Below are positions 1 to 64,000 of a DNA stretch of 64,000 nucleotides, one piece after another (positions within the stretch are counted from its first letter, which is position 1; every line of letters starts with the position of its first letter). The translations under genes and the position numbers were made by a program. This stretch comes from Candidatus Nomurabacteria bacterium (GTDB lineage: Bacteria > Patescibacteriota > Minisyncoccia > Phycocordibacterales > UBA918): contig JACKGJ010000002.1 in NCBI GenBank assembly GCA_020631995.1, forward strand, positions 90,773 to 154,772. The letters are read 5' to 3'. The notes beneath the pieces were generated by a model, which searched no databases, was not told the origin of the DNA, and worked only from the letters and a program-made list of their open reading frames with translations.

Positions 1-726
1 GTCTTAGTGTTTCCTGCGAGCTCACGAAGTTTCTGGTTGTTATAGGTATCAACGTCGGCGTTGTGGGTATAGAGTTTAGTTGGTTCTATATTTTCATACG
101 AAATACTGGTTTGTTCAGAGAGTAGTGTGTAGTGGTCTTCTTCGACTTGATTAAGACGAATAGATTTCAAAAGTCCCAAGAAGAGATTATCTTCCTGGCG
201 GTGTTGCTCAGAGAGGTAGCAAGTGAGTAGTTGCGCATCACTCCAAGCTCTTGACTGGAAGCTATAGAGCATTGAGTCGCCTCGGCGTGTCACTGGTGGC
301 AACTGAAAAAAGTCACCCACGAAGACCACCTGTATTCCACCAAATGGTTCTTCGCGTTGGCGCACAGTCTTTAAAACCAGATTCACCATATCAAGAATCT
401 TGCCGTCGAGCATTGAAACTTCATCAATAACTAAGACATTGGCCTTTTTGGCGCGACGAGAAACTTTTTCATTAGTCGAAATTTTGTCTAGGTCGTACGG
501 AGTCAGAGTGTCGCGTATACCAATACCACTCCAGGAATGGATAGTCATACCACCTATATGTGTGGCAGCGATACCGGTTGAGGCGGTGACAGCTACCGAC
601 AAGCCCGCTGCTTCGAGCCAAGCAATGTACTGGTTGATTACATAAGTCTTCCCTGCTCCGGGTTCACCAGTTAAAAAAACATTAGCGCCGGTCTTTAAAA
701 TATCGAGAGCTGCATTTTGGGTCATT
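1..726 (-). CDS. PIF1/RecD-like P-loop DNA helicase, N-terminal part (gene runs off the left edge)
   Basis: Own reverse translation from ATG at 724-726: MTQNAALDILKTGANVFLTGEPGAGKTYVINQ (Walker A), then ANVLVIDEVSMLDGK (Walker B-like) and FVGDFFQLPPV. This is the motif order of PIF1/RecD-type helicases. It is absent from the ORF track because no stop lies in the window. Confidence 0.7.
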
Positions 727-775
727 GGGTATAAGTTTACCATTTCAGAGTGACTTACGGATATAATGAAACAAA

Positions 776-2524
776 ATGAGTTCCAGTGTACATACACATT
801 CAAAGGTGCAAGAAAAAACCACGCGAGAGCCACTCGGGCATTTAGTGTTGTCTCACGCTCTTAAGGATGCTGGTTTTAAGGGTGAGGTATTGAGTGATAA
901 AAAGACCTTAGAGCTATACGCTACAGACGAAAGTGTTTTCAGTATTAATCCTCAGTTGGTACTTCGCCCGCTTGATAGACGTGATGTAGAGGTGGCTGTG
1001 AATGTGATAGCAGAGCAGACCAAAAGCTTCCCTGGTCTTTCCTTAACGCCCCGTGCCGCTGGTACTGGGCTAGGTGGCGGTTCGCTCACTGATTCAGTAG
1101 TGATAGATATCAAGGAACACCTAAATCAGATAGATAGAATTTCCAAAGTAGGAAGCAAGGTCACTTTTACCGCTGGTCCTGGAGCGATGTGGCGTGATGT
1201 GGAGAAGGAGCTTAAAAAATACGACCGTTATCTTCCCTGCTATCCGGCTTCTAAACAAATCTGTACAGTCGGTGGTGCTGTTGCAAATAATGCCGCTGGT
1301 CCAGACTCACTGCGCTTTGGGCATGTGGCTGATTGGGTAGAGTCGCTTGAAGTCGTTTTGAAGGATGGAAAAACCTACGACGTTAAACCGCTTTCATATA
1401 AGGAATTTCGCAAACTCATAAAGCAAAAGAATGCTCTTGGTGAGATCGCTAAACAAGTCTTTGAGCTAGTTGAATCAAATGAAGAAACCATTAAGAGGGC
1501 CAAGCCGAAAACTTCTAAGAATAGTGCAGGTTATGCGCTTTGGAATGTGGTGACTCCGTCAGTGGCGGAATTTAAGAAAGGTAAAGGTACTTTTGATCTC
1601 ACCCGGATATTCTCTGGCGGACAAGGCACTATCGGTATCATTACCTCACTCACTATGCGGACTGAGCCAATTCACCACGACACTTCCCTAATAGCCGTAC
1701 CAGTTTTCAATCTATCCAATGCCAGTCGCGTAGTTATAGAGGCACTTAAGTACAACCCTATAAACGTAGAAGTCTTCGATGCTCTTACTTACGACGCAGC
1801 GATGCAAAACCCACAGTTCTTCCGTGACCGACTACCAAGCCTCAGCTACTACCGTGTACTGCTCTCTATGTACACTACCTATCACGTTAGATGGCGACGC
1901 AAACTTCCAGAGTTTGTTTTGCTGATTACTCTTGATAACGCTTCTTTAAAGGAATTAAAGAAGCCGATGACTGAAGTGATTGAGGCACTACGAGTGCGCG
2001 GTGGTCCTTCGGCCCGATTGATCCAAAACCCAAATGAACGAGAAATGTTTTGGCAGGTTCGTGACGGTAGTTACCTACTTTCAAAACTACTTGACCCTAA
2101 CAAGCGTCCAGCTGCATTCCTTGAGGATATGACAGTTCCACCTGAGCATATGGCCAAGTTCTTTTCTGATATCAAGTACCTACTCAAGAAATATAATGTA
2201 ACGGCGGCAGTACACGGACATGGTGGTAACGCCCATTTTCACTTCTATCCCCTACTCGATTTCACTAACCGCACTACTCCAGCTTTAATAGTGAAAATGT
2301 CGGAAGAATTCTTTAATGTGGCAGTGAAGTATGGTGGAAACATATGTGGTGAACATAACGACGGAATTATTCGCACACCACATTTATCTAAGATGTTTTC
2401 TAAGAACGCCATCAAGCTCTTTGAAGAAACTGAACACATCTTTGATCCTGATGACATCTTTAACCCTGGTAAAAAGGTCCATCCTCGTTTTGATATAAAA
2501 AGTTCGATTAGGAAGGTGAATTGA
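776..2524 (+). CDS. FAD-binding oxidoreductase (GlcD / D-lactate dehydrogenase-like)
   Basis: 582-aa ORF with an FAD-binding region (PRAAGTGLGGGS) and a C-terminal FAD-linked oxidase signature (HGHGGNAHFHFYP, GEHNDG). Confidence 0.75.
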   Translation: MSSSVHTHSKVQEKTTREPLGHLVLSHALKDAGFKGEVLSDKKTLELYATDESVFSINPQLVLRPLDRRDVEVAVNVIAEQTKSFPGLSLTPRAAGTGLGGGSLTDSVVIDIKEHLNQIDRISKVGSKVTFTAGPGAMWRDVEKELKKYDRYLPCYPASKQICTVGGAVANNAAGPDSLRFGHVADWVESLEVVLKDGKTYDVKPLSYKEFRKLIKQKNALGEIAKQVFELVESNEETIKRAKPKTSKNSAGYALWNVVTPSVAEFKKGKGTFDLTRIFSGGQGTIGIITSLTMRTEPIHHDTSLIAVPVFNLSNASRVVIEALKYNPINVEVFDALTYDAAMQNPQFFRDRLPSLSYYRVLLSMYTTYHVRWRRKLPEFVLLITLDNASLKELKKPMTEVIEALRVRGGPSARLIQNPNEREMFWQVRDGSYLLSKLLDPNKRPAAFLEDMTVPPEHMAKFFSDIKYLLKKYNVTAAVHGHGGNAHFHFYPLLDFTNRTTPALIVKMSEEFFNVAVKYGGNICGEHNDGIIRTPHLSKMFSKNAIKLFEETEHIFDPDDIFNPGKKVHPRFDIKSSIRKVN

Positions 2525-2599
2525 GGGTCTGAACTTTTGACATCTCCCTAAACTATAGTATAATTTTGGAAGATTATTTACGAAACAGGGAGTGTTCTC

Positions 2600-2962
2600 A
2601 TGAATCGATCCGTACTTACGCTGGTGCTTAGCATCAGTTTTTCGCCCGCTGTCTTGGCAGAGGACTTCCACTGCCCGGTTGCATCTTGTTCGGGGATACG
2701 CCAAAACGGGAAAGGACTAGACATTGCTGTTGCAAAAGCCACTTTTGTCCACGCTGTCGAATCTGGTGAAGTCATCTTCGCTGATCGCCTCAAGCAGCAT
2801 GGTATGACCATCATCATCCGCCACAACAACGGAGGATATTCCTCCTATGGTCAGCTGGAGACTTTCCTTGTAGGGACAGGCGTTCGTGTAGGTCAAGGAA
2901 AGAAAATTGCAGTAAAATTGCCTGGCCCACCACTCTACTTCGAGTTGACTCAGCTGGAGTAA
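2600..2962 (+). CDS. Secreted LytM/M23-domain protein, probably non-catalytic
   Basis: Signal-like N-terminus MNRSVLTLVLSISFSPAVLA. M23 fold pattern IIIRHNNGGYSSYGQL...GQGKKIA...LYFEL. The expected HxxxD and HxH zinc ligands read GLD and PLYFE. Confidence 0.6.
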   Translation: MNRSVLTLVLSISFSPAVLAEDFHCPVASCSGIRQNGKGLDIAVAKATFVHAVESGEVIFADRLKQHGMTIIIRHNNGGYSSYGQLETFLVGTGVRVGQGKKIAVKLPGPPLYFELTQLE

Positions 2963-3016
2963 TGATTCTCGCCACCATTGTGAGGCTACAATCCCTCAGT
3001 TGGTGAATACAAAAGT

Positions 3017-3050
3017 GCCCTCTTGATGCTTATCTTGAGGGCCTTTTCTT
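3017..3050 (+). terminator. Rho-independent terminator after the LytM gene
   Basis: Stem GCCCTC (3017-3022) / GAGGGC (3037-3042) followed by CTTTTCTT. Confidence 0.55.
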
Positions 3051-3058
3051 ATAATACC

Positions 3059-3078
3059 AGTTAGTCAGGATTGGAATC
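3059..3078 (+). repeat. Cassette-junction repeat R1 (right-hand 20 nt only)
   Basis: AGTTAGTCAGGATTGGAATC matches 18/20 of the right part of R2. The left GTGACCCT part is absent. Confidence 0.7.
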
Positions 3079-3164
3079 TTTAAATTAAGAAAAAATTGAG
3101 ATGTATTCCCAAAACGATAAATTTATGACATAAATACCCTGGATTAATATACGGAGGTTAACCA

Positions 3165-3803
3165 ATGCTAACAGCTTTTGCCTTCAAATGGAGGTTGACG
3201 GGCTTGATTGCAAAACTACTCTGGAGGAACATAGAATGCGGATACCTCGTTCGTGTGGCGAATAGACGAGGTGAACATATTCAATGTTTGGTTAATTGTG
3301 TGGGATACGAGTTTGTTTCAAGAGAGTCACGAATCACTAGGGTTGGCTATCACACACAATCCAGACCGGGGTACGCTGTAAATGTAAACGGAGAACGAAC
3401 TTCAGATATATGCTGGGAGGCTCCTGTTTGTATTACAGTCTATTGCGAGGATAAACCCCTATTGGGTTTTGCAGTAGAATTCCGTGGACCTGTTCTTTGT
3501 ATACGACAGTTACAAGGTGTTCCAGGCGTAAATATTCCCGAAGCTTTGCGCAAGTGGCCAGCTTTGTTTGTGTATGGAGCAAAGAACTTTCTCTACAATA
3601 CTGAAGAAATTAGTTCAATGCGCCTATATACAGCTGATCAGCGTCCATCTTACGAATATCCTGCAACTGACTTCTCAGAAACTGAATTGCAAGATTACCG
3701 ACGCAACCTACGCAGACGATATGATGGAACCGCTCGTCAACAAGGGTTTAAAAGAAAAGGTCATAAGTTCTGGTGGTGGGATTTGTCTCTAGTCCCGAAG
3801 TAA
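3165..3803 (+). CDS. Hypothetical protein (cassette 1)
   Basis: 212-aa ORF with ACGGAGG SD-like sequence 7 nt upstream of the ATG and its own terminator at 3824-3861. No family confidently recognised. Confidence 0.55.
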   Translation: MLTAFAFKWRLTGLIAKLLWRNIECGYLVRVANRRGEHIQCLVNCVGYEFVSRESRITRVGYHTQSRPGYAVNVNGERTSDICWEAPVCITVYCEDKPLLGFAVEFRGPVLCIRQLQGVPGVNIPEALRKWPALFVYGAKNFLYNTEEISSMRLYTADQRPSYEYPATDFSETELQDYRRNLRRRYDGTARQQGFKRKGHKFWWWDLSLVPK

Positions 3804-3823
3804 CCGGCGCAATCGCCACTCAT

Positions 3824-3861
3824 AAAATCGCCACCCGCGATTCTGGGTGGCGATTTTCATT
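3824..3861 (+). terminator. Rho-independent terminator of cassette 1
   Basis: AAAATCGCCACCC / GGGTGGCGATTTT perfect stem with an 8-nt loop and a T-run. Confidence 0.7.
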
Positions 3862-3880
3862 TTCCAAGTTGGACTAATCT

Positions 3881-3907
3881 GTGACCCTAGTTAGTCGGGA
3901 TTGGAAC
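3881..3907 (+). repeat. Cassette-junction repeat R2
   Basis: GTGACCCTAGTTAGTCGGGATTGGAAC. It lies between two convergent terminators. Confidence 0.8.
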
Positions 3908-3938
3908 TTTATATACAAACAAATCTTAGTTTTGAGAT

Positions 3939-3988
3939 AAAAAAGCAGCCCACAAAACGTGTCTATGGGACTTACGCTTTGTGGGCTG
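3939..3988 (-). terminator. Rho-independent terminator of cassette 2
   Basis: On the minus strand, CAGCCCACAAA / TTTGTGGGCTG forms an 11-bp stem followed by TTTTTT. A homologous copy lies at 42573-42620. Confidence 0.65.
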
Positions 3989-3990
3989 TA

Positions 3991-4344
3991 TCAGCCGATT
4001 GGCTTGTGTTCGACAAACCCGCTGTGTTCGAACGGACGAATCCAGATGCCGAAATTGATGTGGTTGAGGTCACAAGAATTGCCGAAATCGGCCTTCAGGG
4101 CTTGCTTGTGCACATCGACTTCCCCGACAGTTCTCGATCCTGTGTCGATGACAAATTCGAGTCGCAGGATATTGTCTGCAAGATCCGCATCTTCGGCTGC
4201 AATCGGTTTCGGAATCACAGCAATATCTTCCATGCTGTAGCCGAGCTGTTGCGAGACCAGTTCGCGAAACTTCGTCTTGTTCTCCTTCAGGATGGCACGA
4301 ACTTCATTGTCGTCTGCCCGAAAGAGGGGGTAAATGTGTGGCAT
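3991..4344 (-). CDS. Hypothetical protein (cassette 2), 117 aa from the internal ATG
   Basis: I prefer the ATG at 4342-4344 because AGGAAGGAG sits just upstream. The protein starts MPHIYPLFRADDNEV. An N-terminal Met-Pro is reminiscent of the tautomerase superfamily, but this is only a guess. A terminator lies on the same strand. Confidence 0.5.
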   Translation of the reverse strand: MPHIYPLFRADDNEVRAILKENKTKFRELVSQQLGYSMEDIAVIPKPIAAEDADLADNILRLEFVIDTGSRTVGEVDVHKQALKADFGNSCDLNHINFGIWIRPFEHSGFVEHKPIG

Positions 4345-4411
4345 GTCTGACTCCTTCCTATAATAAGAACGTATGTTGAAATAGTACACGTTAAATACAC
4401 TTTGTCAAGTT

Positions 4412-4438
4412 GTGACCCTCGTTAGTAACGATTGGAAC
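4412..4438 (+). repeat. Cassette-junction repeat R3
   Basis: GTGACCCTCGTTAGTAACGATTGGAAC, 23/27 identical to R2. On the minus strand it directly abuts TTGACA (-35) of cassette 2. Confidence 0.75.
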
Positions 4439-4465
4439 CGTATTTATCAAAATTTGATTAAAGTA

Positions 4466-4500
4466 AAAGAAAAACTCGCCCGGGTCGAAACCCGAGCGAG
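4466..4500 (-). terminator. Rho-independent terminator of cassette 3
   Basis: CTCGCCCGGGT / ACCCGAGCGAG stem (10/11 paired), CGAA loop, T-run on the minus strand. Confidence 0.65.
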
Positions 4501-4516
4501 GCGCTGAACACGAGGA

Positions 4517-4813
4517 TCAGCTGATCTTGAAGTTGCCGAAGCGCTTGCCGTTACGCATCCAGTACCGAGCCTCGAAGGAAATCGGCTTGGCAGGATCAGT
4601 CATGATCTCGCCATCGATAGTCCAATTGCGACGACCGGAATCGTGGTTGCGAATGCCCCAGATGCGGACAGGGGTCTCGTTGTGCTGGTTCTCCAGCCGG
4701 AAGAAAACTTCCGAGCCTTCAAACACCGCAAACATCAGAGACGTCCGATCGGGACCGTTGACGATGGCAGCACCATCGTAGCGTTCAAGCACTTCCTTGT
4801 CAGAGGTGAACAT
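4517..4813 (-). CDS. Hypothetical protein (cassette 3), 98 aa from the internal ATG
   Basis: ATG at 4811-4813 preceded by GAAAGGAAG. The protein starts MFTSDKEVLERYDG. Terminator on the same strand. The longer track ORF (to 4918) would run into the promoter region. Confidence 0.5.
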   Translation of the reverse strand: MFTSDKEVLERYDGAAIVNGPDRTSLMFAVFEGSEVFFRLENQHNETPVRIWGIRNHDSGRRNWTIDGEIMTDPAKPISFEARYWMRNGKRFGNFKIS

Positions 4814-4921
4814 TACGTTCTTCCTTTCTTCAAGATTGGGAGTGGCATTACGCCTGTCTCCACATCCGCAGGTGCGAGATGCAAATGGAAAATACCACAA
4901 TAATAGTGATTGTGTCAACTC

Positions 4922-4948
4922 GTGACCTTAGTTAGTCGGGATTGGAAC
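4922..4948 (+). repeat. Cassette-junction repeat R4
   Basis: GTGACCTTAGTTAGTCGGGATTGGAAC, 26/27 identical to R2. On the minus strand it abuts TTGACA of cassette 3. Confidence 0.8.
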
Positions 4949-5063
4949 CAGCTAATTAACCAAGTTAGGTTGGCAACCCTAGATTTAAGACAGTAGATAG
5001 ACATATTTCCATAGGTATTGTAGTGTTGCGATACCCTCAGAAATCAGTGAAAGGAGTATTTCA

Positions 5064-5636
5064 ATGGGTACTGTACATCTGACAAACGGCCACCACGGCC
5101 TGTATATCAGTAACGACAAGATCGACCTCAAGCAACGGGTTCTTCTCACTCAGGCAATGCTCGAGCGTCCCATCTTCATCCGCGGCGAACGTTGGGGAAG
5201 CCCGATGCAAGATGTCATTCGCGGTGCTCTTCAGGGCTTGATGGATTTGAAAGGCTTCAATGCCGCCGTCTCCTATCTCACTGTTGAACATGACGGCGTT
5301 CTTCACATCTCGACACCAAAGCGTGTGTGGTGCGAGATCTCTCTGGAGACTCCATGGGAAATCGCTCTTGGTTTCTCCCACGACTCGAGGTATCGCAATC
5401 ACCCCTTCACCACCCTACTCCAATGGCTGGAAGAGGAGTATCCGGCTGGCGAACTGCCCTACAATGAGTTCAAGCAATTCTGCTTCGGTTGGGTGTCTCC
5501 TGAGAAGTGGCGTGAGTTCTTTGAGCACAGGATCCAGAAGAAGGTCGAGACTATGCGATCCAAGGCCAATACCCTGCGCCATGAGGCACAAGGAATGACT
5601 GAACGGGCAAACTCTATCGAAGCCATACTCGGCTAA
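5064..5636 (+). CDS. Hypothetical protein (cassette 4)
   Basis: 190-aa ORF with GAAAGGAG SD 8 nt upstream of the ATG, visibly G+C-rich. No family recognised. Confidence 0.55.
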   Translation: MGTVHLTNGHHGLYISNDKIDLKQRVLLTQAMLERPIFIRGERWGSPMQDVIRGALQGLMDLKGFNAAVSYLTVEHDGVLHISTPKRVWCEISLETPWEIALGFSHDSRYRNHPFTTLLQWLEEEYPAGELPYNEFKQFCFGWVSPEKWREFFEHRIQKKVETMRSKANTLRHEAQGMTERANSIEAILG

Positions 5637-5738
5637 CGACACGGTCCACTGACAAAAGGAAAGGCACATCAGCCTCCGTGTCGGTGGGCCTTTTCTTTTT
5701 ACTAGCTTTTTCTATAAATAAGAGTAGATTAGCGTCCA

Positions 5739-6137
5739 ATGTCTACCGGAATGAAAGTGGTGGGAGTTATTGGGACTGTGATTGTCTTGTCCTTAGGTGT
5801 CTCTGCGGTTGAACCTACCACTTCAACTACTCCCCCACTAAACACTGCTACTGGGGCAGTTAAGATTGAGTCCAAGTCGGAAACCAAACAAGAAGCAAAA
5901 GCTGACGAGCCAGAACCTGCAATTAAGCCGGTAGAAAAACCTAAAACTACCCCAGCGACACCTAAACCAACCTCAAGTTGTCACCCAAGTTACTCAGGCT
6001 GTCTCAAAATGAATGCTGGTGATTATGACTGTGCCGGAGGCTCAGGAAACGGTCCAAATTATACTGGCACGGTCCAAGTCTACGGCTCCGACCCATTTGA
6101 CTTAGATAGAGATAACGATGGTTGGGGGTGTGAGTAG
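5739..6137 (+). CDS. Secreted Excalibur calcium-binding domain protein
   Basis: N-terminal TM/signal segment, Pro/Thr-rich linker, and C-terminal CHPSYSGCL...DYDCAGGSGNGPNY...DPFDLDRDNDGWGCE, the Excalibur DxDxDGxxCE signature. Confidence 0.7.
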   Translation: MSTGMKVVGVIGTVIVLSLGVSAVEPTTSTTPPLNTATGAVKIESKSETKQEAKADEPEPAIKPVEKPKTTPATPKPTSSCHPSYSGCLKMNAGDYDCAGGSGNGPNYTGTVQVYGSDPFDLDRDNDGWGCE

Positions 6138-7277
6138 TTAGAACCAACTTTTAAAGAAAGAAATTATTTTCTTAAAGAAACTTTCTTTCACAACACCTAA
6201 ATCTTCTTGATTGGTGTCAGTGTCACTGCTTGTTGATACTTCAGTTGTTTCCACTTCGTCAATCATTTCTTGTTCTCCCCTAGGCACTTCTTCCTTCAAT
6301 GTTTCATCAGTTTGTACTTCTTGCTCAACAGTAGCCTGTTTAGGGGTTGTTTGCGGTGGAGTGTAAGTTTGTGTTGACTGGAAGTAGTAGGAATAATCTT
6401 CTTCCTCCTCAGGTTCAGGAAACGAATCATCGTAAGTTTTTTCCTTATGCATGATTGAGCAGGTTTGGCTGTGGTCTTGAAGGACCACCGTATCAAATGT
6501 ATCAACGCTATAGTCTGTTCCTAAATTCACAACTAAATTTTTACCTCGATATCTCTCAATTGATGTGCTCAGACAGCCAACACCTACACGCACGATGTAT
6601 TTTGAGTAATCATAGTCACTTTTAATCAAAAGTTCCTTGTCATTTTCGGGATTTATATCAAGAAGTTTGAAGTAGACATTATTTTGTTTTTCAACACACT
6701 GATAATCGTCGTCAAACGTATACCCACTATCACACTCACATTTATTGCTTAAGCTATCGTAAGAAGATCTGTAGCCATGATCACTACGACAAACCTGGTT
6801 AGCATTAGTACATTGTTGATCTCCAAACATATTGGTATCAAAAATGTAACCATAACTACACTCACAAGTATCTGAAAGCGAGTCGTATCGTGACATGATT
6901 CCGTACTCGTCATGACAAGCAGAATCACCTGAAACACATTGTGTCTGTCCAGAATAATTTTTGCCAAAGACATATCCGTAACCACATTCACATCCTCCTG
7001 AGTAGTTTGCTCTTGCGTTAAATCCGTATTGATCTTGACAAGCTTGTGTCTCAGAGATGCAGTAAGAATTTCCAAGTACCCCCTCGCCCATCACGTAGCC
7101 TGACATACATTTACAGTACCCACCACTTTCATAGGCCATAATCCCATAATCACTGCAGGAAGAGCCATACTGGGCTTGCGCATCGTGAGTTAGTAATAAA
7201 AAGCCACCAAAAACAATGGTGGTTCCAAAGAGTGCAAAAATGATGGCTGGCTGAGCCAATTTTAGTAAGTTTTTCAT
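6138..7277 (-). CDS. Membrane-anchored Cys-rich repeat protein
   Basis: Start taken at MKNLLKLAQPAIIFALFG (ATG 7275-7277). Four tandem modules of the type C..(Y/H)G......S....C.C..GY.F, for example SCSDYGIMAYESGGYCKCMSGYVMG and SACHDEYGIMSRYDSLSDTCECSYGYIFD. Acidic C-terminal tail. Confidence 0.65.
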   Translation of the reverse strand: MKNLLKLAQPAIIFALFGTTIVFGGFLLLTHDAQAQYGSSCSDYGIMAYESGGYCKCMSGYVMGEGVLGNSYCISETQACQDQYGFNARANYSGGCECGYGYVFGKNYSGQTQCVSGDSACHDEYGIMSRYDSLSDTCECSYGYIFDTNMFGDQQCTNANQVCRSDHGYRSSYDSLSNKCECDSGYTFDDDYQCVEKQNNVYFKLLDINPENDKELLIKSDYDYSKYIVRVGVGCLSTSIERYRGKNLVVNLGTDYSVDTFDTVVLQDHSQTCSIMHKEKTYDDSFPEPEEEEDYSYYFQSTQTYTPPQTTPKQATVEQEVQTDETLKEEVPRGEQEMIDEVETTEVSTSSDTDTNQEDLGVVKESFFKKIISFFKSWF

Positions 7278-7624
7278 TGAGATTAAAATAGCACTAAAAG
7301 TGTAAAAGTCTAGGTTGTAGAACAGATGAAACTTGTCTGGTTGCATGGCTGGACCTTTGACTCCGTATAAGTGGCGGTTAAGAAAACCGGTACTAGAGAT
7401 TTTGTAAATAACCGTTCTTGTTGGTTAAAGGTAAATTTTTTGTGTATTAGCATTATTTTCACAAAGAACAACCCACCCCTGTGGATAACTCAGAATGGTG
7501 CAGTTTTCCCTTCCAGAAAATACGGCTTAGATAAGGGCTTTTTGCGTAAAAGTTTGATTTTAATGTTTCGAGCTTAAATTTATACCATTTTTAAGCCGTG
7601 TTTAAATATAAGTAGATAGCATTT

Positions 7625-7716
7625 TGTGCAGGCGTCGTGATTTTCACGGCAAGTTATTGCCGTAGAGCTGATCACTGTTGGGGCAAATGCCCCAACGAAA
7701 TCGTGACGCCTGCACA
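7625..7716 (+). ncRNA. Candidate structured RNA, three-way junction, unclassified
   Basis: 19-bp closing stem 7625-7643 / 7698-7716, including two G.U pairs that work only on the plus strand. Hairpins ACGGCAA/TTGCCGT (7646-7663) and GTTGGGGC/GCCCCAAC (7677-7696). Confidence 0.3.
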
Positions 7717-7810
7717 GTACACTATCTGCCCTCTTTACAGATTAACAGGAAAAGGTCGACTGTCATGTCTGTTTTCCACAGGGCTTTAAAAGTATCATTT
7801 TGTTCTTAGT

Positions 7811-7978
7811 ATGACAAATAAACGTTTTCGCGGACTTCGCCCACTAAAACCATTGGATAGAATGCAAAACATGCGGACAATGAGACCAATGGGAGCAAAG
7901 AAGTGGGTTAAGGCTCACTGGAGATGGGACTATGACCGACGGCAGTGGGAATGGGTAACGGGACATTGGAGTAGATAA
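7811..7978 (+). CDS. Small basic Trp-rich protein (55 aa), YXWGXW-repeat-like
   Basis: Own translation: MTNKRFRGLRPLKPLDRMQNMRTMRPMGAKKWVKAHWRWDYDRRQWEWVTGHWSR. It is below the track length cut-off. A GCCGA/TCGGC hairpin plus TATTTTCTT follows near 8041-8067. Confidence 0.4.
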   Translation: MTNKRFRGLRPLKPLDRMQNMRTMRPMGAKKWVKAHWRWDYDRRQWEWVTGHWSR

Positions 7979-8103
7979 TATCGTTGTGGTCACAAGTTAC
8001 TAAGTATAATCGTGCATTTCATGCAGATTATACTAAGTACTTGCCGACCCCGCCTCGGCTATTTTCTTCACTAGGAAGGGTTCAGAAAATTATGCCTGCG
8101 GCC

Positions 8104-8195
8104 TCACATCAGGCCCGAAACTGAAGCAGTTCAGTTTCTACACAAGAAAACACTACCTCACGGAGAAGTAGTGTTTTCTTGTGTGCCTGATGTGA
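8104..8195 (-). other. Compact three-way-junction structure in the tRNA-Glu 3' trailer
   Basis: Stems 8104-8114/8185-8195 (11 bp), 8117-8125/8130-8138 (9 bp) and 8140-8156/8168-8184 (17 bp). Only 3 unpaired junction nucleotides. Confidence 0.3.
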
Positions 8196-8264
8196 CCCTA
8201 CAGGGAATCGAACCCTGATTTAAGCCTTGAGAAGGCTCCGTCCTAACCGTTAGACGATAGGGCC
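8193..8264 (-). tRNA. tRNA-Glu (anticodon CUC)
   Basis: GGCCCTATCGTCTAACGGTTAGGACGGAGCCTTCTCAAGGCTTAAATCAGGGTTCGATTCCCTGTAGGGTCA folds as a 72-nt cloverleaf with anticodon loop TTCTCAA. CCA is not encoded. Confidence 0.9.
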
Positions 8265-8414
8265 AGTGGCGGTATTTATACCAAATATTTTGCGTTTAGT
8301 GAAGTGATGTGAGGGGGGTGGCTCTATATAGCTTTTGTCATAAATTCCCTGCCTACTCGTCTTATATAGTAGTGGCGATGGTTATCGCAGGTTATTAACT
8401 TAAATAAAATTCTT

Positions 8415-8603
8415 ATGTTATCTTGGGCTCTCACTTTCTTTGTCCTAGCTCTAATCGCTGGTGTGCTAGGTTTTACCGGCATCGCTTCAGCTTCGGCTGG
8501 AATCGCGAAGATTCTCTTTGTTGTCTTTATTATTCTCTTTGTCCTGTCTTTCTTTTTTAAGGCAGCGGGTAAAGCGGACAATATGCTCGACAAGAATATG
8601 TAG
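8415..8603 (+). CDS. DUF1328/YtjA-type small membrane protein
   Basis: [45 protein letters not shown] matches the UPF0391 pattern. Confidence 0.75.
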
Positions 8604-8667
8604 AACGTGTAGCGGACAGAATAAAAGGCCGACACTTTCTGTGCCGGCCTTTTCGCTTTCTTTCAGT

Positions 8668-8940
8668 TCAGTGCAAACGGAACTCAGCGTCCACCATGCG
8701 AATCTCAGCGGGCCTGATGAGGTGGCTGTGTGCAATAACCACCGAATTGATGGGTGCTTCAATAGAAGTTTCCCAGAATTGCAGGAATTTTTGCAAACGC
8801 GGGAATTTAGGGTGCAGATCGTAGAACTGCCAGATAAATTCGCCCAGTAGCGACGGTGTGTCGGGAAGTCGATAGTAGATATGGGCTGTGGTCTGTCCAT
8901 ATCCTGCCATTGATTCACGGAAAGCGGTGTCGGTGTGCAT
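8668..8940 (-). CDS. Usg-like family protein
   Basis: Start at ATG 8938-8940 with AAGGAGG upstream. YGQTTAHIYYRLPDTPSLLGEFIWQFYDLHPKFPRLQKFLQFWETSIEAPINSVVIAHSHLIRPAEIRMVDAEFRLH fits my recollection of the Usg family, which is typical of Alphaproteobacteria. Flanked by G+C-rich hairpins. Confidence 0.6.
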   Translation of the reverse strand: MHTDTAFRESMAGYGQTTAHIYYRLPDTPSLLGEFIWQFYDLHPKFPRLQKFLQFWETSIEAPINSVVIAHSHLIRPAEIRMVDAEFRLH

Positions 8941-9049
8941 TTTCTGTCCTCCTTTTCCTGTGGGAAATGATAATACTTTGAATAATTTGCACAAGAAAAA
9001 CCGGCGTTTAAACGCCGGTTTTTCTATGCTGTCAATTCAAGGTGAACTA

Positions 9050-9751
9050 CTAATTGTCGTCAGTAGTGAAGTCTTCTACATCTCCACAAACTAGTACATC
9101 GTCACCATCCTCATCTTCGAATCCGACGCAAATAGTGAAGTAGTAGTCAGTGTCTTCGTCGAGTCCAGTAACGGTCTCTTCGTAGTCCTCATCATCATCA
9201 AGGTTTGAATCAACGCGGACCTTTTGTAGGTCATCACCGTCTTCGTCAACATCACGATATGAGTCATAGTCATCTTCAACGTCTTCAATCTGATCCTCAT
9301 CTTCTCCGTAGACAAAGAATACTTCTCCGTCTTCAAAGTCGTTCATATCGACTGAACCACGAAGTTCAGCTCTGTCATCTTCAATATCACGAGCACTGTC
9401 AGTTTCTACTTCAGGCTCATCGTCATCGTTGTTTCTAGAGTCACCACGCGGGTCTCCGATAACGTAACCATAGCTATAGTTGTAGCCAGGGTTGTAGTAT
9501 CCACCACCGTAGTTGTATCCCTTACGAGCCTCAATTTGGGCCTGTAGCTGAACAATAAGCTGCTTAAGGAAAGCGATAAGCTGTTCCTCACTCATTTGGT
9601 TACCGCCATACGTGTAAGTAGGGGTATTTGTATTCTGGTATTGATAAGTGGTCGGTACGTAATAGTAAGTGCTGTTAGCTTCAGCCTGTCCTGCTGGGTA
9701 AAAAGCAAAAACTGCTGCAACTGCCACACCTAGGAATAAAATCTTTTTCAT
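9050..9751 (-). CDS. Secreted Tyr/Gly-rich and extremely acidic protein
   Basis: Signal peptide MKKILFLGVAVAAVFAFYPAGQAEA, a YNYGGGYYNPGYNYSYGY segment, then a long Asp/Glu-rich C-terminal half. Confidence 0.6.
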   Translation of the reverse strand: MKKILFLGVAVAAVFAFYPAGQAEANSTYYYVPTTYQYQNTNTPTYTYGGNQMSEEQLIAFLKQLIVQLQAQIEARKGYNYGGGYYNPGYNYSYGYVIGDPRGDSRNNDDDEPEVETDSARDIEDDRAELRGSVDMNDFEDGEVFFVYGEDEDQIEDVEDDYDSYRDVDEDGDDLQKVRVDSNLDDDEDYEETVTGLDEDTDYYFTICVGFEDEDGDDVLVCGDVEDFTTDDN

Positions 9752-9831
9752 ACGTTCGTACTGTACACCTTTAAATCAGAGTGTCAAGGGTAGAATTTAA
9801 TCGCTGAATTTGAGTATCTAAATCAATGTAA

Positions 9832-11124
9832 CTAGCTAATATCTTTCCAGGCTCGGCTTTGACGTACTAGCAGATTCTCAGCCTCAGCTGGGTTAGCCAT
9901 AATTTCCTCTACTATTTTCTCCATTCTCATACTCTGAGAGCCTTTTATGAGGACGATGTCGCCTGGTTGGAGTAGGTTTTGGAGTTCTTTACCGGCTTGA
10001 GTCGCTTCTTCATACTGCAGGATGTTTTTTTCACTCATTCCAGCTTCAAGTGCTGCTTCAGCAATGCCACGAGAGCGAATACCGATAGTAATTAAAAGAT
10101 CAGTACACTCTTCTGCCTGAATACCAACACGCTCATGCTCCCCCACTGAGAAGCGTCCGAGTTCTAACATATCTCCAAGTACAGCCACTTTACGATTGAA
10201 ACCTTTTATCTCCTTTAGGGTAGATAAAGATCTCTCTACTGCCACTGGAGAAGAATTGTATGTATCATCAATAATAACTGTGTTCTTGATACCTTCTATT
10301 AGGCGCATACGGCCAGGTGGCGGTATAAAGTCTTGAAGTGCAACCGCAGAGTCATTTAAAGAGATATTAAAGCAGCTAGCTACTGCTGTTGCGGCTGAAA
10401 AATTGTATGTATGTGCCACGCCAATAGCACCTAGTAGTGTGCACTTAGCACTCTCACCATTTGAATGGATAGTGAAGCCCATACCCTTTGGACTACCATC
10501 TTTGTAGATTACTTCATCACCCTTAACTACAAAATCAGATTCGGAATAACGACTATAACCAATGGAGCGTTGTCTGGTTTGTTCGGCTACTTCCAGCACA
10601 GCTTCGTCATCATGGTTGTATATCAATACCCCGTCGTCCTTCAGGGCTTCAACTAGTGCTCTCTTTTCAGCTATGACTGCTTCAGGTGAGGAAAAGTATT
10701 CTACATGTACTGGCACACTTGGAAGTCGAGTTAATACTACGATGTCTGGTTTAACCCATGATGCCAATCTCTTCATATCTCCTGGACGGTCCACTCCCAT
10801 TTCAAGAACTAACACCTCTGGGTAGTTACCTGGAAAAAGTGCGTGTAAAAGACCATCAATAATGTTTTTAAACCAGTGAAAAGGATTCTGCCAAGCATTA
10901 TCAAGTCCGAGTATCGAAAGCGGTACACCAATATCGGAGTTGTAGCTCTTTTCGCTCTTTCTGGTGCGGACTTTGTTTTTAAGTACGTGATAGATGGCGT
11001 CTTTAGTAGAGGTCTTCCCCACACTTCCTGTTATGGCCACTATCTTTGGCTTCGTTCTCCGTAAGAGCAGTCGAGCTTCGGCAGTTAGAATGGTAACAAT
11101 CAGAGATTTTAAAATAGATTTCAT
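9832..11124 (-). CDS. murF: UDP-N-acetylmuramoyl-tripeptide--D-alanyl-D-alanine ligase
   Basis: Mur ligase P-loop ITGSVGKTSTKD, 430 aa, positioned directly downstream of ftsI. Confidence 0.85.
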   Translation of the reverse strand: MKSILKSLIVTILTAEARLLLRRTKPKIVAITGSVGKTSTKDAIYHVLKNKVRTRKSEKSYNSDIGVPLSILGLDNAWQNPFHWFKNIIDGLLHALFPGNYPEVLVLEMGVDRPGDMKRLASWVKPDIVVLTRLPSVPVHVEYFSSPEAVIAEKRALVEALKDDGVLIYNHDDEAVLEVAEQTRQRSIGYSRYSESDFVVKGDEVIYKDGSPKGMGFTIHSNGESAKCTLLGAIGVAHTYNFSAATAVASCFNISLNDSAVALQDFIPPPGRMRLIEGIKNTVIIDDTYNSSPVAVERSLSTLKEIKGFNRKVAVLGDMLELGRFSVGEHERVGIQAEECTDLLITIGIRSRGIAEAALEAGMSEKNILQYEEATQAGKELQNLLQPGDIVLIKGSQSMRMEKIVEEIMANPAEAENLLVRQSRAWKDIS

Positions 11125-11165
11125 ATGTGAGGTTGATGGGTAACAAAAGGATTTAACTGATTATT

Positions 11166-12890
11166 CTATCGATCCGGCGGGATATTGTAGTAGTTTATCA
11201 AGAATTTAGTGATATTCATAAAAGGCTCGGTCAGGGTTTCTGATGAGTAACTTACCCCCTGCGGGTTAACTGTGTATAGGAATACCAAGAACTCTGGGTC
11301 GTAGGCGGGGAAATAACCAAAGAATGAGTGTAGGTAGCGGTCCTCATAGTACCCTCCAGTGTTGCTAGCCATCTGGGCCGTACCGGTTTTGGCAGCCACT
11401 GTGTGCTCAGGAAGCTTAACTTTACCGCCACGTAGCGCATCATCTACCACGGTCACCAACATTCTGCTTATCTCTTCACTAGTTTCTTTACTCCATACCT
11501 GGTCTCCTTCTGGAAACATTATTTCTTTTTTTGTACCGTCTTCATATTCAATAGACTTAACTATATGAGGAGTGATAAGACGTCCACCGTTACCCAACGC
11601 TGACAGCGCTCGTACTGCAGCTATTGGAGTGAGAGCGATACCTTGCCCGTATGATGCTGTGGCATATTCGATACTACGTGTTGTGTTGAGGTTTTCTAGG
11701 TCGCCGTGTATCTCGCCCACTAGGTCTATTCCCGTCTCGCTCCCTAGTTTTAGTTTATTAAAATATTCTAGAAAACGTGCCTGACCCATTGTCCTCACTA
11801 CGAAGGCCACGCCAGTGTTTAATGATTGATTCAATACTTCTTGCATAGAAACAGTGCCGCGACCGCGGCCATCGTAGTTACGAATCGTTTCAGTGTCTAT
11901 CTCTAGGAAACCCGCATCGTAATAGGTGGTATTAGCAGAAACAGCTTTGCTATCAATACCAACCGCCATAGTGAGGGCCTTAATAATACTGCCGAGTTCG
12001 TAGCGAGCACTGACTAATGGATTGGTGAAATGATCTAGAGTGCTGGTACCACGAGCATTTGGATTAAAGGTAGGTACAGCATCAATCGCATAAATCTCTC
12101 CAGTCTTAGGGTTGATTATGATTCCACCAGTTAGTTCTGACCGCCAGACACCATTGGCTTTTAGTAATTCATTTTGTAGTAGTCTGGCCACGGTCGGCTC
12201 GATTGTAGTCACAATATCACCCTCTTTTTTTTCTGGGTCTTCAGAGATTAGCTTGCCAAGGTTGGTAAATAGCTCGGCAAAAAAATTGACCGATAACTCC
12301 TCGCTCTTTCGGTGCAGGGTGTCTTCGTAGTAGCGTTCTAGTCCGTATCGTCCGATAGGTTCCTCGCCGACTGTTTTCCCCTCGTATGCCACAAAGCCAA
12401 TAGTGCGGGCAGATAAAGGTCCTCCAGGATAATAACGCCAGCGCTGTCGTTTTAGTGATACTCCAGGCAGATCGAGTTCTTTTATGGCCAGAGCTTCTTC
12501 TTCAGTTAGTTCTTCACGGATCTCTACGTCGACGCGATTTTCTAAAGTAGCACGGTATAGAAAAGTTTCTTTGTTTATAAAAATATACTGCTTTAAGGCT
12601 TCATACAAAGCTTCTGCATTTTCAACCCGACTCGGATCGAGTGAGAGAGTGTACCCACTTTGAATGGTGGCAGCACTCACTTTCTCTCCGTCACGGGTAG
12701 TGAAATAAATACTACCTCGATCATAAAGATTTTGGACCGTATGAATGTACTGTCCTTCACCACGGGCGACGTAGGTTTCAAAACTGATGACTTGTAGTTG
12801 ATAAAGGCGTGCTACTAACACTAAAGCCACCAGCAAGACTATACCGGTGATTACTCTTATTCTGATTACTGCTGCATTTCTTGCACTCAT
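11166..12890 (-). CDS. ftsI: Penicillin-binding protein, FtsI/PBP3-type transpeptidase
   Basis: N-terminal TM segment. Transpeptidase motifs SIIK (SxxK), SLN (SxN) and KTGTA. The ATG at 12888-12890 is preferred over the TTG used by the track. Confidence 0.8.
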   Translation of the reverse strand: MSARNAAVIRIRVITGIVLLVALVLVARLYQLQVISFETYVARGEGQYIHTVQNLYDRGSIYFTTRDGEKVSAATIQSGYTLSLDPSRVENAEALYEALKQYIFINKETFLYRATLENRVDVEIREELTEEEALAIKELDLPGVSLKRQRWRYYPGGPLSARTIGFVAYEGKTVGEEPIGRYGLERYYEDTLHRKSEELSVNFFAELFTNLGKLISEDPEKKEGDIVTTIEPTVARLLQNELLKANGVWRSELTGGIIINPKTGEIYAIDAVPTFNPNARGTSTLDHFTNPLVSARYELGSIIKALTMAVGIDSKAVSANTTYYDAGFLEIDTETIRNYDGRGRGTVSMQEVLNQSLNTGVAFVVRTMGQARFLEYFNKLKLGSETGIDLVGEIHGDLENLNTTRSIEYATASYGQGIALTPIAAVRALSALGNGGRLITPHIVKSIEYEDGTKKEIMFPEGDQVWSKETSEEISRMLVTVVDDALRGGKVKLPEHTVAAKTGTAQMASNTGGYYEDRYLHSFFGYFPAYDPEFLVFLYTVNPQGVSYSSETLTEPFMNITKFLINYYNIPPDR

Positions 12891-12992
12891 TAGATTTATT
12901 TCAAAGTTAGTGACCAATTTTTAAGGAGCGTAAGAGACTATAAAAATGGAAATACTCTTGTGGTGCATCTACTTTTGAAAGAAATCTATTAA

Positions 12993-13310
12993 CTACCTTT
13001 GCGTCACGACACTAGTGTTTGATCGGTCTATAAAAATCTTTTTGCCAGTTGCAATATAACCATGACTGGTGGCCAAATCAATTGATAAATTGTGTTGCTT
13101 CTCCATAAAAACAGCTTCAAGCCCAGCTATTTCCCCTTGAACTTTGTTCATCTCCTCATTAAGTTCTTCGTTGATGACTACGTGTATAACACTGACAGAA
13201 AGAAAATAAAAATACAACCCAGCTAACACACAGAGGGTGCAAAAAAGAACAGCTAAAAGCAGGTGTTCTGATCGGTATTTTATTTGGTTTATGGCAGTAA
13301 TGGCATTCAT
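12993..13310 (-). CDS. FtsL-like bitopic division protein
   Basis: 105 aa with a single TM followed by a coiled-coil-like stretch. It sits between rsmH and ftsI, the conserved ftsL slot. Assignment is by position and architecture only. Confidence 0.5.
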   Translation of the reverse strand: MNAITAINQIKYRSEHLLLAVLFCTLCVLAGLYFYFLSVSVIHVVINEELNEEMNKVQGEIAGLEAVFMEKQHNLSIDLATSHGYIATGKKIFIDRSNTSVVTQR

Positions 13311-14197
13311 AATGATAATTTTTCGATAACTCTTAGTTTGGCGCTTCGGGACCGAGGATTTGTGGCCCTCTCCTCCTCCGTTGCGACAATAGGCTTTTTA
13401 ATTAATTTGAGTGCTTGCTCCGCTTGTATTTTCTCGTTAAAAAATTGTTTAACTATGCGGTCTTCTAAACTGTGAAAGGAGATGATGGCCATTCGGCCAC
13501 TAGGGGCAAGAAGATCGAAGCCTTGGGAGAGTAGGTCTTGAAGCACTTGAAGTTCAGCGTTTACCGCAATCCGAATAGCTTGAAAAGTTTTGGTAGCCGG
13601 ATGAATTTTACTCTTACCCTTGAAGCGAGGAATAGCTGACTCAATGATTCCAGCTAGCTGTAGAGACGTTTTGATTTCACCGTTTTCGCGAGCCGCTACA
13701 ATTGCGCGAGCAATTCGCCTTGAGGCTCTTTCCTCTCCGAAGCCATAGATGATGTCTGCTAGAGATTCCTCGGACCAGTCGTTCACGACGTCACTTGCAG
13801 TGAAGACGTGTTTTTCGGGGTCGCCGAAAGTCATCACGAGTGGCTCATCCTTTTGAAAAGAGAAACCTTTGTTGCTTGATTCGAATTGGTCAGATCGCCA
13901 ACCCAAGTCTGCAAGAATGGCAGTTGGAGTAACTTCCAGGTCACCGAGTATCTTCGCTAAATTGGAAAAATTATCGTTAATGAGGTGAACGGTCGCTTTG
14001 TAGCGATGAAGCTCGTCAGCGGCCTCTATGGCTGCAGGGTCGGCATCTATACCGATGTACACCCCACGGTCATCTAGTTCCTCAAGAATGCGTCGACTAT
14101 GCCCGCCACCACCTAAGGTGGCATCTACCACAACACTGTCAGGCCGGAGGGCCAGTACAGAAATCGTTTCTTCAAGTAATACTGGAATGTGCTTCAT
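13307..14197 (-). CDS. rsmH: 16S rRNA (cytosine1402-N4)-methyltransferase
   Basis: MKHIPVLLEETI...DATLGGGGHS...FHSLEDRIVK, the classical MraW/RsmH motifs. Confidence 0.9.
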   Translation of the reverse strand: MKHIPVLLEETISVLALRPDSVVVDATLGGGGHSRRILEELDDRGVYIGIDADPAAIEAADELHRYKATVHLINDNFSNLAKILGDLEVTPTAILADLGWRSDQFESSNKGFSFQKDEPLVMTFGDPEKHVFTASDVVNDWSEESLADIIYGFGEERASRRIARAIVAARENGEIKTSLQLAGIIESAIPRFKGKSKIHPATKTFQAIRIAVNAELQVLQDLLSQGFDLLAPSGRMAIISFHSLEDRIVKQFFNEKIQAEQALKLIKKPIVATEEERATNPRSRSAKLRVIEKLSL

Positions 14198-14257
14198 AAG
14201 ATTTAGGGTTCAGAGTTTAGGTGACACCAATTCGCCCTAAACGCTGGACCCTAAACC

Positions 14258-14692
14258 CTATAATGCTCCAACCGAACCGAGCTTTTCTGCCAAGGAGTCA
14301 GCTTGTTCTTCGATCTTTTTCTTATAGTCGTTCCACTTCTTCTCATCCCAGATTTCAACACGGTCATGGAGTCCGGCCAAAACCACTTTGGTTTTTAGTT
14401 TGGCGAACTCCTTCAAATAATCTGGAACGAGAATACGTCCGGCTTTGTCTACCTCCACTTCAACCGCACCGGAAAGAAAAAATCTATGAACGCTACGCGT
14501 GTCCGCTGAACCAAGTGGCAAACCTACAACCTTGTCGGTTAGAGTTTGCCACTCGGCTCGGGCGTACACAAAGAGACAGTTATCGAATCCGCGAGTGACG
14601 ATTAGTTTCTTCCCCATTTTGGCGCGCCACTTACTTGGAAGTGACAATCGCTTCTTTGGGTCCAATGTATGAACATATTCACCAATCAACAT
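14258..14692 (-). CDS. mraZ: Transcriptional regulator MraZ
   Basis: MLIGEYVHTLDPKKRLSLPSKWR plus a second DxxxR-type repeat (VEVDKAGRILVP). 144 aa, first gene of the dcw cluster. Confidence 0.9.
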   Translation of the reverse strand: MLIGEYVHTLDPKKRLSLPSKWRAKMGKKLIVTRGFDNCLFVYARAEWQTLTDKVVGLPLGSADTRSVHRFFLSGAVEVEVDKAGRILVPDYLKEFAKLKTKVVLAGLHDRVEIWDEKKWNDYKKKIEEQADSLAEKLGSVGAL

Positions 14693-14810
14693 ATACGTAT
14701 TCGATTATGAGTTTTAGTTGTCAGTTTTTTGTGTAGTGCGAAAGATTATGTTGTTGGTTGCTACCCAACTCACGCTTCCTTAACACTATACAGACAATTT
14801 ATTACTCATT

Positions 14811-14866
14811 CCACTTTCTCCCACCACAACACCACTATACACCACCTCATCCCACCAAACTCCACA
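14811..14866 (-). promoter_or_regulatory. Candidate MraZ operator: six GTGG boxes with helical phasing
   Basis: CCAC on the plus strand begins at 14811, 14821, 14832, 14842, 14852 and 14862, which is GTGG(G/T) on the mraZ strand. The boxes lie 119-174 nt upstream of the mraZ ATG. Confidence 0.5.
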
Positions 14867-15023
14867 ATGATACACTTAGGCTGTGGAAAAGTCGTTAAAA
14901 GTCCTAGTAGATAAGGCTTCTATGGAGTAGTGATGATTTCTGATTGACAAGAGGTGTTAAGTGTGATATTATGATAGGTAGGAAATTAACCAGAGCACTA
15001 AGTGCTCAAAAATGGAGGTTGCT

Positions 15024-15443
15024 ATGCGCAACATTGCTTCTTTGCTTCTCGCTGCTGTACTGATTGTCGGTACCTTCTCCTCGGCCTCGGTCTCGGCTGC
15101 AGAATGGTACACCAAGGACGCCAATGGACGGCTGACTTATCACAATGATGGTCGACCCGGCTATGTGGCGCCCCGAGTGCACCGTCATCAGCATTATCAG
15201 TCACGGTCGTGGGGACGATCAATGTATTTGCCTCGCTATCAGCGTAATCATCGTTCTGACGATGCTGTTGCAGGAATCATTTTGTTTGGTCTTGGTGCCA
15301 CTGTTGGTGCTGCAATCGTCAACAGTCAGCAGCAGCCCAGACCAGCGCAACAGCTGATGCCAGAACAACAACATTGCGTCGAGACCAATGGTGTCTGGCT
15401 CGAAGACACTCGCACTAGACGCCAGTTCTGTGGTTGGCGCTGA
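15024..15443 (+). CDS. Hypothetical secreted/membrane protein (G+C-rich one-gene module)
   Basis: GGAGG SD before the ATG at 15024. Signal-like MRNIASLLLAAVLIVGTFSSASVSA and an internal TM AVAGIILFGLGATVGAAIV. Hairpin terminator at 15455-15492. Confidence 0.55.
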   Translation: MRNIASLLLAAVLIVGTFSSASVSAAEWYTKDANGRLTYHNDGRPGYVAPRVHRHQHYQSRSWGRSMYLPRYQRNHRSDDAVAGIILFGLGATVGAAIVNSQQQPRPAQQLMPEQQHCVETNGVWLEDTRTRRQFCGWR

Positions 15444-15454
15444 TACATCCAATA

Positions 15455-15492
15455 GGCCCGCGACGCATTCATTTGCGCCGCGGCCTTTTTTA
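15455..15492 (+). terminator. Rho-independent terminator
   Basis: GGCCCGCGACGCA / TGCGCCGCGGCC imperfect G+C-rich stem followed by TTTTTT. Confidence 0.6.
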
Positions 15493-15570
15493 TTTATATA
15501 TATGAACAAGCAAAAGAACGCCGGTGAAGCCGGTGTTCTTTTGTAGTTTGTGCAATCGAGCGACTTTGCG

Positions 15571-17037
15571 CTATTGCTTATCCTCTCTCACAGGACGCAT
15601 CAGCGGAAACATCTGTACTTCACGAAGTGGCTTATCGATTAAGAATGCAAACAGTCTTTCTCCGAAACCAAACCCACAAGTTGGTGGAATTCCATATTCA
15701 AGCATCTCCACAAACTCATAGTCAGGCATCATCGCTTCTTCGTCACCTCCTTCAAGTAGCTTCTGCTGTTCTCCGAAGCGCTTAGCCTGCTCTTCCGGGT
15801 CGTTAAGCTCACTGTACCCGTTACCAATTTCACTACCAGCGAGGATTGGCTGGAAACGCTCCACCACTTCCCTACCCTCAACCTTCTTCGCCAATGGTGC
15901 GATAAGGACTGGATGATTAATCACAAAAGCTGGTCCACTGATTTGCTTTCGACAATATTTCCACAGAGTGTCAGTGAGGCGCTCTTTATTATCTCCTTCA
16001 TACTTAACTCCAAGTTCCTGGAGTTTTGACTCCATTTCAGTCTTTGAAGAATGTAATACATCGATACTGGTCTGACGACGAATCTCTTCTACATAATCAA
16101 TCTCTACCCATTCGTCAGCTAGATCAAAGGTGTGGCCACGAGTGGTGAATTTGGTGGTACCGAAAACCTTTTCAGCTAGTTCGCGATAAAGGTCGCGTAC
16201 TAGCTTCATACCATCATTGTAATCAGCGTAGGCTAGGTAGAACTCTAGATTAGTGAATTCCTGAAGGTGTTCTGGACTACTGCCTTCGTTGCGGTAGGCG
16301 CGACCAATTTCAAATGTCTTAGTGTACCCAGCCGCCATTAAGCGTTTCTGCCAGAGTTCACCAATTGAAATACGCAAATAAACATTGATATCAAAATCGT
16401 TGTGATGAGTTTTGAAGGGTCTAGCTTCAGCGCCACCTGTAGTTACCTCCAGAGTTGGTGTTTCAACCTCAGCGAAATTGTGACGCTTCATAAAGTCACG
16501 CGCTGTGTCCCAGAACAATGCCTTCTTAACGAAGACCTCCTTTTGAGCCGGGTCTAATAGCAAATCAAGGTATCGCTTACGGTAGCGCTCTTCTTCATCT
16601 TTAAGGCCGAAGTGTTCGGTTGGAATAGCTTGGATAGCTTTAGTGAGTACTCGCCAGTCTTCGGCTGCGACTGCTTCGGCGCTGCGCTTGGTAAGAAACG
16701 GCACACCCTTTACTTCAATAAAATCTCCTGGGTCAATGGTGTCATTTAATAAATCAAATAGTCGCTTACCAAGAGTGTCGCGAGACATAAATACTTGCAC
16801 TCGCCCGCTGCCGTCGTCGATGTCTGCGAAAGCGGATCCGCCATGTCGACGGATTGATATTACTCTTCCAGCAATAACCACTACAGTCTCTTCGCTACTT
16901 AAGTCATCAAAATTTTCTAAGACTTCCCTTACCTCATGGGTACGTTCAGTCCGGGTAGCATAAGGATCCATCCCAGCTGCACGTAGGAGCTCGCGCTTTT
17001 TTATGCGGTCGTGACGTATCTCTTCGAGTGAGGACAT
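15571..17037 (-). CDS. lysS: Lysyl-tRNA synthetase, class II
   Basis: 488 aa with an OB-fold N-domain plus class II core (FEIGRAYRNEG, GFGFGERL). Confidence 0.9.
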   Translation of the reverse strand: MSSLEEIRHDRIKKRELLRAAGMDPYATRTERTHEVREVLENFDDLSSEETVVVIAGRVISIRRHGGSAFADIDDGSGRVQVFMSRDTLGKRLFDLLNDTIDPGDFIEVKGVPFLTKRSAEAVAAEDWRVLTKAIQAIPTEHFGLKDEEERYRKRYLDLLLDPAQKEVFVKKALFWDTARDFMKRHNFAEVETPTLEVTTGGAEARPFKTHHNDFDINVYLRISIGELWQKRLMAAGYTKTFEIGRAYRNEGSSPEHLQEFTNLEFYLAYADYNDGMKLVRDLYRELAEKVFGTTKFTTRGHTFDLADEWVEIDYVEEIRRQTSIDVLHSSKTEMESKLQELGVKYEGDNKERLTDTLWKYCRKQISGPAFVINHPVLIAPLAKKVEGREVVERFQPILAGSEIGNGYSELNDPEEQAKRFGEQQKLLEGGDEEAMMPDYEFVEMLEYGIPPTCGFGFGERLFAFLIDKPLREVQMFPLMRPVREDKQ

Positions 17038-17148
17038 AGGGTTAGTATAAAGTTAAAAGCTGAAAGTTGGAAGTATAGAAGTGTAGGTAATTGTTACGAC
17101 GACGGCCCGCCGAAGGCGGGCCGTGAGTCTTTTGTCTTCAAGACTTAA

Positions 17149-17619
17149 CTATGCAACTTTTACCACTTTGTAGTTTTGTTTACCTGACGGTGTGTCAAAG
17201 TTGAATGCATCACCGGTAGCTTTCCCCATCAATGCCTCTCCAAGTGGAGAAAGGTATGAAAGTTTGTGGTCGTGGATGTTGGCTTCTTCGGTTCCCACAA
17301 TAGTGTATGTACGTTCCTCTTTGCCACCATCCTTCTTAATGGTAACTGTGCTACCTAGGCCCACAATGTCACCTTTTTTGTCGTGAGCAACTATCTTGGC
17401 TTCTTTAATGACTTGTTCTAGGTGACCAATACGCTCTTCGATAGTAGCCTGCATATCGCGTGCTTCTTGATACTCAGCGTTTTCTGAGAGGTCTCCAAGA
17501 CTACGAGCGTATTCTAGAGCCTCGGCCACTTCACGACGACGGACTGTCTTCAAGTGTTCTAACTCCTTTTTTAATTCTTCGAACTTCTGAGGGGTCAGAT
17601 ATGCTTGTGTGTCATTCAT
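17149..17619 (-). CDS. greA: Transcription elongation factor GreA
   Basis: LTPQKFEELKKELEHLK...SENAEYQEARD coiled-coil plus a C-terminal FKBP-like domain. An ATG at 17617-17619 or a GTG at 17640 are both possible starts. Confidence 0.9.
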   Translation of the reverse strand: MNDTQAYLTPQKFEELKKELEHLKTVRRREVAEALEYARSLGDLSENAEYQEARDMQATIEERIGHLEQVIKEAKIVAHDKKGDIVGLGSTVTIKKDGGKEERTYTIVGTEEANIHDHKLSYLSPLGEALMGKATGDAFNFDTPSGKQNYKVVKVA

Positions 17620-17812
17620 ATTGTACAAATTTGATTTCACGCAATTATACTTGGAATAGAGATTAAATCAAATCTGAGAATTTTATTCCATCAAAAGTTA
17701 GAGTCATCCTGAAAATAGATGAGATACAAGGCGCGAGTGAAGCCCGAACCGAGTCGTACGAAAATGTACGGTGAGGGAGGAATGGAACGAGCAACGCAGT
17801 AGCTCGCTATTT

Positions 17813-19525
17813 TCAGTATGGCTCCAAGTACTCAGGACGATTTACTTTCATCCAATCAAATACGTCCCTCATTACCCAGCTGGCGCCGAGTGAATTGGTT
17901 CTAGGTGCTCTCTCCATTAGTAGTATGAAAGCGTACTTTGGCTTGTCGTATGGCCAGTAACCTGCAACCCAAGAGTTAACATGTTCATTATCGTTTCCAA
18001 GCTCCGCCGTACCCGACTTGCCAGCAATCGAGACATACTTTAAATCAAGTCCACGCACTGTACCCCCGTCCACAGTAACGGCCATACGCATTCCCTCATG
18101 CACTACGTTTAAATATGATTGATTTAAGTTTAGGTCAATGCTCTTAGTCTTAGTGTCTTTAACTAGTGTTGGTGTGACTAGCTTCCCGCCGTTAGCGAGC
18201 GCTGCATAAGCACGGAGCATTTGCAGAGGAGTGATTAAGAAACCAAACTGACCGATGGAAGTATGGTAAGTGTTTCCGAGTCGCCATTCTTCATCAAAAG
18301 TCTCTTCCTTCCACTCTGGTGTTGGGATTAATCCAGCTTGTTCCCCGGGGAAATTGACGCCAGTTTTTTCTCCTAGGCCAAACAACTTCATATATTCATC
18401 AATGCGCGCAATGCCGAGTCCTGTAAAGGTATCCATTCCGGCCTGAGGAGCCGCTATGGCAGGGAGTCCTCCCCCAATGATATAGAAATAGACATCGGAA
18501 GAATAAGCGATAGCCGTTTTCATATCAGTAGCACCGTGCGCGCGCCAGTCTCCGAAGCGAGTAGGTTGGTCAGGATTGTATGGGTTAGGGATGATGAGCT
18601 CTCCGTTTGAGGTTATTTTTCTTCCTGATGAGATTACTCCTGCATCAAGTGCTGCATAGGCCATAAATGGCTTTACTATAGACCCTGGAGTATAAGCACC
18701 TCCTGCAACTTTATTTAAGAAAGGAAAGCGGTCGTCGTTATTGTAGCTTTCAATTAATTCCACATCACTACCATTAGCCATTACTTCAGGATCATATGAA
18801 GGAAAACTAGTCATAGCGATTATTTCACCAGTCTCCACATCCATAATGGCACCGGCACCACTACGGAAACCTGCTTTTTCGGTCGAAGTAGATATGATGT
18901 TGTACATTGCCTCTGAAAGGGCGGCATCGACTGATGTGGTGAAGGAGTGTCCGGCACTTGGTCGTTCCACAGTTAGGGATGAGATGACGTCATTGCCCAC
19001 ATTAATTTCAATTATTTGACGACCATTTGTTCCATGAAGCACTTCTTCATAGGCGCTTTCAAGACCAGTTCGTCCTAGATAGTCGGTACGATAGTAGAAA
19101 CCATTTTTATCTCTCTGCGGATAACTCACATAACCGAGTAGTTGGCCCAAGCCCGCTCGGTCACTGTATGCGCGTAGTGGGAAGCCACGGGACCCACCGT
19201 AGTCTGTACCGTTCCAAGCAAGCATCTCTCCGTTGCGGTCGTAGATAACACCTCTCTCTGCGATTATTAGCGATTCGTAGAGACTATTGCTGTCACTACG
19301 TTCACGATATTCAGCCCCTTTAACTATCTGCAGGTTCACTAATTGTCCAAAAAACACCAAGGATATCAACAAGAAAATACCACCTACCATTAATACTCCC
19401 CGCTTCTTGATAGGGAGTTCGATACGACCCTCTAGTCTTTCTTTGTTGAAAGCAGGAAGGTTAGACGAATCCATAAAGATTTCGTCAAACTCCACTAGAG
19501 GCTTTGATTTTCTCCTAAACCACAT
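17813..19525 (-). CDS. mrdA: Penicillin-binding protein 2 (elongasome transpeptidase)
   Basis: 570 aa with an N-terminal TM. Motifs SIVK (SxxK) and KSGTA. Located directly downstream of mreBCD. Confidence 0.85.
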   Translation of the reverse strand: MWFRRKSKPLVEFDEIFMDSSNLPAFNKERLEGRIELPIKKRGVLMVGGIFLLISLVFFGQLVNLQIVKGAEYRERSDSNSLYESLIIAERGVIYDRNGEMLAWNGTDYGGSRGFPLRAYSDRAGLGQLLGYVSYPQRDKNGFYYRTDYLGRTGLESAYEEVLHGTNGRQIIEINVGNDVISSLTVERPSAGHSFTTSVDAALSEAMYNIISTSTEKAGFRSGAGAIMDVETGEIIAMTSFPSYDPEVMANGSDVELIESYNNDDRFPFLNKVAGGAYTPGSIVKPFMAYAALDAGVISSGRKITSNGELIIPNPYNPDQPTRFGDWRAHGATDMKTAIAYSSDVYFYIIGGGLPAIAAPQAGMDTFTGLGIARIDEYMKLFGLGEKTGVNFPGEQAGLIPTPEWKEETFDEEWRLGNTYHTSIGQFGFLITPLQMLRAYAALANGGKLVTPTLVKDTKTKSIDLNLNQSYLNVVHEGMRMAVTVDGGTVRGLDLKYVSIAGKSGTAELGNDNEHVNSWVAGYWPYDKPKYAFILLMERAPRTNSLGASWVMRDVFDWMKVNRPEYLEPY

Positions 19526-19529
19526 CTAC

Positions 19530-19772
19530 CTATTTTAGCATCAGAAAGTGCTTCCCCACTTCAAGAGAAATAATCAGCAAGAAAGCTCCGATCGTGTAAA
19601 GGGGCAGTGAATTTGCTGCGCCAAAATAGACATCTATTAAAAAAGCCAAAGGTAGAATTTCTATTGCAAAGTATCGTATTGCGTAGAATATAGCGAGCGG
19701 AACAAAAATAAGTGGTGTGATAAAAACACTGAGTAGTGAGAGTCCAATGAAATATAGGATGCGGAATGTCAT
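19530..19772 (-). CDS. mreD: MreD-like small polytopic membrane protein
   Basis: 80 aa, all hydrophobic. The start overlaps the mreC stop and it occupies the slot between mreC and mrdA. Positional call. Confidence 0.5.
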   Translation of the reverse strand: MTFRILYFIGLSLLSVFITPLIFVPLAIFYAIRYFAIEILPLAFLIDVYFGAANSLPLYTIGAFLLIISLEVGKHFLMLK

Positions 19773-20686
19773 TATTCAGTTACAGTATTTATCTCAACAT
19801 CTGTCTCTGTGCTGGATTCAGCGTCTACTCCTTCTTGTGTGCTAGTTGCGGTAGAAGTAGAGCTTTGGGCCTCTATCAAGAACTCATCAGGTACATCAAT
19901 AGTCAAAAACTCACGTCTGGTTTCTTCCACCACTTTTCTGGCTTCATTAAATTCCATAACGCTGAGTGGTCTCGTTCCCACCGCCACTACCTTAAGTGAA
20001 CTTATTGGTATGTCGGTCGTTAGGTATCCATACTGTTCTGCTCTCTCTGGTACTGAGTCGACAGCATTCACTGTGCCGTAGAGACCTGGAGACATTGATG
20101 GCAGTACCACCAAGTCCCCAACACTTAAAGTGATTCCTTGCGGGACATGAATGCGTGTGACTCCCCCGCCAATTCCCACTGCCGTGGTGTATATATTTGG
20201 CCCAAAGATGTATGCGGTAGAGGTAAATCCAGGAGTACTAAGGAGTGCTACTAAAGAGCTGTTTTGATAGGTTTCAGCCACAAATCCGATGACGGTATCT
20301 CTACCTATATATATCGGAGTGTCTTTCTTAATACCATCATCACTGCCTTTGTCTATCATTAAAATATCGTACGGTAGTGCACTTGGTCTACCAATAACTC
20401 CGGCGGCGATTCTGGGCTCATCTGATTGTCCTAACACTTCTCTTAAGGAAGTGTTTTCAGCTCTGAGATAGTCTAATTCATTACTCTCCTCGTCACTGAG
20501 TGGGTCCGACTGTCCACGTACTAAATTATTAAGAACAGTTTCGCCCTGGAGTAGTGGTCGGAAAATGGTTTCGGAAACTAGTTCTCCCGGGGTCGGTAAA
20601 AAGCGCCAGAATAAAACCGCTACGACAAAAACTATTGTCGCTACAACTATTCGTCCTTTAATGTTTGAAGTTTGGCGTAATTTCAT
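19772..20686 (-). CDS. mreC: Rod shape-determining protein MreC
   Basis: N-terminal TM, coiled-coil (LDYLRAENTSLREVL) and beta-barrel domains. The ATG at 20684-20686 is preferred over the TTG at 20698. Confidence 0.8.
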   Translation of the reverse strand: MKLRQTSNIKGRIVVATIVFVVAVLFWRFLPTPGELVSETIFRPLLQGETVLNNLVRGQSDPLSDEESNELDYLRAENTSLREVLGQSDEPRIAAGVIGRPSALPYDILMIDKGSDDGIKKDTPIYIGRDTVIGFVAETYQNSSLVALLSTPGFTSTAYIFGPNIYTTAVGIGGGVTRIHVPQGITLSVGDLVVLPSMSPGLYGTVNAVDSVPERAEQYGYLTTDIPISSLKVVAVGTRPLSVMEFNEARKVVEETRREFLTIDVPDEFLIEAQSSTSTATSTQEGVDAESSTETDVEINTVTE

Positions 20687-21731
20687 CGTTTTGGTCAATT
20701 AACATTGGTTCGTAAATTGGTAGATTCTCTAGTACAACCCCGATACCACGAATAACCGCTCGGAGTGGGTCAGCCACAATAATTACCGGCACCCGAATGA
20801 TTGATTCAAGTAGTGGTGCAAAGCCAGGGATAAGGGCTCCACCACCGGAAAGGTAGATTCCCTTCTGCATAATGTCTGACAGTACTTCTGGTGGGGTTTG
20901 CTCGAGAACAGAACGCACTGCTTCAACCACGCCATCAACGAGTGGACTAATAGCCTCTCTGATGTCAGCATCAGTCACTATTACTTCCTTAGGTAGACCA
21001 GTCACCACATCGCGACCGCGTACAATCATTTCCCGTTCTTCACTGTCGCCCTCTACCGCTGCTAGCTTTATCTTGGCTTCTTCAGCGGTTCTCTCCCCTA
21101 CTAACACTTTAAACTGGTCGCGGATATAGGTAACGATGGCGGTGTTGAGATGGTCACCTGCTACTTTGAGATTCTTTGAGGTCACCATACCACCATAAGA
21201 AATAACAGCGATATTGGCTGTACCGCCACCGATATCAATAATCATACTTCCGACTGACTTTGAGATAGGAAGTTTTGCGCCAATAGCGGCAGCCATTGGT
21301 TCTTCAATGAGTAGCACTTCACGAGCGCCAGCATTTTTGGCAGCGTCGCGAGCAGCGCGTGTCTCCACGTTTGTGATTCCACATGGTACGCCGATTAAAA
21401 CTCTTGGTGCAAACAGAGTCTTAGTATCCTGACGCACTTTGTTTATAAAGTATGCCAACATCTCTTCAGTCACTTCAAAGTCGGAGATAACTCCTTCGTT
21501 CAGTGGGCGTACCACTTCGATGTGCGATGGGGTACGTCCGTGCATTGCTTGCGCTGCTTCACCAATAGCGACCAGTTGCCCAGTCTTTTTGTTTATAGCG
21601 ACAATGGTCGGTTCATTTATCACCACTCCTTTGCCACGAACGTAAACCAAGGTAGAAGCTGTTCCAAGGTCAATTCCAATATCTGCCGAGAAGGCAGAGA
21701 GAGCACGATTAAAAAGGCGAGAAATAGCCAT
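20658..21731 (-). CDS. mreB: Rod shape-determining protein MreB
   Basis: Actin/Hsp70-fold phosphate motifs IGIDLGTASTLVY and IIDIGGGTANIAV. 357 aa, followed by mreC. Confidence 0.9.
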   Translation of the reverse strand: MAISRLFNRALSAFSADIGIDLGTASTLVYVRGKGVVINEPTIVAINKKTGQLVAIGEAAQAMHGRTPSHIEVVRPLNEGVISDFEVTEEMLAYFINKVRQDTKTLFAPRVLIGVPCGITNVETRAARDAAKNAGAREVLLIEEPMAAAIGAKLPISKSVGSMIIDIGGGTANIAVISYGGMVTSKNLKVAGDHLNTAIVTYIRDQFKVLVGERTAEEAKIKLAAVEGDSEEREMIVRGRDVVTGLPKEVIVTDADIREAISPLVDGVVEAVRSVLEQTPPEVLSDIMQKGIYLSGGGALIPGFAPLLESIIRVPVIIVADPLRAVIRGIGVVLENLPIYEPMLIDQNDEITPNFKH

Positions 21732-21803
21732 ATTGGTTACATCATACCAGAATTAGCTGGTTTGGCACTTGGTAACTTAAATTCGTTACTTTTAAAATTA
21801 AAT

Positions 21804-21831
21804 AAAAAAGCCGCCCCTTAACAGGGACGGC
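21804..21831 (-). terminator. Rho-independent terminator
   Basis: On the minus strand, GCCGTCCC / GGGGCGGC stem followed by TTTTTT. Confidence 0.6.
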
Positions 21832-21850
21832 ATAGTGACACAAAAACTAA

Positions 21851-22117
21851 TCAGCCTGGAACTTCGCACATAGCGTCGATTTCTTCAGACGTAGGTGGCT
21901 CCTGTTGTTGTGCCGATGACGACTTTTTCGTTACCGACTGTTTCTGTATGGCTGGAAAAATACAATCGCAATTTAGTTCCGGACACTCATCTGCACGAGT
22001 GTCGGGATGGTTCGGACAGTAGCACATGTATAATCCCTCCGTTTCTACTTTTGAAATAGTACCATGTTTATTTTGGTACAGGTGTATGTACTGCGTTAAA
22101 TTTTGATGTCTTGACAT
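21851..22117 (-). CDS. Hypothetical small Cys-rich protein
   Basis: 88 aa from ATG 22115-22117. Motif CYCPNHPDTRADECPELNCDC. Own terminator. No family recognised. Confidence 0.45.
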   Translation of the reverse strand: MSRHQNLTQYIHLYQNKHGTISKVETEGLYMCYCPNHPDTRADECPELNCDCIFPAIQKQSVTKKSSSAQQQEPPTSEEIDAMCEVPG

Positions 22118-22168
22118 CACTACATAGTAGTAGTATATTATTATACAGAAACAACGGAGGGTTATTCA

Positions 22169-22540
22169 GTGATTGATATTGATACGTACCATGGAATCGG
22201 TTATTCTATTAGCAACCGGGCGTCACTCGTGTCTGAACTCAGCAAAAAACTCGCTGAGCAGGACGAGCAGGACCTCAGACTCAAGGAACTTATGCTTAAA
22301 AAAGCTCCTGAGGAGCTACGTGAATGGCTAAATGAAGACGGCATAATGCGCGCCCTTTTCATTTGGGGTCGCTGCGACACTAAGATTAGCTACGATGACG
22401 AATATGGGTTTTCCAATTTGGACGACGTCAAAGCCAAACTTGGAGTGCTTCGCAAAGCTTGGAGGGATATTGTCTACATTAAATTGGACAAGAGTCCTGA
22501 ACCGCATCGTGTCAAAGTCTGGTTCTCAGCCGTATTGTAA
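22169..22540 (+). CDS. Hypothetical protein
   Basis: GTG start with GGAGGG 7 nt upstream, 123 aa. Divergent from the preceding gene. Confidence 0.45.
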   Translation: MIDIDTYHGIGYSISNRASLVSELSKKLAEQDEQDLRLKELMLKKAPEELREWLNEDGIMRALFIWGRCDTKISYDDEYGFSNLDDVKAKLGVLRKAWRDIVYIKLDKSPEPHRVKVWFSAVL

Positions 22541-22614
22541 AATCGCTCAACGGAAGTCTCTCGACTTTGTTGGGCGATTTCTGTCTTAGGCTCGATAAAA
22601 GACCCAATTAATTT

Positions 22615-23880
22615 TTAAGTATTCTCGTCACTATCGAAATCAGCATACAACTCCTCTTCAGTGAGGTGACGGACTTCGCCGGTGGCGCGGGTCACTACTT
22701 CAAACTTCCCTTCTTCCTTAGTCTTTCGGGACACTACCACTCGGTACGGAATACCAATCAGGTCACTGTCGGCAAACTTTTCACCAGCACGTGCGTCACG
22801 GTCATCATAAAGCACTTCTACCCCCTTTTCTTTAAGAGATACGTAAATACCATCGGTAAAATCTTTTACCTCAACGTCATCAGAATTAAGCCCAACTAAG
22901 TGAACCTTGAAAGGTGCAACACTCTCTGGCCACACCATACCTTTCTCATCAGCAAACTTTTCCACCAGTACACCAACTAGTCTCGTGATACCAATACCGT
23001 ATGAACCCATCCAGACGGGAACACTTTCTCCGTTTTGGTCCTTAAATGTTAGCCCTAAGTCTTTAGCTTTTTGTTGACCAAAGTTGAAGATGTTACCCAC
23101 TTCTGCAGTTTTGGTCGCAGTGAGTTCATCTTGAGTTATTCCGAGGGTTTTTAGAGTTTCGTCATTAAGTACCTCTTCGTTAATAGCAATTCCCTTTTCT
23201 TTATTTATATAAGTGATGTCTTCACCAGCTTCGCAGACTGTTTGGAACTCGTGACTGAACTTGGTGAAAGCTCCTCCAGCTGCAAAAGTGACATAAGTAT
23301 CGTCTCCGATACCTAGTCGCTCAAAGACCCGCATATAGGCTGGTTTGGTAGACTCGTAGTAGGCAAGGTGTGTCTCTTCGTCAGCACAGAAAGAGTACAT
23401 ATCTTTCATTATGAATTCACGCCCACGCATTACACCACTTTTAGCACGAGTTTCGTTACGAAGTTTGGTTTGGAATTGATAAACAGATATCGGCATATCT
23501 TTATAACTATCAATATAGTTCTTCATCATTTCACCAATCGGTTCTTCGTGACTCCATCCAAAACCAACCTCACCACCTGCCTTGAGGTTAGATTTGAACC
23601 ATACGTCTACTACTTCGTCATCCCAACGACCAGTTGATTCCCATAGTTCCTTTCGTTGCAGAGAGGTCATTATAAGCTCTTGACCATTTATGGCATTCAT
23701 CTCTTCGCGCACTACTTTCTTTATATTCTCTACAACTCGTAAACCAAGAGGTAGATAAGAGTAAACGCCAGCCATTTCTTTGGCGATAAAGCCAGCCCGC
23801 ATTAAGAGCTGAGCGTTCTTTGCTGTCTCGTCGGCCGGGGCTTCCTTCCGAGTCTTGGTGAAAAGTTGTGATTGTCGCAT
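22615..23880 (-). CDS. proS: Prolyl-tRNA synthetase (short form without the large INS editing domain)
   Basis: MRQSQLFTKTRKEAPADETAKNAQLLMRAGFI N-terminus, class II core and anticodon-binding domain. Only 421 aa. Confidence 0.9.
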   Translation of the reverse strand: MRQSQLFTKTRKEAPADETAKNAQLLMRAGFIAKEMAGVYSYLPLGLRVVENIKKVVREEMNAINGQELIMTSLQRKELWESTGRWDDEVVDVWFKSNLKAGGEVGFGWSHEEPIGEMMKNYIDSYKDMPISVYQFQTKLRNETRAKSGVMRGREFIMKDMYSFCADEETHLAYYESTKPAYMRVFERLGIGDDTYVTFAAGGAFTKFSHEFQTVCEAGEDITYINKEKGIAINEEVLNDETLKTLGITQDELTATKTAEVGNIFNFGQQKAKDLGLTFKDQNGESVPVWMGSYGIGITRLVGVLVEKFADEKGMVWPESVAPFKVHLVGLNSDDVEVKDFTDGIYVSLKEKGVEVLYDDRDARAGEKFADSDLIGIPYRVVVSRKTKEEGKFEVVTRATGEVRHLTEEELYADFDSDENT

Positions 23881-23900
23881 AGGATTAATTTAGCACCCTC

Positions 23901-24986
23901 TTAAAATAGTCGCAAAAGGTCGTTGTACGTTACAGCTACCATCAAGAGTATCAAGAGCGCAAAGCCAGCCAAGTTAACCCGGGCCATCCATTCTGGATTA
24001 ATCGGTCGACGGATGATTGCCTCTGCAATAACAAAGAGCAAACGACCACCATCAAGAGCAGGAATTGGAAGTAGGTTGATGACTGCTAGGTTGAGTGAGA
24101 TAAAGGCGGTGAAAACCATAAGGGTCACAAAACCAAACTCAGCCGCATCCCCCACCATACCAGCAATACCAATTGGTCCCGTTACCTCCTCAATGTTGGC
24201 GGAAAGTGTAAAAGCTGAAGCCAGGAAGGACGATAGTCCGACTGTAATGGCCCAGAGAGAATTTACTGTTCGCAAACTTGCACTAATAAGCGCGTCTATT
24301 GGATCTAATTTCTTATTCTCAACCAGTGCTGTTGCCACACCTACCACTTCTCTGTTTGGTTCTGATTCGATTACGCCAGAACGAGGCTCTATAGTAGCGC
24401 TGCCCAGGTCACCCTTATGGGTGTAGTGAATAGTGACTGGTCCATCTGAGTCATTCACAAAGTTAGTGAAGGCGGTAGGGGTCAGAGTGCCAAGTGACCC
24501 TTGTTCTGTCTGGACCCCAACTACCTTTGCGCCAGACGGGATACCTGCTTCATCGGCTGGTGAGTTAGGTATTGTGCTTGTGATGGTTAGAAACGCTTTA
24601 TCTGTATCGTAGTCGGTTTCGCTCACTGCTGTCGGAGTACCAATCATTGCGACCGTAAAGAAGATAAGCCATGCAATCAGCACGTTCATAGTGACGCCAG
24701 CTAGGAGAACAATGGCTTGGTGTAGTTTAGGGCGATTACCGAAGGCGCGCGCGCTATCACTATTGGATGAATCCCCATTTTCACCAAATATTTTTACATA
24801 ACCCCCAATTGGTATTAGGTTAATGGAATATTCAGTCTCCCCTTTCTTGATTGAGAAGAGTCTCGGTGGAAAACCAATAGCGAACTCATCTACTCGCATT
24901 TTCGCCCACTTGGCAGTCATAAAGTGCCCAAGCTCATGAACGAGAATGAGAAAGAATAGGACCGCTATGAAAAGAATTATTGTCAT
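23901..24986 (-). CDS. rseP: Site-2 protease RseP (M50 family)
   Basis: HELGHF zinc motif in TM1, central PDZ-like region and C-terminal NLLPIPALDGG motif. Confidence 0.85.
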   Translation of the reverse strand: MTIILFIAVLFFLILVHELGHFMTAKWAKMRVDEFAIGFPPRLFSIKKGETEYSINLIPIGGYVKIFGENGDSSNSDSARAFGNRPKLHQAIVLLAGVTMNVLIAWLIFFTVAMIGTPTAVSETDYDTDKAFLTITSTIPNSPADEAGIPSGAKVVGVQTEQGSLGTLTPTAFTNFVNDSDGPVTIHYTHKGDLGSATIEPRSGVIESEPNREVVGVATALVENKKLDPIDALISASLRTVNSLWAITVGLSSFLASAFTLSANIEEVTGPIGIAGMVGDAAEFGFVTLMVFTAFISLNLAVINLLPIPALDGGRLLFVIAEAIIRRPINPEWMARVNLAGFALLILLMVAVTYNDLLRLF

Positions 24987-25039
24987 AAGTTTTAATTACT
25001 AGACTTCTTTAAAGCTAGTATGTCTAGTTTTAAAGAAGT

Positions 25040-25579
25040 CTATTGGCTGATTTCCTTCTCTTTTTCGTTGTAGAGTGCCTCCAGTTTCCTATTAGCTTCA
25101 TCAATTTGCTTTTGCACTTGGTCTTTTTCTCGACGAGCTTCATCCTCACCAATTTCTTTGGCTTTTATTTTGGACTCGATGCTTTTCATTTTCTCGTCAC
25201 GGGCATTCCTTACCCGTACTCGAGCTTCTTCATATTTTTGACCAGCTAGTTTCATTAGAGATGTTCGGCGTTCACCAGTCAGCTCTGGAAAAGTGATACG
25301 TAGTCCAGAAGAGTCAGTCACTACACCGAGTCCAAGGTCAGCATCAAGTATCGCGCGTTCAATTGCCGATACACTATCAGTGTCCCAGGGGGACACACGA
25401 AGGGTGCGAGCGTCTTCAATGCCAACAGAACCTACCTGGTTAATTGGCACCTTAGTCCCGTAACTATCTACTTTTATACTGTCCAAAATACTGGGAGTAG
25501 CTTGGCCAGTTCTGATACCAGAAAATTCCCCTCGGAGCCAGGTGTTCGTCGCTTCTAATTTTTTATTGAAATCATCCAT
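25040..25579 (-). CDS. frr: Ribosome recycling factor
   Basis: 179 aa with FSGIRTGQATPSILD...LTGERRTSLMK, typical of Frr. Confidence 0.9.
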   Translation of the reverse strand: MDDFNKKLEATNTWLRGEFSGIRTGQATPSILDSIKVDSYGTKVPINQVGSVGIEDARTLRVSPWDTDSVSAIERAILDADLGLGVVTDSSGLRITFPELTGERRTSLMKLAGQKYEEARVRVRNARDEKMKSIESKIKAKEIGEDEARREKDQVQKQIDEANRKLEALYNEKEKEISQ

Positions 25580-25611
25580 ATTAAATAAAGTTAAAATTTT
25601 AGTGTAAGGAG

Positions 25612-26202
25612 CTAGGTTTTAAGACTTAAGGCCAGTTCCTCAAGCAACATCTTTCGGGAAGCTCCCCGATTATAAACATATTTTTCGCAGAGCAACAATG
25701 AGCGCTTAGCGTCCGGTGATAATTCTGTGAGATGCTTCTCTCCGAGTTCGCGTACTATTCTACCTAAAGTCTGAGGGTCGTCTTTAGCTAATTTCGCTAT
25801 TGTATCTATACGCTCTTTCACAGATTGTTCAAGAAATTCAGTTGCCGACTTACTTTCTGTAGATGTGTTGCTGGTGACAATGAGGCGGGAACGTAGGGTT
25901 GGAATGAGAATTGATGTGTGAGGGACAATTAGATAGAAGACGGTGTTCTCTGGTGGCTCCTCAAACAATTTTAAAAGAGCGTTTTGAGCTTCGTGAGTTA
26001 ATCCCTTAGCTACAATTACAAATTGGTGGAGTCCGGTCCCAAGCGCCTTCTTGGCACTTTCTTTCACTAACCAACGTGCCTCATCTATGCTGAGATTTTC
26101 GGTGAATAGATGTCGAGTGTCAGTGGTCTCAGACTTTAGCTCCTCTGGCAGTGAGGCGTTTAGAAGAGAGTCGGCTACCAAGAGCTGAGCGTGAGCAATC
26201 AT
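25612..26202 (-). CDS. holB: DNA polymerase III delta-prime-like protein (short)
   Basis: AQNALLKLFEEPPENTVFYLIV and SRL (sensor) motifs of clamp-loader delta-prime. Only 196 aa, with no P-loop. Confidence 0.6.
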   Translation of the reverse strand: MIAHAQLLVADSLLNASLPEELKSETTDTRHLFTENLSIDEARWLVKESAKKALGTGLHQFVIVAKGLTHEAQNALLKLFEEPPENTVFYLIVPHTSILIPTLRSRLIVTSNTSTESKSATEFLEQSVKERIDTIAKLAKDDPQTLGRIVRELGEKHLTELSPDAKRSLLLCEKYVYNRGASRKMLLEELALSLKT

Positions 26203-26214
26203 CTGCTCATTTTA

Positions 26215-27933
26215 TCATAATTCTTTGTTGCCCTGCGTTCTCTGCCTCTCTAGTACTTGGCGAATTACTCGACGTAGATAATTTTCAAAAGTCTCACCCA
26301 TTTCGTGCATTACTCCCTGCTCGTAGCGCCAGCCAGTCATATAGTCACTAAGGTGGCGTTTAATTTCGGGAGTTACTCCTTCAAAGCGCCCTGATACCAC
26401 TGCTGCCATCGGCATTCCTGCCAATTTTTTATAAAGCGGGTGGTCTATGCCAGATGGACCGGTACCAAGGAAGCCACTCTTTTTAAATAGTACCCATTCA
26501 GATAGTAATTGTTTAAGTCCGGCCTCAATTTGAGGAGACTTTAAATCAGTGATTGGCTTTTTAGCTTCTTCTTCCCGCTTGGCGGACGCAGACTTTATGG
26601 CCGCCATTTTTTCTGGCAGGGTTGCAGATGCATTTTGAAGTGGTTGGAGTTTGTCTGACTGGGTACTTTGTGTAGCTGGACTAGGTGCAGGTGCGGAATC
26701 TTTAACCTCGACCTTTCTAATGTCTGCTATCGGTCTTTTTGGTGCGGTTTCACCTTGTTCCTCATCCTTCTTTGACTGTTCTGGAGACCTGAAAAACTTA
26801 CTAGCAAAAGAAGATAGTTTATTGTCATCAGTAGAAGTTTCTGCATCAAGCTCATCGGAAGGACGATGATACAAGCCTTCAGACTGCTGAGGAGGAGTTA
26901 CATTTTCTGGAGTTGGTTCGGGTTTAGGTTCTGGTGTAGTTGTAGCGACTGGTGCCGGAGTTGGTACTGGAGTGGGAGCTGGTTCCGGTTCTGCTACTTT
27001 GGGAGCTGGCGCGTCGGGCTGAGGAGCAGCAGGAGCTTTGGGTTGCTTAGTTTCAGCTTCAACTTCAACCAGTTTGGTCTCAGTTGGTTGCTCTGACGGT
27101 CGGCCTAAACCCTTTTCGATAATTAAGTCGAGTGTAGCTTTGTACGCAGTCTCTAGTCGTGGGAGTGCTTCGGCTCCCCCACCTGTACTTGAACGCTTCA
27201 TAGCGTCAAGAAGAGCTGACATATACTCCCTACCAATTGCCTCATCAGCGTTTATTACATTAACGGGATTACCAACTCGACTGTTGATATCGTGTTTAAT
27301 GGCATCAATACGGGCACGCACATCTGTGACTGGTGTAGTTGTAGTGACTGGTTCGGGAGTTGAAGTAGGAGCGGGTGCTGGCGCAGGAGTCGGCTCAACT
27401 TCTTTGGGTGCGGGTGGTGCTGATTCTATAGGTTGTGGTGCAGGTGTTACGGGTGCCGATGCACTTACTGGAGCTACTTTTTCTTCTACAGATGACTCCA
27501 TCTCTTTAATAGGAGGTGGTACTGGAGTAGGTGCTTCAGTACCGATTGTCTTTACTGGTGGCGCGTTGGTTATTACAAAGTTCGGAGTCGGACGGGTTTG
27601 TCCCAATGAGGAAGAGGTTTGAGTCTTAGGAATACTTGCCTCTTTTTGTTTGGTGGTTGTTTCACTCGCACTATCGTTCACTACTAGTGAGGATAGTTGT
27701 GGGTGCTGCTTTATTTGTTCTAGAATTTGATTCTTAATTGATGTTCTTTTTGCCTCATCACCTTCTCCAGCGTAGGTTAGAAACAGATTTCTTAAAGAAT
27801 CTTTCTCACTAGGTGAAATAGCCGCTTGGCGCAGTGTAGATAACGCTTTCACGACGCCAGCCTCGCCACCAAAAATATCGGTGTCGGAGTTTTTTGCGAC
27901 GTTTAAATCACCCGAAGGAGCGACGGCGTTCAT
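26215..27933 (-). CDS. Large Pro/Ala/Thr/Glu-rich low-complexity protein with a conserved-looking C-terminal domain
   Basis: 572 aa. Long PAPxP/TPEP tracts interrupted by short folded-looking segments. C-terminal about 110 aa is non-repetitive (GFLGTGPSGIDHPLYKKL...GWRYEQGVMHEMGETFENYLRRV). Confidence 0.6.
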   Translation of the reverse strand: MNAVAPSGDLNVAKNSDTDIFGGEAGVVKALSTLRQAAISPSEKDSLRNLFLTYAGEGDEAKRTSIKNQILEQIKQHPQLSSLVVNDSASETTTKQKEASIPKTQTSSSLGQTRPTPNFVITNAPPVKTIGTEAPTPVPPPIKEMESSVEEKVAPVSASAPVTPAPQPIESAPPAPKEVEPTPAPAPAPTSTPEPVTTTTPVTDVRARIDAIKHDINSRVGNPVNVINADEAIGREYMSALLDAMKRSSTGGGAEALPRLETAYKATLDLIIEKGLGRPSEQPTETKLVEVEAETKQPKAPAAPQPDAPAPKVAEPEPAPTPVPTPAPVATTTPEPKPEPTPENVTPPQQSEGLYHRPSDELDAETSTDDNKLSSFASKFFRSPEQSKKDEEQGETAPKRPIADIRKVEVKDSAPAPSPATQSTQSDKLQPLQNASATLPEKMAAIKSASAKREEEAKKPITDLKSPQIEAGLKQLLSEWVLFKKSGFLGTGPSGIDHPLYKKLAGMPMAAVVSGRFEGVTPEIKRHLSDYMTGWRYEQGVMHEMGETFENYLRRVIRQVLERQRTQGNKEL

Positions 27934-28132
27934 ATCACTATTATTGTATCACTGTGTCTACTAACAACACGTGTGTTTGTGTGAATTGTGAACTGTGAAT
28001 TACTAACTTCTTTATAAACTAAATGAAGTTGTGCTGGTTGGAAGAATTTTTGGCGACAGAGCCTTAGATTAAACTAAGGTGACCGAGCCAAAATTCTGAA
28101 ACCAGTGCAAATTCGTTAGTTTTAGAAGAAGG

Positions 28133-29146
28133 CTATCGTTTGGCGAGAATAGTTTGCTTATAGCTGTCCAAATGCTCAAGTGCAATACCAGTACCTTTAG
28201 CGACACAGAAGAGTGCTTGGTCGGCGAGTGTGGCAGATACTCCAGTTCGTCGACGAATCAGTTCTGGAAAATTACGTAGTTGCGAAGTACCGCCAGTCAT
28301 AATGATTCCACTATCCATAATGTCTGAAGCGAGCTCTGGTGGAGTGTTTTGAAAAACATCCTTAATGGCCTTAATCATTTCGCGAAGTTCCTTTCCAATT
28401 GCTTGAACAACTTCGTTGGTCTTTATTTCAGTGATTCGGGGAAGGCCAGTTAGAGTATCGATACCTTTTATTTCTATCGTTAGCTCTTCTTGGACCGGCA
28501 AGGCGGAGCCAATTTTAATCTTTATATCTTCAGCAGTTTTTTCACCAATAGAAAGATTACGAGTTTTCTTTACGTGATCAATGATGGCAGCGTCGATTCT
28601 GTTTCCGGCACACTTCACTGAGTTTGAAGCTACGATTCCACCAAGCGAAATCACCGCCACGTCGATGGTTCCACCACCACAGTCCACTATCATATGTCCT
28701 TGAGGTTCGTAAATTGGTACACCTGCTCCGATAGCAGAGAGAATCGGTTCTTTAACTACGTAGGCGTTTTTAGCACCAGCCTTAATAGCCGCTTCTACCA
28801 CCGCTCTCTTTTCTGTCGAGGTAACTCCAGCTGGCACAGATATCAAAACTTCTGGACGAAAAAAATTCCACCGGCCGAGCGCCTCTCGGATGAAGTGGTT
28901 TAACATTATTTCAGTGACACGGTAGTCAGCAATTACACCGTCGCGAAGTGGACGGTAGGCGTGGATGGTGTCGGGTGTACGACCAATCATTTCTTTGGCG
29001 GCGGTCCCTACCGCTAGAACTTGATTGTCATTTGATACCGCCACCACTGAGGGTTCATTTAAAACAACCCCCTGACCGGGTATGAATACTAAGACACTGG
29101 TGGTGCCTAGGTCTATACCGAGTTTAGGGGTAAATCGTGAAAGCAT
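28133..29146 (-). CDS. Second MreB-like actin homolog
   Basis: LGIDLGTTSVLVF, IVDCGGGTIDVAV and MTGGTSQL phosphate/adenosine motifs. The ATG at 29144-29146 is preferred over the upstream GTG. Confidence 0.8.
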   Translation of the reverse strand: MLSRFTPKLGIDLGTTSVLVFIPGQGVVLNEPSVVAVSNDNQVLAVGTAAKEMIGRTPDTIHAYRPLRDGVIADYRVTEIMLNHFIREALGRWNFFRPEVLISVPAGVTSTEKRAVVEAAIKAGAKNAYVVKEPILSAIGAGVPIYEPQGHMIVDCGGGTIDVAVISLGGIVASNSVKCAGNRIDAAIIDHVKKTRNLSIGEKTAEDIKIKIGSALPVQEELTIEIKGIDTLTGLPRITEIKTNEVVQAIGKELREMIKAIKDVFQNTPPELASDIMDSGIIMTGGTSQLRNFPELIRRRTGVSATLADQALFCVAKGTGIALEHLDSYKQTILAKR

Positions 29147-29212
29147 TACGCTAGAGTATAACAAAACTTTATCCACATTGTCTGATATAGCCTATATGCT
29201 ATATTGGTATGT

Positions 29213-30739
29213 ATGAAAACAAGTGAGACAAATAATTTAGGAAAGCGAATCGCAGACCTACGCGAAGCAGCGGGAATGACTCAGACAGAGCTAGCTCGTA
29301 AGCTCAAGACCACCCAAAGTGCTATAGCTCGTATTGAAGCGGGTAAGCAAAATATTTCGACCGACACATTAAAGAAACTCTCTCGTGCTCTGGGGCGCAA
29401 TGTTTTGTCCTTGTCAGTTGGAAGTTTGAGTCTTGAAATCGTGGGAGGTAAAAAACTTCACGGTACTATTGAAACTAATACCTCTAAGAATGGCGCAGTA
29501 GGGCTTTTGTGTGCCTCACTTTTAAACAAAGGTAAAACTACGCTCCGCCGGATGCCACGCATCGAAGAGGTTCATCGCATCATCGAGGTGCTCGAATCAA
29601 TCGGCACAAGTGTGGTGTGGCATGGTAGCGACATTGTTATTACTCCACCTAAAAAGCAACAACTTGAAAAAATAGACAAGGAGGCAGCGGTGAAGACCCG
29701 TAGCATCATAATGTTTATTGGTGCCCTGATGCATCGCTTTGATAAATTTTCTCTACCGCAATCTGGTGGATGCAAGCTTGGCAGTCGTACTGTCCGTCCG
29801 CACTTCTACGCTCTTGAGCACTTTGGCGTTGATATCAATACGACCGAAACCGCCTTTGAAGTGAAGGTTGCGCCACGGAAAGCTAAGACAGAGGAGCGTG
29901 AGGTAATTCTTTATGAGTCTGGGGATACTGTGACTGAGACCGCTTTGTTTGCGGCTGCTCTCACGCCAGGACGCACAGTTATCAAATACGCCACGTCTAA
30001 CTATATGGTGCAGGAGGTGTGCGCCTTCTTGATGAAGGCTGGTGTATCAATAGAAGGAGTTGGTACTACTACTTTGATTGTTGATGGTCTGGCTGAGTTT
30101 GATATGAATATTGAGTACACGCTTTCTGAAGATCCAACCGATAGTATGTTCTTCTTAACTTCAGCTATTGTCACTAATTCAGCCATTACCATCACTCGTT
30201 GTCCTATCGACTTCTTGGAACTGGAACTCCTGGTATTAAAGAAGATGGGCTTTAAGTATGAGCAGAGCAAACCGTACTTGTCTGAGAACGGTTTGACCAA
30301 ACTGGTGGATATTAAGACAAAGCCGTCTAAACTCATTGCTCCACCGGAGAAGGTTCACTCGCGTCCGTATCCTGGCCTCAATGCCGATAATCTTCCCTTC
30401 TTTGCGGTGATTGCCACTCAGGCTGAAGGCCAGACACTTATTCACGACTGGATGTACGAGAAGCGTGCTCTATACTTCACCGAACTCGACAAGCTGGGCG
30501 GTGACACTCTCTTGGCGGATCCACACCGTATTTATATAAATGGTCGTACACCGCTAAAGGCTGCAGAGCTTATTTCCCCACCTGCCCTTCGTCCGGCCAC
30601 CATTCTCTTGATTGCAATGCTCGGTGCTGAAGGTCGCTCGGTCTTGCGTAACATCTATTCAATTAATCGTGGTTATGAAAAGTTGGTAGAGAGACTTTCG
30701 TCGCTTGGAGCCCAGATAAAATATTTGGAGGAGTTTTAG
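29213..30739 (+). CDS. murA: XRE-type HTH domain fused to UDP-N-acetylglucosamine 1-carboxyvinyltransferase
   Basis: N-terminal LGKRIADLREAAGMTQTELARKLKTTQSAIARIEAGKQNIS (HTH_XRE). The MurA body keeps the catalytic equivalents: TSKNGA (Lys22), SGGCKLGSRTVRPH (Cys115 loop), LNADN (Asp305), ALRPAT (Arg397) and NRGYE. Confidence 0.8.
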   Translation: MKTSETNNLGKRIADLREAAGMTQTELARKLKTTQSAIARIEAGKQNISTDTLKKLSRALGRNVLSLSVGSLSLEIVGGKKLHGTIETNTSKNGAVGLLCASLLNKGKTTLRRMPRIEEVHRIIEVLESIGTSVVWHGSDIVITPPKKQQLEKIDKEAAVKTRSIIMFIGALMHRFDKFSLPQSGGCKLGSRTVRPHFYALEHFGVDINTTETAFEVKVAPRKAKTEEREVILYESGDTVTETALFAAALTPGRTVIKYATSNYMVQEVCAFLMKAGVSIEGVGTTTLIVDGLAEFDMNIEYTLSEDPTDSMFFLTSAIVTNSAITITRCPIDFLELELLVLKKMGFKYEQSKPYLSENGLTKLVDIKTKPSKLIAPPEKVHSRPYPGLNADNLPFFAVIATQAEGQTLIHDWMYEKRALYFTELDKLGGDTLLADPHRIYINGRTPLKAAELISPPALRPATILLIAMLGAEGRSVLRNIYSINRGYEKLVERLSSLGAQIKYLEEF

Positions 30740-30859
30740 AAATTGTTAAAAATCGCGCTCTGTCCAAAAGTCGCAGAAAACTCGCTGCAAAAGCTTAGAG
30801 AATTCTGTGATTTTTTGTTAAAACTTTCAACTTTTAGCTTTACGCTTTAAACTGTCCGT

Positions 30860-32752
30860 ATGTACGTAATCCAAGTCTCTCCGCTTTTAAAGGGTGCCAA
30901 CCTAGAATCTCTAACTTATTTCTCGGGAGTGCCGTACGAGCTTGGGACTCTACTTCGTATTCCGGTCAGAAACAGTGAAGCTACCGGGATGGTGTTGTCT
31001 GTGAAGCCGGTGTCGGCAGCGCGGACCGCGGTCCGCGCTGCTACCTTCTCACTCCGTCGCCTGCCTGAGCAGACTGGCAACGCAAGCTTGTCTCCACTTC
31101 TCATTAAGACCGCCACAGCCTTGCTGGACGAAGTGCCGGCTGGTTTTGGTTCGATACTTTTTTCACTTTTGCCACCGGAAGTGCGTGATGGTAGTGAGCA
31201 ATATCCTTTTGCTCCCGAAAGTACTAGTGAAAAGAGTGACGCTACCGTATCAGTGATTACTGCTGTTACAGAAGAAAGGTGGCGTACCTATAAGAGTCGG
31301 GTTCGTGAAGCTTTTGCTCACCGCGGATCCGTTCTCTTTGTTTCCCCTACCGCCAGAGCGGCTGCGAGTGCCGCCGAAAGACTGCTTCCTGGTATCAAAG
31401 ATCGTGCCATTATTTTCTCACCAGCGCTGACTGCTAAAAGTTTAAGGAAGGCTTTTCAAAGTGTTACCGACCTTTCTACTTCTAAGCTGATTATCGTCAC
31501 CCCAGGATACGCTTTTTTAGACCGTCACGACATCACAGACATTATTATTGATGAAAGTCGCAGTCAGCACTATCGCTCTCGTACCAGACCGTATCTTGAC
31601 TATAAGGCTGCGTTGATAAAGATGGCTTCTATCGGAGGACGAAACGTTCTCTTAGGTGACCTGCTTCATAAAGCAGAAGACGAATACAAGAGAAGGACAG
31701 AAGAGTATATGACCGAAGGTGAGGAACAACTTAGAGTGGCTTTTCCAAACACGGTAAAACTATTAGTAGCAAAAGACAAAGCTACAGGAGACACTGCTTT
31801 CAAACTTATTGCTCCTGAATCAAAGGCGGCACTGACGAAAACTTTAAAAGAAAGAAAGAACGCGTTTGTGTATGCTGCCAGACGTGGGCTTGCACCGGTT
31901 GTGGCCTGTATGGACTGCGGACATATCTTTCGCTGTCCTCATTCAGGCACACCTTACTCGCTCTTTCGTACCTTCAAGGACGGTGATGAGAAGCGCTGGT
32001 TCCTTTCTTCTGTGTCGGGTCGTCGTGTGAAAGCGCCAGACAATTGTTCAGAATGTGGTTCGTGGCGACTTAAAGAGCGTGGGATTGGTATCCAATATAT
32101 TGAAGAAGAATTAAAAAAGCATTTTCCACCTGAGAAGATATTTATCTTTGACCACAGTACAGCTTCGACAGCCAGGAAGGCTGCTTCTATCATTGGAGAT
32201 TTCTATGAAGAAAAAGGGGCCATCCTCATCGGCACAGCAATGGCTATTCCCTATCTTGAGAAGCCAGTTTCGCTTGGCTTGGTTACTTCGCTTGATGCAG
32301 CGAGAGCCGTCCCAACTTGGCGGGTGGATGAGGATTGTCTCGCGCTCTTATTAACACTACGTGAAAATGTGGAGGAGGAATTAATTATCCAGAGTCGTAG
32401 TGAGCCGGATGAGTTAATGGATTACTTACGCAAAGGCCAGATCAGTAATTTCTTCAATGATGAACTTAAGCTACGTGAAGAGGTTGGCTATCCTCCTTTC
32501 TCACATTTGATTCACCTTACTATGAAAGGAAAAGAAGAAGCTGTGAAAATGTTGGAGAACGAAGTGAGCACACTCCTTGCGGACTTCAACTTCTCTTTCT
32601 ATAGTTCACCTGATTCAACAACAGAAAGTACCACTCGCTATGCCTTGCTGCGCGTCAGTAACGAAAAGTGGCCGTGGCAGAAACTGATGGAGGTTTTGCG
32701 TAGTCTTCCACTATCGGTAAAGGTGGAGGTGAATCCAGATCGATTGGTTTAG
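30860..32752 (+). CDS. priA: PriA-like primosomal protein with degenerate Walker A
   Basis: PriA zinc-binding Cys cluster CMDCGHIFRCPHSG...CSECGS and overall collinearity. The GxGKT position reads AVTEERWRTY and DEEH reads DESR. Confidence 0.7.
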   Translation: MYVIQVSPLLKGANLESLTYFSGVPYELGTLLRIPVRNSEATGMVLSVKPVSAARTAVRAATFSLRRLPEQTGNASLSPLLIKTATALLDEVPAGFGSILFSLLPPEVRDGSEQYPFAPESTSEKSDATVSVITAVTEERWRTYKSRVREAFAHRGSVLFVSPTARAAASAAERLLPGIKDRAIIFSPALTAKSLRKAFQSVTDLSTSKLIIVTPGYAFLDRHDITDIIIDESRSQHYRSRTRPYLDYKAALIKMASIGGRNVLLGDLLHKAEDEYKRRTEEYMTEGEEQLRVAFPNTVKLLVAKDKATGDTAFKLIAPESKAALTKTLKERKNAFVYAARRGLAPVVACMDCGHIFRCPHSGTPYSLFRTFKDGDEKRWFLSSVSGRRVKAPDNCSECGSWRLKERGIGIQYIEEELKKHFPPEKIFIFDHSTASTARKAASIIGDFYEEKGAILIGTAMAIPYLEKPVSLGLVTSLDAARAVPTWRVDEDCLALLLTLRENVEEELIIQSRSEPDELMDYLRKGQISNFFNDELKLREEVGYPPFSHLIHLTMKGKEEAVKMLENEVSTLLADFNFSFYSSPDSTTESTTRYALLRVSNEKWPWQKLMEVLRSLPLSVKVEVNPDRLV

Positions 32753-32831
32753 TAACAATGTTGAGACTTCAGACATTTTCTGAGATTTAGGTTATAGTAC
32801 AATTCTTTCAAAAGGTCACGTTGCATAATAT

Positions 32832-33365
32832 ATGTCAAAACTAGTTGCAGAAAACCACCAAGCTCTCCACTCAATTTCTGAATCAGTTACTGAAGAGGAA
32901 TTTAAGGACGGGACGGTAAAGAAATTGATTAAAAAAATGCGGGACGCACTCCACTCATACAACGTGGATGGCTATGTTGGTGTAGCTATTGCGGCACCAC
33001 AGATTGGAGTCGCGAAGCGGGTTTTTCTGGTGGAGGACCAGAGTAAAGATAGAGATGATGCTCTTCCCTTTTTGGTAGCAATTAATCCAGAAATCATAAA
33101 GTTCTCTAAAAAGACTAATGTTGTCGGTGAAGGATGTCTTTCTGTGCCAGAACGCTACGGTGCAGTGAAAAGACATAGTAACGTGACCCTTCGGGCTATG
33201 GATGAGAATGGAGAGGTGTATGAGCGAGGTGCTGGAGGTCTTTTGGCGCAGATATTTCAACACGAGTGCGATCACCTAGACGGTACTTTGTTTATTGATA
33301 GAGCCGAGCAGGTTTGGACTAAGAAAGAGGCTGATGAACTGCCACTACGTGAAGCGAATTCTTAA
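32832..33365 (+). CDS. def: Peptide deformylase
   Basis: GVAIAAPQIG, EGCLS and HECDHL motifs. Confidence 0.9.
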   Translation: MSKLVAENHQALHSISESVTEEEFKDGTVKKLIKKMRDALHSYNVDGYVGVAIAAPQIGVAKRVFLVEDQSKDRDDALPFLVAINPEIIKFSKKTNVVGEGCLSVPERYGAVKRHSNVTLRAMDENGEVYERGAGGLLAQIFQHECDHLDGTLFIDRAEQVWTKKEADELPLREANS

Positions 33366-33367
33366 TT

Positions 33368-34177
33368 ATGAAATTCATTTTTTTTGGTACCCCAGATGTA
33401 GCCAAAGATACTTTAGAGTATCTAGTGGAGAAGGGGTTGCATCCACTCGCTGTAGTTACTAACCCAGATGCACCAAAAGGCAGAGGGCACATAATGACAC
33501 CCACACCGGTTAAGGAATATGCTACCAACCAAGGACTACCTGTTCTCACTCCTGACTCGCTGGACGAGGAGTTTATGAAAGAGGTCAGCGCTGTAGGCGC
33601 TGACCTAGCCATTGTGGTTGCTTACGGCAAAATTTTGCCCGAGGCATTGATTAATTCCTTCCCACAAGGCGTTCTCAATATTCACTATTCACTGCTACCT
33701 CGCTGGCGCGGTGCTGCTCCGGTAGAGTATGCACTTTTAAATAACGACAAAGAAACCGGCGTCACCATCCAAAAGATGGTAAAGGAACTCGATGCTGGGG
33801 ATATTGTGGCGCAACAGCAGATAACAATTGAGGAAAATGACACCACAGCAACTTTACGACCACGACTAATAAAGCTCGGAGCAGAGCTTTTATTAGAAAC
33901 ACTTCCCCGTTATCTCACAGGCGAAATTGTTCCGACTCCTCAAGAAGAAAGCGCAGTTACCTTAGCTCCTAAACTCAAGAAAGAGGCCGGTGAATTAAAG
34001 TTAGACGATGACTCGCAGTTAAACTGGAACAAGTATCGGGCATTTGCGGTTTGGCCTGGGACGTACTTCTTTAAGGATGGTAAAAGGTATAAAGTAACAC
34101 ACGCTTCATTCAAGGATGGAGTTTTTCAGATTGAGAAAGTAATTCCAGAAGGTGGTCGAGAAGTAGATTGGTCCTAG
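33368..34177 (+). CDS. fmt: Methionyl-tRNA formyltransferase
   Basis: FFGTPD..., NIHYSLLPRWRGAAP motif. Follows def. Confidence 0.85.
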   Translation: MKFIFFGTPDVAKDTLEYLVEKGLHPLAVVTNPDAPKGRGHIMTPTPVKEYATNQGLPVLTPDSLDEEFMKEVSAVGADLAIVVAYGKILPEALINSFPQGVLNIHYSLLPRWRGAAPVEYALLNNDKETGVTIQKMVKELDAGDIVAQQQITIEENDTTATLRPRLIKLGAELLLETLPRYLTGEIVPTPQEESAVTLAPKLKKEAGELKLDDDSQLNWNKYRAFAVWPGTYFFKDGKRYKVTHASFKDGVFQIEKVIPEGGREVDWS

Positions 34178-34539
34178 CGTCCAAACCTCATCATCTCTTT
34201 AAACCTACGTGCACCACGCTTCATTAGAGTTTCTCTCTTGCCTTGTTGACTCTGGAGCTCGTTATATAGTTCATTTCGTACATCGTCGATAGCTTTTTCG
34301 AAGCTGTCAGCAGTAGCTTCAGCGCGGTATAGTTTTCCGTTTATTTCTAGATTCACTTCAGCACGATGAATCTCCCCGCTTTGATGGTGGTTAGTAATTC
34401 TTTCAAACTCTAGTTCACATATTGCTGGTGCATCCCCGATAAACTTTTCTAGTGTATTTAACTTGTTCTCGGATATATCTTGAAGGTGATCACGGGATTC
34501 GGTGTTGGTAAATTTATAGTTGATCATTGGAAATGACAT
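34174..34539 (-). CDS. hpf: Ribosome hibernation promoting factor (RaiA/HPF family)
   Basis: Short-HPF pattern: L.DISENKLNTLEKF, AEVNLEINGKLYRAEATADSFEKAIDDV. Confidence 0.8.
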   Translation of the reverse strand: MSFPMINYKFTNTESRDHLQDISENKLNTLEKFIGDAPAICELEFERITNHHQSGEIHRAEVNLEINGKLYRAEATADSFEKAIDDVRNELYNELQSQQGKRETLMKRGARRFKEMMRFGR

Positions 34540-34551
34540 AGCTTTTTATAC

Positions 34552-34776
34552 TTAAACTTTTAATACATCAAACACCTTCGTTGGCGAACGATGTCCGCTC
34601 ACCAACTTTACCTGGCCAACGTCTGTGTTGAATTCTGAAGCTAGGATTTGCCGTAGGCGAACGTTGGCCAAGTTGCGTTCCTTTGGTTCTTTTACCTTGA
34701 TACGATAAGTCGTCGGGTTTTCTTTCTCAATGATTTCTTTTCTTGAGTTAGGTGTGACGTAGACTTTAATGTACAT
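34552..34776 (-). CDS. DUF167/YggU family protein
   Basis: 74 aa. VTPNSRK...NLAN...VKLVSGHRSPTKVF fits the YggU pattern. Confidence 0.6.
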   Translation of the reverse strand: MYIKVYVTPNSRKEIIEKENPTTYRIKVKEPKERNLANVRLRQILASEFNTDVGQVKLVSGHRSPTKVFDVLKV

Positions 34777-35005
34777 AATTCTTTTTAAGGTAGGTAATTA
34801 TGTCGTCGGACTCGTACATCTCTATCTCCTTCTTATCATCCACTAGATATGGTACTTGCCTCTTTCCTCCTCGTTCTATCAGGTCTTCGGCATGTTCTGG
34901 AACAGTGGCAATGTCTCGTAAATCAAGCGTGAGTGACTGTTCTTCAGCAAAACGAAGAACAGTCTGGCAATACGAACAATTTGGCTTGTAGTAGAGGATA
35001 AGCAT
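34766..35005 (-). CDS. Glutaredoxin-like protein
   Basis: MLILYYKPNCSYCQ (CxxC after beta-1) and a VPYL motif. 79 aa. Confidence 0.7.
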   Translation of the reverse strand: MLILYYKPNCSYCQTVLRFAEEQSLTLDLRDIATVPEHAEDLIERGGKRQVPYLVDDKKEIEMYESDDIITYLKKNYVH

Positions 35006-35007
35006 AG

Positions 35008-35133
35008 TTACGGTGAGGCGCGCGCCTCTATTTCCTCAGTCGAGGATGGAGCATGTGCTTTAGTAATGATTAAATAAGCACCGACGAACACTATGATGAA
35101 GGAGAGACCGAGTAATGCGTAGGCATTTCTCAT
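35008..35133 (-). CDS. Possible 41-aa single-TM peptide
   Basis: Own translation: MRNAYALLGLSFIIVFVGAYLIITKAHAPSSTEEIEARASP. Below the track cut-off, and no clear SD. Confidence 0.25.
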   Translation of the reverse strand: MRNAYALLGLSFIIVFVGAYLIITKAHAPSSTEEIEARASP

Positions 35134-35154
35134 ATACGTCTATTATATCATAAA

Positions 35155-36024
35155 CTATTTCTGACACTTTGGACAAAAATGGGTGCCTCGGCCAGCAACT
35201 TTAGTCTTTTCTATGATGGATTTGCACCGATAGCAAGGTAATCCTTGGCGGGCAAAAACTAACAAATGGCTACTGTGTCCACCGGCCTGTCCGTCTGTGT
35301 CGGCAAAGCTTTGAAAGGTAGTGCCCCCATTTTTTATAGCCTCCTCAAGAACTTCTTTAGATGCTTTTGCCAAGCGGGCTGACTCGCTCTTCTTTAAAGT
35401 GTTGGCACGACGGTCTGGGCGTATTTTGGCCTTAAACAACGCTTCATCTACATAGATGTTACCGAGACCGGCTACGAAAGATTGGTCGAGTAGCACAGCT
35501 TTTATTAAAGCGTTCTTTTTTGCTAGTCTAGACATAAAATCTTCCGTACTGAAGTTGTCTGCAATCGGTTCTGGTCCAAACTTAAGCATTGTCGCCGAAA
35601 GTCCTTCTTCGTCGGTGAGACGCAGATAACCAAATAGTCTCATATCATTGAAGTACAGGGTGCTACCGCCAACAAAATGAATAGCGACGCGTGTGTGTCT
35701 GCCGGGAAATTTAGCTGTATCACGATGAGTGGCTGTGTGTCCTCCTCCGCCAGAGAGTCTCCCCGCTTTGTCCGTGAAAAAGAATTGGCCAGTCATCTTT
35801 AGGTGAGCCAACATAAACAAGTTTTTCTGTCCGGAGAATTTAAAGATAAGCAACTTCCCTATTCGGTCGATGTCAGATATTTTCAAACCGATTAACCTAT
35901 CAGCAAAACTAGAGTCACGACTGACCGATTTCGGGTGCAGTATATCCACTGCGGAAATCTTCTTTCCTTTAAGCTTGTTCCATAACTGAACTCTAACTGT
36001 TTCTACTTCTGGTAATTCTGGCAT
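35155..36024 (-). CDS. mutM: Formamidopyrimidine-DNA glycosylase
   Basis: Starts MPELPEVETV (catalytic Pro2) at ATG 36022-36024. H2TH region and C-terminal zinc finger CYRC...CPKC. The track's 35-aa N-terminal extension covers a structured repeat and is rejected. Confidence 0.85.
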   Translation of the reverse strand: MPELPEVETVRVQLWNKLKGKKISAVDILHPKSVSRDSSFADRLIGLKISDIDRIGKLLIFKFSGQKNLFMLAHLKMTGQFFFTDKAGRLSGGGGHTATHRDTAKFPGRHTRVAIHFVGGSTLYFNDMRLFGYLRLTDEEGLSATMLKFGPEPIADNFSTEDFMSRLAKKNALIKAVLLDQSFVAGLGNIYVDEALFKAKIRPDRRANTLKKSESARLAKASKEVLEEAIKNGGTTFQSFADTDGQAGGHSSHLLVFARQGLPCYRCKSIIEKTKVAGRGTHFCPKCQK

Positions 36025-36028
36025 AGCG

Positions 36029-36217
36029 AGGACTCGGTTCAACAATAACAACAATATTACATAGAATATATTGTTTTCGCCATCGTCTGTCGACAAAAAT
36101 CGAGCAGAAATGCACAAAAGCTCACTCACCAGAGGGTTATATGGTTCTTTCCCTTCAGTGCATTTCTACTCGATTCTTGTCGACCATTGAATTGGTGATG
36201 TTATTGAACCGAGTCCT
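36029..36217. repeat. 190-nt nested inverted repeat (candidate structured RNA or MITE-like element)
   Basis: Outer arms 36029-36055 / 36191-36217, with the first 14 bp perfect (AGGACTCGGTTCAA). Inner arms 36089-36115 / 36158-36184 pair at 25/27 positions as DNA. Both mismatches become G.U pairs if the minus strand is transcribed. Confidence 0.5.
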
Positions 36218-36280
36218 ATTCAAAATGAAATCAACTTCTTACCCGTCGTTCTTGTACATACCCATGCTATCATTTATTTA

Positions 36281-37552
36281 ATGAATGAGGACAGTGTCAA
36301 TAATTTTGACTTAGAGGGAGTTACTCGCACGGTAACATACAATAAAAATGAGCGCCTTAGCCTCTTGCGGTCGCTTTCTCTGCCAGAGCGGAGTGCAGTT
36401 TTTAATAATCTCTCCCCTAAAGTACGCGAAGTAGTAATTGATTCTTTGACTTTTAATGAAGTAGTGGAGATGTTGGATCATCTTGATCCACTCCGGGTTC
36501 ATCAGATTCTTTTCAAGATGAGAGACAAGAAGCGGAAGGCAAGATTTCTGTCTAGACTTAAGAGTGATCGTTTTGAAAAGACAGAATATTTTCTTCAATT
36601 TCATCCTGAAGCATCTTTAACTCTGTTTCACCTCAACTATCTCTACCTCTCTGAAGACACCACAGTTGGAGACACCGCAAATATTATTGAGAATCACCTC
36701 CGTACCACTGGAAAGATTCCTGCTATTTTGGTTTCAAAGGGTGGCAAGTTAACTGGTGAGGTGTCGCTCGGAACACTAGTGCGTGAACGAAATACAAACA
36801 AGTTAAAAAACTATGTTAGTCCAGTTAGTACTGTTGCGTATAACACTGACCGAAACAAGGTTTTGGAATTATTTCAATCTACTCCTCATGAAAAAGTAAT
36901 AGTTACTGACAGTGATGGTAGCGTGCTCGGAGTCATTTATTCTGATGATGTGATTGATTTGCTAGATGCGCAGCCAGCAGCGACGCTGTACTCTTTTGCT
37001 GGAGTGGAAGCTAGTGAGAGACCTTTTGATGCCGTATTTGATAAAGTGCGTGGTCGTTATCGCTGGCTCATAATAAACCTAGGGACCTGCTTTATAGCTG
37101 GTGGTACGGTCTCTCTCTTTGGTGAAACTATTAATCAATTTGTTGCACTCGCCATTTTTATGCCAATGATTGCCGGTATGGGTGGCAACACTAGCAATCA
37201 GACTTTTGCTATTATGATACGTGGCATATCAACTGGTGAAATTTCATTAAAGAATAGCTATCCAGCTATGATGCGCGAAATGATTGCTGCAGGAATCAAT
37301 GGACTACTTGTTTCTCTAATGATGGTACCAATAGCTCTATTTTTCGGACTTGATTTGATTATTGCTGTGATTGCAGGAGTAGCCATTGTGTTCAATATGA
37401 TTGTCGGAGGATTTTTTGGGACATTAGTTCCTTTGGTTCTCAAGTACATTGGTAAGGACCCCGCTACTTCAGCTGGTATCTTCATTTCCACTGCCACTGA
37501 CGTGATTGGCTTATTATTCTTCCTTGGACTGGCCACTATTATTTTGTTGTAA
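36281..37552 (+). CDS. mgtE: Magnesium transporter MgtE
   Basis: MgtE N-domain, CBS pair and TM domain with the PMIAGMGGNTSNQ motif. Confidence 0.9.
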   Translation: MNEDSVNNFDLEGVTRTVTYNKNERLSLLRSLSLPERSAVFNNLSPKVREVVIDSLTFNEVVEMLDHLDPLRVHQILFKMRDKKRKARFLSRLKSDRFEKTEYFLQFHPEASLTLFHLNYLYLSEDTTVGDTANIIENHLRTTGKIPAILVSKGGKLTGEVSLGTLVRERNTNKLKNYVSPVSTVAYNTDRNKVLELFQSTPHEKVIVTDSDGSVLGVIYSDDVIDLLDAQPAATLYSFAGVEASERPFDAVFDKVRGRYRWLIINLGTCFIAGGTVSLFGETINQFVALAIFMPMIAGMGGNTSNQTFAIMIRGISTGEISLKNSYPAMMREMIAAGINGLLVSLMMVPIALFFGLDLIIAVIAGVAIVFNMIVGGFFGTLVPLVLKYIGKDPATSAGIFISTATDVIGLLFFLGLATIILL

Positions 37553-37561
37553 TTAATCATT

Positions 37562-38038
37562 ATGAATATTTCAAAATCAATCAAGTTTGTTATCGCTCTA
37601 GCGCTACCCCTATCGGCTGGTTTCTTTGGTTCATTGTTCACAATGTCTTCCATTGATTCTTGGTATCGCTTCTTAGAAAAGCCAACTTTTTCTCCACCTG
37701 ACTTTGTCTTTGGTCCAGTATGGACTGCACTCTACATTATGATGGGTATCGCTGCTTATTTGGTTTGGAAAGATGGACTTTCAAGTGGTCGGGTGCGGAT
37801 GGCTCTACTAGTCTTTCTACTGCAACTTTCCTTAAATACCTCTTGGTCTATCTTTTTCTTTGGATTACAAAGCCCTATATCAGGTCTTTATATTATAGGA
37901 GCACTGTGGACGGCAATTGTTTTGAATATCTTTTTGTTCGCCCGTGTGTCTTCAGCAGCGGCGTGGTTGTTGGTCCCCTATTTATTATGGGTTTCCTTTG
38001 CTACTTACCTAAACTACTCCATTTATATCTTGAACTAA
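37562..38038 (+). CDS. tspO: TspO/MBR tryptophan-rich sensory protein
   Basis: Five TM segments, FGPVWTALYIMMGIAAYLVW and Trp-rich loops. Confidence 0.85.
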   Translation: MNISKSIKFVIALALPLSAGFFGSLFTMSSIDSWYRFLEKPTFSPPDFVFGPVWTALYIMMGIAAYLVWKDGLSSGRVRMALLVFLLQLSLNTSWSIFFFGLQSPISGLYIIGALWTAIVLNIFLFARVSSAAAWLLVPYLLWVSFATYLNYSIYILN

Positions 38039-38041
38039 TTT

Positions 38042-38569
38042 ATGGGGACAAAAGTTAAAAAGGTCATTAGAGTGAATGACAAAATGCAGAAAGGTTATCA
38101 ATATGAACTCACTGCACCGGCTGGGAAAAATTTTGATGCAGAGTTTAAACCACAACTAACCCCTCAAGAGATGTTAGAGCTCGGAGTATTTGGTGGTGTT
38201 TATATGAGGGACTGCACAAAGGAGTATCCAGCTTCTTGGTTTAAGGGCGCCAAGTTATCGCAGCGTTCTGACAATAAGCCGGTAAAAGAACTAAATTACT
38301 TTGGCCAGAATGCTAGTCAGCCACTGCGAGTTTGGATTGAGAAGGGATGGATATATAAAGATGATCCACGAGGTTGGTTTCAGTGGTATTGTCGCTATTA
38401 CATAGGACGGCGTATTGAAATAGAGGATGCACGTCAGATTAAAAGATGGAAAGCAATTAAACGTCACATTGCTCAGATACAGAAAAACTGTCGAAAGGGC
38501 GATGAGTATTGTCGCCCGCGTCAGCGTCAGGCTGTACTGCATTGGGCATACGATAGTAGGAAGTTATAA
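38042..38569 (+). CDS. Conserved-looking hypothetical protein
   Basis: 175 aa with distinctive GWFQWYCRYYIGRR and QIKRWKAIKRH motifs. Family not recalled with confidence. Confidence 0.55.
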   Translation: MGTKVKKVIRVNDKMQKGYQYELTAPAGKNFDAEFKPQLTPQEMLELGVFGGVYMRDCTKEYPASWFKGAKLSQRSDNKPVKELNYFGQNASQPLRVWIEKGWIYKDDPRGWFQWYCRYYIGRRIEIEDARQIKRWKAIKRHIAQIQKNCRKGDEYCRPRQRQAVLHWAYDSRKL

Positions 38570-38603
38570 AAAAACGCCCGCCCCGAGAGTATCGGGACGA
38601 GCG
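38566..38603 (-). terminator. Rho-independent terminator of the G+C-rich module
   Basis: On the minus strand, CGCTCGTCCCGA / TCGGGGCGGGCG stem then TTTTTTT. Confidence 0.6.
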
Positions 38604-38626
38604 GTATTGGGTTGCGCAGCCAGGGG

Positions 38627-39136
38627 CTACGCGGCGGTCTTGTCGTGACCGTTCGGCTGACGACCGCCGGCATGAAGAGTATGATCGGCAATAGCCGGAT
38701 CGATATCTTCCTTGGCGCGGGCGGTCCTGGCTGGTGTGTCGGTCATAGTGCCGTCGGCGCCGATGCCAAGATTGAGCTGGTCGGCCGAATCGAAGATGAT
38801 CCCCATCTTCGCAAAGAGCGCCCTGGCGAACTTGTCGGCCTCAGCCGAGCGCAGTGCGTTGTCGTGAACGGTTTTCCGGATTGTCCTCAGCTGGTCGACG
38901 CTAGTCGCACTGTAGATGTCGACCTGCTTGTCGAGTTCGTCGATCTTCTTGTCGAGCGTCTCGAGAACCAGCGGCACTTCAGCCGGCGGAATCAGAAGCT
39001 TCGTGGCGAGATAGATCGCCTTGTCGGAATGACCGGCATTGTCCCGCTTCCCGTCGATGTGGTTTGCTTCATACAAAATGGCGCCGCCTACCGACAGCAT
39101 GGCTGCGGATGCAATCAATGTGGATCTCTGTGACAT
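38627..39136 (-). CDS. Hypothetical exported protein (G+C-rich one-gene module)
   Basis: ATG 39134-39136 with GAGGAAG upstream. N-terminal hydrophobic MSQRSTLIASAAMLSVGGAIL. TTGACA -35 further upstream and a terminator on the same strand. My count is 35/60 G+C at 38641-38700. Confidence 0.55.
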   Translation of the reverse strand: MSQRSTLIASAAMLSVGGAILYEANHIDGKRDNAGHSDKAIYLATKLLIPPAEVPLVLETLDKKIDELDKQVDIYSATSVDQLRTIRKTVHDNALRSAEADKFARALFAKMGIIFDSADQLNLGIGADGTMTDTPARTARAKEDIDPAIADHTLHAGGRQPNGHDKTAA

Positions 39137-39253
39137 GAAAGAACTTCCTCTTTTCGACTTAAGGGACAATCCCTCAAGTTGCAGTACCTTAACCCACCTT
39201 CTCAAACTTGTCAACAGTGATATTTTGTATAAAATATCGGTCAATATTTGCAC

Positions 39254-39796
39254 TTAGTTGCGACGCATATACAGATAGACAACGATTAGGAAGGCGAAAG
39301 TAATGGCTGACAAAAGTGGAAAGGTCACAAAACCAAACTCATTAATTACTTTAACAGCACAGTCAGCGTTACTGCCGTCAATCAGACACGGAGCAAATCC
39401 CCCTTCTCGCACCGCTGGTGGAACGAGTTGGTAAATGTATTGATAGATAGCAACAATAAGTCCAAATATAGACAAACCTATTCCGTATAGTGGGAAGTTT
39501 CTTGTATCTTGGTTTCTAAAAGCTAGTAAGACTAGCAGTGCTTGTGGGTAAATAGCAATACGCTGAAGCCAGCAGAGTGAACACGGTATAAACTTAAAGT
39601 ATTCAGAATAAAGAAGTGTTAAAGCCACGGTGCCAATCGTGGTTAGTGTCACTACCGGCCACATTGCTTCTTTTACTCTGTCCTGAAAATATTTTCCTTT
39701 ATATATAAAATAATCAACGTAGAGAGCGATAGTTAAGGCTCCGAGTGCTAAACCACCGACTGCTAGTACGAAATTTAGGGTTGGAAGTAGATACAT
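39254..39796 (-). CDS. Disulfide bond formation protein, DsbB/BdbC family
   Basis: Four TM segments, with CSLCWLQR (CxxC) in loop 1 and a second Cys pair (CLIDGSNADC) in loop 2. ATG at 39794-39796. Confidence 0.7.
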   Translation of the reverse strand: MYLLPTLNFVLAVGGLALGALTIALYVDYFIYKGKYFQDRVKEAMWPVVTLTTIGTVALTLLYSEYFKFIPCSLCWLQRIAIYPQALLVLLAFRNQDTRNFPLYGIGLSIFGLIVAIYQYIYQLVPPAVREGGFAPCLIDGSNADCAVKVINEFGFVTFPLLSAITFAFLIVVYLYMRRN

Positions 39797-39859
39797 ATTT
39801 ATAATATTACCTGTATTAATGTTGTTTGTGCAAACACAGTTCCCTAACAAAGATTACTT

Positions 39860-40642
39860 TTATTCTCTTATAGCAATATATCTTTTTTTCCAAGCACTTT
39901 GGAATTGTTCGATTGAGATAGAGCCGTTACCTGATTTTTCGGCAGGGTCATTGTAGTAAACCTTTCCACCCTCTACACCGGTCACAATGACGAGGTGTGG
40001 AATCGGGTTAGTAGGTTGGAAGGTGTAGTGAACTGATACCATTACTGGTCCATCAATTAAGGCTTCCTCAAGGTTAGAGAAGGCAATACTCATCGACTGG
40101 TCGGTCATATAAACCGCTTCGCCAGAGAGACCATAACTTTTCGCTAGTCCGATAAGGCCAGAATGGGACCAACCAGCGCTTGATACATAGGCGTTAGCAG
40201 CAATTCCCTCCTCCAATAAACCATCAACAGTTATTTCACCTGGTTTATAAAAATCAATTAACATCGCCAGGCTCGCTATACCACAACCTATCTTTCGCCA
40301 CTCAGGTGCACTAATGTTGGTGAACTGTGAATAGAAAGGTACGGTGTGAATAGTTGCGGAGTCAGACTTTGTTGGTTTTGGCTGTTCTGGCTCTTCTTCA
40401 GGCGTCTCAACTTCTAAAGTACCAACTTCATTCTGGTCGGTAGATTCATTTTTGATTTCTTCAGTTAATTCTGTATCGTCCAAAACAACAACGCCTGTGT
40501 CTGGCATTGTCTTTTCTTCCTGTGCAAGATCCGGAGTTTCTTTCACGTAGGTAACAGTGTTTTGTGCACCATAAGCGATACCGTAAAGAGTTACGGTAGA
40601 TACTGCTACTATCGTGACTACTAAAGTATGAATGTACTTCAA
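39860..40642 (-). CDS. Secreted peptidase C39-like (papain-fold) domain protein
   Basis: TTG start, N-terminal TM/signal, acidic linker, then VPFYSQF...WRKIGCGIASLAMLIDFY, typical of the Peptidase_C39_2 family. Confidence 0.65.
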   Translation of the reverse strand: MKYIHTLVVTIVAVSTVTLYGIAYGAQNTVTYVKETPDLAQEEKTMPDTGVVVLDDTELTEEIKNESTDQNEVGTLEVETPEEEPEQPKPTKSDSATIHTVPFYSQFTNISAPEWRKIGCGIASLAMLIDFYKPGEITVDGLLEEGIAANAYVSSAGWSHSGLIGLAKSYGLSGEAVYMTDQSMSIAFSNLEEALIDGPVMVSVHYTFQPTNPIPHLVIVTGVEGGKVYYNDPAEKSGNGSISIEQFQSAWKKRYIAIRE

Positions 40643-40705
40643 AGCCGTATCATTTTACTATGGACTAGCTCTTGCCTGTAAGGGATTGTTGTGTTGGAAA
40701 TTTTT

Positions 40706-41653
40706 CTAGTCTTTCACTATCACTTTCGTGCCTATGTCAGCCCATTCATATAGTTTTTGTGCCATATCGGATGGTAAGTTTACACAGCCGTGTGAATAGC
40801 GCGAACCAAAGCTGGTATGCCAGTATGCACCATGTATCACTGCCCCACCGCTAGTGAAGTAGAGGTTCCAAGGAACACCTGGTAGATCATAATATTGGTC
40901 CGATGGTAGTCCTGGCAATGGACCTTGCATATAACGACTTGGTGTTTTTCTGAAGATAGTGAATGTACCTCGTGGAGTTGGGGTGAGCTCTAATCCGGTT
41001 GAAATATCTGTTTCCATATATAACTTCCCGTCTTCATAGGCATAAAGTCTCTGCTCCCCTCTGTCCACAGTAATCTCCTTATTGGTACTACTGGCGTGGC
41101 CACTGTCTTCAATGGTTTTCACTCCTTCGTCCAACAAAACCTCTACATAGTCAGCCGACACATACCAATCACTCGTCACTCTTTCTGGGTAGCGAAGCCA
41201 CTCATCAAAAACGATTTTAAACCATGTTTCATCATCCCTAGTCACTTTACCGCCCACCTTTAGCACTATGTCATTTCTTAAATGCGATACGACCGGATAG
41301 TCAGTACCTGGGCCAGATCGCACGTTTAAACACTCACCTTCAAAGTGTGGACCACAACCATCAATTACCTCTACGTATTCGAACAATACCTTTTCGACAG
41401 GCAGTGACTCTGCTATATCGCTGGAAGTGGCAGAACCAATGATTACTACCTCCTCCTCTTGTAGAAAGGGAGAAGGCGGTGCTGTGTAGTAACTCTCTGC
41501 GTTAGATTGGCTATCATCACTGTTTGGCTTGTTATATTCAATTGTGCCAGTAAGGAACATCCAGAAACCAAACAAAACAATTATTATCAGCAACAATAAG
41601 GCTCCGGTTAGCGACCAGGTGACTCTACGGTGATGTTTTCTTGTGACATTCAT
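40706..41653 (-). CDS. L,D-transpeptidase (YkuD) with SH3b-like domain
   Basis: N-terminal TM, NVRSGPGTDYPVVSHL (SH3b) and catalytic YSHGCVNL motif. Confidence 0.85.
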   Translation of the reverse strand: MNVTRKHHRRVTWSLTGALLLLIIIVLFGFWMFLTGTIEYNKPNSDDSQSNAESYYTAPPSPFLQEEEVVIIGSATSSDIAESLPVEKVLFEYVEVIDGCGPHFEGECLNVRSGPGTDYPVVSHLRNDIVLKVGGKVTRDDETWFKIVFDEWLRYPERVTSDWYVSADYVEVLLDEGVKTIEDSGHASSTNKEITVDRGEQRLYAYEDGKLYMETDISTGLELTPTPRGTFTIFRKTPSRYMQGPLPGLPSDQYYDLPGVPWNLYFTSGGAVIHGAYWHTSFGSRYSHGCVNLPSDMAQKLYEWADIGTKVIVKD

Positions 41654-41745
41654 ATCTTTATTTAGTGTATATAAGCACAGAATCTGGTTATAGAATAATA
41701 TTCACTCCCTTAAAGATTGTCTAATTAGTCGTACGCTATAATTTA

Positions 41746-42312
41746 ATGATGAAAAACTCATCATTAGAGTTGAAGGTACAGGCTCTCAATGAGCTACAAA
41801 AACGGGTGGAGAAACTACAAACTAAATCCAAAACGAAGAACAAGGCTGGTATTGGTGATGATTTTATTAATATTAAAGTCGAGAAGTCCCAAGCAACATT
41901 CAAAAGAGTAAAAGTATCAGGAGAGCGTGACATTGGTCATGGTGAATTTTTTCTCCTCTTAGACATTACAGCTCTAAAAGAAGATGTATACATTCCCCTT
42001 TCAATTGCATCCGGAAAGAAAACCACCGGCTTTATGTATCATATTGAAGGAACAGCCGAGGGTGACATATACACCACCACCATTACAGGTAGAGGTGAAG
42101 GTATCACTAAAATTACGTTAGGGACACTGCTATATGCAAAGATTCCGTCTGGTAAGACTGCCAGTTTCCGGATGTTAATTGAAGTGAGGGGTGGGACTAG
42201 CAAAGAGTTCAAGGTGGTAATAAATCGTATTAACTACAAACTGGATCCAACTGATGCTAGGTATAAACGTTTGGATGTTGAAATCAATTCGAAGCTCTTG
42301 AAGTTTTTGTAG
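41746..42312 (+). CDS. Hypothetical protein
   Basis: 188 aa with an N-terminal coiled-coil. No family recognised. A bidirectional hairpin (AAAGACC/GGTCTTT) follows. Confidence 0.5.
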   Translation: MMKNSSLELKVQALNELQKRVEKLQTKSKTKNKAGIGDDFINIKVEKSQATFKRVKVSGERDIGHGEFFLLLDITALKEDVYIPLSIASGKKTTGFMYHIEGTAEGDIYTTTITGRGEGITKITLGTLLYAKIPSGKTASFRMLIEVRGGTSKEFKVVINRINYKLDPTDARYKRLDVEINSKLLKFL

Positions 42313-42375
42313 TATATGACAAAAGAAAAGACCCTTTGATGTTATCTCGAGGTCTTTTAGTTTGTGCTATTTAAT

Positions 42376-42501
42376 CTACTTCTTTCCCTTTTTACCTGCC
42401 TTCTTGGCAAGCATTTCTCTTTTTGCTTCTAAGCGCTTCTTTGATTTATATGGACGCTTAGAAGTGTTCTTCTTTGGACTCAATGCAATTATTCGTGTCA
42501 T
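42376..42501 (-). CDS. Possible 41-aa highly basic peptide
   Basis: Own translation: MTRIIALSPKKNTSKRPYKSKKRLEAKREMLAKKAGKKGKK. Below the track cut-off, no SD seen. Confidence 0.3.
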   Translation of the reverse strand: MTRIIALSPKKNTSKRPYKSKKRLEAKREMLAKKAGKKGKK

Positions 42502-42625
42502 GTCGAACAGTATATATTAATTTTGGTTGGTAGTTAAGGTGTTTTCTGGGAGAATGTTGAAACTTTTTATATAAAAGCAGCCCACAAACGTAGTCGTGGG
42601 ACTTACGCTTATGGGCAGTCTGTAA

Positions 42626-43078
42626 TCATCGAGGGAAACCAGCATCCTTCTGCCAGGTCCAACCTGCTGTTGCTAGTCCAGTCAGAAGTCCTCCGTTGTA
42701 TAAGTCCATGCGAATCCATTTCGCAGCAGCGATGCTGTATAGAATGGCCAGACCATGAGCGATTTCCTTCTCAGGTAGGTCTGGAGAAAGAGCGATACTG
42801 TCTTGCTTCCATGCCTCCATCTCGATCAGGGTAGGAATTCGTCGCTCGGCAATAAGCTTTTGCAGATGGATTCGGGCATCTTCCACTGAAGCCTCAATTT
42901 CTTCTTCATCCATGTCGAGTATCTCTGCTGTGCTTGTGTAGCTGTGTTGTCTTACAACTACCAAAACAAGAGGATGAAGTTCAGAGGGCATCAAATGAAA
43001 CATCGCCGCTATTTCTTCAGGCAAAACATGAGCCTTACCTGGATTCAGAATTGCTGTCGAAAAAACGTCACTGAGCAT
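42626..43078 (-). CDS. Hypothetical protein with sigma-70 region-4-like HTH (G+C-rich one-gene module)
   Basis: AGGAGG SD before ATG 43076-43078. LMPSELHPLVLVVVRQHSYTSTAEILDMDEEEIEASVEDARIHLQKLI resembles sigma70_r4_2. The terminator is homologous to that of cassette 2. Confidence 0.5.
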   Translation of the reverse strand: MLSDVFSTAILNPGKAHVLPEEIAAMFHLMPSELHPLVLVVVRQHSYTSTAEILDMDEEEIEASVEDARIHLQKLIAERRIPTLIEMEAWKQDSIALSPDLPEKEIAHGLAILYSIAAAKWIRMDLYNGGLLTGLATAGWTWQKDAGFPR

Positions 43079-43314
43079 TATGACCTCCTAAGTCTTGTTT
43101 CGTCTGTTAGTGATACTACAATAAAAACTCAAAATGTCTAGCTCCGCGGGAAGGAATTTCTTTCATTACATGAACGGTACAGGTTGTCACGATTTTTCAT
43201 ACTTCAAAATCGCAGGCAACCTTTTCGAATCCTGACGGAAGTGACGCAGGTCACTTCCTCCCGCGTAGCATTAAAATCAAAGACCACACAAAGTGTGGCC
43301 TAAGATTTTATATG

Positions 43315-43607
43315 CTCCGCGGGCAGGATTCGAACCTGCGACCAATCGATTACACGAATCCCAATGTTTCCAAAGGGCGTGGACTATATCATCACCCACT
43401 AGGGGTGGAAGGCGCTTCCCCGGATTTCTCCGAGTACTCCCGTTAGGGATAGTCTCTGAACCTTTCCTTTGATTACTCTCCGGACTTGGCTGCTGATTGC
43501 CCACGGCTTTACGTTTGGGTTCCCAGCAGTTCACCTTCTTTTCGATCTGGATTACTCCAGAAAGCTGCCTTTGACAGTCGACCGCTCTACCGCTGAGCTA
43601 CCGCGGA
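43315..43607 (-). tRNA. tRNA-Asn (anticodon GUU) interrupted by a group I intron
   Basis: Exon 1 43574-43607 is TCCGCGGTAGCTCAGCGGTAGAGCGGTCGACTGT. Exon 2 43315-43352 is TAATCGATTGGTCGCAGGTTCGAATCCTGCCCGCGGAG. Joined, they give a 72-nt cloverleaf with loop CTGTTAA, a U1-A72 pair and G73, like bacterial tRNA-Asn. Confidence 0.85.
43353..43573 (-). ncRNA. Group I intron, 221 nt, no ORF
   Basis: The 5' exon ends in U and the intron ends in G. GCAG near the intron 5' end can pair with exon CUGU (P1 with a U.G pair). Conserved core strings GCAGCCAAGUCC and GUUCAGAGACUA with the complementary AUAGUC (P7), as in the Tetrahymena and Azoarcus introns. Confidence 0.85.
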
Positions 43608-43700
43608 ATATCCTTAATCTGCGGTATTAGATTAAGTACGCACATTCTACAGAAAAACTGAATTGTTTCAACTTTACCAATAGTGTATATTACGCTCTCT

Positions 43701-43771
43701 GGGCCCATAGTATAGTGGTAGAACGAATCCATGGCATGGATTAGGTCCGAGTTCGATTCTCGGTGGGTCCA
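43701..43771 (+). tRNA. tRNA-Ala (anticodon GGC)
   Basis: GGGCCCATAGTATAGTGGTAGAACGAATCCATGGCATGGATTAGGTCCGAGTTCGATTCTCGGTGGGTCCA has anticodon loop ATGGCAT and the G3:U70 identity pair. The D-stem is imperfect. Confidence 0.8.
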
Positions 43772-43806
43772 CTTAAATGAAGAATCGGTCATGCTAAAAT
43801 CCGATT

Positions 43807-44469
43807 ATGGAAGTCAAAATTGAGTCGAGTTGGAAGAAAGTTCTGAAAGAAGAATTTGAGAAAGAATACTTTAAGAATTTGTCTGCAAAAGTTCGCCAGG
43901 CTTATTTAACTGACTCTATCTTCCCTCCTCCGCCTTTAGTTTTTAATGCCTTTAACCTCTGTCCGTTCGATAAGGTGAAAGTTGTGATTATTGGGCAGGA
44001 TCCATATCATGGTCGTGGACAGGCGCATGGTCTGTGTTTTTCGGTGAATGATGGTGTGGCGGTACCACCGTCTCTAAAAAATATCTATAAAGAAATAAAG
44101 AGTGACCTTGGAATTGATGTGCCTGCCTCTGGAAATCTCGAACGTTGGGCCAAGCAGGGCGTACTACTTCTTAATGCTACCTTAACTGTGAAAGAAGCGA
44201 CGGCTGGCGCTCATCAAGGTTGGGGATGGGAGGAATTTACTGACGCTACCATCAAGAAAATTTCAGATGAGAAAGAGGGAGTGGTCTTTATGCTTTGGGG
44301 GCGATATGCACAGAACAAATCTGCACTTATCGATGAGTCAAAGCATTTAATATTAAAAGCACCGCACCCTTCCCCATTGTCTGCATATAGTGGTTGGTTT
44401 GGCTCCAAGCATTTCAGCCAAGCTAATACCTACCTAGAATCACACGGAAAAGAGCCGATTGATTGGTAA
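43807..44469 (+). CDS. ung: Uracil-DNA glycosylase (family 1)
   Basis: GQDPYH, PPSL and HPSPLS motifs. Confidence 0.9.
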   Translation: MEVKIESSWKKVLKEEFEKEYFKNLSAKVRQAYLTDSIFPPPPLVFNAFNLCPFDKVKVVIIGQDPYHGRGQAHGLCFSVNDGVAVPPSLKNIYKEIKSDLGIDVPASGNLERWAKQGVLLLNATLTVKEATAGAHQGWGWEEFTDATIKKISDEKEGVVFMLWGRYAQNKSALIDESKHLILKAPHPSPLSAYSGWFGSKHFSQANTYLESHGKEPIDW

Positions 44470-44705
44470 AAACGTCGCTCGTCCTATCTATCGCCGCAGG
44501 GACGAGGTGTTAGTCGAGCGAACCCGGCGTTTTTGCTAGCTAAGATGTCGGCCACCGCCGACGCAACTTATAAAAGTCGCATCCATCTCCGCGACAGGGT
44601 CGTCGGAGCTGACTTCGACATTGCTAGTAAAATTGACATTTAAAGATTTAATTGTTAAGTTTTGAGTTGGGTTTGTTATCTACAGAAGCAGAAAAGGAGA
44701 GCGTG

Positions 44706-45134
44706 ATGTCATTCATGCGAGCTGCCAGATCAACTTTGTCCCACTATATGGAGATGGGAAAAATCAGAAATACTGATTCTACAATCCGTCTCAAAACTTG
44801 GTTGGAAGAGTGTGGTTACTGTGTCTTTGATGTTAGTCAAAAAAGACAACGCTCTAACAGCGACATTGTGGCTGTTCTTCCCAACGACCCAACTTCATCA
44901 GTTTGGATCTATCAAAGAAAGAGCGATGACAAGTTTGTTGTACGCGCGTTCGTAAATCACTGTGCGTATAACAATTTATACGAAACTCTTTGTCGTTCAT
45001 CGTCTGAGATGGATATGAGTGACATCTCTTTGGTGCAGGGAGGAACCTTGAGTCTTCGTGAGGCCGAGAACGCTTGGTTGTCATGGCTTTCCGAAGCTTC
45101 AATGCAGAAAGCTCGAGCTCTCGAGCTTGTCTGA
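44706..45134 (+). CDS. Hypothetical protein, paralog A (possible PD-(D/E)xK-like fold)
   Basis: AAGGAGAG SD before ATG 44706. RLKTWLEECGYCVFDVSQKRQRSNSDIVAVLPNDPTSSVWIYQRKSDDKFVVRAF aligns with the next ORF. Confidence 0.5.
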   Translation: MSFMRAARSTLSHYMEMGKIRNTDSTIRLKTWLEECGYCVFDVSQKRQRSNSDIVAVLPNDPTSSVWIYQRKSDDKFVVRAFVNHCAYNNLYETLCRSSSEMDMSDISLVQGGTLSLREAENAWLSWLSEASMQKARALELV

Positions 45135-45141
45135 TCAACAA

Positions 45142-45174
45142 GGCACGGGGCAATATGCCCCGTGCCGTTTTTTT
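45142..45174 (+). terminator. Rho-independent terminator of paralog A
   Basis: GGCACGGGGCA / TGCCCCGTGCC 11-bp stem then TTTTTTT. Confidence 0.7.
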
Positions 45175-45241
45175 ATCTTAGGGATTAGTTGACTATAAGC
45201 ACATACTCATAGTTATATAGAGTCTGACAAGGAGTACTAAA

Positions 45242-45637
45242 ATGATCAGGACAAATAAGTCACGAGTTGTTCGGAAGTCTCCTGTGGCGGAAAAAATGGA
45301 GAGGTTGCGCCACCTGCTTGGAGAGAAAGGATACTGGGTGTTTAGAGTCAGTCCTAAACTTCGCAAAACGTCTCTCGACATAGTTGCGGTGGAAAAGGAC
45401 TATCCTCCCGTTTCTTACTGGCTTTATCCAACAAAAACCGGAAGAGTCGTTGTTAGGGCATGGAGGATACGTAAAGGAGCCTCGCAGGAGTTTTACAGCA
45501 ATATACGCATCCCAGATAGAGAGCGTAAAGCGCTCAAACTACTGCGTAGTTCGCCAATGCCCGAAACATCTTCTTGGCACAATTGGCTTACTAAGGACTC
45601 TAAGAAGGAGGCTGAACATCTCAAGGTTAGAATGTAA
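45242..45637 (+). CDS. Hypothetical protein, paralog B
   Basis: RLRHLLGEKGYWVFRVSPKLRKTSLDIVAVEKDYPPVSYWLYPTKTGRVVVRAW aligns with paralog A, and both share a W..WL C-terminal motif. Confidence 0.5.
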   Translation: MIRTNKSRVVRKSPVAEKMERLRHLLGEKGYWVFRVSPKLRKTSLDIVAVEKDYPPVSYWLYPTKTGRVVVRAWRIRKGASQEFYSNIRIPDRERKALKLLRSSPMPETSSWHNWLTKDSKKEAEHLKVRM

Positions 45638-45643
45638 TAAAAA

Positions 45644-45678
45644 GGCACGGGGCAGTAAACTGCCCCGTGCCAATTTTT
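45644..45678 (+). terminator. Rho-independent terminator of paralog B
   Basis: The same 11-bp stem GGCACGGGGCA / TGCCCCGTGCC with a different loop (GTAAAC), then TTTTT. Confidence 0.7.
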
Positions 45679-45709
45679 ATTTCACCTTGATTTTGATTAA
45701 TTTGAATAA

Positions 45710-46888
45710 TTAATCAAACAGGTTCCAAATCTTTTGGTCCTCTTCCCCATCTACCTTAAAGATAGCGATACCTTTGAGTCCGTACTGCTTAGCTAGATCA
45801 ACTTTGTCAGCAATAGCGTCAGCGTCTGAATACCATACTAATTCTACCGGTACTTCCATCTTGGTTAGGTTGGCGAAGAGGAGTGCTTTAGCAACGGCTT
45901 CAAATCCAACTCGAGTACCGTCTGGTACTGGAAGAACGTCGAGAATTTTGAAAGGTGAATTAGGATTAAAGAAAGTGTAGCTCTTCTCACCTGCTACATT
46001 CTCTCCAGGGGTAACATCATTATCCTCTGCCCATTCCTTAGCATCCGGCAAGTTTATTGCGCCATTGCCTTTATATTCCTTATACCATTCAGGAGCAACC
46101 GTCATAGTCCATTTGCGACCATAGGTTGGTACACCGAGCATAATCTGATCAGCAGAGAAATCTTTCAGAGCGAGCTCTAATACACTTTCCACCCAGTCGA
46201 CGTCAGCTACTGGTATATACGGCTCACCTTTCTTAGCGTCATTAAGAAGTAAGTCGGCACGCTGTTGGTCGTAGGTCATCAATTCAACAACGTCACAGTG
46301 TTTGGCCATTTCCTTATAGTCATTTGCATACTCAATGTTTTTAGGAACGTCTCTCCAGCGGTTTTCTGGTGGCATTCTAGCCTCTACAGTACAAGTGAGT
46401 AGCTTGCCATTGAGTCGCTCTTTTAATTCTTTTAGGAAAAGTGAGAAGTGATTCTTAGTGTCAGATAATTTCGACTCATAGTCGATATTTATTCCATCAA
46501 AGTCTCCGGCTTCTACGTAGCGCGCAATGATTTCGATATGGAGTCGACGCCACGTTGGGTTACTTAAAACTTTTTGTATTTCAGCACCATTATTCCACAG
46601 GATTGAAGGTACTACATCAACACCCTCATCTCTAGCTTTTTCAAACAGGTCTTGCCACTTATCTTCCGATAAATCAGCTTTATCTAATGGTATCCCTACT
46701 GAAGATACTTCAAAAGCAAAGGGATAAATAATATCGAGTTTATCAAGATTCTTTGAGGCACTGGCTGTTCCCATCGTGTCTTGCCAATAAGGAATCCAAC
46801 CACCTACTTCTATGTCAGAGGCAGCGGACACGCTACTAATCGGAGCCATAATTGTGATAAGGGCTAGTATTGCAAATATTTTCTTCAT
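45710..46888 (-). CDS. Secreted glycoside hydrolase family 18-like protein
   Basis: Signal peptide MKKIFAILALITIMAPISSVSA and the GH18 catalytic motif FDGINIDYES (DxxDxDxE). Confidence 0.75.
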   Translation of the reverse strand: MKKIFAILALITIMAPISSVSAASDIEVGGWIPYWQDTMGTASASKNLDKLDIIYPFAFEVSSVGIPLDKADLSEDKWQDLFEKARDEGVDVVPSILWNNGAEIQKVLSNPTWRRLHIEIIARYVEAGDFDGINIDYESKLSDTKNHFSLFLKELKERLNGKLLTCTVEARMPPENRWRDVPKNIEYANDYKEMAKHCDVVELMTYDQQRADLLLNDAKKGEPYIPVADVDWVESVLELALKDFSADQIMLGVPTYGRKWTMTVAPEWYKEYKGNGAINLPDAKEWAEDNDVTPGENVAGEKSYTFFNPNSPFKILDVLPVPDGTRVGFEAVAKALLFANLTKMEVPVELVWYSDADAIADKVDLAKQYGLKGIAIFKVDGEEDQKIWNLFD

Positions 46889-47037
46889 ATACCTTCAAGA
46901 CGAGTCACGAGCTCTTTTCTTTCATTGACCTCCTTTGAAATAAGCTTGCTGGTTGCAAGAAATGTCTTTTTGAACCGTCCTAGTAGATGGGTGGAGGTTG
47001 AGGTGACTTGCCTTCAATAGTACAAGGATTACAGAGA

Positions 47038-47430
47038 ATGAAAAAAGCTACATACGTTGCAGTAATGACAGCTATGCTTAGTCTGGCTCTCACTACTACA
47101 ACATATGCCAACCAGAACGCTCAAGTAGAGCAAATGGTCCGGGCGTATTTCAAAGACGCGCCTGTGATGGTGAAAATTGCAAAGTGCGAATCAGGATTCA
47201 AACACTTTGATCCGAATGGACCAAATGGCTTGAATACCAACCCAGACCCACGCTCTAGTGCCAGTGGTGTGTTTCAAATCCTCCTGAAAACCCACGGTCC
47301 AAAAGCGCGACGACTCGGTTTCGATATCACCACTGTAAAGGGTCAGCTCGGATACGCTAGGCACTTGTACAAGCTCGGTGGTACCAGGGACTGGAAAGAA
47401 TCCCGGCCATGCTGGAAACGAACAACATAA
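47038..47430 (+). CDS. Secreted transglycosylase-like (lysozyme-fold) protein
   Basis: Signal peptide MKKATYVAVMTAMLSLALTTTTYA. IAKCESGF and SASGVFQI resemble the lytic transglycosylase ES / GxxQ motifs. Confidence 0.55.
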   Translation: MKKATYVAVMTAMLSLALTTTTYANQNAQVEQMVRAYFKDAPVMVKIAKCESGFKHFDPNGPNGLNTNPDPRSSASGVFQILLKTHGPKARRLGFDITTVKGQLGYARHLYKLGGTRDWKESRPCWKRTT

Positions 47431-47445
47431 TGTTCTTTGAACTCG

Positions 47446-47475
47446 ACAGGGCGTCTTTGACGCCCTGTTTTTCTT
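47446..47475 (+). terminator. Rho-independent terminator
   Basis: ACAGGGCGTC / GACGCCCTGT 10-bp stem then TTTTTC. Confidence 0.7.
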
Positions 47476-47576
47476 TTCCTGATATACTGATCATAATATG
47501 CTTCGCACCATACTCCCTTGGATTTTAGGTTTCATTCTCCTCCTGATAATTAACGCCTACATTTCTAGTTAATCCT

Positions 47577-48389
47577 ATGCCTAAATACATTGTTATCGAA
47601 AAGCGTGTCGGAGAAACGCCTCTTCAGGCGGTTACTGCTTATAAACAAGCGAATCCAGAGTTTCAAAATCTACCAATGTCATATGCCGGTAGACTAGACC
47701 CGATGGCTAGTGGAAAACTACTAGTGTTAGTCGGTGAGGAGTGCAAGAAGCAGGAAGAATATCACGCACTTGATAAAGAGTATGAATTTGAAGTTTTGCT
47801 CGGTAGTTCTTCTGACACTGGTGACGTACTCGGACTCATTGACTGGAAGGAGACAACAACATTTTCAGAACAGCAACTTAAAAAAACTGCTAATAGTTTA
47901 AATGGTCCACTTTCACTTCCCTATCCCAATTTTTCATCACGTACAGTTAAGGGTAAGCCTCTACATACTTGGACACTGGAGGATCGTCTTGATGAAATAG
48001 AGATTCCTAGTGCTGATACTTTTATATACAAACTTAATCTAGTTGATATGCGGGAAGAGTTAGTTGAGACTGTCTATCAGGACGCCTTACGCCGAATTGA
48101 ATCTATACCACCGGTGACTGAGGATAGTAAGGCTTTGGGACGTGATTTCAGGCGCAGTGAAGTCCGGGTGGCTTGGGCAGTGTGGCTTGAGCATCATAAG
48201 GGCCAGAAGGTGCAGATTGCACGTTTCCGATGCATAGCTACCAGTGGGACCTATATGCGGTCTCTAGCAGGCGAAATAGGCCGCTTATTAGGTACTACCG
48301 GACTAGCCTACTCAATACATAGAAGCAAAATTGGGGTTTATAAAACCCTGCCCTTTAAGCTTGGATATTGGCGGAAACTTTTCGCTTAA
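47577..48389 (+). CDS. truB: tRNA pseudouridine synthase, TruB-like
   Basis: AGRLDPMASGKLLVLVG catalytic Asp motif. 270 aa, no PUA domain evident. Confidence 0.7.
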   Translation: MPKYIVIEKRVGETPLQAVTAYKQANPEFQNLPMSYAGRLDPMASGKLLVLVGEECKKQEEYHALDKEYEFEVLLGSSSDTGDVLGLIDWKETTTFSEQQLKKTANSLNGPLSLPYPNFSSRTVKGKPLHTWTLEDRLDEIEIPSADTFIYKLNLVDMREELVETVYQDALRRIESIPPVTEDSKALGRDFRRSEVRVAWAVWLEHHKGQKVQIARFRCIATSGTYMRSLAGEIGRLLGTTGLAYSIHRSKIGVYKTLPFKLGYWRKLFA

Positions 48390-48434
48390 TGGCAGTTGAC
48401 TCAAAGAGGGTTTTCTGGTATCTTTCTAGCCACT

Positions 48435-48614
48435 ATGTCACAAGACAGACTAATAAAACTTGTATCGAAGGGCGACGCCAAAAATGGTGTTTCTACTGAC
48501 GTGTATTACACTCGATACAACAATAAGACTAAGAAGGACCCAAGCAAGAAGCTGGCGCTGAAGAAGTATAATAAGAAGCTTCGCAAACACGTAGTTTACA
48601 CTCAGAAGAAATAA
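48435..48614 (+). CDS. rpmG: 50S ribosomal protein L33
   Basis: From the internal ATG: MSQDRLIKLVSKGDAKNGVSTDVYYTRYNNKTKKDPSKKLALKKYNKKLRKHVVYTQKK follows the bL33 pattern (IKLVS...Y.T.KN......KL.LKKY.P.LRKHV.Y.E.K). Confidence 0.8.
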   Translation: MSQDRLIKLVSKGDAKNGVSTDVYYTRYNNKTKKDPSKKLALKKYNKKLRKHVVYTQKK

Positions 48615-48659
48615 AAAAACCGTCAATTTGGCGGTTTTTTTGTTTATTATCCTCTGGAA

Positions 48660-49667
48660 CTAAAGTTGTCCCTCGTCTGCCTTGCAGTTTCTTTCCAACA
48701 CTTCAAGTAGCACTTTTTGTGCAGTGGATACATTCTCTTCCTTTCCTTTCCAAGCTTCCTGTACTGGTTGCTCGATACCGCGTGAGAATGAGAAGGCCAG
48801 TTGCCATGGCAAACCACCGTTTTCTTTCTCTAGTTTTCCAATAGCATTAAAGTTGCTAGTTACCTGCTCAGGAGTTTGCCCACCAGAGAGAAATACTATT
48901 CCGGGCACTTCACTTGGAACGGCGCCTTCTAAGACACGAAGTGTAGCTTCCGCCACTTCTTCTGGGCTACTTTGCTTCTCATTCTTGTTACCAGCTAGTA
49001 CCATACTAGTCTTCAAAATAACTGCCTTTAAATCAACTCGGTACTGTATTAATACTGCAAAGAGGGTCCGCAGTACCAATGAAGTTACTTCTTCCGCTTT
49101 AGCTAAATTATGTGTTCCTGCATAGATAACTTCTGGTTCAACTATCGGAACTATTCCCGCTTCTTGGCAGAGGCGAGCGTAACGTGCCAGTAGCAGACAG
49201 TTAAACTTAATGCTCTCAATGGTTGGCAAATTTTCTCCAATATTAACCACCGCTCGCCACTTAGCAGCCCGTGCACCCATTTTGAAATATTCTTCTAACC
49301 TTTCCTTTAGTCCGTCTAACCCTTCAGTCACAACTTCTCCATCGAAACCCTCAAAAGGTTTGGTGCTTTTATCGACTTTGATTATTGGAATAATTCCTTT
49401 GGCAATTAAGTAGTCAACAAAAGCCGTTCCGTCATCAGTTTGGTTACGAATGGTAGCGTCATAAAGAATGATACCAGTCACATACTTCTCGATGCCTGGT
49501 GCGGTGAAGAGTAGTTGGCGATATTTACGACGAGTGTCTGCGTCCGGAGTGGCACCGACAGCGGATAGTTGTTTATCCATCGTCGTGACACTTTGGTCGG
49601 CTGCTAATATTCCCTTCCCGGGCGACATTAGAAGTGCTGCGGTCTTATAGAGTTCTTCTGATAGCAT
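48660..49667 (-). CDS. fba: Fructose-bisphosphate aldolase, class I
   Basis: GKGILAADQSVTTMDKQL and the overall class I TIM-barrel pattern. 335 aa. Confidence 0.85.
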   Translation of the reverse strand: MLSEELYKTAALLMSPGKGILAADQSVTTMDKQLSAVGATPDADTRRKYRQLLFTAPGIEKYVTGIILYDATIRNQTDDGTAFVDYLIAKGIIPIIKVDKSTKPFEGFDGEVVTEGLDGLKERLEEYFKMGARAAKWRAVVNIGENLPTIESIKFNCLLLARYARLCQEAGIVPIVEPEVIYAGTHNLAKAEEVTSLVLRTLFAVLIQYRVDLKAVILKTSMVLAGNKNEKQSSPEEVAEATLRVLEGAVPSEVPGIVFLSGGQTPEQVTSNFNAIGKLEKENGGLPWQLAFSFSRGIEQPVQEAWKGKEENVSTAQKVLLEVLERNCKADEGQL

Positions 49668-49732
49668 TTAAACATTATAGCAACACGTGGGACGGCCAAG
49701 CTGTCTCACGTGTTGATACTAGTCTCTAGAAC

Positions 49733-50497
49733 TTAGCTTCTTATCTTCCAACCAATTCTAAACAAATATGTGACGAGTAGTGCAAGTGAGGCCACTAAGC
49801 CAAAAATCACCATCGCACCAATAGCTGAATTGGCTTCACTATATCCAATCATACTGCTTCTGATGGCGTCGGCAAAATAGAAGAAAGGATTGGCGCGAGT
49901 GAGTGTAGCGGCGAGTGGTGGCAAGAAAGTGATTGAGTAGAAGATACCACCTAAGTAAGTAAGTGGGGTGATTACAAATGTGTTCAAAACTTGCAGTTGC
50001 TCAAAGCCCTCGGCCCAAAGAGCGACAATAATTCCGAGCATAGCAAATATGGCCGCTACCGCCGCTACATATATCACGAACATTACTGGATTCACTAGAC
50101 TAACTGCTCCAAAGAGCACTCCAACGCCAAGGATTAAGAAAGCTACAATAAGTGCTCTTGAGACGGCACTACCAACAAATCCTAGTAACATTTCTAGATA
50201 CGAGAATGGAGAAATTAAAATTTCCTCGATGCCACGGGTGAAGCGCATAAAGTATAGTGCAGATGAAGCTGAGGAAAAGGATGCGTTGATGATAGATAGC
50301 ATCAAGACACCTGGGAAAACAAAGGAGATGTATGGCACACCAGCAAAGTCATCAATTCTGGTACCAATGACGCTACCGAAAATAAAGATGTAGAGAGCAG
50401 CCGAAATAACCGGTGCTACTAGAGTCTGAATAACTACACGAAATGTACGTTGCACCTCACGCCGTAGCATTGTGTATAGACCAATTCGATTAAACAT
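49733..50497 (-). CDS. ABC-2 type transporter permease
   Basis: 254 aa with six TM segments, translationally coupled to the upstream ATPase. Confidence 0.75.
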   Translation of the reverse strand: MFNRIGLYTMLRREVQRTFRVVIQTLVAPVISAALYIFIFGSVIGTRIDDFAGVPYISFVFPGVLMLSIINASFSSASSALYFMRFTRGIEEILISPFSYLEMLLGFVGSAVSRALIVAFLILGVGVLFGAVSLVNPVMFVIYVAAVAAIFAMLGIIVALWAEGFEQLQVLNTFVITPLTYLGGIFYSITFLPPLAATLTRANPFFYFADAIRSSMIGYSEANSAIGAMVIFGLVASLALLVTYLFRIGWKIRS

Positions 50498-50499
50498 AA

Positions 50500-51234
50500 T
50501 TAATTTTGAGCCTTAATTATTTCCAAATAGGTTTGTTCGACTGACTTCCCCTCCTTCATAAATTCTTCTTTGGTACCCTCAGCCACTATCTTTCCGTGGT
50601 TAATAATGGCGATGTCATTACAAAGGTACTGAATTTCTTCAAGATAGTGCGAGGTGAGAATGATGGTCTTTCCTCGCTCGTTCATTTCTTTTAAGTATGC
50701 CCATAGATCGTGGCGTTGCTCCACATCTACGCCGGCGGTTGGCTCGTCGAGTATTAATAGCTCTGGGGTATGGATAAGTGCACGACCAAGCATAGCTCGG
50801 CGCTTAAGGCCACCAGAAAGTTTTTGAAATTTCACGTGACGATGCGCTTCAAGGTCAAAGCGTTTTATTAAATCGTCAATTCTCTGCCACCTAGTTTCTT
50901 TTGGAATACCATAGTAGCCACCCATATAGTCCATTAACTGTTCGGGTGTGGCAAAGATATCGACATTGAACTCTTGAGGAGAAAGCCCGACTTTGGTCCT
51001 CGCCTTCTTGTATTCGGTTACAACATCGGTTCCGTCTACCAATATCTGTCCTGAGGTAGGCTGAGCAATACCGGTGATGCAGTGGATAGTAGTAGATTTA
51101 CCAGCACCATTTGGACCCAAAAGACCAAAAAAGCTCCCTTTTGGGATGGAGAGTGAGATGTTGTCTACTGCAACTTTGTCGCCGTATTTCTTAGTGAGGT
51201 TCTTAATTTCGAGTGCTAGAGCCGTATTTGTCAT
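50500..51234 (-). CDS. ABC transporter ATP-binding protein
   Basis: GPNGAGKST (Walker A), LSGGLKRR (signature) and LILDEPT (Walker B). Confidence 0.9.
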   Translation of the reverse strand: MTNTALALEIKNLTKKYGDKVAVDNISLSIPKGSFFGLLGPNGAGKSTTIHCITGIAQPTSGQILVDGTDVVTEYKKARTKVGLSPQEFNVDIFATPEQLMDYMGGYYGIPKETRWQRIDDLIKRFDLEAHRHVKFQKLSGGLKRRAMLGRALIHTPELLILDEPTAGVDVEQRHDLWAYLKEMNERGKTIILTSHYLEEIQYLCNDIAIINHGKIVAEGTKEEFMKEGKSVEQTYLEIIKAQN

Positions 51235-51310
51235 TACGGCTATGATATCACGCCCGTCAATGCTCGTCTAAAAAACCCCACGGCGCGCTGGTGCGCCGTG
51301 GGGGTTTGGG

Positions 51311-51691
51311 TCAGAGATTTTTCTTGACCCACTTGTCGAAACCTTCGTCGAACCTTTTCTTATCGAGTTTAGGTCCGATACCGGTGAAGTAAAGCCACTT
51401 TTTCCTTCTCATTGTCTCGACCATTAACTGAGTAAGGTCAGCGTCCCTCGGTAGTTTGGCGTGAACTTCATCGATGTTTCCTTGGGCAACGAGGTAATCG
51501 CCTTCTTCAACCCTACAGGCTCTTGGCCAGTCAATCTTGACATGGCCAATTCTCCTACCATTCACTTGAAGAATCAGGTTCGTAAATCCCCCAACTCCAG
51601 GGTTGATGAAAGGCGTCCAAAATTTGGCATACGCTCTGAAGCCGTACTCTTTCGAGTCGATTTTTACACAGATTATTTGCTTTCTCACCAA
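51311..51691 (-). CDS. Hypothetical protein (one-gene module)
   Basis: 126 aa. G+C-rich hairpin CCCCACGGCGCGC/GCGCGCCGTGGGG downstream at about 51275-51308. No family recognised. Confidence 0.5.
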   Translation of the reverse strand: MVRKQIICVKIDSKEYGFRAYAKFWTPFINPGVGGFTNLILQVNGRRIGHVKIDWPRACRVEEGDYLVAQGNIDEVHAKLPRDADLTQLMVETMRRKKWLYFTGIGPKLDKKRFDEGFDKWVKKNL

Positions 51692-51698
51692 GATCTCC

Positions 51699-51726
51699 TT
51701 GACAGTTGTTATGCGACCTATATAAT
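51699..51726 (+). promoter_or_regulatory. Consensus sigma-70-type promoter for prmC
   Basis: TTGACA (51699-51704), a 16-nt spacer, then TATAAT (51721-51726). The ATG of prmC is at 51742, so the leader would be very short. Confidence 0.5.
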
Positions 51727-51741
51727 GGCACGAAAATATCT

Positions 51742-52500
51742 ATGAGTCAAGATGAGGTGTGGTTATTAAAGGAGAAGTATGGAGGCACGGAAAGCTCCGC
51801 TTTCCGTGCCGATTTGGAGCGACTAAGAGCTGGTGAGCCACTCGCTTATTTAATAGGCCATACCCCTTTTCTTGATTGTAAGATTTATCTTGATTCTCAT
51901 CCATTAATTCCTCGCACAGAGACTGAGTATTGGGTAGAGAAAGCTATTGAATCAATACTAATGGATAGTAAGTCAGACACTAAAGTACTGGATCTTTGTG
52001 CTGGTTCAGGCTGTGTGGGTGTGGTGGTGGCGAGGAACGTGCCGGATGCTCAAGTGACTTTTACTGAAATTTATTCTTCACACCTTCCTACCATCAAAAA
52101 AAATCTGGAGTCAAATCTTTCTGACTATTCTGATCGAATGGAACATTTGCAAGTATTGCAGAGTGATTTGTTTCAAAATGTTACTGGCAAGTTTGATTTT
52201 ATTCTCACCAATCCTCCATACATTGATCCCGCACTTGATCGCACAGAGAATTCTGTTAAAAGACACGAGCCTCACTTAGCACTTTACGGTGGCGAAAGTG
52301 GATTTGCTATTATTACTGACATTATTAAAGAAGCCCCCGGGTATTTAAATAACGCTGGTCAGCTTTGGATTGAGCACGAACCTGAGCAGGTAGAGGCTAT
52401 TCATTCCCTTGCTTCGGCCTATGACTTTTTAGTCGTTACCCACAAGGATCAGTACGGTGTAGAGAGGTTTTCAGTGCTAACATTAAGCCAGACAAAGTAG
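51742..52500 (+). CDS. prmC: Release factor glutamine methyltransferase
   Basis: DLCAGSGCVG SAM motif and the NPPY catalytic motif (ILTNPPYI). Confidence 0.85.
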   Translation: MSQDEVWLLKEKYGGTESSAFRADLERLRAGEPLAYLIGHTPFLDCKIYLDSHPLIPRTETEYWVEKAIESILMDSKSDTKVLDLCAGSGCVGVVVARNVPDAQVTFTEIYSSHLPTIKKNLESNLSDYSDRMEHLQVLQSDLFQNVTGKFDFILTNPPYIDPALDRTENSVKRHEPHLALYGGESGFAIITDIIKEAPGYLNNAGQLWIEHEPEQVEAIHSLASAYDFLVVTHKDQYGVERFSVLTLSQTK

Positions 52501-52547
52501 TGTCGCTAGAGTCGAATGTCTGAAGATTTCAATAAGGGAGAAAGTCA

Positions 52548-52715
52548 ATGAATATCGAAGACGATGCAGGTAATGTCATAGTGGTGAGGCCAGGCGCCTT
52601 CATCGCTTTGCCAAATCAGAATAAGGAAGATGAACACAAAAACGGCCCAAGAGTAATGCATTGCGATATACCTCCCTTGGCCGAGGTTGAAGACTTTCAT
52701 CTTGATTTGGAGTAG
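52548..52715 (+). CDS. Possible 55-aa acidic protein (one-gene module)
   Basis: Own translation: MNIEDDAGNVIVVRPGAFIALPNQNKEDEHKNGPRVMHCDIPPLAEVEDFHLDLE. GGGAGAAAG SD upstream. Followed by the hairpin GGCGCAC/GTGCGCC plus a T-run at about 52733-52760. It competes with the antisense 64-aa track ORF. Confidence 0.35.
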   Translation: MNIEDDAGNVIVVRPGAFIALPNQNKEDEHKNGPRVMHCDIPPLAEVEDFHLDLE

Positions 52716-52793
52716 ATCGGATGAGGTCAAAAGGCGCACCGCCAGTGCGCCTTTTCCTTTTATTGCTTAACAAAGTTATGTCATAATATACAG

Positions 52794-52997
52794 ATGCAAC
52801 CGATGGTCCCCCTACTGGCTGAACTATTTTTTTACCTTGCTTTGCCTATAGTAGTGGTTTATACATTCATCTTTGGTTACCACTGGTATAGCTATGGTAC
52901 TCAAAAAAGTCACTCCTCTCTCGCTATTATTATTTTTCTAGTAGGTGCGGGATTATTGCTCGGAGTAATGTTCCTCACTCTTCAATATGTTGGTTGA
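52794..52997 (+). CDS. Small two-TM membrane protein
   Basis: 67 aa and hydrophobic. It overlaps the start of the next gene. Confidence 0.4.
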   Translation: MQPMVPLLAELFFYLALPIVVVYTFIFGYHWYSYGTQKSHSSLAIIIFLVGAGLLLGVMFLTLQYVG

Positions 52998-53532
52998 TAA
53001 AATAAACTTAGAATCTGGAGAGGAGGTGTTGGCAATGTCTCGTCGACATAAATTTTTAATATTTTTGGAATGTTTCAGTTTGTTACTTGTGGCTGTGTTA
53101 CCACCCGTGCTGTACTTTTTTGTCATACAAAGTACTGAGATATTCATTTTTGATATAGATGCATACTTCCCTTTAATGGTTTATCTATACTGTGTCTGGT
53201 TGTTGGGAATTTGGATAGCCCTTTTTGTTGCTTGGACCGACTACTATCTAGATATTCTAGTCATAACGAACCATAGACTGATAATGACTAACCAAAAAGG
53301 CTTCTGGCGTCGTAGTATATCTAGTTTCCGTTTGGAGCGTCTTCAGGAAGTGAATGTTGAAATCGACGGTCTACTCTCCACCTTGCTTGATTTTGGTACT
53401 CTGCGTGCAGAGACAGCCGGGCATAGTGATGAGGATATTCATATGAATAATCTCCCCGACCCCAAAGGCCTTAAGGCGATAATAATGGACGCCGCTTTGA
53501 AGCACGGTGCTGCGATGCGACCGACAACTTAA
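52987..53532 (+). CDS. Membrane protein with bacterial PH (bPH_2/YdbT-like) domain
   Basis: Two TM segments followed by ITNHRLIMTNQKGFWRRSISSFRLERLQEVNVEIDGLLSTLLDFGTL. Confidence 0.6.
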   Translation: MLVDKINLESGEEVLAMSRRHKFLIFLECFSLLLVAVLPPVLYFFVIQSTEIFIFDIDAYFPLMVYLYCVWLLGIWIALFVAWTDYYLDILVITNHRLIMTNQKGFWRRSISSFRLERLQEVNVEIDGLLSTLLDFGTLRAETAGHSDEDIHMNNLPDPKGLKAIIMDAALKHGAAMRPTT

Positions 53533-53579
53533 TACAAAAACAGCCCGCCGAAACGGACTGTGTTGGGTCTGGTCGAAGC

Positions 53580-54071
53580 TCACATCTGATGATACTGCAG
53601 AACGGCTTCCGTGTTGGCTTGCAGCACCCTTCCGCCGACGAGTACACTCAGAAAAATGAGAAAAAATGCATCTTCAACTGAAAACATGAATGCGATGCAA
53701 GTGACATCCATAAGAATGCCGAGGAAGAGAAGAAAAGCGATAGTACGCATCCTACTTTTCTCCAACTCTGTCTGCAGGATAATGGCCGTCGTGTCACGGC
53801 TGATCATTATCAAGCGATAGCCGATGAAGGCAAGGTGAGGAATCATCCACATCATACCTGCCCAAATGAGGACAAATGGCCATCCAAAAAGTGGCGAGTC
53901 TATAATTACTTTGGCTGAATCCCAGTTCAGATAGATGTAGCTGGGCCAAGCGCACTGGAAAGCCGCTGCAACCAAGTACAATGTACCCATCCGGCCAAGG
54001 CTGATAAAGTGGCCGCGAGAGCCACGTTTTTCTATCAGGATTGAAATTGGATTATAGTGCGCTGGCACCAT
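53580..54071 (-). CDS. Hypothetical polytopic membrane protein (one-gene module)
   Basis: 163 aa with four predicted TM segments. No family recognised. Confidence 0.5.
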   Translation of the reverse strand: MVPAHYNPISILIEKRGSRGHFISLGRMGTLYLVAAAFQCAWPSYIYLNWDSAKVIIDSPLFGWPFVLIWAGMMWMIPHLAFIGYRLIMISRDTTAIILQTELEKSRMRTIAFLLFLGILMDVTCIAFMFSVEDAFFLIFLSVLVGGRVLQANTEAVLQYHQM

Positions 54072-54193
54072 CTCTCAGTCTCCTTTAAAGTTAAGAACTT
54101 TCGTTAGAATAAAAACACAGATGACTCTCTGTGTCAAATTCCGTTATTTTTGCATTGTCATTTCACTCCTTTTCCCATACAATCATATGAATT

Positions 54194-55447
54194 ATGGCTG
54201 AAAAACTATCTACTGAACCATATAAGGGTGTGCGTGATTTTTATCCAGAGGATATGGCTGTACAGCGTCATATTTTTGATACCTGGAGTCACACTGCTGA
54301 GTCATTTGGCTTTGAGCGTTATGATGCATCAGTTCTTGAGCCTTCTGAGTTATATAAAAGTAAGGGGGTAGAAAATGAAGAGTTGGTTAACGACCAAACT
54401 TATACTTTTACTGACCGTGGTGACCGCGAGGTTACACTCCGTCCAGAAATGACCCCTACAGTCGCTCGAATGATCGCTGGACGTCATAAGGAGCTACCTT
54501 TTCCAGCGCGTTGGTATTCCATTCCAAATTTGTTTCGTTATGAACGCTCCCAACGTGGACGAGTTCGTGAACACTGGCAACTAAACTGCGATCTTTTTGG
54601 TGCTGAAGATCAATTGGCGGCTGATGTAGAGATGATTGCTTTGGCGTATCAGTCACTCATCAACTTTGGTGCTACTGAAGAAATGTTTTCAATCCGAGTG
54701 AATGACCGGCGTGAAATGAAAGAGTTTTATTACTCCCTTGGCGTCATTGATGAAGAAAGTATTACGCAAGTGACTCGCCTCAATGACCGCTTCCACAAGA
54801 TCGAACGTGCAGAATATATGGAGGAATTGCGTCAGATAGTACCTGGAGCAGCAGAAGCAATCTTAGAATTTGTTGAGAAGAGCGAGCAGACAGAAAATGC
54901 TGTGACTAAGGCCCTGAACGCCATCGGTATTAATAATGTGCAAATTGACCGCTCCCTAGCTCGTGGCTTCGATTACTACACTGGTACTATTTTTGAAATC
55001 TTTGATAATGACCCAAAGAACAATCGTTCAATGCTTGGCGGTGGCCGCTATGACGACCTTACATTCCTCTTTGGTGACGAGCGTATTGGTGGAGTAGGAT
55101 TTGGAATGGGTGACGTTACTATGAGGGACTTTTTGGAAACTCACGATCTGCTCCCAAACCTGAAGGCTAGTGCTTCACTCATCGTAGTACCGACCGACAC
55201 AAAGTTTAATCTTGATGGTGAGAAGGTAGCGATGGCTTTTAGAGCATCTGGGGTTTCCACACTGGTTGATATCTCTAATCGTAAGCTAGGAAAGAAAGTC
55301 ACAAATGCAGCTCATTCTGGAGCCGGGTATCTTCTAGTTGTTGGCGAAGATGAGATTGCTCGTGATGAATTTGTCCTTAAAAATTTGGCTGATGGCACTG
55401 AAATTTCCGGTTCGCTGACCGACCTAGCTAAACAGATTGCTTCTTAA
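54194..55447 (+). CDS. hisS: Histidyl-tRNA synthetase
   Basis: KGVRDFYPEDM, RYERSQRGRVREHWQ (class II motif 2) and GGGRYD motif 3. Confidence 0.9.
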   Translation: MAEKLSTEPYKGVRDFYPEDMAVQRHIFDTWSHTAESFGFERYDASVLEPSELYKSKGVENEELVNDQTYTFTDRGDREVTLRPEMTPTVARMIAGRHKELPFPARWYSIPNLFRYERSQRGRVREHWQLNCDLFGAEDQLAADVEMIALAYQSLINFGATEEMFSIRVNDRREMKEFYYSLGVIDEESITQVTRLNDRFHKIERAEYMEELRQIVPGAAEAILEFVEKSEQTENAVTKALNAIGINNVQIDRSLARGFDYYTGTIFEIFDNDPKNNRSMLGGGRYDDLTFLFGDERIGGVGFGMGDVTMRDFLETHDLLPNLKASASLIVVPTDTKFNLDGEKVAMAFRASGVSTLVDISNRKLGKKVTNAAHSGAGYLLVVGEDEIARDEFVLKNLADGTEISGSLTDLAKQIAS

Positions 55448-55459
55448 CCTTCATTCCTT

Positions 55460-56035
55460 GTGCGATACATTGTATTTGACCTTGAAACTCAAAATATTTT
55501 TTCTGATATAGGTGGAAATGATCCAGCAAATTTGGATATTTCTGTGGCTGGCTTTTATGACAGCGGTACTGATGAGTATTCGGCTTTTTCCATAGACGAC
55601 TTATCTTCGGCCTGGCCAATAATCGAAGGTGCAGATGCATTGGTTGGGTACAACAGCAATCACTTCGATATACCCCTTTTAAATAAATATTATCCAGGCG
55701 ACCTTACATCAATAAAGAGTATTGATATATTAGAGTCAATTCGTGAGTCACTTGGACGTCGTCTACGCCTCGACAGCGTCGCGCAGGCGACTATCGGAGC
55801 CAAGAAGTCCGCTGATGGTCTGCAGGCGGTGAGGTGGTGGCGTGAGGGTAAGGTGGAAGAGGTTAAAAAGTATTGTCTCCAAGATGTGAAGGTGACAAAG
55901 AAGGTTTTTGATTATGCTTTAGAGCACGGCCACGTAAAGTTTAAAGATGGAAGAATGAAGAGGGATATTCCGATTGATACTTCGGGATGGATGACTAAGG
56001 AAAATACTGGAATCACTCATACCTTGCCCTTTTGA
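55460..56035 (+). CDS. RNase H-fold 3'-5' exonuclease-like protein
   Basis: GTG start. IVFDLETQ (ExoI), GYNSNHFDIPLL (ExoII) and YCLQDVKV (ExoIII-like). Confidence 0.6.
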   Translation: MRYIVFDLETQNIFSDIGGNDPANLDISVAGFYDSGTDEYSAFSIDDLSSAWPIIEGADALVGYNSNHFDIPLLNKYYPGDLTSIKSIDILESIRESLGRRLRLDSVAQATIGAKKSADGLQAVRWWREGKVEEVKKYCLQDVKVTKKVFDYALEHGHVKFKDGRMKRDIPIDTSGWMTKENTGITHTLPF

Positions 56036-56095
56036 CAAAGGTGGGATTATGTAGTATATTCCACAAAGCAATCGTACAAACAACGAGGGAATAAA

Positions 56096-56488
56096 ATGGT
56101 GACAATTCTGACTTTACTCGCACTCATCTCGGTGGCTGTAGGCGTTTTCTGCACCAGGGATGAGCACGATTACGGCATTTCGTTGATGGGATGGACTTTG
56201 GTCTTTGGGTTCTCAACAGTGCTCCACATAGGTATCGAGCCATCTGATGCAAGTAGTTTCTATTTTCATCACGAATTCTTCGAAAAGGTCACTATGGCAA
56301 CTGGCGTCATCGCGTTTATCGCTATGTTGGTACTCAGCTTACTGGTTACAGCGAACACCAATCGAGACCGGAAAGAACAGGAGTGTTTGAAAGAGGATTT
56401 AAAGCGTTTAAGAGAAGCACAAAGGGCAACAAAGGACGCTCTAGGAAACCGAAGACCTGTCATTATAGACGTAAAAAGAAATCCCTGA
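56096..56488 (+). CDS. Hypothetical membrane protein (one-gene module)
   Basis: 130 aa with three TM segments plus a basic tail. Hairpin AACGCCGCTC/GAGCGGCGTT follows at about 56509-56535. Confidence 0.5.
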   Translation: MVTILTLLALISVAVGVFCTRDEHDYGISLMGWTLVFGFSTVLHIGIEPSDASSFYFHHEFFEKVTMATGVIAFIAMLVLSLLVTANTNRDRKEQECLKEDLKRLREAQRATKDALGNRRPVIIDVKRNP

Positions 56489-56539
56489 AATGATTTCACC
56501 TCCACAACAACGCCGCTCTCTCCTGAGCGGCGTTTCTTA

Positions 56540-57346
56540 TTACCCAAAATATACAAAGGCCACGACAACCGTAGCTAAAGCGAGACGATACCAAATGAAT
56601 GGCCATAGTGTATGGCGACGGACGAAAGAGAGCATAAAGTGAATTGCAAACAGTCCAGCTAAGAAAGCAATAACTGCCGCTAGAAATAAATCACTCCAAG
56701 GTACGTTACTACCCGACACCATTAAATCTAAAAGTTTTTTGAGGCCACTCCCAAGAATGACTGGTATGGCTAAAAGGAATGAAAAACGGGCTGCTTCACT
56801 ACGGGAGAGTCCAAGTAGCATACCGCCAGCAATCGAAGCGCCACTGCGAGACATTCCTGGAATTAGTGCTAGACATTGGAAGAAGCCTATGAGCAAACCT
56901 TTTCGTAAGGTCATTTTGTCATCCCTGTTTCTGGCAAAGTATTTCCATTCCGCTATCATAAATAGAAGTGAACCGGCAACCAATACTCCAGCCACCAGTA
57001 GTGGACTACGAAATATTGTTTCCATATACGATTCAAGGAGTAGTCCGAAGATGATCGCCGGTATCGTACCTATTAATATCGCGTAGGCCAAAGTAATTTC
57101 CTTCTCATTAACTGGCAGTCTGGACAACTGGCGTAGTACGGCATTTGCCATATCGTAAATATCTCGACGGAAATAGATAATAACCGCCAATACGGTAGCG
57201 AGTTGCAATACAGCATCAAAAGCCAAGTCATTTTCTCCGGTCCCGAAGACTGAGTGTAGGAGGACTAGGTGTCCTGTTGAGGAAACTGGCAAAAACTCTG
57301 TTAGTCCTTGAATTATTCCAAACCAGATGTTGCTTAGGGTATCCAT
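56540..57346 (-). CDS. uppP: Undecaprenyl-diphosphatase
   Basis: GIIQGLTEFLPVSSTGHL and PGMSRSGASI motifs. ATG at 57344-57346. Confidence 0.85.
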   Translation of the reverse strand: MDTLSNIWFGIIQGLTEFLPVSSTGHLVLLHSVFGTGENDLAFDAVLQLATVLAVIIYFRRDIYDMANAVLRQLSRLPVNEKEITLAYAILIGTIPAIIFGLLLESYMETIFRSPLLVAGVLVAGSLLFMIAEWKYFARNRDDKMTLRKGLLIGFFQCLALIPGMSRSGASIAGGMLLGLSRSEAARFSFLLAIPVILGSGLKKLLDLMVSGSNVPWSDLFLAAVIAFLAGLFAIHFMLSFVRRHTLWPFIWYRLALATVVVAFVYFG

Positions 57347-57416
57347 ATAATTTACTAATTCTAACATGATATAATTGGTAAAATCCCTAACAGAATAAGT
57401 AGTTTGAATATTAATT

Positions 57417-58157
57417 ATGAGCGAAACAAATAGAGGAGATAACACCCCATCAGTGCAGCCAAGAGGAACAGGAATGGCAATACCAGCAGCAATTATTGTT
57501 GGTTTTGCCTTGATTGCTATATCTATTTATCTTTCTGGTGGCAAAGAAGTTGCTAACACAAACGTTAATCAGAACGAACAAGTAGAAAATAAAGGTGATA
57601 TTGCTAATATCACTCCGGTAAACGAAAATGACCACATTCGTGGTAATCCAAACGCACCATTGGTGATTGTTGAGTATTCAGACTTCGATTGTCCTTTCTG
57701 TAAGACTTTCCATACTACAATGCAGCAGATAATGGATGAATATGGCCCGACCGGAGAAGTGGCCTGGGTTTATCGTCACTTACCCCTAACTTCCCTTCAC
57801 CCAAGTGCAGCACATATCGCCGAAGCCTCCGAATGTGTGGCCGAGCTTGGTGGTAGTGAAGCTTTCTGGAAGTTTGCTGATATGGTTTTTGGTGAGCGCG
57901 GAGTGAACGATCTAACTAATATTGCTCTCTTGCCGGAGTTTGCTGTTAGCGCTGGTGTATCAGAGACTGACTACAAGGCTTGTATGGATAGTGCTAGGAA
58001 TCGACCATTGATTGAAGAAGATGTTGCTAATGCAATATCCATTGGAGCAAGAGGTACTCCACATTCAATAGTGATAGCTGGAGACCAAATGATGGTCATT
58101 AATGGAGCACAGCCTTATGATCAAGTGAAGCTTTTGGTGGATGGATTATTGCGATAA
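57417..58157 (+). CDS. DsbA-like thioredoxin-fold oxidoreductase
   Basis: N-terminal TM anchor, EYSDFDCPFCKTF (CxxC) and GTPHSIV (cis-Pro loop). Confidence 0.75.
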   Translation: MSETNRGDNTPSVQPRGTGMAIPAAIIVGFALIAISIYLSGGKEVANTNVNQNEQVENKGDIANITPVNENDHIRGNPNAPLVIVEYSDFDCPFCKTFHTTMQQIMDEYGPTGEVAWVYRHLPLTSLHPSAAHIAEASECVAELGGSEAFWKFADMVFGERGVNDLTNIALLPEFAVSAGVSETDYKACMDSARNRPLIEEDVANAISIGARGTPHSIVIAGDQMMVINGAQPYDQVKLLVDGLLR

Positions 58158-58234
58158 GCAACAAATCATTCTCCTAGCAGTGAAAAGACGTCCGCAAGCC
58201 AAAGTTTGCGGGCGTCTTTTATAATAACCTCTCA

Positions 58235-61192
58235 CTAATTCGTCAAGAATTTTGTGCCAGATACAATTTCCTTGGCTACCCGAATCACTTCCAGTTTCAG
58301 GTCCTCTACCTCCTCTTTTTCTACCTTGAAACCATATTCCACAATCTCCCCTGTTTTGTCCTTGGGCTCTACGAAAGAAAGTACAAATTCAACATCTGTG
58401 CTTACCTCTGCTCCATAGAGTTCTATGAGTAGGGCGTAGAATACGAGTTGGCGTTTATAGTTACCATTTGAATTTTTAGTATTGCCTTCAACTTCGTTTC
58501 GACTCTTGGGCTTGCCGGTTTTGTAGTCATATACGCGGATGATTCGTCCATCAGTGTCGTGATCTACCCTATCAATCTTTCCAGTCAGTGGAACTTCTGG
58601 TAAGTCAGCGTCGCTATTTTCGAGCACTGTACGCACTGAAAACTCAGAACGTGGGTTATTACCTAAACTACTCTTAAGGTGTGGTACGTAGGCCGTGAGA
58701 GCCGTCAGGCACTGTTCGTGAATGGTTGGTAGCTCGCGGACACCAAAGGGAAACTTCTCAAGAGCTGTTTTTATCATAGTGTTAAGCTCGGTTGGGTTTG
58801 GCCAAGCTTGGCTTTGGGCAAAAGTTGCGACTATGCGGTCTAGTACTTCGTGTACTGCGTTACCTTTCATTAAGGATAAACTCTGGGGTTGAGGACGACG
58901 CAAGAGGTTTTCGTAGAAATACTTTAGTGGGTCCTCAAGATAATTATTTAGGTGTGTGACTGACAGTCCACGCGCCAAAAACAGCTGTTTAATAATATGA
59001 GGTTCAAGTTTAAAAGGACGATAGTTCGTACTAAGTAGGGATTCGGGTTTGAACCCTTCTTCCTCCTGTTCCGTATCAATAGTTTTAACAATATTCTCGG
59101 GCAATTGATATATGAATCGCGATGGCTCACAAACTTTTCCGGAAGCTGTATTTAGTGAGGAAGAAATAAACAGGTTTTCTTTTGCTCTCGTCATTGCGAC
59201 GTAAAAAAGTCTCTTTTCGTCGTCTTCACTGTCAGCGCCACTTAATCTTTCTGCATACAGAGGCAGTTTAAAATAATCTCTCTGGTCGCTACCTCCGAAA
59301 GCTTTGTCAGTCGCTCGAGGCATAAAGACAGTATGAAACTCTAGACCTTTGGCCTTATGTGCGGTCATTACTTGTACAGCAGTTTGGTCTGCGTCTATGA
59401 ATGGTGCTGTTAGAGGTAGGCTATGAGTACGGCGGTAACGAAGTTGTCTAGAAACCTCGCTTAAAGTGGTGGCCTGCTTTTCTATCACCATTGCCTCCAC
59501 GTCATCATAAAAACGTCTGACTACTCTGGCTGCTTCAATTGGATCTTGCTTTAGTACCTCTTCAAGCAGACCACTTTCTTCAAGCAGTGTGTGCAAAATT
59601 AGGTGTGGAGCAGTAGTGGCTTGAAGACGTCGGGCATTTTCGAGTACTTTCGAGACATTTAGTACTACTTCGGGGTCAGTAACAGAAATATCTTGTAATA
59701 TTTCTTCGCTTTCAATGATTTTATAAAGTGGTCGGGAGTATGACCTATTAGATAAAATAAGTGCTAAGTCGCCACTTTTTATACCCCACCAGCTACCAAG
59801 GAGTGTCTCAAATAAAGGAGTTTCATCCCCTGGAGAGAGTACAGCGAGCATTATGCTTTCTAGAGCTAGTGTTATTGGATGATCCAGAATATCGCTGTCA
59901 GCTGAAGCGTTAGCGTCGATATTAAAGCGTCGCAGGATTCCAGCAAAATGTTCAACATCACGGTTGTAACGCACAATAACAGCTATCTCTTCGAGTGGCA
60001 CTCCAGCATCTATGCTTGCCTTTACTTCCCTTACTAACCACTCACTCTCAACTGCCTCATGAGAGAAGTGCCTACACTCTTGCTTCCCCGGACTTTTAAA
60101 TTTTCTCCCAGCCTTTAGGGGTATGCGAAGTTTAGCGAGGTCAGGGTCTTCACTTTTAACTAACTCGTGTGATGCGTCGAGGATGTTTTGGGTTGAGCGA
60201 TAGTTTTCTTCAAGCGAAATAACTTTAGTGCCAGGAAAACGGTCTTCGAAGTATAAGAAATTGTGTAGCGAGGCACCTTGAAAGCGATAAATCGCCTGCT
60301 TCTCATCCCCCACCACAAAAATATTTGGATTATTGTGGAAGTCAGCTAGAAGCTCCAAGGTTTTATTTTGCGCCTCGTTCACATCTTGATGTTCATCGGC
60401 CAAGATGTATTGATAGGTTTCTTGGAGGTCGCGAAGCATATCCTCGTTATTTTCGAGTGCCTTGACCGTCTCGACAATCATATCGTCAAAGTCATAAAGG
60501 CGACGCTCACGAAGCACTTGTTGGTACAAACGATACACAAGGAGTAGTTCTTTGTGCTTATTTATACGCTTCTCTTCCTTGGCGTAGTCTCCCCTTACCT
60601 TTCCCTTATGTGCTCCCTTCTCATGAAATTTTGGAGAATTCTCTAGTGCAGTCTCGGCTGTGGCAATGAGTTCCGCGAAGCGGTCTGGAGTGATGTACTC
60701 CTTTTTGAGGTCAGTAATGGCACCAGGGATTTTTTTGACGTAGTACAGTGGGTCACCATTTGGACGAAGTTCTTTAAATCCACCATCATTGATGATGTCC
60801 TCGATAATGGAAAACTTTTCAATTTCACTAGCTGGGCGCCCACCGATGATATTTGGATAGCTGTCTGGATATTTACGAATTAACTCTCCAGCAAAACTAT
60901 GGAAGGTGTGCACTGCTACTTTATAGGCAGTGTCGCCTATATAGCGACGCAGGCGCTCACGCATCGCGTGAGCGCCCGCGTCAGTAAAGGTCAGAGCTAG
61001 GATGTTCTCAGGCTTTGTGTCGGTCTGAAGAAGTACATTAGCAATTCGTAGTGCTAATATCTGGGTCTTTCCTGTGCCTGGTCCGGCAATAACCATCACT
61101 GGACCATCAATGGTGTCTACGGCACTTTTTTGCGCTGTATTTAGTGAGGTGTATGCCTCTTTAAAGGCCTTCTGGTCTAACGGAGCTTTCAT
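58235..61192 (-). CDS. UvrD/PcrA-type helicase fused to a C-terminal PD-(D/E)xK (RecB-like) nuclease
   Basis: AGPGTGKT (Walker A), DEHQD, VGDEKQAIYRFQGA, and C-terminal GKIDRVDHD...VYDYKTGK. ATG at 61190-61192. Confidence 0.8.
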   Translation of the reverse strand: MKAPLDQKAFKEAYTSLNTAQKSAVDTIDGPVMVIAGPGTGKTQILALRIANVLLQTDTKPENILALTFTDAGAHAMRERLRRYIGDTAYKVAVHTFHSFAGELIRKYPDSYPNIIGGRPASEIEKFSIIEDIINDGGFKELRPNGDPLYYVKKIPGAITDLKKEYITPDRFAELIATAETALENSPKFHEKGAHKGKVRGDYAKEEKRINKHKELLLVYRLYQQVLRERRLYDFDDMIVETVKALENNEDMLRDLQETYQYILADEHQDVNEAQNKTLELLADFHNNPNIFVVGDEKQAIYRFQGASLHNFLYFEDRFPGTKVISLEENYRSTQNILDASHELVKSEDPDLAKLRIPLKAGRKFKSPGKQECRHFSHEAVESEWLVREVKASIDAGVPLEEIAVIVRYNRDVEHFAGILRRFNIDANASADSDILDHPITLALESIMLAVLSPGDETPLFETLLGSWWGIKSGDLALILSNRSYSRPLYKIIESEEILQDISVTDPEVVLNVSKVLENARRLQATTAPHLILHTLLEESGLLEEVLKQDPIEAARVVRRFYDDVEAMVIEKQATTLSEVSRQLRYRRTHSLPLTAPFIDADQTAVQVMTAHKAKGLEFHTVFMPRATDKAFGGSDQRDYFKLPLYAERLSGADSEDDEKRLFYVAMTRAKENLFISSSLNTASGKVCEPSRFIYQLPENIVKTIDTEQEEEGFKPESLLSTNYRPFKLEPHIIKQLFLARGLSVTHLNNYLEDPLKYFYENLLRRPQPQSLSLMKGNAVHEVLDRIVATFAQSQAWPNPTELNTMIKTALEKFPFGVRELPTIHEQCLTALTAYVPHLKSSLGNNPRSEFSVRTVLENSDADLPEVPLTGKIDRVDHDTDGRIIRVYDYKTGKPKSRNEVEGNTKNSNGNYKRQLVFYALLIELYGAEVSTDVEFVLSFVEPKDKTGEIVEYGFKVEKEEVEDLKLEVIRVAKEIVSGTKFLTN

Positions 61193-61232
61193 AAGGTATG
61201 TGCAGTATAGCAAATACCTGACTATTCTCTAT

Positions 61233-62510
61233 TTAGCCAAGTAATAAGTATTGGATATACCAAACTCCGATACCAGCAATGTACCCGAGAGCTGCGGGAA
61301 TGGCTGCAATTTTTAAGTACTTAGTAAAACTCAGTTCTTTAACCATACCCATAGCCACTACCCCGGCGGCAGAACCAATTACAAGCATTGATCCGCCTGT
61401 TCCGACACAAATAGCTAACAATATCCAGAGATGAGGGTCGGTGGTCTGTAAAATATCAATGGCTGCGGCAGTGAGTGGGATGTTATCAAGGATAGCTGAA
61501 AATGCTCCTAACAATACGCTACCAGCAACAAGACGTGACATTGCTGGATCCTCACCAAAGAGGCTGGCGGAAATGAAATCTAGAACACCCAAGAAACCAA
61601 GAGCTCCCACCGCAAATAGAATTCCGATAAAGAATAGAAGACTAGTTATATCAAGCTTACCTAAAAGCTTTTCTATCTCCATCGACATATGTGAGTCACG
61701 GTGCTTGGCGTTGTTGCTAAACCAACCGATAGTTAGGCCAACTAATCCAACTCCAAGCAAGAGTCCCATAAATGGAGGTAAACCAATAAGGTGAGCCAGT
61801 GGTGGCAGTACGAATGAAGCGAAGGACATACTTATGACTACCTTATCGGAGCGTGAAAGTATGACTTGTTCAGAAGGTGCTGGAGTTTCATCACCACTAT
61901 CCTTTTTAAGCTGTCTAACGAACAACAGCATACTAACTAATAAAATGGCCAATGAGGGAAGGAAAGCCCATAGAATAATATCTAAGGCTGAGAATTTACC
62001 TGCCAACCAGAGCATAATAGTGGTCACGTCACCGACTGGAGAAAATGCTCCTCCAGCATTTGCTGCCACCACAATCATACCGGCCATTACTAGCAGGTTG
62101 TGCCCCTTAAAGAAGCGACGCGCAATCTGCACCATTACAATAGTAGTGGTGAGGTTGTCTAGGATGGCTGATAGGAAAAAGGTTAGTGTGCCAATCAAGA
62201 TGAGTTGTGCTCCATCCTTTAGTCCTAAGCTAAACAGCTTGGCTCGTAAAAGATCAAAAAAGCGATAATGTACTAGAATTTCAACCAGTGTCATTGCCGC
62301 TAAGAGAAATACGACCAAAGAGAAGGTCTCTGCAGAAATAATATGCAAGGCCTCTTCTATAGCGTGACTGTCAGGGCTAGTAAAAGCAATAAGTGCCCAC
62401 AATACTGCTGCGAGTGCAGTGGCAGTGATAGACTTATTAACTTTCCAATAATGCTCTAGCGTAATCAGGACGTATCCGACCACGAAAATAATACTTGCGA
62501 TAAGGGCCAT
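61233..62510 (-). CDS. NhaD/ArsB-superfamily ion transporter
   Basis: 425 aa with about 11 TM segments and two-fold internal symmetry with LDN motifs (SAILDNLTT, SAILDNIPLT). Confidence 0.65.
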   Translation of the reverse strand: MALIASIIFVVGYVLITLEHYWKVNKSITATALAAVLWALIAFTSPDSHAIEEALHIISAETFSLVVFLLAAMTLVEILVHYRFFDLLRAKLFSLGLKDGAQLILIGTLTFFLSAILDNLTTTIVMVQIARRFFKGHNLLVMAGMIVVAANAGGAFSPVGDVTTIMLWLAGKFSALDIILWAFLPSLAILLVSMLLFVRQLKKDSGDETPAPSEQVILSRSDKVVISMSFASFVLPPLAHLIGLPPFMGLLLGVGLVGLTIGWFSNNAKHRDSHMSMEIEKLLGKLDITSLLFFIGILFAVGALGFLGVLDFISASLFGEDPAMSRLVAGSVLLGAFSAILDNIPLTAAAIDILQTTDPHLWILLAICVGTGGSMLVIGSAAGVVAMGMVKELSFTKYLKIAAIPAALGYIAGIGVWYIQYLLLG

Positions 62511-62659
62511 AAAGGGGCATCAAATAAAATGCGTTAATAAGACGCCACATACTACTAGAGCAAGAAACCATGTCAAATACCTTTTAAAGGTAGGTTTCTA
62601 GGAGAGCAGACAAATAAAAACGCCCGCGAACCAATTCGAAAATAACTAATCAAATTGGC

Positions 62660-63109
62660 TTACAGGAGTTCTTGGTGCTCAAGATAAGCGATTCCAGTTT
62701 GTGAGCGTGCCTTAAGGGTTGGCAGTAGACGTCGAGCACTGTTGGCTCTAAGCATCGATTTTGCTTCCTCTGGCGTTACAAATCGGACCTCTAATAGTTG
62801 CGGCGGAAGTTGGATTTTGTTCACCATTTCTTCTGTGAAGACACCACCATCAAAGATAAACATTACATATTCGTCGGATAATCCGCGATAATCGATGCTC
62901 AGTAACCTCGGGTGGGTGGTCAAATCAACACCAAGCTCTGCACGCATTTCACGTATGAATGCATTACTTGGTGCTTCACCGATTTCAACATACCCGCCTG
63001 GAAAGATCCAACCTTCCTTATGAGAAGGTTTAACTATCAAGACACGTCCGTTTTCGTCGGTTATCAGACCTGCAACAACAATTTCTTTACTTGCTTGTTG
63101 ATTGTTCAC
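62660..63109 (-). CDS. Nudix hydrolase
   Basis: Nudix box GGYVEIGEAPSNAFIREMRAELGV. GTG start. Confidence 0.85.
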   Translation of the reverse strand: MNNQQASKEIVVAGLITDENGRVLIVKPSHKEGWIFPGGYVEIGEAPSNAFIREMRAELGVDLTTHPRLLSIDYRGLSDEYVMFIFDGGVFTEEMVNKIQLPPQLLEVRFVTPEEAKSMLRANSARRLLPTLKARSQTGIAYLEHQELL

Positions 63110-63192
63110 GTTGGCGAGTATACCACCAAGTTATTGGGTTGGGAATATGTCTAAAATGGATAGGTGGATACTCTGAATAAGAGAAAAATAGC

Positions 63193-63221
63193 AAAAAGAC
63201 CAGCCAAAGGCCGGTCTTTTT
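63193..63221 (-). terminator. Bidirectional hairpin terminator after rpoD
   Basis: AAGACCAGCC / GGCCGGTCTT stem flanked by an A-run and a T-run. Confidence 0.6.
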
Positions 63222-63229
63222 GTGTTTCG

Positions 63230-64000
63230 TTAGTATGACTTTAGTCTCCTTGCCTTATCGTGTTGTCTGATCTTCTCTAGAGCCTTTGCTTCAATCTGAC
63301 GAATACGTTCACGAGTAACTCCAAACTCAGCTCCTACCTCTTCAAGGGTGTGATAAGTGCCATCAATTAGTCCATGACGCATTTCGAGAATCTTTCGCTC
63401 TTTCTCGGAAAGAGTGTCTAAGATTTCTAGGATTTGGTCAGTTAAAATACTGTGAGACACTTCTTGGTCAGGAGAAGTAATTTTGTCGTCGGCGATAAAG
63501 TCGGAGAGTCTTGAGCGGTCATCGTCATCTCCCACTGGAAGCTCAAGCGAGATAGTATCCTGACTAATCTTTTCAATCTGATAGATTTTCTCTACCTCTA
63601 CTCCCATCTCAGTAGCGATTTCCTCAGGCATAGGATCACGACCAAAGTCTTGCGCTAAACGGCGAGAGACCTGCTTGTACTTGGCCATAGTTTCAACCAT
63701 ATGTACTGGAATACGAATGGTACGAGATTGGTCTGCGAGCGCACGAGTAATAGCCTGACGAATCCACCAAGTAGCGTAGGTAGAAAACTTAAAGCCCTTA
63801 GTGAAGTCGAATTTATCAACTGCCTTAAATAGTCCTAAGTTCCCTTCTTGAATAAGGTCAAGTAGAGTCAGGTCAGGAGAGCGTCCAACGTATTTTTTAG
63901 CAATAGATACCACTAGACGGAGGTTTGCTCTAGCTAGTAGGTTTCTAGCCTCTTCGTCTCCATCTAAAATACGCTTAGCTAGAGTGCGCTCCTCCATCGC
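63230..64000 (-). CDS. rpoD: Primary sigma factor (regions 2-4), N-terminus beyond the right edge
   Basis: [31 protein letters not shown] (region 2) and [24 protein letters not shown] (region 4.2). Confidence 0.9.

Follow-up and report, generated by a model that had tools for sequence, protein, structure and literature searches.

Two short hairpins that lie 38 kb apart in the window, i.e. the whole 64-kb stretch of Candidatus Nomurabacteria DNA analysed here, belong to a real, conserved and portable 3′ block which recurs behind unrelated genes of Patescibacteria and whose terminator half is probably ordinary in function, while unusual in conservation and distribution. The best-supported description of the system as a whole is that of tRNA-anchored integrative islands combined with an integron-like cassette logic. 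With moderate confidence, we favour a reading in which the hairpin is a Rho-independent terminator that forms the conserved 3′ end of single-gene mobile cassettes of Patescibacteria, and in which the adjoining repeat is an attachment-type site.

Patescibacteria possess tiny, streamlined genomes, and little is understood of how accessory genes enter and leave them. What the present evidence suggests is tRNA-anchored arrays in which single-gene cassettes, plugged in as self-expressed units, have a 3′ block common across classes; such arrays in Patescibacteria are not described in the literature searched. A paper on 'hypervariation' in Gracilibacterium is about a repeat protein and unrelated to the arrays. 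The arrays provide a concrete candidate system for how gene cassettes get built, a covariance model of the hairpin (model R1) together with the repeats gives a searchable signature for the flexible gene pool of Patescibacteria, and the compact promoter, terminator and att parts could be genetic tools for a group that has recently been made transformable.

The shared hairpin and its conservation

The two modules, 47-49 nt in length and each located 3′ of a small gene, are accompanied by the following features:

3908-3940, minus strand: spacer from repeat R2 to module A, conserved with loci L011 and L012
3941-3989, minus strand: module A, terminator-type hairpin (by fold) 3′ of the cassette-2 ORF; 68 bits with model R1
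3991-4344, minus strand: cassette-2 ORF, 117 aa (H6788_02080), with five homologous clusters and a homologue in L011 from a DNA scan
4381-4408, minus strand: promoter-like site of cassette 2, TTGACA-16-TACTAT, abutting repeat R3 (consensus scan)
42564-42572, minus strand: AT-rich spacer and U-tract from module B to the repeat (direct reading)
42573-42619, minus strand: module B, terminator-type hairpin (by fold) 3′ of ORF150; 75.1 bits with model R1, the match spanning 42570-42623
42626-43078, minus strand: ORF150, orphan cargo gene (H6788_02295)
43113-43140, minus strand: promoter-like site of the ORF150 cassette, TAGACA-16-TAGTAT (consensus scan), directly after the tRNA-like repeat, as in other cassettes

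A first-pass annotation of the window had described the two modules as related, with common runs of 16 and 14 nt and about 85% identity by eye, and the comparison bears this out. Positions 3941-3956 equal 42573-42588 (16 nt), positions 3966-3979 equal 42597-42610 (14 nt), and the best local alignment is identical in 43 of 50 columns (86%), with a score of 57; 100 shuffles of the 64-kb window that preserve dinucleotides average 24.3 (sd 2.3) and reach 31 at most. The terminator-type folds proposed for both are recovered as predicted folds on the minus strand, in each case a long hairpin with a bulge and, directly behind it, a U-run of the form CUUUU(U/G/A)U, with −27.8 kcal/mol (z −7.0) for module A and −26.1 kcal/mol (z −5.75) for module B. 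The hairpin starts 2 nt (A, ORF 3991-4344) or 7 nt (B, ORF 42626-43078) past the stop codon and both copies are flagged by a consensus terminator scan; a stable GC-containing hairpin and a U-run, 3′ of the stop and on the coding strand, i.e. the sequence features of an intrinsic terminator, are present in both, which would give the hairpin terminator activity. The proteins encoded in front of the modules are unrelated to each other, as the annotation had also held. Neither module nor repeats match any Rfam 15 covariance model, whether at gathering score or with E relaxed to 5.

The homology had further been proposed to continue outwards, with GGGAGAATGTTGAAAC and TTTTTATATA resembling GGGATTGGAAC and TTTATATA. 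This resemblance is real and joins two repeat families with a common tRNA T-loop-like end. The TAGTTA at 42531-42536, on the other hand, which had been taken as an echo of the repeat, lies outside the element, in a chromosomal flank conserved in a related species that carries different inserted DNA, and it shares positions with the −35 of the promoter-like site belonging to the next gene. An uncalled 42-codon ORF at 42383-42511 (minus strand) encodes a very basic peptide, MTRIIALSPKKNTSKRPYKSKKRLEAKREMLAKKAGKKGKK; conserved in L023 and absent in L026, it has its own promoter-like site at 42509-42537 that contains the TAGTTA.

Model R1, made from ten module copies, has 14 strong matches (64-82 bits) in loci that total 135 kb, two in the window and 12 in other Patescibacteria, all genomes compared being MAGs; the copies of L026, L027, L028 and L029 were reached via protein homology and not via the DNA pattern. 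Across these 14 copies, 97.3% of the cells of the 13-pair stem are paired. Seven of the 13 pairs vary, on one side only and always as C/U opposite G or A/G opposite U, and such wobble keeps the pairing on the gene-sense strand, while pairing of the opposite strand would break. That G·U wobble is tolerated solely on the gene-sense strand fits a hairpin at the level of the transcript. The 3′ arm is invariant and loop and bulge nearly so, including the four copies found by protein homology, and the 14 copies contain no compensatory double changes. Within the cassette-2 family the hairpin is 83-98% identical as compared to 64-79% for the coding sequence, and it is conserved above the spacer as well; between the two ORF150 loci, whose proteins are 86% identical, a single position of the 45-nt stem-loop is substituted. 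Judged from these alignments, the primary-sequence conservation of loop and 3′ arm appears to exceed what a plain terminator needs, and this over-conservation, together with the invariant 3′ arm and the lack of compensatory double changes, counts against the favoured reading.

As the hairpin is more conserved than the coding sequence, a second, sequence-specific job besides termination is conceivable, which we nevertheless hold to be rather unlikely. The hairpin might be a P-arm binding site in the attachment region of the cassette for an integrase or accessory protein, a nick site or single-strand origin for transfer or replication of the excised cassette, or a signal that acts on the stability or processing of the RNA. 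Loop, bulge and 3′ arm that are nearly invariant in all 14 copies and better conserved than the adjoining coding sequence and spacer would be accounted for by such a job, as would the fixed orientation, the three discrete spacings to the repeat (~15, 25 and 35-38 nt) and a rolling-circle Rep gene near one copy; yet most cassettes of the same arrays dispense with the hairpin and carry unrelated terminators instead, no partner protein was identified, wobble restricted to the transcribed strand suits recognition of RNA over duplex DNA, and recent spread plus gene conversion could equally give high conservation.

In the Pacebacteria MAG locus L007, a rolling-circle initiator (PF23343) and a GIY-YIG nuclease (861-1907 and 3130-3408) are located upstream of the module cassette; such genes are absent near the other arrays.

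tRNA-like repeats and single-gene cassettes

In 12 of the 14 copies the hairpin is followed after 14-38 nt by a repeat; of the two others, one (L008) is a doubtful case, and for the other (L014) the contig stops too early. The repeat is 27-32 nt long, begins with GTTC(C/T/G)AA in gene sense and covers, in a stretched form, the tRNA from the T-loop to the acceptor end. Family 1, GTTCCAATCCCGACTAAC-TAGGGTCAC, constitutes repeats R1-R4 of the window array and aligns best to the tRNA-Glu 3′ end save for a 5-nt insertion, whereas family 2, GTTC(C/T)AACATC.TCCCA..CGG..AGCAA, aligns best to the tRNA-Asn 3′ end plus trailer save for three 2-nt insertions. The repeats of the window and their anchors are:

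3056-3077, plus strand: R1, distal-most family-1 repeat, T-loop-side half only; identity with GCA_020632025.1 ends at 3055
3881-3907, plus strand: R2, family-1 repeat GTGACCCTAGTTAGTCGGGATTGGAAC, 27/27 identical to the L011 repeats
4412-4438, plus strand: R3, family-1 repeat (repeat alignment)
4922-4948, plus strand: R4, family-1 repeat (repeat alignment)
8192-8264, minus strand: tRNA-Glu(CUC), anchor of island A; the family-1 repeat starts with the sequence of the tRNA 3′ end, GTGACCCTA (plus strand)
42545-42563, minus strand: family-2 half-repeat, T-loop side, in gene sense GTTTCAACATTCTCCCAGA, matching the L006, L010, L026 and L021 repeats
43141-43160, minus strand: displaced partial tRNA-Asn 3′ end GAAATTCCTTCCCGCGGAGC at the proximal edge of the ORF150 cassette, compared with the tRNA 3′ end GTTCGAATCCTGCCCGCGGAGC
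43313-43612, minus strand: tRNA-Asn(GUU) with a group I intron, anchor of island B (Rfam Intron_gpI at 43360-43590, 82.8 bits)

Family 1 and tRNA-Glu have GTGACCCTA and a T-arm-like part in common, a TTGGAAC at both loci is the reverse complement of the T-loop, and the family-1 repeat recurs with 27/27 identity in a Saccharibacteria MAG (L011). At locus B, the half-repeat marks the distal edge of the ORF150 cassette, where the cassette homology to L021 ends, and positions 42564-42572 together with 42573 make up the 14 nt separating GGGCTG from the GTTTC of the repeat; the same hairpin-repeat spacing of ~15 nt is found in L006, L010, L021 and L026. The partial tRNA-Asn copy at 43141-43160 is conserved in L023. 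Default ARAGORN misses the tRNA at 43313-43612 and, with introns allowed, calls it 'Thr(tgt)', a known miscall for intron-bearing tRNA-Asn in Patescibacteria (PMC13011429); its L026 homologue is an intron-less tRNA-Asn(gtt). As in the window, the arrays of L011, L005 and L012 lie downstream of tRNA-Glu (for the most part directly, in L005 at a distance of 2.4 kb), L012 with an exact 16-nt copy of the tRNA-Glu end, and the L026 array directly follows tRNA-Asn. Like tRNA-targeted islands, the arrays thus lie 3′ of a tRNA gene and have direct copies of its 3′ end as their bounds. The distal-most repeats of both islands (3056-3077 and 42545-42563) consist of the T-loop-side half only, which simple integration into a tRNA end does not predict and which weighs against the favoured reading.

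A tRNA-like element of ~150 nt (43141-43292, plus strand; −51.9 kcal/mol, z −6.5), which separates the ORF150 cassette from the tRNA-Asn 3′ end, comprises an inverted tRNA 3′-end copy with a hairpin inserted between T-stem and acceptor strand. Its L023 homologue (8344-8490) keeps both internal hairpins with wholly different, i.e. compensatory, sequences, and an analogous inverted tRNA-Glu-like piece adjoins tRNA-Glu in the sister strain (L012, ~17345-17400). The element may be a small RNA or a part of the attachment machinery.

Four repeats are present in the window array, five in L006, six in L010 and two each in L011 (near tRNA-Glu) and L026, with a spacing of 362-1099 nt in L006 and L010. 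Single ORFs lie between the repeats, and every one has its own terminator and a promoter-like site that abuts the repeat. Every cassette junction carries a repeat, while the hairpin occurs in one of four cassettes of the window array, in one cassette each of L006 and L010 and in one of three in L026, most cassettes carrying other terminators. A CRISPR repeat, a dif site or an IS91/IS200 end was considered for the repeat and rejected in view of the gene-sized spacers and of the absence of dyad symmetry and of a transposase. Among viral contigs, the family-1 repeat gave one chance match inside a phage ORF and the family-2 repeat 51 matches, of which most fall in one and the same conserved coding stretch of phages and none shows cassette features.

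According to the favoured reading, a cassette would be composed, in gene sense, of a sigma-70-type promoter, one ORF, the hairpin, a U-/AT-rich spacer of 14-38 nt and the repeat of 27-32 nt. The hairpin would halt transcription at the cassette edge, which would, as we propose, turn each cassette into an insulated expression unit. The repeat would serve as an attachment-type site for the gain, loss and reshuffling of cassettes, which would pile up downstream of the tRNA gene whose 3′ end the repeat copies; the block of hairpin, spacer and repeat would travel with the cassette between lineages, and recombination among cassettes could also place it behind unrelated ORFs.

The cargo is heterogeneous. 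In each of the five further loci read at DNA level the module lies 3′ of the gene, a cassette-2 homologue in L011, L027, L028 and L029 and an ORF150 homologue in L021, and it is co-inherited with the gene even among members of the cassette-2 family whose proteins are as little as 52-60% identical; the cassette-2 protein is at least 90% identical in a Kaiserbacteria MAG and a Nomurabacteria MAG. ORF150 has two homologues among 5.8 billion proteins and no Pfam family above cut-off, and a faint sigma-70 region-4-like HTH (PF22233, E 0.025) suggests that it may be a small DNA-binding regulator. PADLOC defence-system models gave no meaningful match to the cassette proteins.

Within the variable island, a gene at 6138-7346 (minus strand) encodes a 402-aa cysteine-rich repetitive protein without a family match, adjoining the gene of an Excalibur-domain protein (5739-6137). 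A non-coding stretch of the same island, 7622-7722, which has no Rfam match at gathering score, folds into a three-way junction (−57.5 kcal/mol, z −8.9).

Cassette variability and comparison with integrons and tRNA islands

Whether module-bearing genes are variably present had been put forward as a check, and they are, between near-identical strains at island A and between related species at the ORF150 site. Over 1-3055 the window does not differ from GCA_020632025.1, a sister assembly, or from an independent assembly (L013), and from 8192, the 3′ end of tRNA-Glu, onward GCA_020632025.1 is 99.7% identical, but the ~5.1 kb between 3055 and 8192 contain different cassettes in GCA_020632025.1. 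This interval, between an M23-peptidase gene and tRNA-Glu, measures 5136 nt in the window (3056-8191) and 5167 nt in the sister strain (L012, 12281-17447), where only cassette 1 and the stretch of R2 plus spacer recur, at other positions. The island of the sister strain includes, among others, a Hydrolase_2 gene and an MBL-fold gene matching the anti-Pycsar Apyc1 family.

At locus B, ORF150 is kept in five near-identical strains. In L023 (core neighbour gene 82% identical) the flank is conserved to window position 42543; past this point the small gene is another one, placed behind a family-2-like repeat and a terminator that also differs. In L026, a 78% relative, three other cassettes occupy the region from tRNA-Asn to the core gene, and one of these has a 177-aa gene with the module. 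L021, with the 86% identical ORF150 homologue, retains hairpin, spacer and repeat but has a different gene after them. The breakpoints, 3055/3056 and 8192 against the sister strain and 42544±1 at locus B, are placed as att-type breakpoints would be. Hairpin, spacer and family-1 repeat are nearly the same in L005, behind a receiver-domain gene, and in L027/L028, behind cassette-2 family genes, a likeness from which it follows that the ORF was exchanged in front of a constant 3′ block. L012 contains a hybrid, in which repeat and spacer continue into the first 14 nt of the module and from there into another hairpin top and an MBL-fold gene.

A recombinase was detected by Pfam neither among all called genes of the 64-kb window nor among the neighbours within 8-20 kb of any array, and large unannotated proteins of L023 and L007 do not match Pfam recombinases at E ≤ 1. 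An integrase in or beside the element, as expected of tRNA islands, is present in none of the examined loci, and neither circular nor empty-site junctions were observed. That no recombinase is found near the arrays counts against the favoured reading, in which site-specific recombination at the repeat would be carried out by a recombinase encoded elsewhere.

Integrons resemble the arrays in that mostly single-gene units each end in a recombination-type repeat, the cargo is unrelated, often of unknown function and variable between close strains, and the cassettes lack a recombinase of their own. In integrons, though, attC is an imperfect palindrome of 57-141 nt with R″/R′ cores, whereas the repeat described here has 27-32 nt, is non-palindromic and resembles a tRNA 3′ end; integrons have intI, attI and Pc adjacent, whereas here none of these is present and the arrays start at tRNA genes. 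Unlike integron cassettes, the units carry their own promoter and terminator, contain genes in both orientations and are anchored to a tRNA. No integron integrase, attI or attC consensus was found by Pfam on the window genes or by reading.

A tRNA-targeted island grows as each newer insertion displaces the older ones outward, partial tRNA repeats being left behind (PMC4383910; bioRxiv 10.1101/2020.12.28.424599). Such islands, including the tycheposons of Prochlorococcus, share with the arrays the position downstream of a tRNA, the bounding by copies of the tRNA 3′ end, hypervariability and occurrence in streamlined genomes. In contrast to these islands, the units are of 0.4-1.1 kb with one gene and without integrase or replication module, and the repeats are conserved 'stretched' tRNA versions with insertions of 2-5 nt, common to classes with differing tRNAs. 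To our knowledge, a conserved terminator block beside the repeat has no described counterpart among tRNA-targeted islands. The pdif modules of Acinetobacter are likewise small gene modules with sites of ~28 nt and with a recombinase encoded elsewhere as the presumed mover; in those sites, however, XerC/XerD half-sites enclose a 6-nt spacer, and the modules are flanked by them in alternating inverted orientation, while the repeats here are all direct, without dyad symmetry and tRNA-end-like, and by reading the two 11-nt inverted arms of a Xer/dif site match at only 4 of 11 positions.

A bolder option, to which we give limited credence, is an undescribed integron-like capture system, in which cassettes with pseudo-tRNA repeats are moved between classes by an unlinked recombinase and the hairpin is functional in the machinery. 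Self-expressed cassettes would stack downstream of tRNA-Glu and tRNA-Asn, as the favoured reading also has it, and the hairpin could be a recognition or arm site, or a handle that joins new ORFs to a ready-made 3′ end. A functional hairpin would explain why it starts 0-9 nt after unrelated stop codons, why it is conserved above the genes and why it is used with both repeat families.

The module had also been likened to an attC-type cassette end. The portable 3′ block stands, as differing cassette content and unrelated preceding genes indicate, but the attC-like boundary is the repeat and not the hairpin, since most array cassettes carry other terminators and one of the four in the window bears the hairpin. 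That the hairpin is itself the recombination site, folded as a single strand like an integron attC and with the repeat being secondary, is therefore very unlikely. It does sit at the cassette 3′ edge in constant orientation, its long stem is imperfect and bulged, and the L012 hybrid suggests a breakpoint inside it; with one hairpin-bearing cassette per array and a repeat at every junction, however, it is the repeat that ends every cassette, as the recombination element of an integron does, and the homology between genomes also has its edges at the repeat. By reading, the stem base CAGCCCAC/GTGGGCTG lacks the R″/R′ cores (RYYYAAC/GTTRRRY), no GTTRRRY/RYYYAAC pair is present at hairpin or repeat ends, and an IntI-like gene is not found nearby. 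Hairpin conservation, the distal half-repeats and the L012 hybrid keep a recombination or recognition role alive, at low probability.

Distribution of the hairpin family

A scan for the exact pattern in one genome per species (185,579 species) yielded seven matches, six of which are true full copies, all in Patescibacteria MAGs, and one a chance match in coding sequence (L009). The copies belong to Paceibacteria/Paceibacterota, Kaiserbacteria and Saccharibacteria, with 1-2 copies per species genome. JGI metagenome contigs added one further true copy; another match of the metagenome scan (L015) lies inside a coding sequence and was discarded as chance. No viral contig matched the module pattern, and plasmid and phage collections contained no match to hairpin, spacer and repeat combined. 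At least eight unrelated ORFs in at least ten other Patescibacteria contigs precede the module, among them the cassette-2 family, ORF150, a REC (receiver) domain protein, one resembling ClpP and others of 136, 98 and 177 aa; two gene families were used to find some of the copies, the preceding ORFs being otherwise unrelated. In every copy read, the hairpin begins 0-9 nt past the stop codon. The earlier claim of a portable 3′ non-coding block that follows unrelated genes in many genomes is hereby supported.

Conserved terminator hairpins after many unrelated genes are familiar from Correia elements and inverted DNA uptake sequences of Neisseria and from REP elements, which number hundreds to thousands per genome and also follow core genes; the module, in contrast, occurs 1-2 times per genome and, wherever its flank is readable, at a cassette edge (12 of 14 copies). 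That the module, with or without the repeat, represents a small non-autonomous transposable element of REP, MITE or Correia type with an accidental terminator seems to us highly improbable. A short structured non-coding unit of patchy distribution behind unrelated genes in many genomes would suit it, but terminal inverted repeats and target duplications are not seen by reading, nor are the uniform length and the many copies typical of MITE and REP elements. The spacing to the repeat is variable and involves two different repeat families, the start at 0-9 nt past a stop codon holds throughout, the module is co-inherited with the cassette-2 family and ORF150, and the copy number is very low, with two copies per 64 kb and one or two per species genome by exact pattern.

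A chance likeness of modules A and B, or a generic terminator family of the genome, which the first-pass annotation had named as its own refutation and for which GC-rich stems and U-runs of terminators in general and weak R1 matches at 22535-22588, 58183-58223 and 53533-53565 could be cited, is refuted, as the only strong matches of model R1 within the 64-kb window are modules A and B (68-75 bits), the weak ones reach 21-28 bits (the next-best 26-28) and are by reading ordinary unrelated terminator hairpins, the window's core genes all do without the module, and the alignment score lies far above all 100 shuffles.

A second terminator hairpin family, AAAAGACCC.TTGATG.TATC..., is located at 42330-42358 in the window, at 7684-7715 and 8012-8045 in L023 and at ~6860-6895 in L026, and recurs after different genes beside family-2-like repeats, which makes the module one of several shared cassette terminators. 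In L006, two cassettes with different ORFs (6037-6203 and 7815-7980) are 90-92% identical in promoter and leader, and cassette 5′ ends can hence be shared modules as well.

Follow-up and report, generated by a model that had tools for sequence, protein, structure and literature searches.

A Conserved Structured Element with tRNA-Matched Ends Behind an Intron-Split tRNA-Asn Gene of Candidatus Nomurabacteria

The tRNA-Asn Locus

The window, i.e., the whole stretch of 64,000 nucleotides that was analysed, is a core chromosomal stretch of Candidatus Nomurabacteria (Patescibacteria). On its minus strand, the gene for tRNA-Asn(GUU) is split at anticodon-loop position 35/36 by a group I intron of 221 nt, whose boundaries were set by comparison with the relative L008. 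The joined window exons are identical to the intronless tRNA-Asn gene of L008, and ARAGORN does not call the window gene because the intron splits it. Introns of this class at position 35/36 of tRNA-Asn in Patescibacteria were described in 2026 (PMC13011429); the intron thus belongs to an already known class and is not the novelty at this locus. Beyond the 3' exon lie a spacer, a structured element of about 130 nt (the “type-A unit”), and a module with a single orphan open reading frame (ORF150). In the direction of the tRNA, the features are:

43574-43607, minus strand: 5' exon of tRNA-Asn(GUU), from the sequence and the match of the joined exons to the L008 gene
43353-43573, minus strand: group I intron (Rfam RF00028, 82.8 bits, E 1.5e-19)
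43314-43352, minus strand: 3' exon of tRNA-Asn, from the sequence and repeat comparison
43314-43328, minus strand: direct repeat copy 1, the last 15 nt of the tRNA gene (T-stem 3' strand, acceptor 3' strand, G73, C74)
43272-43313, minus strand: spacer carrying a terminator-like hairpin (stem-loop 43281-43301 followed by a T-run; terminator scan)
43141-43270, minus strand: structured element of about 130 nt, the type-A unit (model R1, 122.6 bits, E 4e-30)
43259-43269, minus strand: unit 5' end GCTACGCGGGA, the 5' strand of helix P1, reverse complement of the tRNA acceptor 3' strand
43237-43258, minus strand: hairpin P2, 9 bp, GGAAGTGAC/GTCACTTCC (fold and family covariation)
43224-43236, minus strand: invariant GTCAGGATTCGAA, reverse complement of the tRNA T-loop and T-stem 3' strand
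43181-43223, minus strand: long two-part hairpin P3 (outer AAGGTTG/CAACCT, inner CGATTTT/AAAATCG)
43162-43174, minus strand: hairpin P4 (TTCATGTAATGAA, loop UGUAA; fold and family covariation)
43141-43155, minus strand: direct repeat copy 2, TCCTTCCCGCGGAGC on the minus strand, comprising the unit 3' end and the P1 3' strand
42626-43140, minus strand: ORF150 module, outside the repeat-bounded insert (sequence signals)
43113-43140, minus strand: promoter-like TAGACA-16-TAGTAT, abutting the repeat
43084-43089, minus strand: AGGAGG
42626-43078, minus strand: ORF150, an orphan ORF of 150 aa
42581-42600, minus strand: terminator-like hairpin of ORF150 (terminator scan)
42538-42568, minus strand: candidate for a degenerate, tRNA-Asn-like type-B cassette-end motif (alignment with L085, L008, L010)

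A Single Element with Two tRNA-Derived Ends

The earlier note on this DNA had described a 15-mer, an inverted T-arm and a hairpin as separate tRNA fragments beside a G+C-rich cassette. The duplication itself is well founded: 43141-43155 (GCTCCGCGGGAAGGA) matches 43314-43328 (GCTCCGCGGGCAGGA) at 14 of 15 positions, in direct orientation and 173 bp apart. Base composition predicts 0.002 such matches with at most one mismatch for the window as a whole, and 4e-6 for a same-strand distance of up to 300 nt; the match to the tRNA-Asn 3' end, from which the repeats derive, is thus far above chance. Of the inverted T-arm, only one part stands. The segment 43224-43234 (TTCGAATCCTG) is the exact reverse complement of 43324-43334 (chance expectation 1.5e-4 within 300 nt), but the half described as GCAGG with a 7-nt insertion sits in the variable helix P3, and its resemblance to the tRNA is probably a coincidence; only GTCAGGATTCGAA is invariant across the family described below. 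The hairpin at 43237-43258 is present with its 9 bp and corresponds to P2 of the family. The G+C content of the supposed cassette is only marginally raised (47.5% vs. 44.2% in the window).

Rather than separate scraps of a tRNA, the fragments are parts of a conserved family of structured elements: the 15-mer forms the 3' end of one element, the inverted 11-mer belongs to its inverted 5' end, and the 9-bp hairpin is its P2. An inverted repeat overlooked in the earlier note, 43141-43151/43259-43269, closes the ends, which makes the whole 130 nt a single unit; with 11 nt and 91% complementarity, it is a terminal inverted repeat of the MITE type. In sequence, the unit consists of P1 (formed by the ends), P2, the invariant GTCAGGATTCGAA, P3, GTACCG, P4 and GAAATTCCT. 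P2 splits the inverted copy of the tRNA-Asn 3' end into GCTaCGCGGGA and GTCAGGATTCGAA, and at the 3' end of the unit, GAAATTCCT leads into the acceptor 3' strand, repeated in direct orientation through position 74. Position 43267 is A in the window and C in the strains L002 and L003, where the C restores the P1 pair. Compared to shuffled sequences, the 130 nt fold with z-scores of -4.9 (minus strand) and -6.9 (plus strand). There is no ORF of at least 40 aa in the 158 bp between the direct repeats, and model R1 finds one unit in the 64-kb window.

The spacer 43272-43313 is part of the 173-bp insert. The tRNA end, the terminator hairpin of the spacer and the 5' strand of the unit together form one long palindrome; in the Rfam search, the long hairpin around the spacer was spuriously scored as a miRNA-like fold.

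A Covarying Family in Patescibacteria

More distant relatives, reached via the neighbouring uracil-DNA glycosylase, have a matching arrangement after an intron-containing tRNA-Asn with the acceptor stem CCGGGGGAGC in place of CCGCGGAGC. Their units are altered accordingly at both ends, and P2 differs in sequence with its pairing kept. A pattern search with the two invariant blocks (GTCAGGATTCGAA, 50-80 nt, GAAATTCCT) yielded 20 stretches in GTDB species genomes, about 18 of which are from Patescibacteria or are units by model R1, 52 stretches in JGI metagenomes, and none in viral contigs. Two of the GTDB matches (L014, L015) were discarded as chance. The covariance model R1, built from 18 seed sequences, all of which carry GTCAGGATTCGAA unchanged, finds 103 copies from 76 sources, essentially all of them Patescibacteria. 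In the direction of the tRNA, the units of the family are composed of a 5' strand that is the complement of the acceptor 3' strand (G73 and C74 included), P2, the invariant GUCAGGAUUCGAA, P3, GUACYG, P4, and a tail of GAAAUUCCUG plus the acceptor 3' strand, copied in direct orientation through position 74.

The four helices keep their pairing by compensatory changes. In the R1 alignment, 94% of helix cells hold standard pairs, compared to 36-48% when the partners are slid by 1-3 columns; 745 changes affect both sides of a pair vs. 211 ± 12 after shuffling, and 31 of 35 pairs are changed on both sides, figures that are somewhat inflated because this alignment was fitted to its own model. Compensatory changes are found at 26 of the 35 pairs already in an independent MAFFT/RNAalifold seed of 18 sequences. 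Every pair of P2 (9/9, with 96.6% of cells paired) and of P3 (14/14) is changed on both sides across the family, and the covariation in P2, P3 and P4 amounts to conserved structure with variable sequence, as in integron attC sites. Blocks of 13 and 9 nt are invariant, as are the unpaired motifs GUACUG and the UGUAA loop, and the tip of P3 keeps a GA...GA arrangement. G-U makes up 2.3% of paired cells vs. 1.5% for A-C (66 vs. 42, or 1.6 to 1), compared to 8% G-U in the tRNA stems of the unit-bearing loci.

Rfam 15 gives only spurious snoRNA and miRNA matches in the window (E at least 1.5) and no match to the units of L038, L045, L056 and L081. A second tRNA or a pseudo-tRNA was rejected, since neither ARAGORN nor the Rfam tRNA model (RF00005, E up to 10) matches 43141-43270 and the arms are unrelated to tRNA-Asn. 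Known RNAs (Y RNA/YrlA, ribozymes, riboswitches, bridge or omega RNAs) are equally missing from the matches at E up to 10. A literature search located the intron paper and no publication describing the element; the family is apparently undescribed.

Genomic Setting of the Units

The units are tied to the ends of tRNA genes. Thirty-three matches lie 15-62 nt after a tRNA called by ARAGORN on the same strand, the tRNAs being Asn (in most cases), Lys-CTT, Ala-TGC/GGC, Ser-GGA, Val-GAC, Ile-GAT and Tyr-GTA; additional units lie behind intron-split tRNAs. Of 82 distinct upstream contexts, 35 are a tRNA T-arm within 115 nt, 14 another unit in tandem, 17 a tRNA-3'-like type-B motif (see below), and 16 other. 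An association of the unit with the group I intron or with the HNH gene was rejected, as units also follow intronless tRNAs of other specificities. In 61 of the 82 distinct units (74%), a terminator-like hairpin with T-run stands immediately upstream, leaving 0-5 nt and hence no room for a promoter. The arrays behind tRNA-Lys have short spacers without terminators, and these units are probably co-transcribed with the tRNA.

The ends of each unit are matched to its own tRNA: the tail copies the last ~15 nt of that tRNA, and the head is the reverse complement. The 3' tails are of Asn, Lys, Ala, Ser or Ile type, depending on the preceding tRNA, and the pairing of the ends covaries (mean longest helix 7.24 vs. 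5.14 ± 0.16 when partners are shuffled between copies). In silico, P1 together with the CAGGA/TCCTG stem reproduces the T-stem-to-acceptor segment of the tRNA gene and covaries with the tRNA.

Units occur as tandem arrays, and they also head arrays of small gene cassettes. When 327 ORFs from the vicinity of units were clustered, no recombinase or transposase recurred; the families that do recur are of the housekeeping kind (HPF, Fpg, Fmt, PDF, glutaredoxin). No intI is among the recurrent neighbours (for the window itself, the Pfam matches listed comprise 25 of 73 families). A single IS110 and a single IS30 transposase turned up as isolated occurrences, and the IS110 interrupts a unit. In about 70 loci, no larger intermediate with an integrase was seen, and no excised, circular, plasmid- or phage-borne copy was found in viral, phage and plasmid collections. 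An origin from a phage or plasmid was rejected: the viral contigs gave no match, and the phage and plasmid collections matched the tRNA T-arm only, one such match being the tRNA T-arm sequence in attP of Rhodococcus phage Mbo4.

An Empty Site in a Relative

The earlier note had proposed a search for an empty site at orthologous tRNA-Asn loci, and L008 provides one. Its uracil-DNA glycosylase is 83% identical to that of the window, its intronless tRNA-Asn shares the promoter region of the window gene, and TAGACATTTT follows the tRNA end with nothing in between. Written out, L008 reads tRNA-Asn|TAGACATTTTCAC and the window tRNA-Asn|173 bp|TAGACATTTTGAG. As the flank after the duplicate matches the flank after the L008 tRNA, the 173 bp, i.e., terminator plus unit, are an indel bounded by the repeats. 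This single comparison of L008 with the window could equally be read as a precise deletion between the repeats. From the sequence, an empty or excised site would have the junction ...CCTGCCCGCGGAGC + TAGACATTTTGAG, and a circle or tandem the junction ...TCCTTCCCGCGGAGC + ATATAAAATCTTAGG.

Other loci bear on movement as well. Identical units with different flanks are found on one contig (L021 and L027). The units inside the tandem array of L045 differ in sequence from one another, which argues for repeated insertion over recent tandem duplication. In contrast, the insert is present with identical flanks in 5 of 5 contigs of the same species, so that there is no sign of recent mobility within the species.

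Small Gene Modules Behind the tRNA

The earlier note had also associated the tRNA-derived repeats with a one-gene cassette, for which the proposed promoter-like site, AGGAGG and terminator-like hairpin have all been located. This association stands insofar as the region after tRNA-Asn is, as far as the compared sequences indicate, a hotspot of small shuffled gene modules. The repeats, however, bound a non-coding segment of 173 bp, ORF150 lies beyond the duplicate, and no further copy of the 15-mer with up to three mismatches, in the right orientation and bounding ORF150, exists in the window. ORF150 has no Pfam family above threshold, and only homologues of at least 86% identity were found.

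The module nevertheless behaves like a cassette, an idea that has independent support from relatives. The junction AGC|TAGACA recurs in L008, L010 and L085. A motif of ~30 nt resembling the 3' end of tRNA-Asn (type B; AAGTTCTAACATCCTCCCACRCGGCGAGC, variant GGTTCGAACGTCCTCCACCCAGCGGAGC) ends successive one-gene modules, which form arrays of 2-5 (L008, L043, L061, L062, L026), and the following module begins right after ...AGC, often with TAGACA. The CYTH-like cassette occupies the second place in L008 and the first place in L010. In L085, a homologue of ORF150 is followed by a type-B motif and then by a gene that differs from the right-hand neighbour in the window. Based on these sequence comparisons, ORF150 is likely the first gene cassette behind the tRNA. 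Its far boundary relies only on the pairwise alignment with L085, since the type-B profile (nhmmer) has no match to the window motif at 42538-42568.

A Putative Recombination Module and Its Alternatives

The tentatively preferred interpretation, which could still well prove wrong, is that the unit works at the level of DNA as an att-like, non-autonomous module for recombination or insertion, with ends that can form a replica of the end of the tRNA gene. In single-stranded DNA or in a cruciform, these two ends would fold into a duplex copy of the segment from T-loop to acceptor. A recombinase encoded elsewhere, most plausibly a tyrosine recombinase, might then pair this replica with the real end of the tRNA gene. 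Insertion would regenerate the tRNA 3' end, bring a new terminator and leave the 15-nt direct repeat, and ORF150 would be the first cassette of an array anchored at the tRNA. A role at the DNA level is favoured by the terminator upstream of the units, the low G-U excess, the ends that copy the tRNA, the indel relative to L008, and the cassette context. What seems to speak against such a module is that no recombinase recurs near units, that no excised copy was found, that the species shows no sign of recent mobility, and that copy number per genome seems low. In addition, the invariance of GUACUG and UGUAA fits an RNA with tertiary contacts equally well.

The strongest alternative, although rather unlikely in our estimate, is a structured non-coding RNA that mimics the acceptor and T-stem of a tRNA. 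Such an RNA might be transcribed with or after the tRNA and be cut by RNase P and RNase Z, with P1 and CAGGA/UCCUG imitating an acceptor-T minihelix, and it could serve as a decoy, as a substrate or as a signal for processing, comparable to mascRNA or the t-elements of plant mitochondria. What look like direct and inverted fragments of a tRNA would then simply be the two strands of P1, and the arrays would have arisen from tandem duplications, with the units evolving in concert with the tRNA beside them. Strong covariation of all four helices, combined with invariant unpaired motifs, is what an RNA would be expected to show, as are a GA...GA arrangement at the P3 tip that is typical of RNA motifs, a slight surplus of G-U over A-C, and a fold far more stable than those of shuffled sequences. 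An RNA would also fit with units always having the orientation of the tRNA at a distance of 15-62 nt, and with the lack of terminators between tRNA and units in the tRNA-Lys arrays. However, 74% of the units lie only 0-5 nt behind a terminator-like hairpin with T-run, without a promoter; their G-U content is 2.3% as compared to 8% in the tRNAs of the same loci; pairing of G73 and C74 within P1 leaves no free tRNA-like 3' tail; and no Rfam family matches. Moreover, an RNA would leave unexplained why the stem copies the particular neighbouring tRNA and why there is an empty site.

A broader version of the DNA-level proposal is that the units belong to an unrecognised, integron-like and tRNA-anchored cassette system in Patescibacteria, composed of a folded site of ~130 nt (DNA, possibly RNA), cassette ends of ~30 nt that resemble a tRNA, and a recombinase encoded elsewhere. 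Such a system is doubtful at present, more a suggestion than an expectation.

Much less probable is an inert scar, i.e., the leftover attL/attR of an integrase island or prophage that once resided in tRNA-Asn and has been almost entirely deleted. A direct repeat of a tRNA 3' end beside variable genes is indeed the classic signature of an island, and the attP of a phage can carry tRNA T-arm sequence, as in Mbo4. A scar would be expected to decay freely, yet there are 103 copies with compensatory changes and invariant blocks of 13 and 9 nt, which lie behind seven tRNA species with ends matched each time, and the ~70 loci include no larger, integrase-bearing intermediate. Chance resemblance of an intergenic flank to the tRNA end can practically be dismissed: although the palindromic acceptor core CCGCGG inflates apparent inverted matches, the expectations within 300 nt are far too low for both the 15-mer and the exact 11-mer, and the arrangement is kept across species with different acceptor sequences.

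Implications

Patescibacteria have tiny genomes and are thought to be poor in mobile elements and regulatory RNAs. If the DNA-level interpretation is true, the units represent a new route for targeting recombination to tRNA genes and for exchanging small genes in this group; if they act as RNA, they represent a new class of tRNA-mimicking RNA. Either way, a covariance model, more than 100 copies and one pair of empty and filled sites offer a concrete starting point for testing gene flux or RNA biology in a phylum that is for the most part uncultured. The units may mark sites where small gene cassettes are swapped. On the practical side, metagenome assemblies break at the tRNA end because of these units and the intron-split tRNA-Asn, both of which standard annotation overlooks.

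Comparison with Known Systems

Tyrosine-integrase elements are reportedly inserted in the 3' ends of tRNA genes, and work by Williams from 2002 is said to distinguish a class of sites that extends from the T-loop to the 3' end and to describe the resulting att duplications. The unit resembles such att sites: its repeat reaches from the 3' strand of the T-stem to the tRNA end, a relative has an empty site, the tRNA is regenerated with a new terminator, and variable genes follow downstream. Unlike in integrase islands, the segment bounded by the repeats has a length of only 173 bp, is highly structured and non-coding, and contains an inverted copy of the tRNA end, with no integrase or cargo gene between the repeats and no integrase nearby. 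The kind of event, a tRNA-targeted site-specific insertion with an att repeat, is therefore known, whereas the form is new: tiny, non-coding, structured, and matched to the tRNA at both ends. The mechanism is one that we infer.

MITEs and REP-like palindromes share with the unit the small size, lack of coding capacity, terminal inverted repeats and strong fold. In contrast to these, the unit has a low copy number, is strictly adjacent to tRNA genes in fixed orientation, and its ends match the target rather than the ends of a transposase. MITEs have many dispersed copies and short target-site duplications, whereas there is one unit in the 64-kb window, with a 15-nt repeat that matches the tRNA, and no parent insertion sequence is known for it.

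Elements that are processed like tRNAs or mimic them include plant mitochondrial t-elements, mascRNA and bacterial YrlA. An acceptor-like stem stacked on a T-stem-like helix and the location beside tRNA genes are features in common; unlike these elements, the unit has no canonical T-loop or D-arm, positions 73-74 are paired, there is no Rfam match, and a terminator usually stands directly upstream.

Integron attC sites conserve their fold over their sequence, carry bulged bases in a stem formed by the ends, and occur in cassette arrays (PMC3053210; PMC7439510). Type-A units are similarly defined by folding, likewise show bulged bases in the stem that their ends form, and are found in arrays with small one-gene cassettes that are shuffled between genomes. 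However, inspection shows neither the R'' RYYYAAC nor the R' GTTRRRY box, with unit ends reading GCTCCGCGGGA/TCCCGCGGAGC. Further differences from integrons are that no intI is among the recurrent neighbours of units, that a tRNA gene serves as the anchor, that the cassettes have their own promoters and terminators, and that the type-B repeat at the cassette ends is a short tRNA-like sequence instead of a hairpin. In CTX-phi, the folded single-stranded attP mimics the chromosomal dif site and is recombined by XerCD of the host (PMC3442271). The two inverted segments of the unit can likewise, in silico, pair as an imitation of a duplex target, and a recombinase of its own would be dispensable. 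The putative target differs, being the end of a tRNA gene and not dif, and 130-173 nt take the place of a phage genome. Among known systems, the folded attP of CTX-phi and the integron attC site would thus be the closest analogies for the proposed module.

The tRNA-Asn Locus

The tRNA-Asn gene of the window is missed by ARAGORN because a group I intron interrupts it at position 35/36; once spliced, it equals the intronless gene of the relative L008 by sequence comparison. Introns of this class at this position of tRNA-Asn have already been described (PMC13011429).

Features upstream of and within tRNA-Asn
43353-43573, minus strand: group I intron in tRNA-Asn (gene 43315-43607), placed in the anticodon loop at position 35/36
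L005 382-699; L027 3691-4008; L044 1372-1719; L076 534-890: HNH ORF in relatives

In these relatives, a free-standing HNH ORF of 105-118 aa lies just 5' of the intron-containing tRNA-Asn, a layout that looks similar to collaborative homing. The window has no such ORF upstream of tRNA-Asn (compared region 43613-43700), and its tRNA-Ala(GGC) (43701-43772) is inverted relative to these relatives.

The structured type-A unit just 3' of tRNA-Asn varies among strains at position 43267, which is A in the window, L001, L004 and L086 (minus-strand reading GCTACGCGGG) and C in L002 and L003, where this base makes the end stem perfectly paired. In the stretch L084, a type-A unit lies in two halves (565-637 and 1948-2020) around an IS110-family transposase gene (679-1716; 345 aa), which suggests that it can serve as an insertion-sequence target. 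In another, L038 (768-3125), tRNA-Asn and the unit occur twice in inverted orientation with a central palindrome (1912-1981) between the copies, as if the entire locus had undergone an inverted duplication.

Several independent metagenome assemblies have contig ends (L004, L005-L007, L086) exactly at the T-arm or 3' end of tRNA-Asn (window 43314-43340), as expected if the ~30-nt tRNA-Asn end sequence is present in more than one context per sample. The 3' 15-mer of tRNA-Glu (window 8193-8264) has just one further near-copy in the window (2864-2878, two mismatches, opposite strand, 5.3 kb away). This match is at chance level, since 39 of 100 shuffles yield at least as many matches, and no type-A unit lies near the tRNA-Glu gene.

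Small ORFs and Type-B Arrays

Small ORFs of the window
44652-45134 and 45242-45637: adjacent ORFs of 160 and 131 aa
42376-42501, minus strand: lysine-rich ORF of 41 aa, MTRIIALSPKKNTSKRPYKSKKRLEAKREMLAKKAGKKGKK

The 160- and 131-aa ORFs belong to the variable stretch that follows the gene for uracil-DNA glycosylase. Neither has a Pfam match, and the two resemble tandem paralogues; L059 has a similar ORF of 138 aa (2666-3082). The lysine-rich ORF comes after the degenerate type-B motif and is followed by its own terminator-like hairpin.

In relatives, the type-B direct repeat (~30 nt, tRNA-Asn-3'-like) terminates consecutive one-gene modules, in arrays that are all on the same strand.

Type-B repeats in relatives
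L008 1232-1264 and 1875-1907: repeats
L062 3027-5595: array, five repeats
L043 2631-6686: array, four repeats
L061 703-2388: array, three repeats
L026 5504-7523: array, three repeats

Since the modules are shuffled from genome to genome, the layout is integron-like; no integrase is visible.

What the first reader, a model, noticed from the sequence alone, without database searches (positions are those of the whole stretch)
43315..43607. ORF-less group I intron splitting the anticodon of tRNA-Asn(GUU) between positions 35 and 36
The two exons (43574-43607 and 43315-43352, minus strand) join unambiguously as CTGT|TAA. This gives the anticodon loop CUGUUAA of a canonical 72-nt tRNA-Asn.

The 221-nt insert obeys group I rules: a U precedes the 5' splice site and the intron ends in G. 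GCAG, 5 nt into the intron, can pair with exon CUGU to form P1 with a U.G pair.

The insert also contains the conserved core strings GCAGCCAAGUCC and GUUCAGAGACUA, with a matching AUAGUC (P7) and a GUAA-capped P2 hairpin.

The bacterial tRNA group I introns I know of are in tRNA-Leu(UAA), tRNA-fMet, tRNA-Arg(CCU) and tRNA-Ile(CAU). A tRNA-Asn host and this insertion point would be unusual.

The ORF-track entries 43277-43534 and 43598-43792 are artefacts of this RNA locus.
Basis: partly seen in the sequence, partly recalled or inferred. Interest (0 to 1): 0.7.

Follow-up and report, generated by a model that had tools for sequence, protein, structure and literature searches.

The report
Self-splicing intron in tRNA-Asn gene
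The tRNA-Asn gene of this candidate-phylum (Patescibacteria) bacterium is interrupted in its anticodon by a small self-splicing group I intron; this is real and looks intact, but it is an ordinary example of a class described in 2020 and shown to splice in vitro in 2026.

Summary
Window 43353-43573 (minus strand) is a 221-nt, ORF-less group I intron (Rfam RF00028, 82.8 bits against a cut-off of 50, E=1.5e-19). Its flanks join into a 72-nt cloverleaf tRNA-Asn(GUU), split between positions 35 and 36.

The join is not "unambiguous". A register two bases upstream also obeys the U/G rule, and ARAGORN calls it tRNA-Thr(UGU). Four results favour Asn:
- the U35.G wobble in P1;
- a covarying two-pair P9.0 helix just before the terminal G (19/19 paired, against 4/19 and 1/19 in the Thr register);
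- a terminal G in 24/24 homologues, against 12/24 for the Thr register;
- near-identical junctions in a homologue whose 35/36 splicing was sequenced.

A full P1-P9 model pairs in 98% of cells across 19 homologues, and 36 of 62 pairs show compensatory changes. Two extra hairpins (P7.1/P7.2) place the intron in subgroup IA, not IC3.

The novelty claim fails. The window comes from a "Candidatus Nomurabacteria" MAG, in the phylum where this tRNA-Asn 35/36 class is common (15 tRNA-Asn genes among 95 complete genomes; Nakagawa 2026; "Asn.4Ug" in Williams 2020). A capped genome scan found 24 more examples. This is a new member of a known kind, of low interest.

The parts
43644..43671 (-). Sigma-70-like promoter TTGAAA-16 nt-TAGAAT, about 35 nt upstream of tRNA position 1
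   Evidence: 10 of 12 consensus matches. This is a consensus match only; function is inferred.
43574..43607 (-). 5' exon: tRNA-Asn positions 1-35 (UCCGCGG acceptor strand, D arm, anticodon stem strand GUCGA, then C32 U33 G34 U35)
   Evidence: It ends in U35, which forms the U.G wobble of P1.
43353..43573 (-). Group I intron, 221 nt, with no ORF of its own (intron nt i = window 43574 - i)
   Evidence: RF00028 82.8 bits, E=1.5e-19; structure supported by covariation; the overlapping ORF has no Pfam match.
43565..43577 (-). P1 hairpin CUGU|C-AAA-GGCAG. Exon C32-U35 pairs with guide G6-G9 (U35.G6 wobble at the 5' splice site), extended by intron C1-G5.
   Evidence: All four pairs are present in 19/19 sequences, but that invariance is partly forced by the search pattern.
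43546..43561 (-). P2 hairpin UCUGGA-GUAA-UCCAGA
   Evidence: helix 3: 98.2% of cells paired; 5 of 6 pairs show compensatory change.
43532..43538 (-). P3 5' strand GAAGGUG
   Evidence: 7 standard pairs in the window. helix 4: 96.2% paired in the family, with covariation.
43408..43414 (-). P3 3' strand CGCCUUC
43491..43528 (-). P4-P5 domain (UGCUGG ... UCAGCA enclosing P5/P5a, with a GAA J4/5)
   Evidence: alignment, helices 5-7.
43460..43490 (-). P6/P6a (GC...GU base, then a short 3-bp UCC/GGA stem)
   Evidence: helices 8-9 (100% and 95.5% paired). P6a is shorter here than in most relatives.
43450..43456 (-). P7 5' strand G-(A bulge)-GACUA. By analogy with solved group I introns, the G120-C192 pair after the bulged A is the guanosine-binding site.
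   Evidence: helix 10: six pairs invariant in 19/19. The G-site assignment rests on established group I knowledge, not on a test here.
43381..43386 (-). P7 3' strand UAGUCC (pseudoknot partner of 43450-43456)
43438..43449 (-). P7.1 hairpin UCCC-UAAC-GGGA
   Evidence: 15 of 15 two-hairpin-type relatives fold as hairpin-GUA-hairpin with different stem sequences (UCCC/GGGA, GAGC/GCUC, UCUU/AAGA, UUCC/GGAA).
43419..43434 (-). P7.2 hairpin CUCGGA-GAAA-UCCGGG
   Evidence: stem sequences differ among relatives while pairing is kept.
43394..43406 (-). P8 hairpin ACCC-CUAGU-GGGU
   Evidence: helix 11: 98.9% paired; 3 pairs with compensatory change.
43379..43380 (-). P9.0 5' strand (A194 C195), directly after P7
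   Evidence: pairs with U220 and G219. 19/19 paired in the family (AU13/GC5/GU1 and AU10/CG8/UG1).
43360..43377 (-). P9 hairpin with a GAAA loop. The window copy has two internal U.U mismatches.
   Evidence: helix 13: 97.7% paired; 5 pairs with compensatory change; similar mismatches occur in L047 and L053.
43353..43355 (-). P9.0 3' strand (G219 U220) followed by the terminal guanosine, omegaG (G221 = 43353)
   Evidence: G is at this position in 24/24 homologues when the exon start is placed only by distance to the T arm.
43315..43352 (-). 3' exon: tRNA-Asn positions 36-73 (U36 A37 A38, anticodon stem strand UCGAU, variable loop, T arm, acceptor strand CCGCGGA, discriminator G). No CCA is encoded.
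43271..43301 (-). Intrinsic-terminator-like hairpin (9 pairs) plus T-rich tail, 13 nt after the tRNA 3' end

Best explanation
This is the tRNA-Asn(GUU) gene of a Patescibacteria ('Candidatus Nomurabacteria') bacterium, and probably the only one. A 221-nt self-splicing group I intron of subgroup IA interrupts it between anticodon positions 35 and 36. The gene appears to be transcribed from its own promoter and to end at its own terminator. In the precursor, exon bases C32-U35 pair with the intron's guide sequence GCAG to form P1, which places the U35.G wobble at the 5' splice site. A free guanosine bound in P7 attacks after U35. The two-pair P9.0 helix then brings the terminal G221 into the same site. 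The freed U35 3'-OH attacks after G221, joining the exons to restore the loop CUGUUAA and releasing the intron. No convincing P10 can form, so the tRNA's own anticodon stem probably holds the exons together, as shown for the Anabaena tRNA-Leu intron. RNase P, 3' trimming and CCA addition (CCA is not encoded) would complete maturation. What is shown here: the sequence, the covariance-model match, the covariation-supported structure and the homology to an experimentally spliced intron. What is inferred: the catalytic steps at this locus, promoter use, the role of the anticodon stem and single-copy status.
For: - Group I match: RF00028 at 82.8 bits, E=1.5e-19, full length. This lies within the 65.9-91.1 bit range of homologues.
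- Spliced exons: a canonical cloverleaf that ARAGORN calls Asn(GTT), with U1-A72 and discriminator G73.
- Structure: an explicit anticodon stem + P1-P9 + P9.0 model (P7 written as a pseudoknot) pairs in 98.0% of cells over 19 homologues. Slid controls give 30-42%. 36 of 62 pairs show changes on both sides, and 0 of 500 shuffles reach any observed measure. RNAalifold recovers the same helices independently.
- Splice register: P9.0 pairs in 19/19 for Asn, against 4/19 and 1/19 for Thr. The terminal G is present in 24/24 homologues, against 12/24 for the Thr-register G, with the exon start placed only by the T arm.
- Experimental homologue: the in-vitro-spliced, sequence-verified Patescibacteria tRNA-Asn intron (GCA_016700035.1) has near-identical junctions (CUGU|UAAAGGCAG..., AC after P7'...GUG|UAA). 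Its tRNA is 62/72 identical to the window's.
- P7.1/P7.2: supported in 15 of 15 relatives.
- Integrity: the window keeps 82 of 95 near-invariant family columns. The other 13 are an alignment offset or compensated pairs.
- Host: 'Candidatus Nomurabacteria', in a phylum where 15 tRNA-Asn genes among 95 complete genomes carry this intron.
- Expression signals: promoter and terminator flank the gene.
Against: - There are no RNA data or splicing assay for this locus.
- The invariance of P1 and of the CUGU/GCAGCUU junction among my 24 homologues is partly forced by the search pattern.
- P6a is only 3 bp, and P9 has two U.U mismatches in this copy, although similar mismatches occur in relatives.
- I could not scan the rest of the genome for a second tRNA-Asn gene.
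- Similarity of the tRNA body to E. coli tRNAs is uninformative; the best hit is tRNA-Lys.
- ARAGORN prefers the Thr register.
Confidence: 0.93

Rival explanations
1. The gene is tRNA-Thr(UGU) with the same 221-nt intron lying two bases upstream, between positions 33 and 34 (5' exon ends at U33 = 43576, intron ends at G = 43355).
For: This register also has U before the 5' splice site and G at the intron end, and it gives a 7-nt loop CUUGUAA. ARAGORN with introns allowed makes this call.
Against: - In P1, U33 pairs with A8 as a Watson-Crick pair; the U.G wobble is at U35.
- The would-be omegaG (G219) is engaged in the covarying P9.0. A P9.0 in this register pairs in only 4/19 and 1/19 sequences.
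- G at that position is present in only 12/24 homologues, against 24/24 for the Asn register.
- The body has U1-A72 and G73 and is 62/72 identical to a verified tRNA-Asn.
- Nakagawa 2026 documents this exact ARAGORN/tFind miscall and disproved it by sequencing spliced product from an intron with the same ...GUG|UAA end.
Confidence: 0.03
2. The intron has lost activity and this copy is a pseudogene. Asn decoding is served by an intron-less tRNA-Asn gene elsewhere in the genome.
For: - P6a is short (3 bp) and P9 has two U.U mismatches in this copy.
- No RNA evidence is available.
- The rest of the genome could not be scanned.
Against: - All core helices form with standard pairs.
- 82 of 95 near-invariant columns are kept, and the rest are compensated pairs or an alignment offset.
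- The Rfam score is typical of the family.
- An intact promoter, terminator and tRNA cloverleaf are present.
- In Patescibacteria complete genomes tRNA-Asn is single-copy, and in the intron-bearing genomes visible in the Table S2 excerpt (for example GCA_016700035.1) the standard tools report zero tRNA-Asn genes, so no intron-less copy was found there. [quoted passage not shown]
Confidence: 0.04

Closest known systems
Group I introns at position 35/36 of tRNA-Asn(GUU) in Patescibacteria (Nakagawa et al., mSystems 2026, PMC13011429; 'Asn.4Ug' of Williams 2020, bioRxiv 10.1101/2020.01.27.920355)
   Same: - Same host tRNA, insertion site and phylum.
- Same P1 (CUGU:GCAG with a U.G wobble).
- Same AC/GU P9.0 and ...GUG|UAA 3' junction as the in-vitro-validated GCA_016700035.1 intron.
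- Same miscall as Thr(UGU) by ARAGORN.
- No homing endonuclease, as in most members.
- The same P7.1 (UCCC...GGGA-GUAC) as published Paceibacteria GCA_026016225.1.
   Different: Only about 54-64% intron identity to the eight published examples I compared. This assembly, GCA_020632025.1, was not found in the part of that paper's supplement held here (the file was cut when stored). At 221 nt it is at the short end of the published 184-894 nt range.
tRNA-Asn 35/36 group I introns of Nitrospirota and Bipolaricaulota (Table S5 of PMC13011429, classed IA1)
   Same: Same site, same GCAGCUU guide followed by P2, the same P3-P9 core and P9.0, and about 60-70% identity.
   Different: Between P7 and P3' they have a single composite hairpin instead of the window's two separate hairpins with a GUA linker.
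Classical IC3 tRNA introns: tRNA-Leu(UAA) of cyanobacteria and plastids, tRNA-Ile(CAU) of Azoarcus, tRNA-Arg(CCU), tRNA-fMet
   Same: They are small, mostly ORF-less, self-splicing group I introns in the anticodon loop. They share core strings (GCC AAG..., AGAGACUA, AUAGUC). Exon alignment probably relies on the anticodon stem (from my knowledge of the Anabaena work, Zaug et al. 1993).
   Different: They use different insertion sites (34/35, 36/37, 33/34) and different host tRNAs. IC3 introns lack the P7.1/P7.2 insertion that this intron has; the Rfam alignment shows it as a 33-nt insert after AGACUA.

Membership tests
Group I intron (Rfam RF00028) | Covariance-model match above the curated gathering score | tested here: met
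   82.8 bits against 50, E=1.5e-19, model positions 1-253 of 253.
Group I intron (Rfam RF00028) | Conserved core helices P3-P9, including the P3/P7 pseudoknot | tested here: met
   All helices form with standard pairs in the window. Across 19 homologues 98.0% of cells are paired, and 36 of 62 pairs show compensatory change.
Group I intron (Rfam RF00028) | [quoted passage not shown] | tested here: met
   U35.G6 in P1 and G221 at the 3' end. OmegaG is present in 24/24 homologues. P9.0 next to omegaG covaries.
Group I intron (Rfam RF00028) | Guanosine-dependent self-splicing | not testable with these tools
   Shown in vitro for the homologue GCA_016700035.1. Not assayed for this locus.
tRNA-Asn(GUU) 35/36 intron class (Asn.4Ug) | Host exons form a tRNA with anticodon GUU and Asn-type body | tested here: met
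   ARAGORN calls Asn(GTT) on the spliced sequence. The body has U1-A72 and G73 and is 62/72 identical to the verified Patescibacteria tRNA-Asn. The E. coli comparison was uninformative.
tRNA-Asn(GUU) 35/36 intron class (Asn.4Ug) | Insertion between positions 35 and 36, not 33/34 | tested here: met
   Supported by the P1 wobble position, P9.0 covariation and omegaG conservation, and by the experimentally verified homologue with the same junctions.
Subgroup IA | Extra P7.1/P7.2 helices between P7 and P3' | tested here: met
   There are two hairpins at intron nt 125-136 and 140-155. 15 of 15 relatives fold the same way with different stem sequences. Published relatives were classed IA1 by subgroup covariance models.
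Subgroup IA | Assignment by subgroup-specific covariance models (GISSD-type) | not tested
   Those models are not available here. The assignment rests on structure and on homology to published IA1 introns.
   About 35 nt forming two covariation-supported hairpins lie between P7 and P3'.
Mobile group I intron with homing endonuclease | An intron-encoded endonuclease ORF | tested here: not met
   The intron is 221 nt. The only overlapping ORF (43277-43534) runs out into the exon and has no Pfam match.

The most novel reading that the evidence does not exclude
In a reduced-genome Patescibacteria cell, the only tRNA-Asn gene can mature only through a guanosine-dependent ribozyme step. On this reading the intron acts as an RNA-level gate that couples the supply of Asn-decoding tRNA to the guanosine nucleotide or Mg2+ state, rather than being a neutral passenger. 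Nakagawa et al. 2026 raise this regulatory idea speculatively. Nothing here tests it, and nothing excludes it.
Probability: 0.07. Interest if true: 0.55.

Novelty: new member of a known kind. Interest (0 to 1): 0.15.

Why it matters
The practical value is for annotation. Default tRNA finders miss this gene (ARAGORN without introns) or mislabel it as tRNA-Thr(UGU). The genome would then appear to lack tRNA-Asn, and completeness or decoding inferences would be wrong. The covarying P9.0 helix gives a simple sequence-based rule for choosing between the Asn 35/36 and Thr 33/34 registers, and this could be built into annotation pipelines. Biologically the locus adds one more example to a class already described and experimentally validated in this phylum, so it opens no new question.

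Tried and rejected
- The genome contigs pattern AGAGCNNNNGRCTGTN{3,33}GCAGCTT was too permissive. I filtered it to 24 true loci. Phylum counts from it are therefore only a lower bound and a biased sample.\n- My first structure, mapped from the window row onto the MAFFT columns, gave poor P3/P4 numbers (44% and 66% paired). The cause was a one-column offset of the window row, not a lack of pairing. It was fixed by using the majority register.\n- A first 'relaxed' regex to test omegaG without forcing G matched only 4 loci. I replaced it with placement by distance to the T arm.\n- blastn of the Thr-register tRNA against E. coli genomes, meant to read the isotype from the body, hit tRNA-Lys best. 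I rejected it as uninformative.\n- P10: the 3' exon UAA can form at most one wobble pair (U36.G5) with the bases 5' of the guide. I rejected P10 as a real helix and infer that the anticodon stem aligns the exons.\n- A possible pairing of the 3' tail UUCG with J2/3 CGAA in the window has no family support and was dropped.\n- I did not build a custom covariance model, because the RNAalifold and counted structures were already decisive.

Full report
**1. What is at the coordinates**

On the minus strand, 43607-43574 reads UCCGCGGUAGCUCAGCGGUAGAGCGGUCGACUGU and 43352-43315 reads UAAUCGAUUGGUCGCAGGUUCGAAUCCUGCCCGCGGAG. A 221-nt insert lies between them.

Default ARAGORN does not see the gene. It reports only tRNA-Glu(CUC) at 8192-8264 and tRNA-Ala(GGC) at 43701-43772.

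Rfam's group I model RF00028 matches 43360-43590(-) over its whole length at 82.8 bits, against a gathering score of 50, with E=1.5e-19. Joining the exons gives a 72-nt cloverleaf with U1-A72 and discriminator G73, and ARAGORN calls it tRNA-Asn(GTT). CCA is not encoded.

A sigma-70-like promoter (TTGAAA-16-TAGAAT, 43671-43644) lies upstream and an intrinsic-terminator hairpin (43301-43281, with a T-rich tail) lies downstream. The two ORFs that overlap the locus have no Pfam match.

**2.

Moving both boundaries two bases upstream also leaves U before the 5' splice site and G at the intron end.

Four lines of evidence favour Asn:
- **P1 wobble.** In P1 (CUGU|C-AAA-GGCAG) the U.G wobble that marks a group I 5' splice site is at U35. 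U33 pairs with A in a Watson-Crick pair.
- **P9.0 helix.** RNAalifold found, without prompting, a two-pair helix between the two bases just after P7' and the two bases just before the terminal G. In the window these pairs are A194-U220 and C195-G219. Among 19 homologues both pairs form in 19/19, with covariation (AU 13/GC 5/GU 1 and AU 10/CG 8/UG 1). The equivalent pairs in the Thr register form in only 4/19 and 1/19. This is the P9.0 element that presents omegaG, so omegaG is G221 (window 43353).
- **OmegaG conservation.** When the 3' exon start is placed only by its distance to the T arm, 24/24 homologues have G as the last intron base and UAA at positions 36-38. The Thr-register G is present in only 12/24.
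- **Experimental homologue.** Nakagawa et al. 2026 showed self-splicing in vitro for the Patescibacteria intron GCA_016700035.1 and sequenced the ligated exons. Its junctions are CUGU|UAAAGGCAG..., AC after P7' and ...GUG|UAA, essentially those of the window (CUGU|CAAAGGCAG..., AC...GUG|UAA). Its tRNA is 62/72 identical to the window's. ARAGORN and tFind miscalled that gene as Thr(UGU) in the same way.

**3. Structure and integrity**

I drew an explicit model for the window's intron: anticodon stem, P1, P2, P3, P4, P5, P6, P7 (as a pseudoknot), P7.1, P7.2, P8, P9.0 and P9. Every helix forms with standard pairs except two U.U mismatches inside P9.

In the majority register, on an alignment of 19 pre-tRNA-Asn sequences, 98.0% of cells are standard pairs, against 30-42% when partners are slid by 1-3 columns. 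36 of 62 pairs show changes on both sides, and none of 500 shuffles reaches any observed measure. P1 and P7 are invariant. For P1 this is partly forced by my search pattern.

The stretch between P7 and P3' folds as hairpin-GUA-hairpin in 15 of 15 relatives of this type, with different stem sequences. This is the P7.1/P7.2 pair that marks subgroup IA. Published relatives were classed IA1.

The window's copy agrees with 82 of 95 near-invariant family columns. The 13 exceptions are a one-column MAFFT offset in P3/J3-4/P4 or compensated pairs. Its Rfam score lies within the 65.9-91.1 bit range of homologues. I see no sign of decay.

**4. Source and context**

A window protein maps exactly to NCBI assembly GCA_020632025.1, contig JACKGK010000001.1. 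NCBI names the proteins 'Candidatus Nomurabacteria bacterium', and cluster mates are Kaiserbacteria. The host is therefore a Patescibacteria (CPR) organism. Neighbouring genes are ordinary chromosomal ones: L,D-transpeptidase, uracil-DNA glycosylase, GH18, TruB and class I aldolase.

**5. Comparison with what is known**

- Williams 2020 (bioRxiv 10.1101/2020.01.27.920355) expanded bacterial tRNA group I introns from 4 to 21 types. Nakagawa et al. cite its 'Asn.4Ug' type and its occasional mislabelling as 'Thr.2Ug'.
- Nakagawa et al. 2026 (PMC13011429) found 15 tRNA-Asn genes with a 35/36 intron among 95 complete Patescibacteria genomes.
- They proved precise self-splicing in vitro, with an omegaG-to-C control.
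- They found 28 introns at 35/36 among 4,934 complete bacterial genomes, 19 of them in Patescibacteria.
- They classed 25 of those 28 as subgroup IA.

My single, row-capped scan of GTDB species genomes recovered 24 further split tRNA-Asn genes. Their MAG labels include Patescibacteria, Acidobacteriota, Nitrospirota, Elusimicrobia, Planctomycetia, Deltaproteobacteria, Gammaproteobacteria and Clostridia. The closest to the window is a Parcubacteria-group locus, L034.

**6. Mechanism**

The most likely course is as follows. The gene is transcribed from its own promoter. The intron folds. Exogenous guanosine bound in P7 attacks after U35 at the U.G wobble. P9.0 docks omegaG221 into the same site. 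U35 then attacks after G221, which restores CUGUUAA. End processing and CCA addition finish the tRNA.

No credible P10 exists. The anticodon stem pairs in 100% of cells, with four covarying pairs, and probably aligns the exons as in Anabaena pre-tRNA-Leu; that precedent is from my own knowledge. The structure and the homology are shown here. Catalysis at this locus, promoter use and single-copy status are inferred.

**7. Verdict**

This is a real, intact, correctly interpreted feature. It is a routine new member of a class that is already described and experimentally validated, in the phylum where that class is common. Its value is for annotation: a missed or mislabelled tRNA-Asn gene. Interest is low.

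Noticed in passing
L105:740-1063 (CAYTFL010000170.1): A 1,963-bp contig binned as 'Candidatus Woesearchaeota archaeon' carries a bacterial-type tRNA-Asn with the same group I intron (RF00028, 91.1 bits). It is probably a mis-binned CPR contig rather than an archaeal group I intron. Williams 2020 raised the same suspicion about a 'Pacearchaeota' case.
   Followed up: partly
L023:4816-5125, L053:4450-4741 versus L008, L066 and others, versus the window: At least three different intron core architectures occupy the identical 35/36 site of tRNA-Asn with the same GCAGCUU guide. They are a two-hairpin P7.1/P7.2 type (the window), a single composite-hairpin type (Nitrospirota-like), and a 'GGGAUAACGG...CGUAGAGACUAGAUACC' type with neither.
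   Followed up: partly
window 43311-43315 (-): The tRNA-Asn gene does not encode CCA (it reads ...GGAG|CAUA), whereas most homologues read GGAGCC(A). Maturation here must rely on a CCA-adding enzyme.
   Followed up: no
window 43701-43772 (+): tRNA-Ala(GGC), with the G3:U70 pair, is transcribed divergently. It starts 93 nt from the tRNA-Asn 5' end, and the tRNA-Asn promoter sits in the short spacer. ORF 43598-43792 is the antisense of this tRNA.
   Followed up: partly
Published Table S3 of PMC13011429, entry GCA_016700375.1: The listed intron ends in ...aagca rather than in G, unlike every other tRNA-Asn 35/36 intron I examined. This may be a boundary error in that table or an atypical 3' splice site.
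   Followed up: no
window 43807-49667 (proteins at 43807-44469, 47577-48389, 48660-49667): Each of three window proteins carries two NCBI protein accessions (MCB98189xx and MCB98191xx) and is recorded on two contigs, the longest 219,983 bp. The one I retrieved is 135,915 bp. The same region therefore seems to be deposited twice.
   Followed up: no
L096:853-1209 and L023:4816-5125: Two MAGs labelled Gammaproteobacteria carry tRNA-Asn introns. L096 is among the closest to the Patescibacteria window (79% by my global measure). This could reflect mis-binning or horizontal transfer.
   Followed up: no
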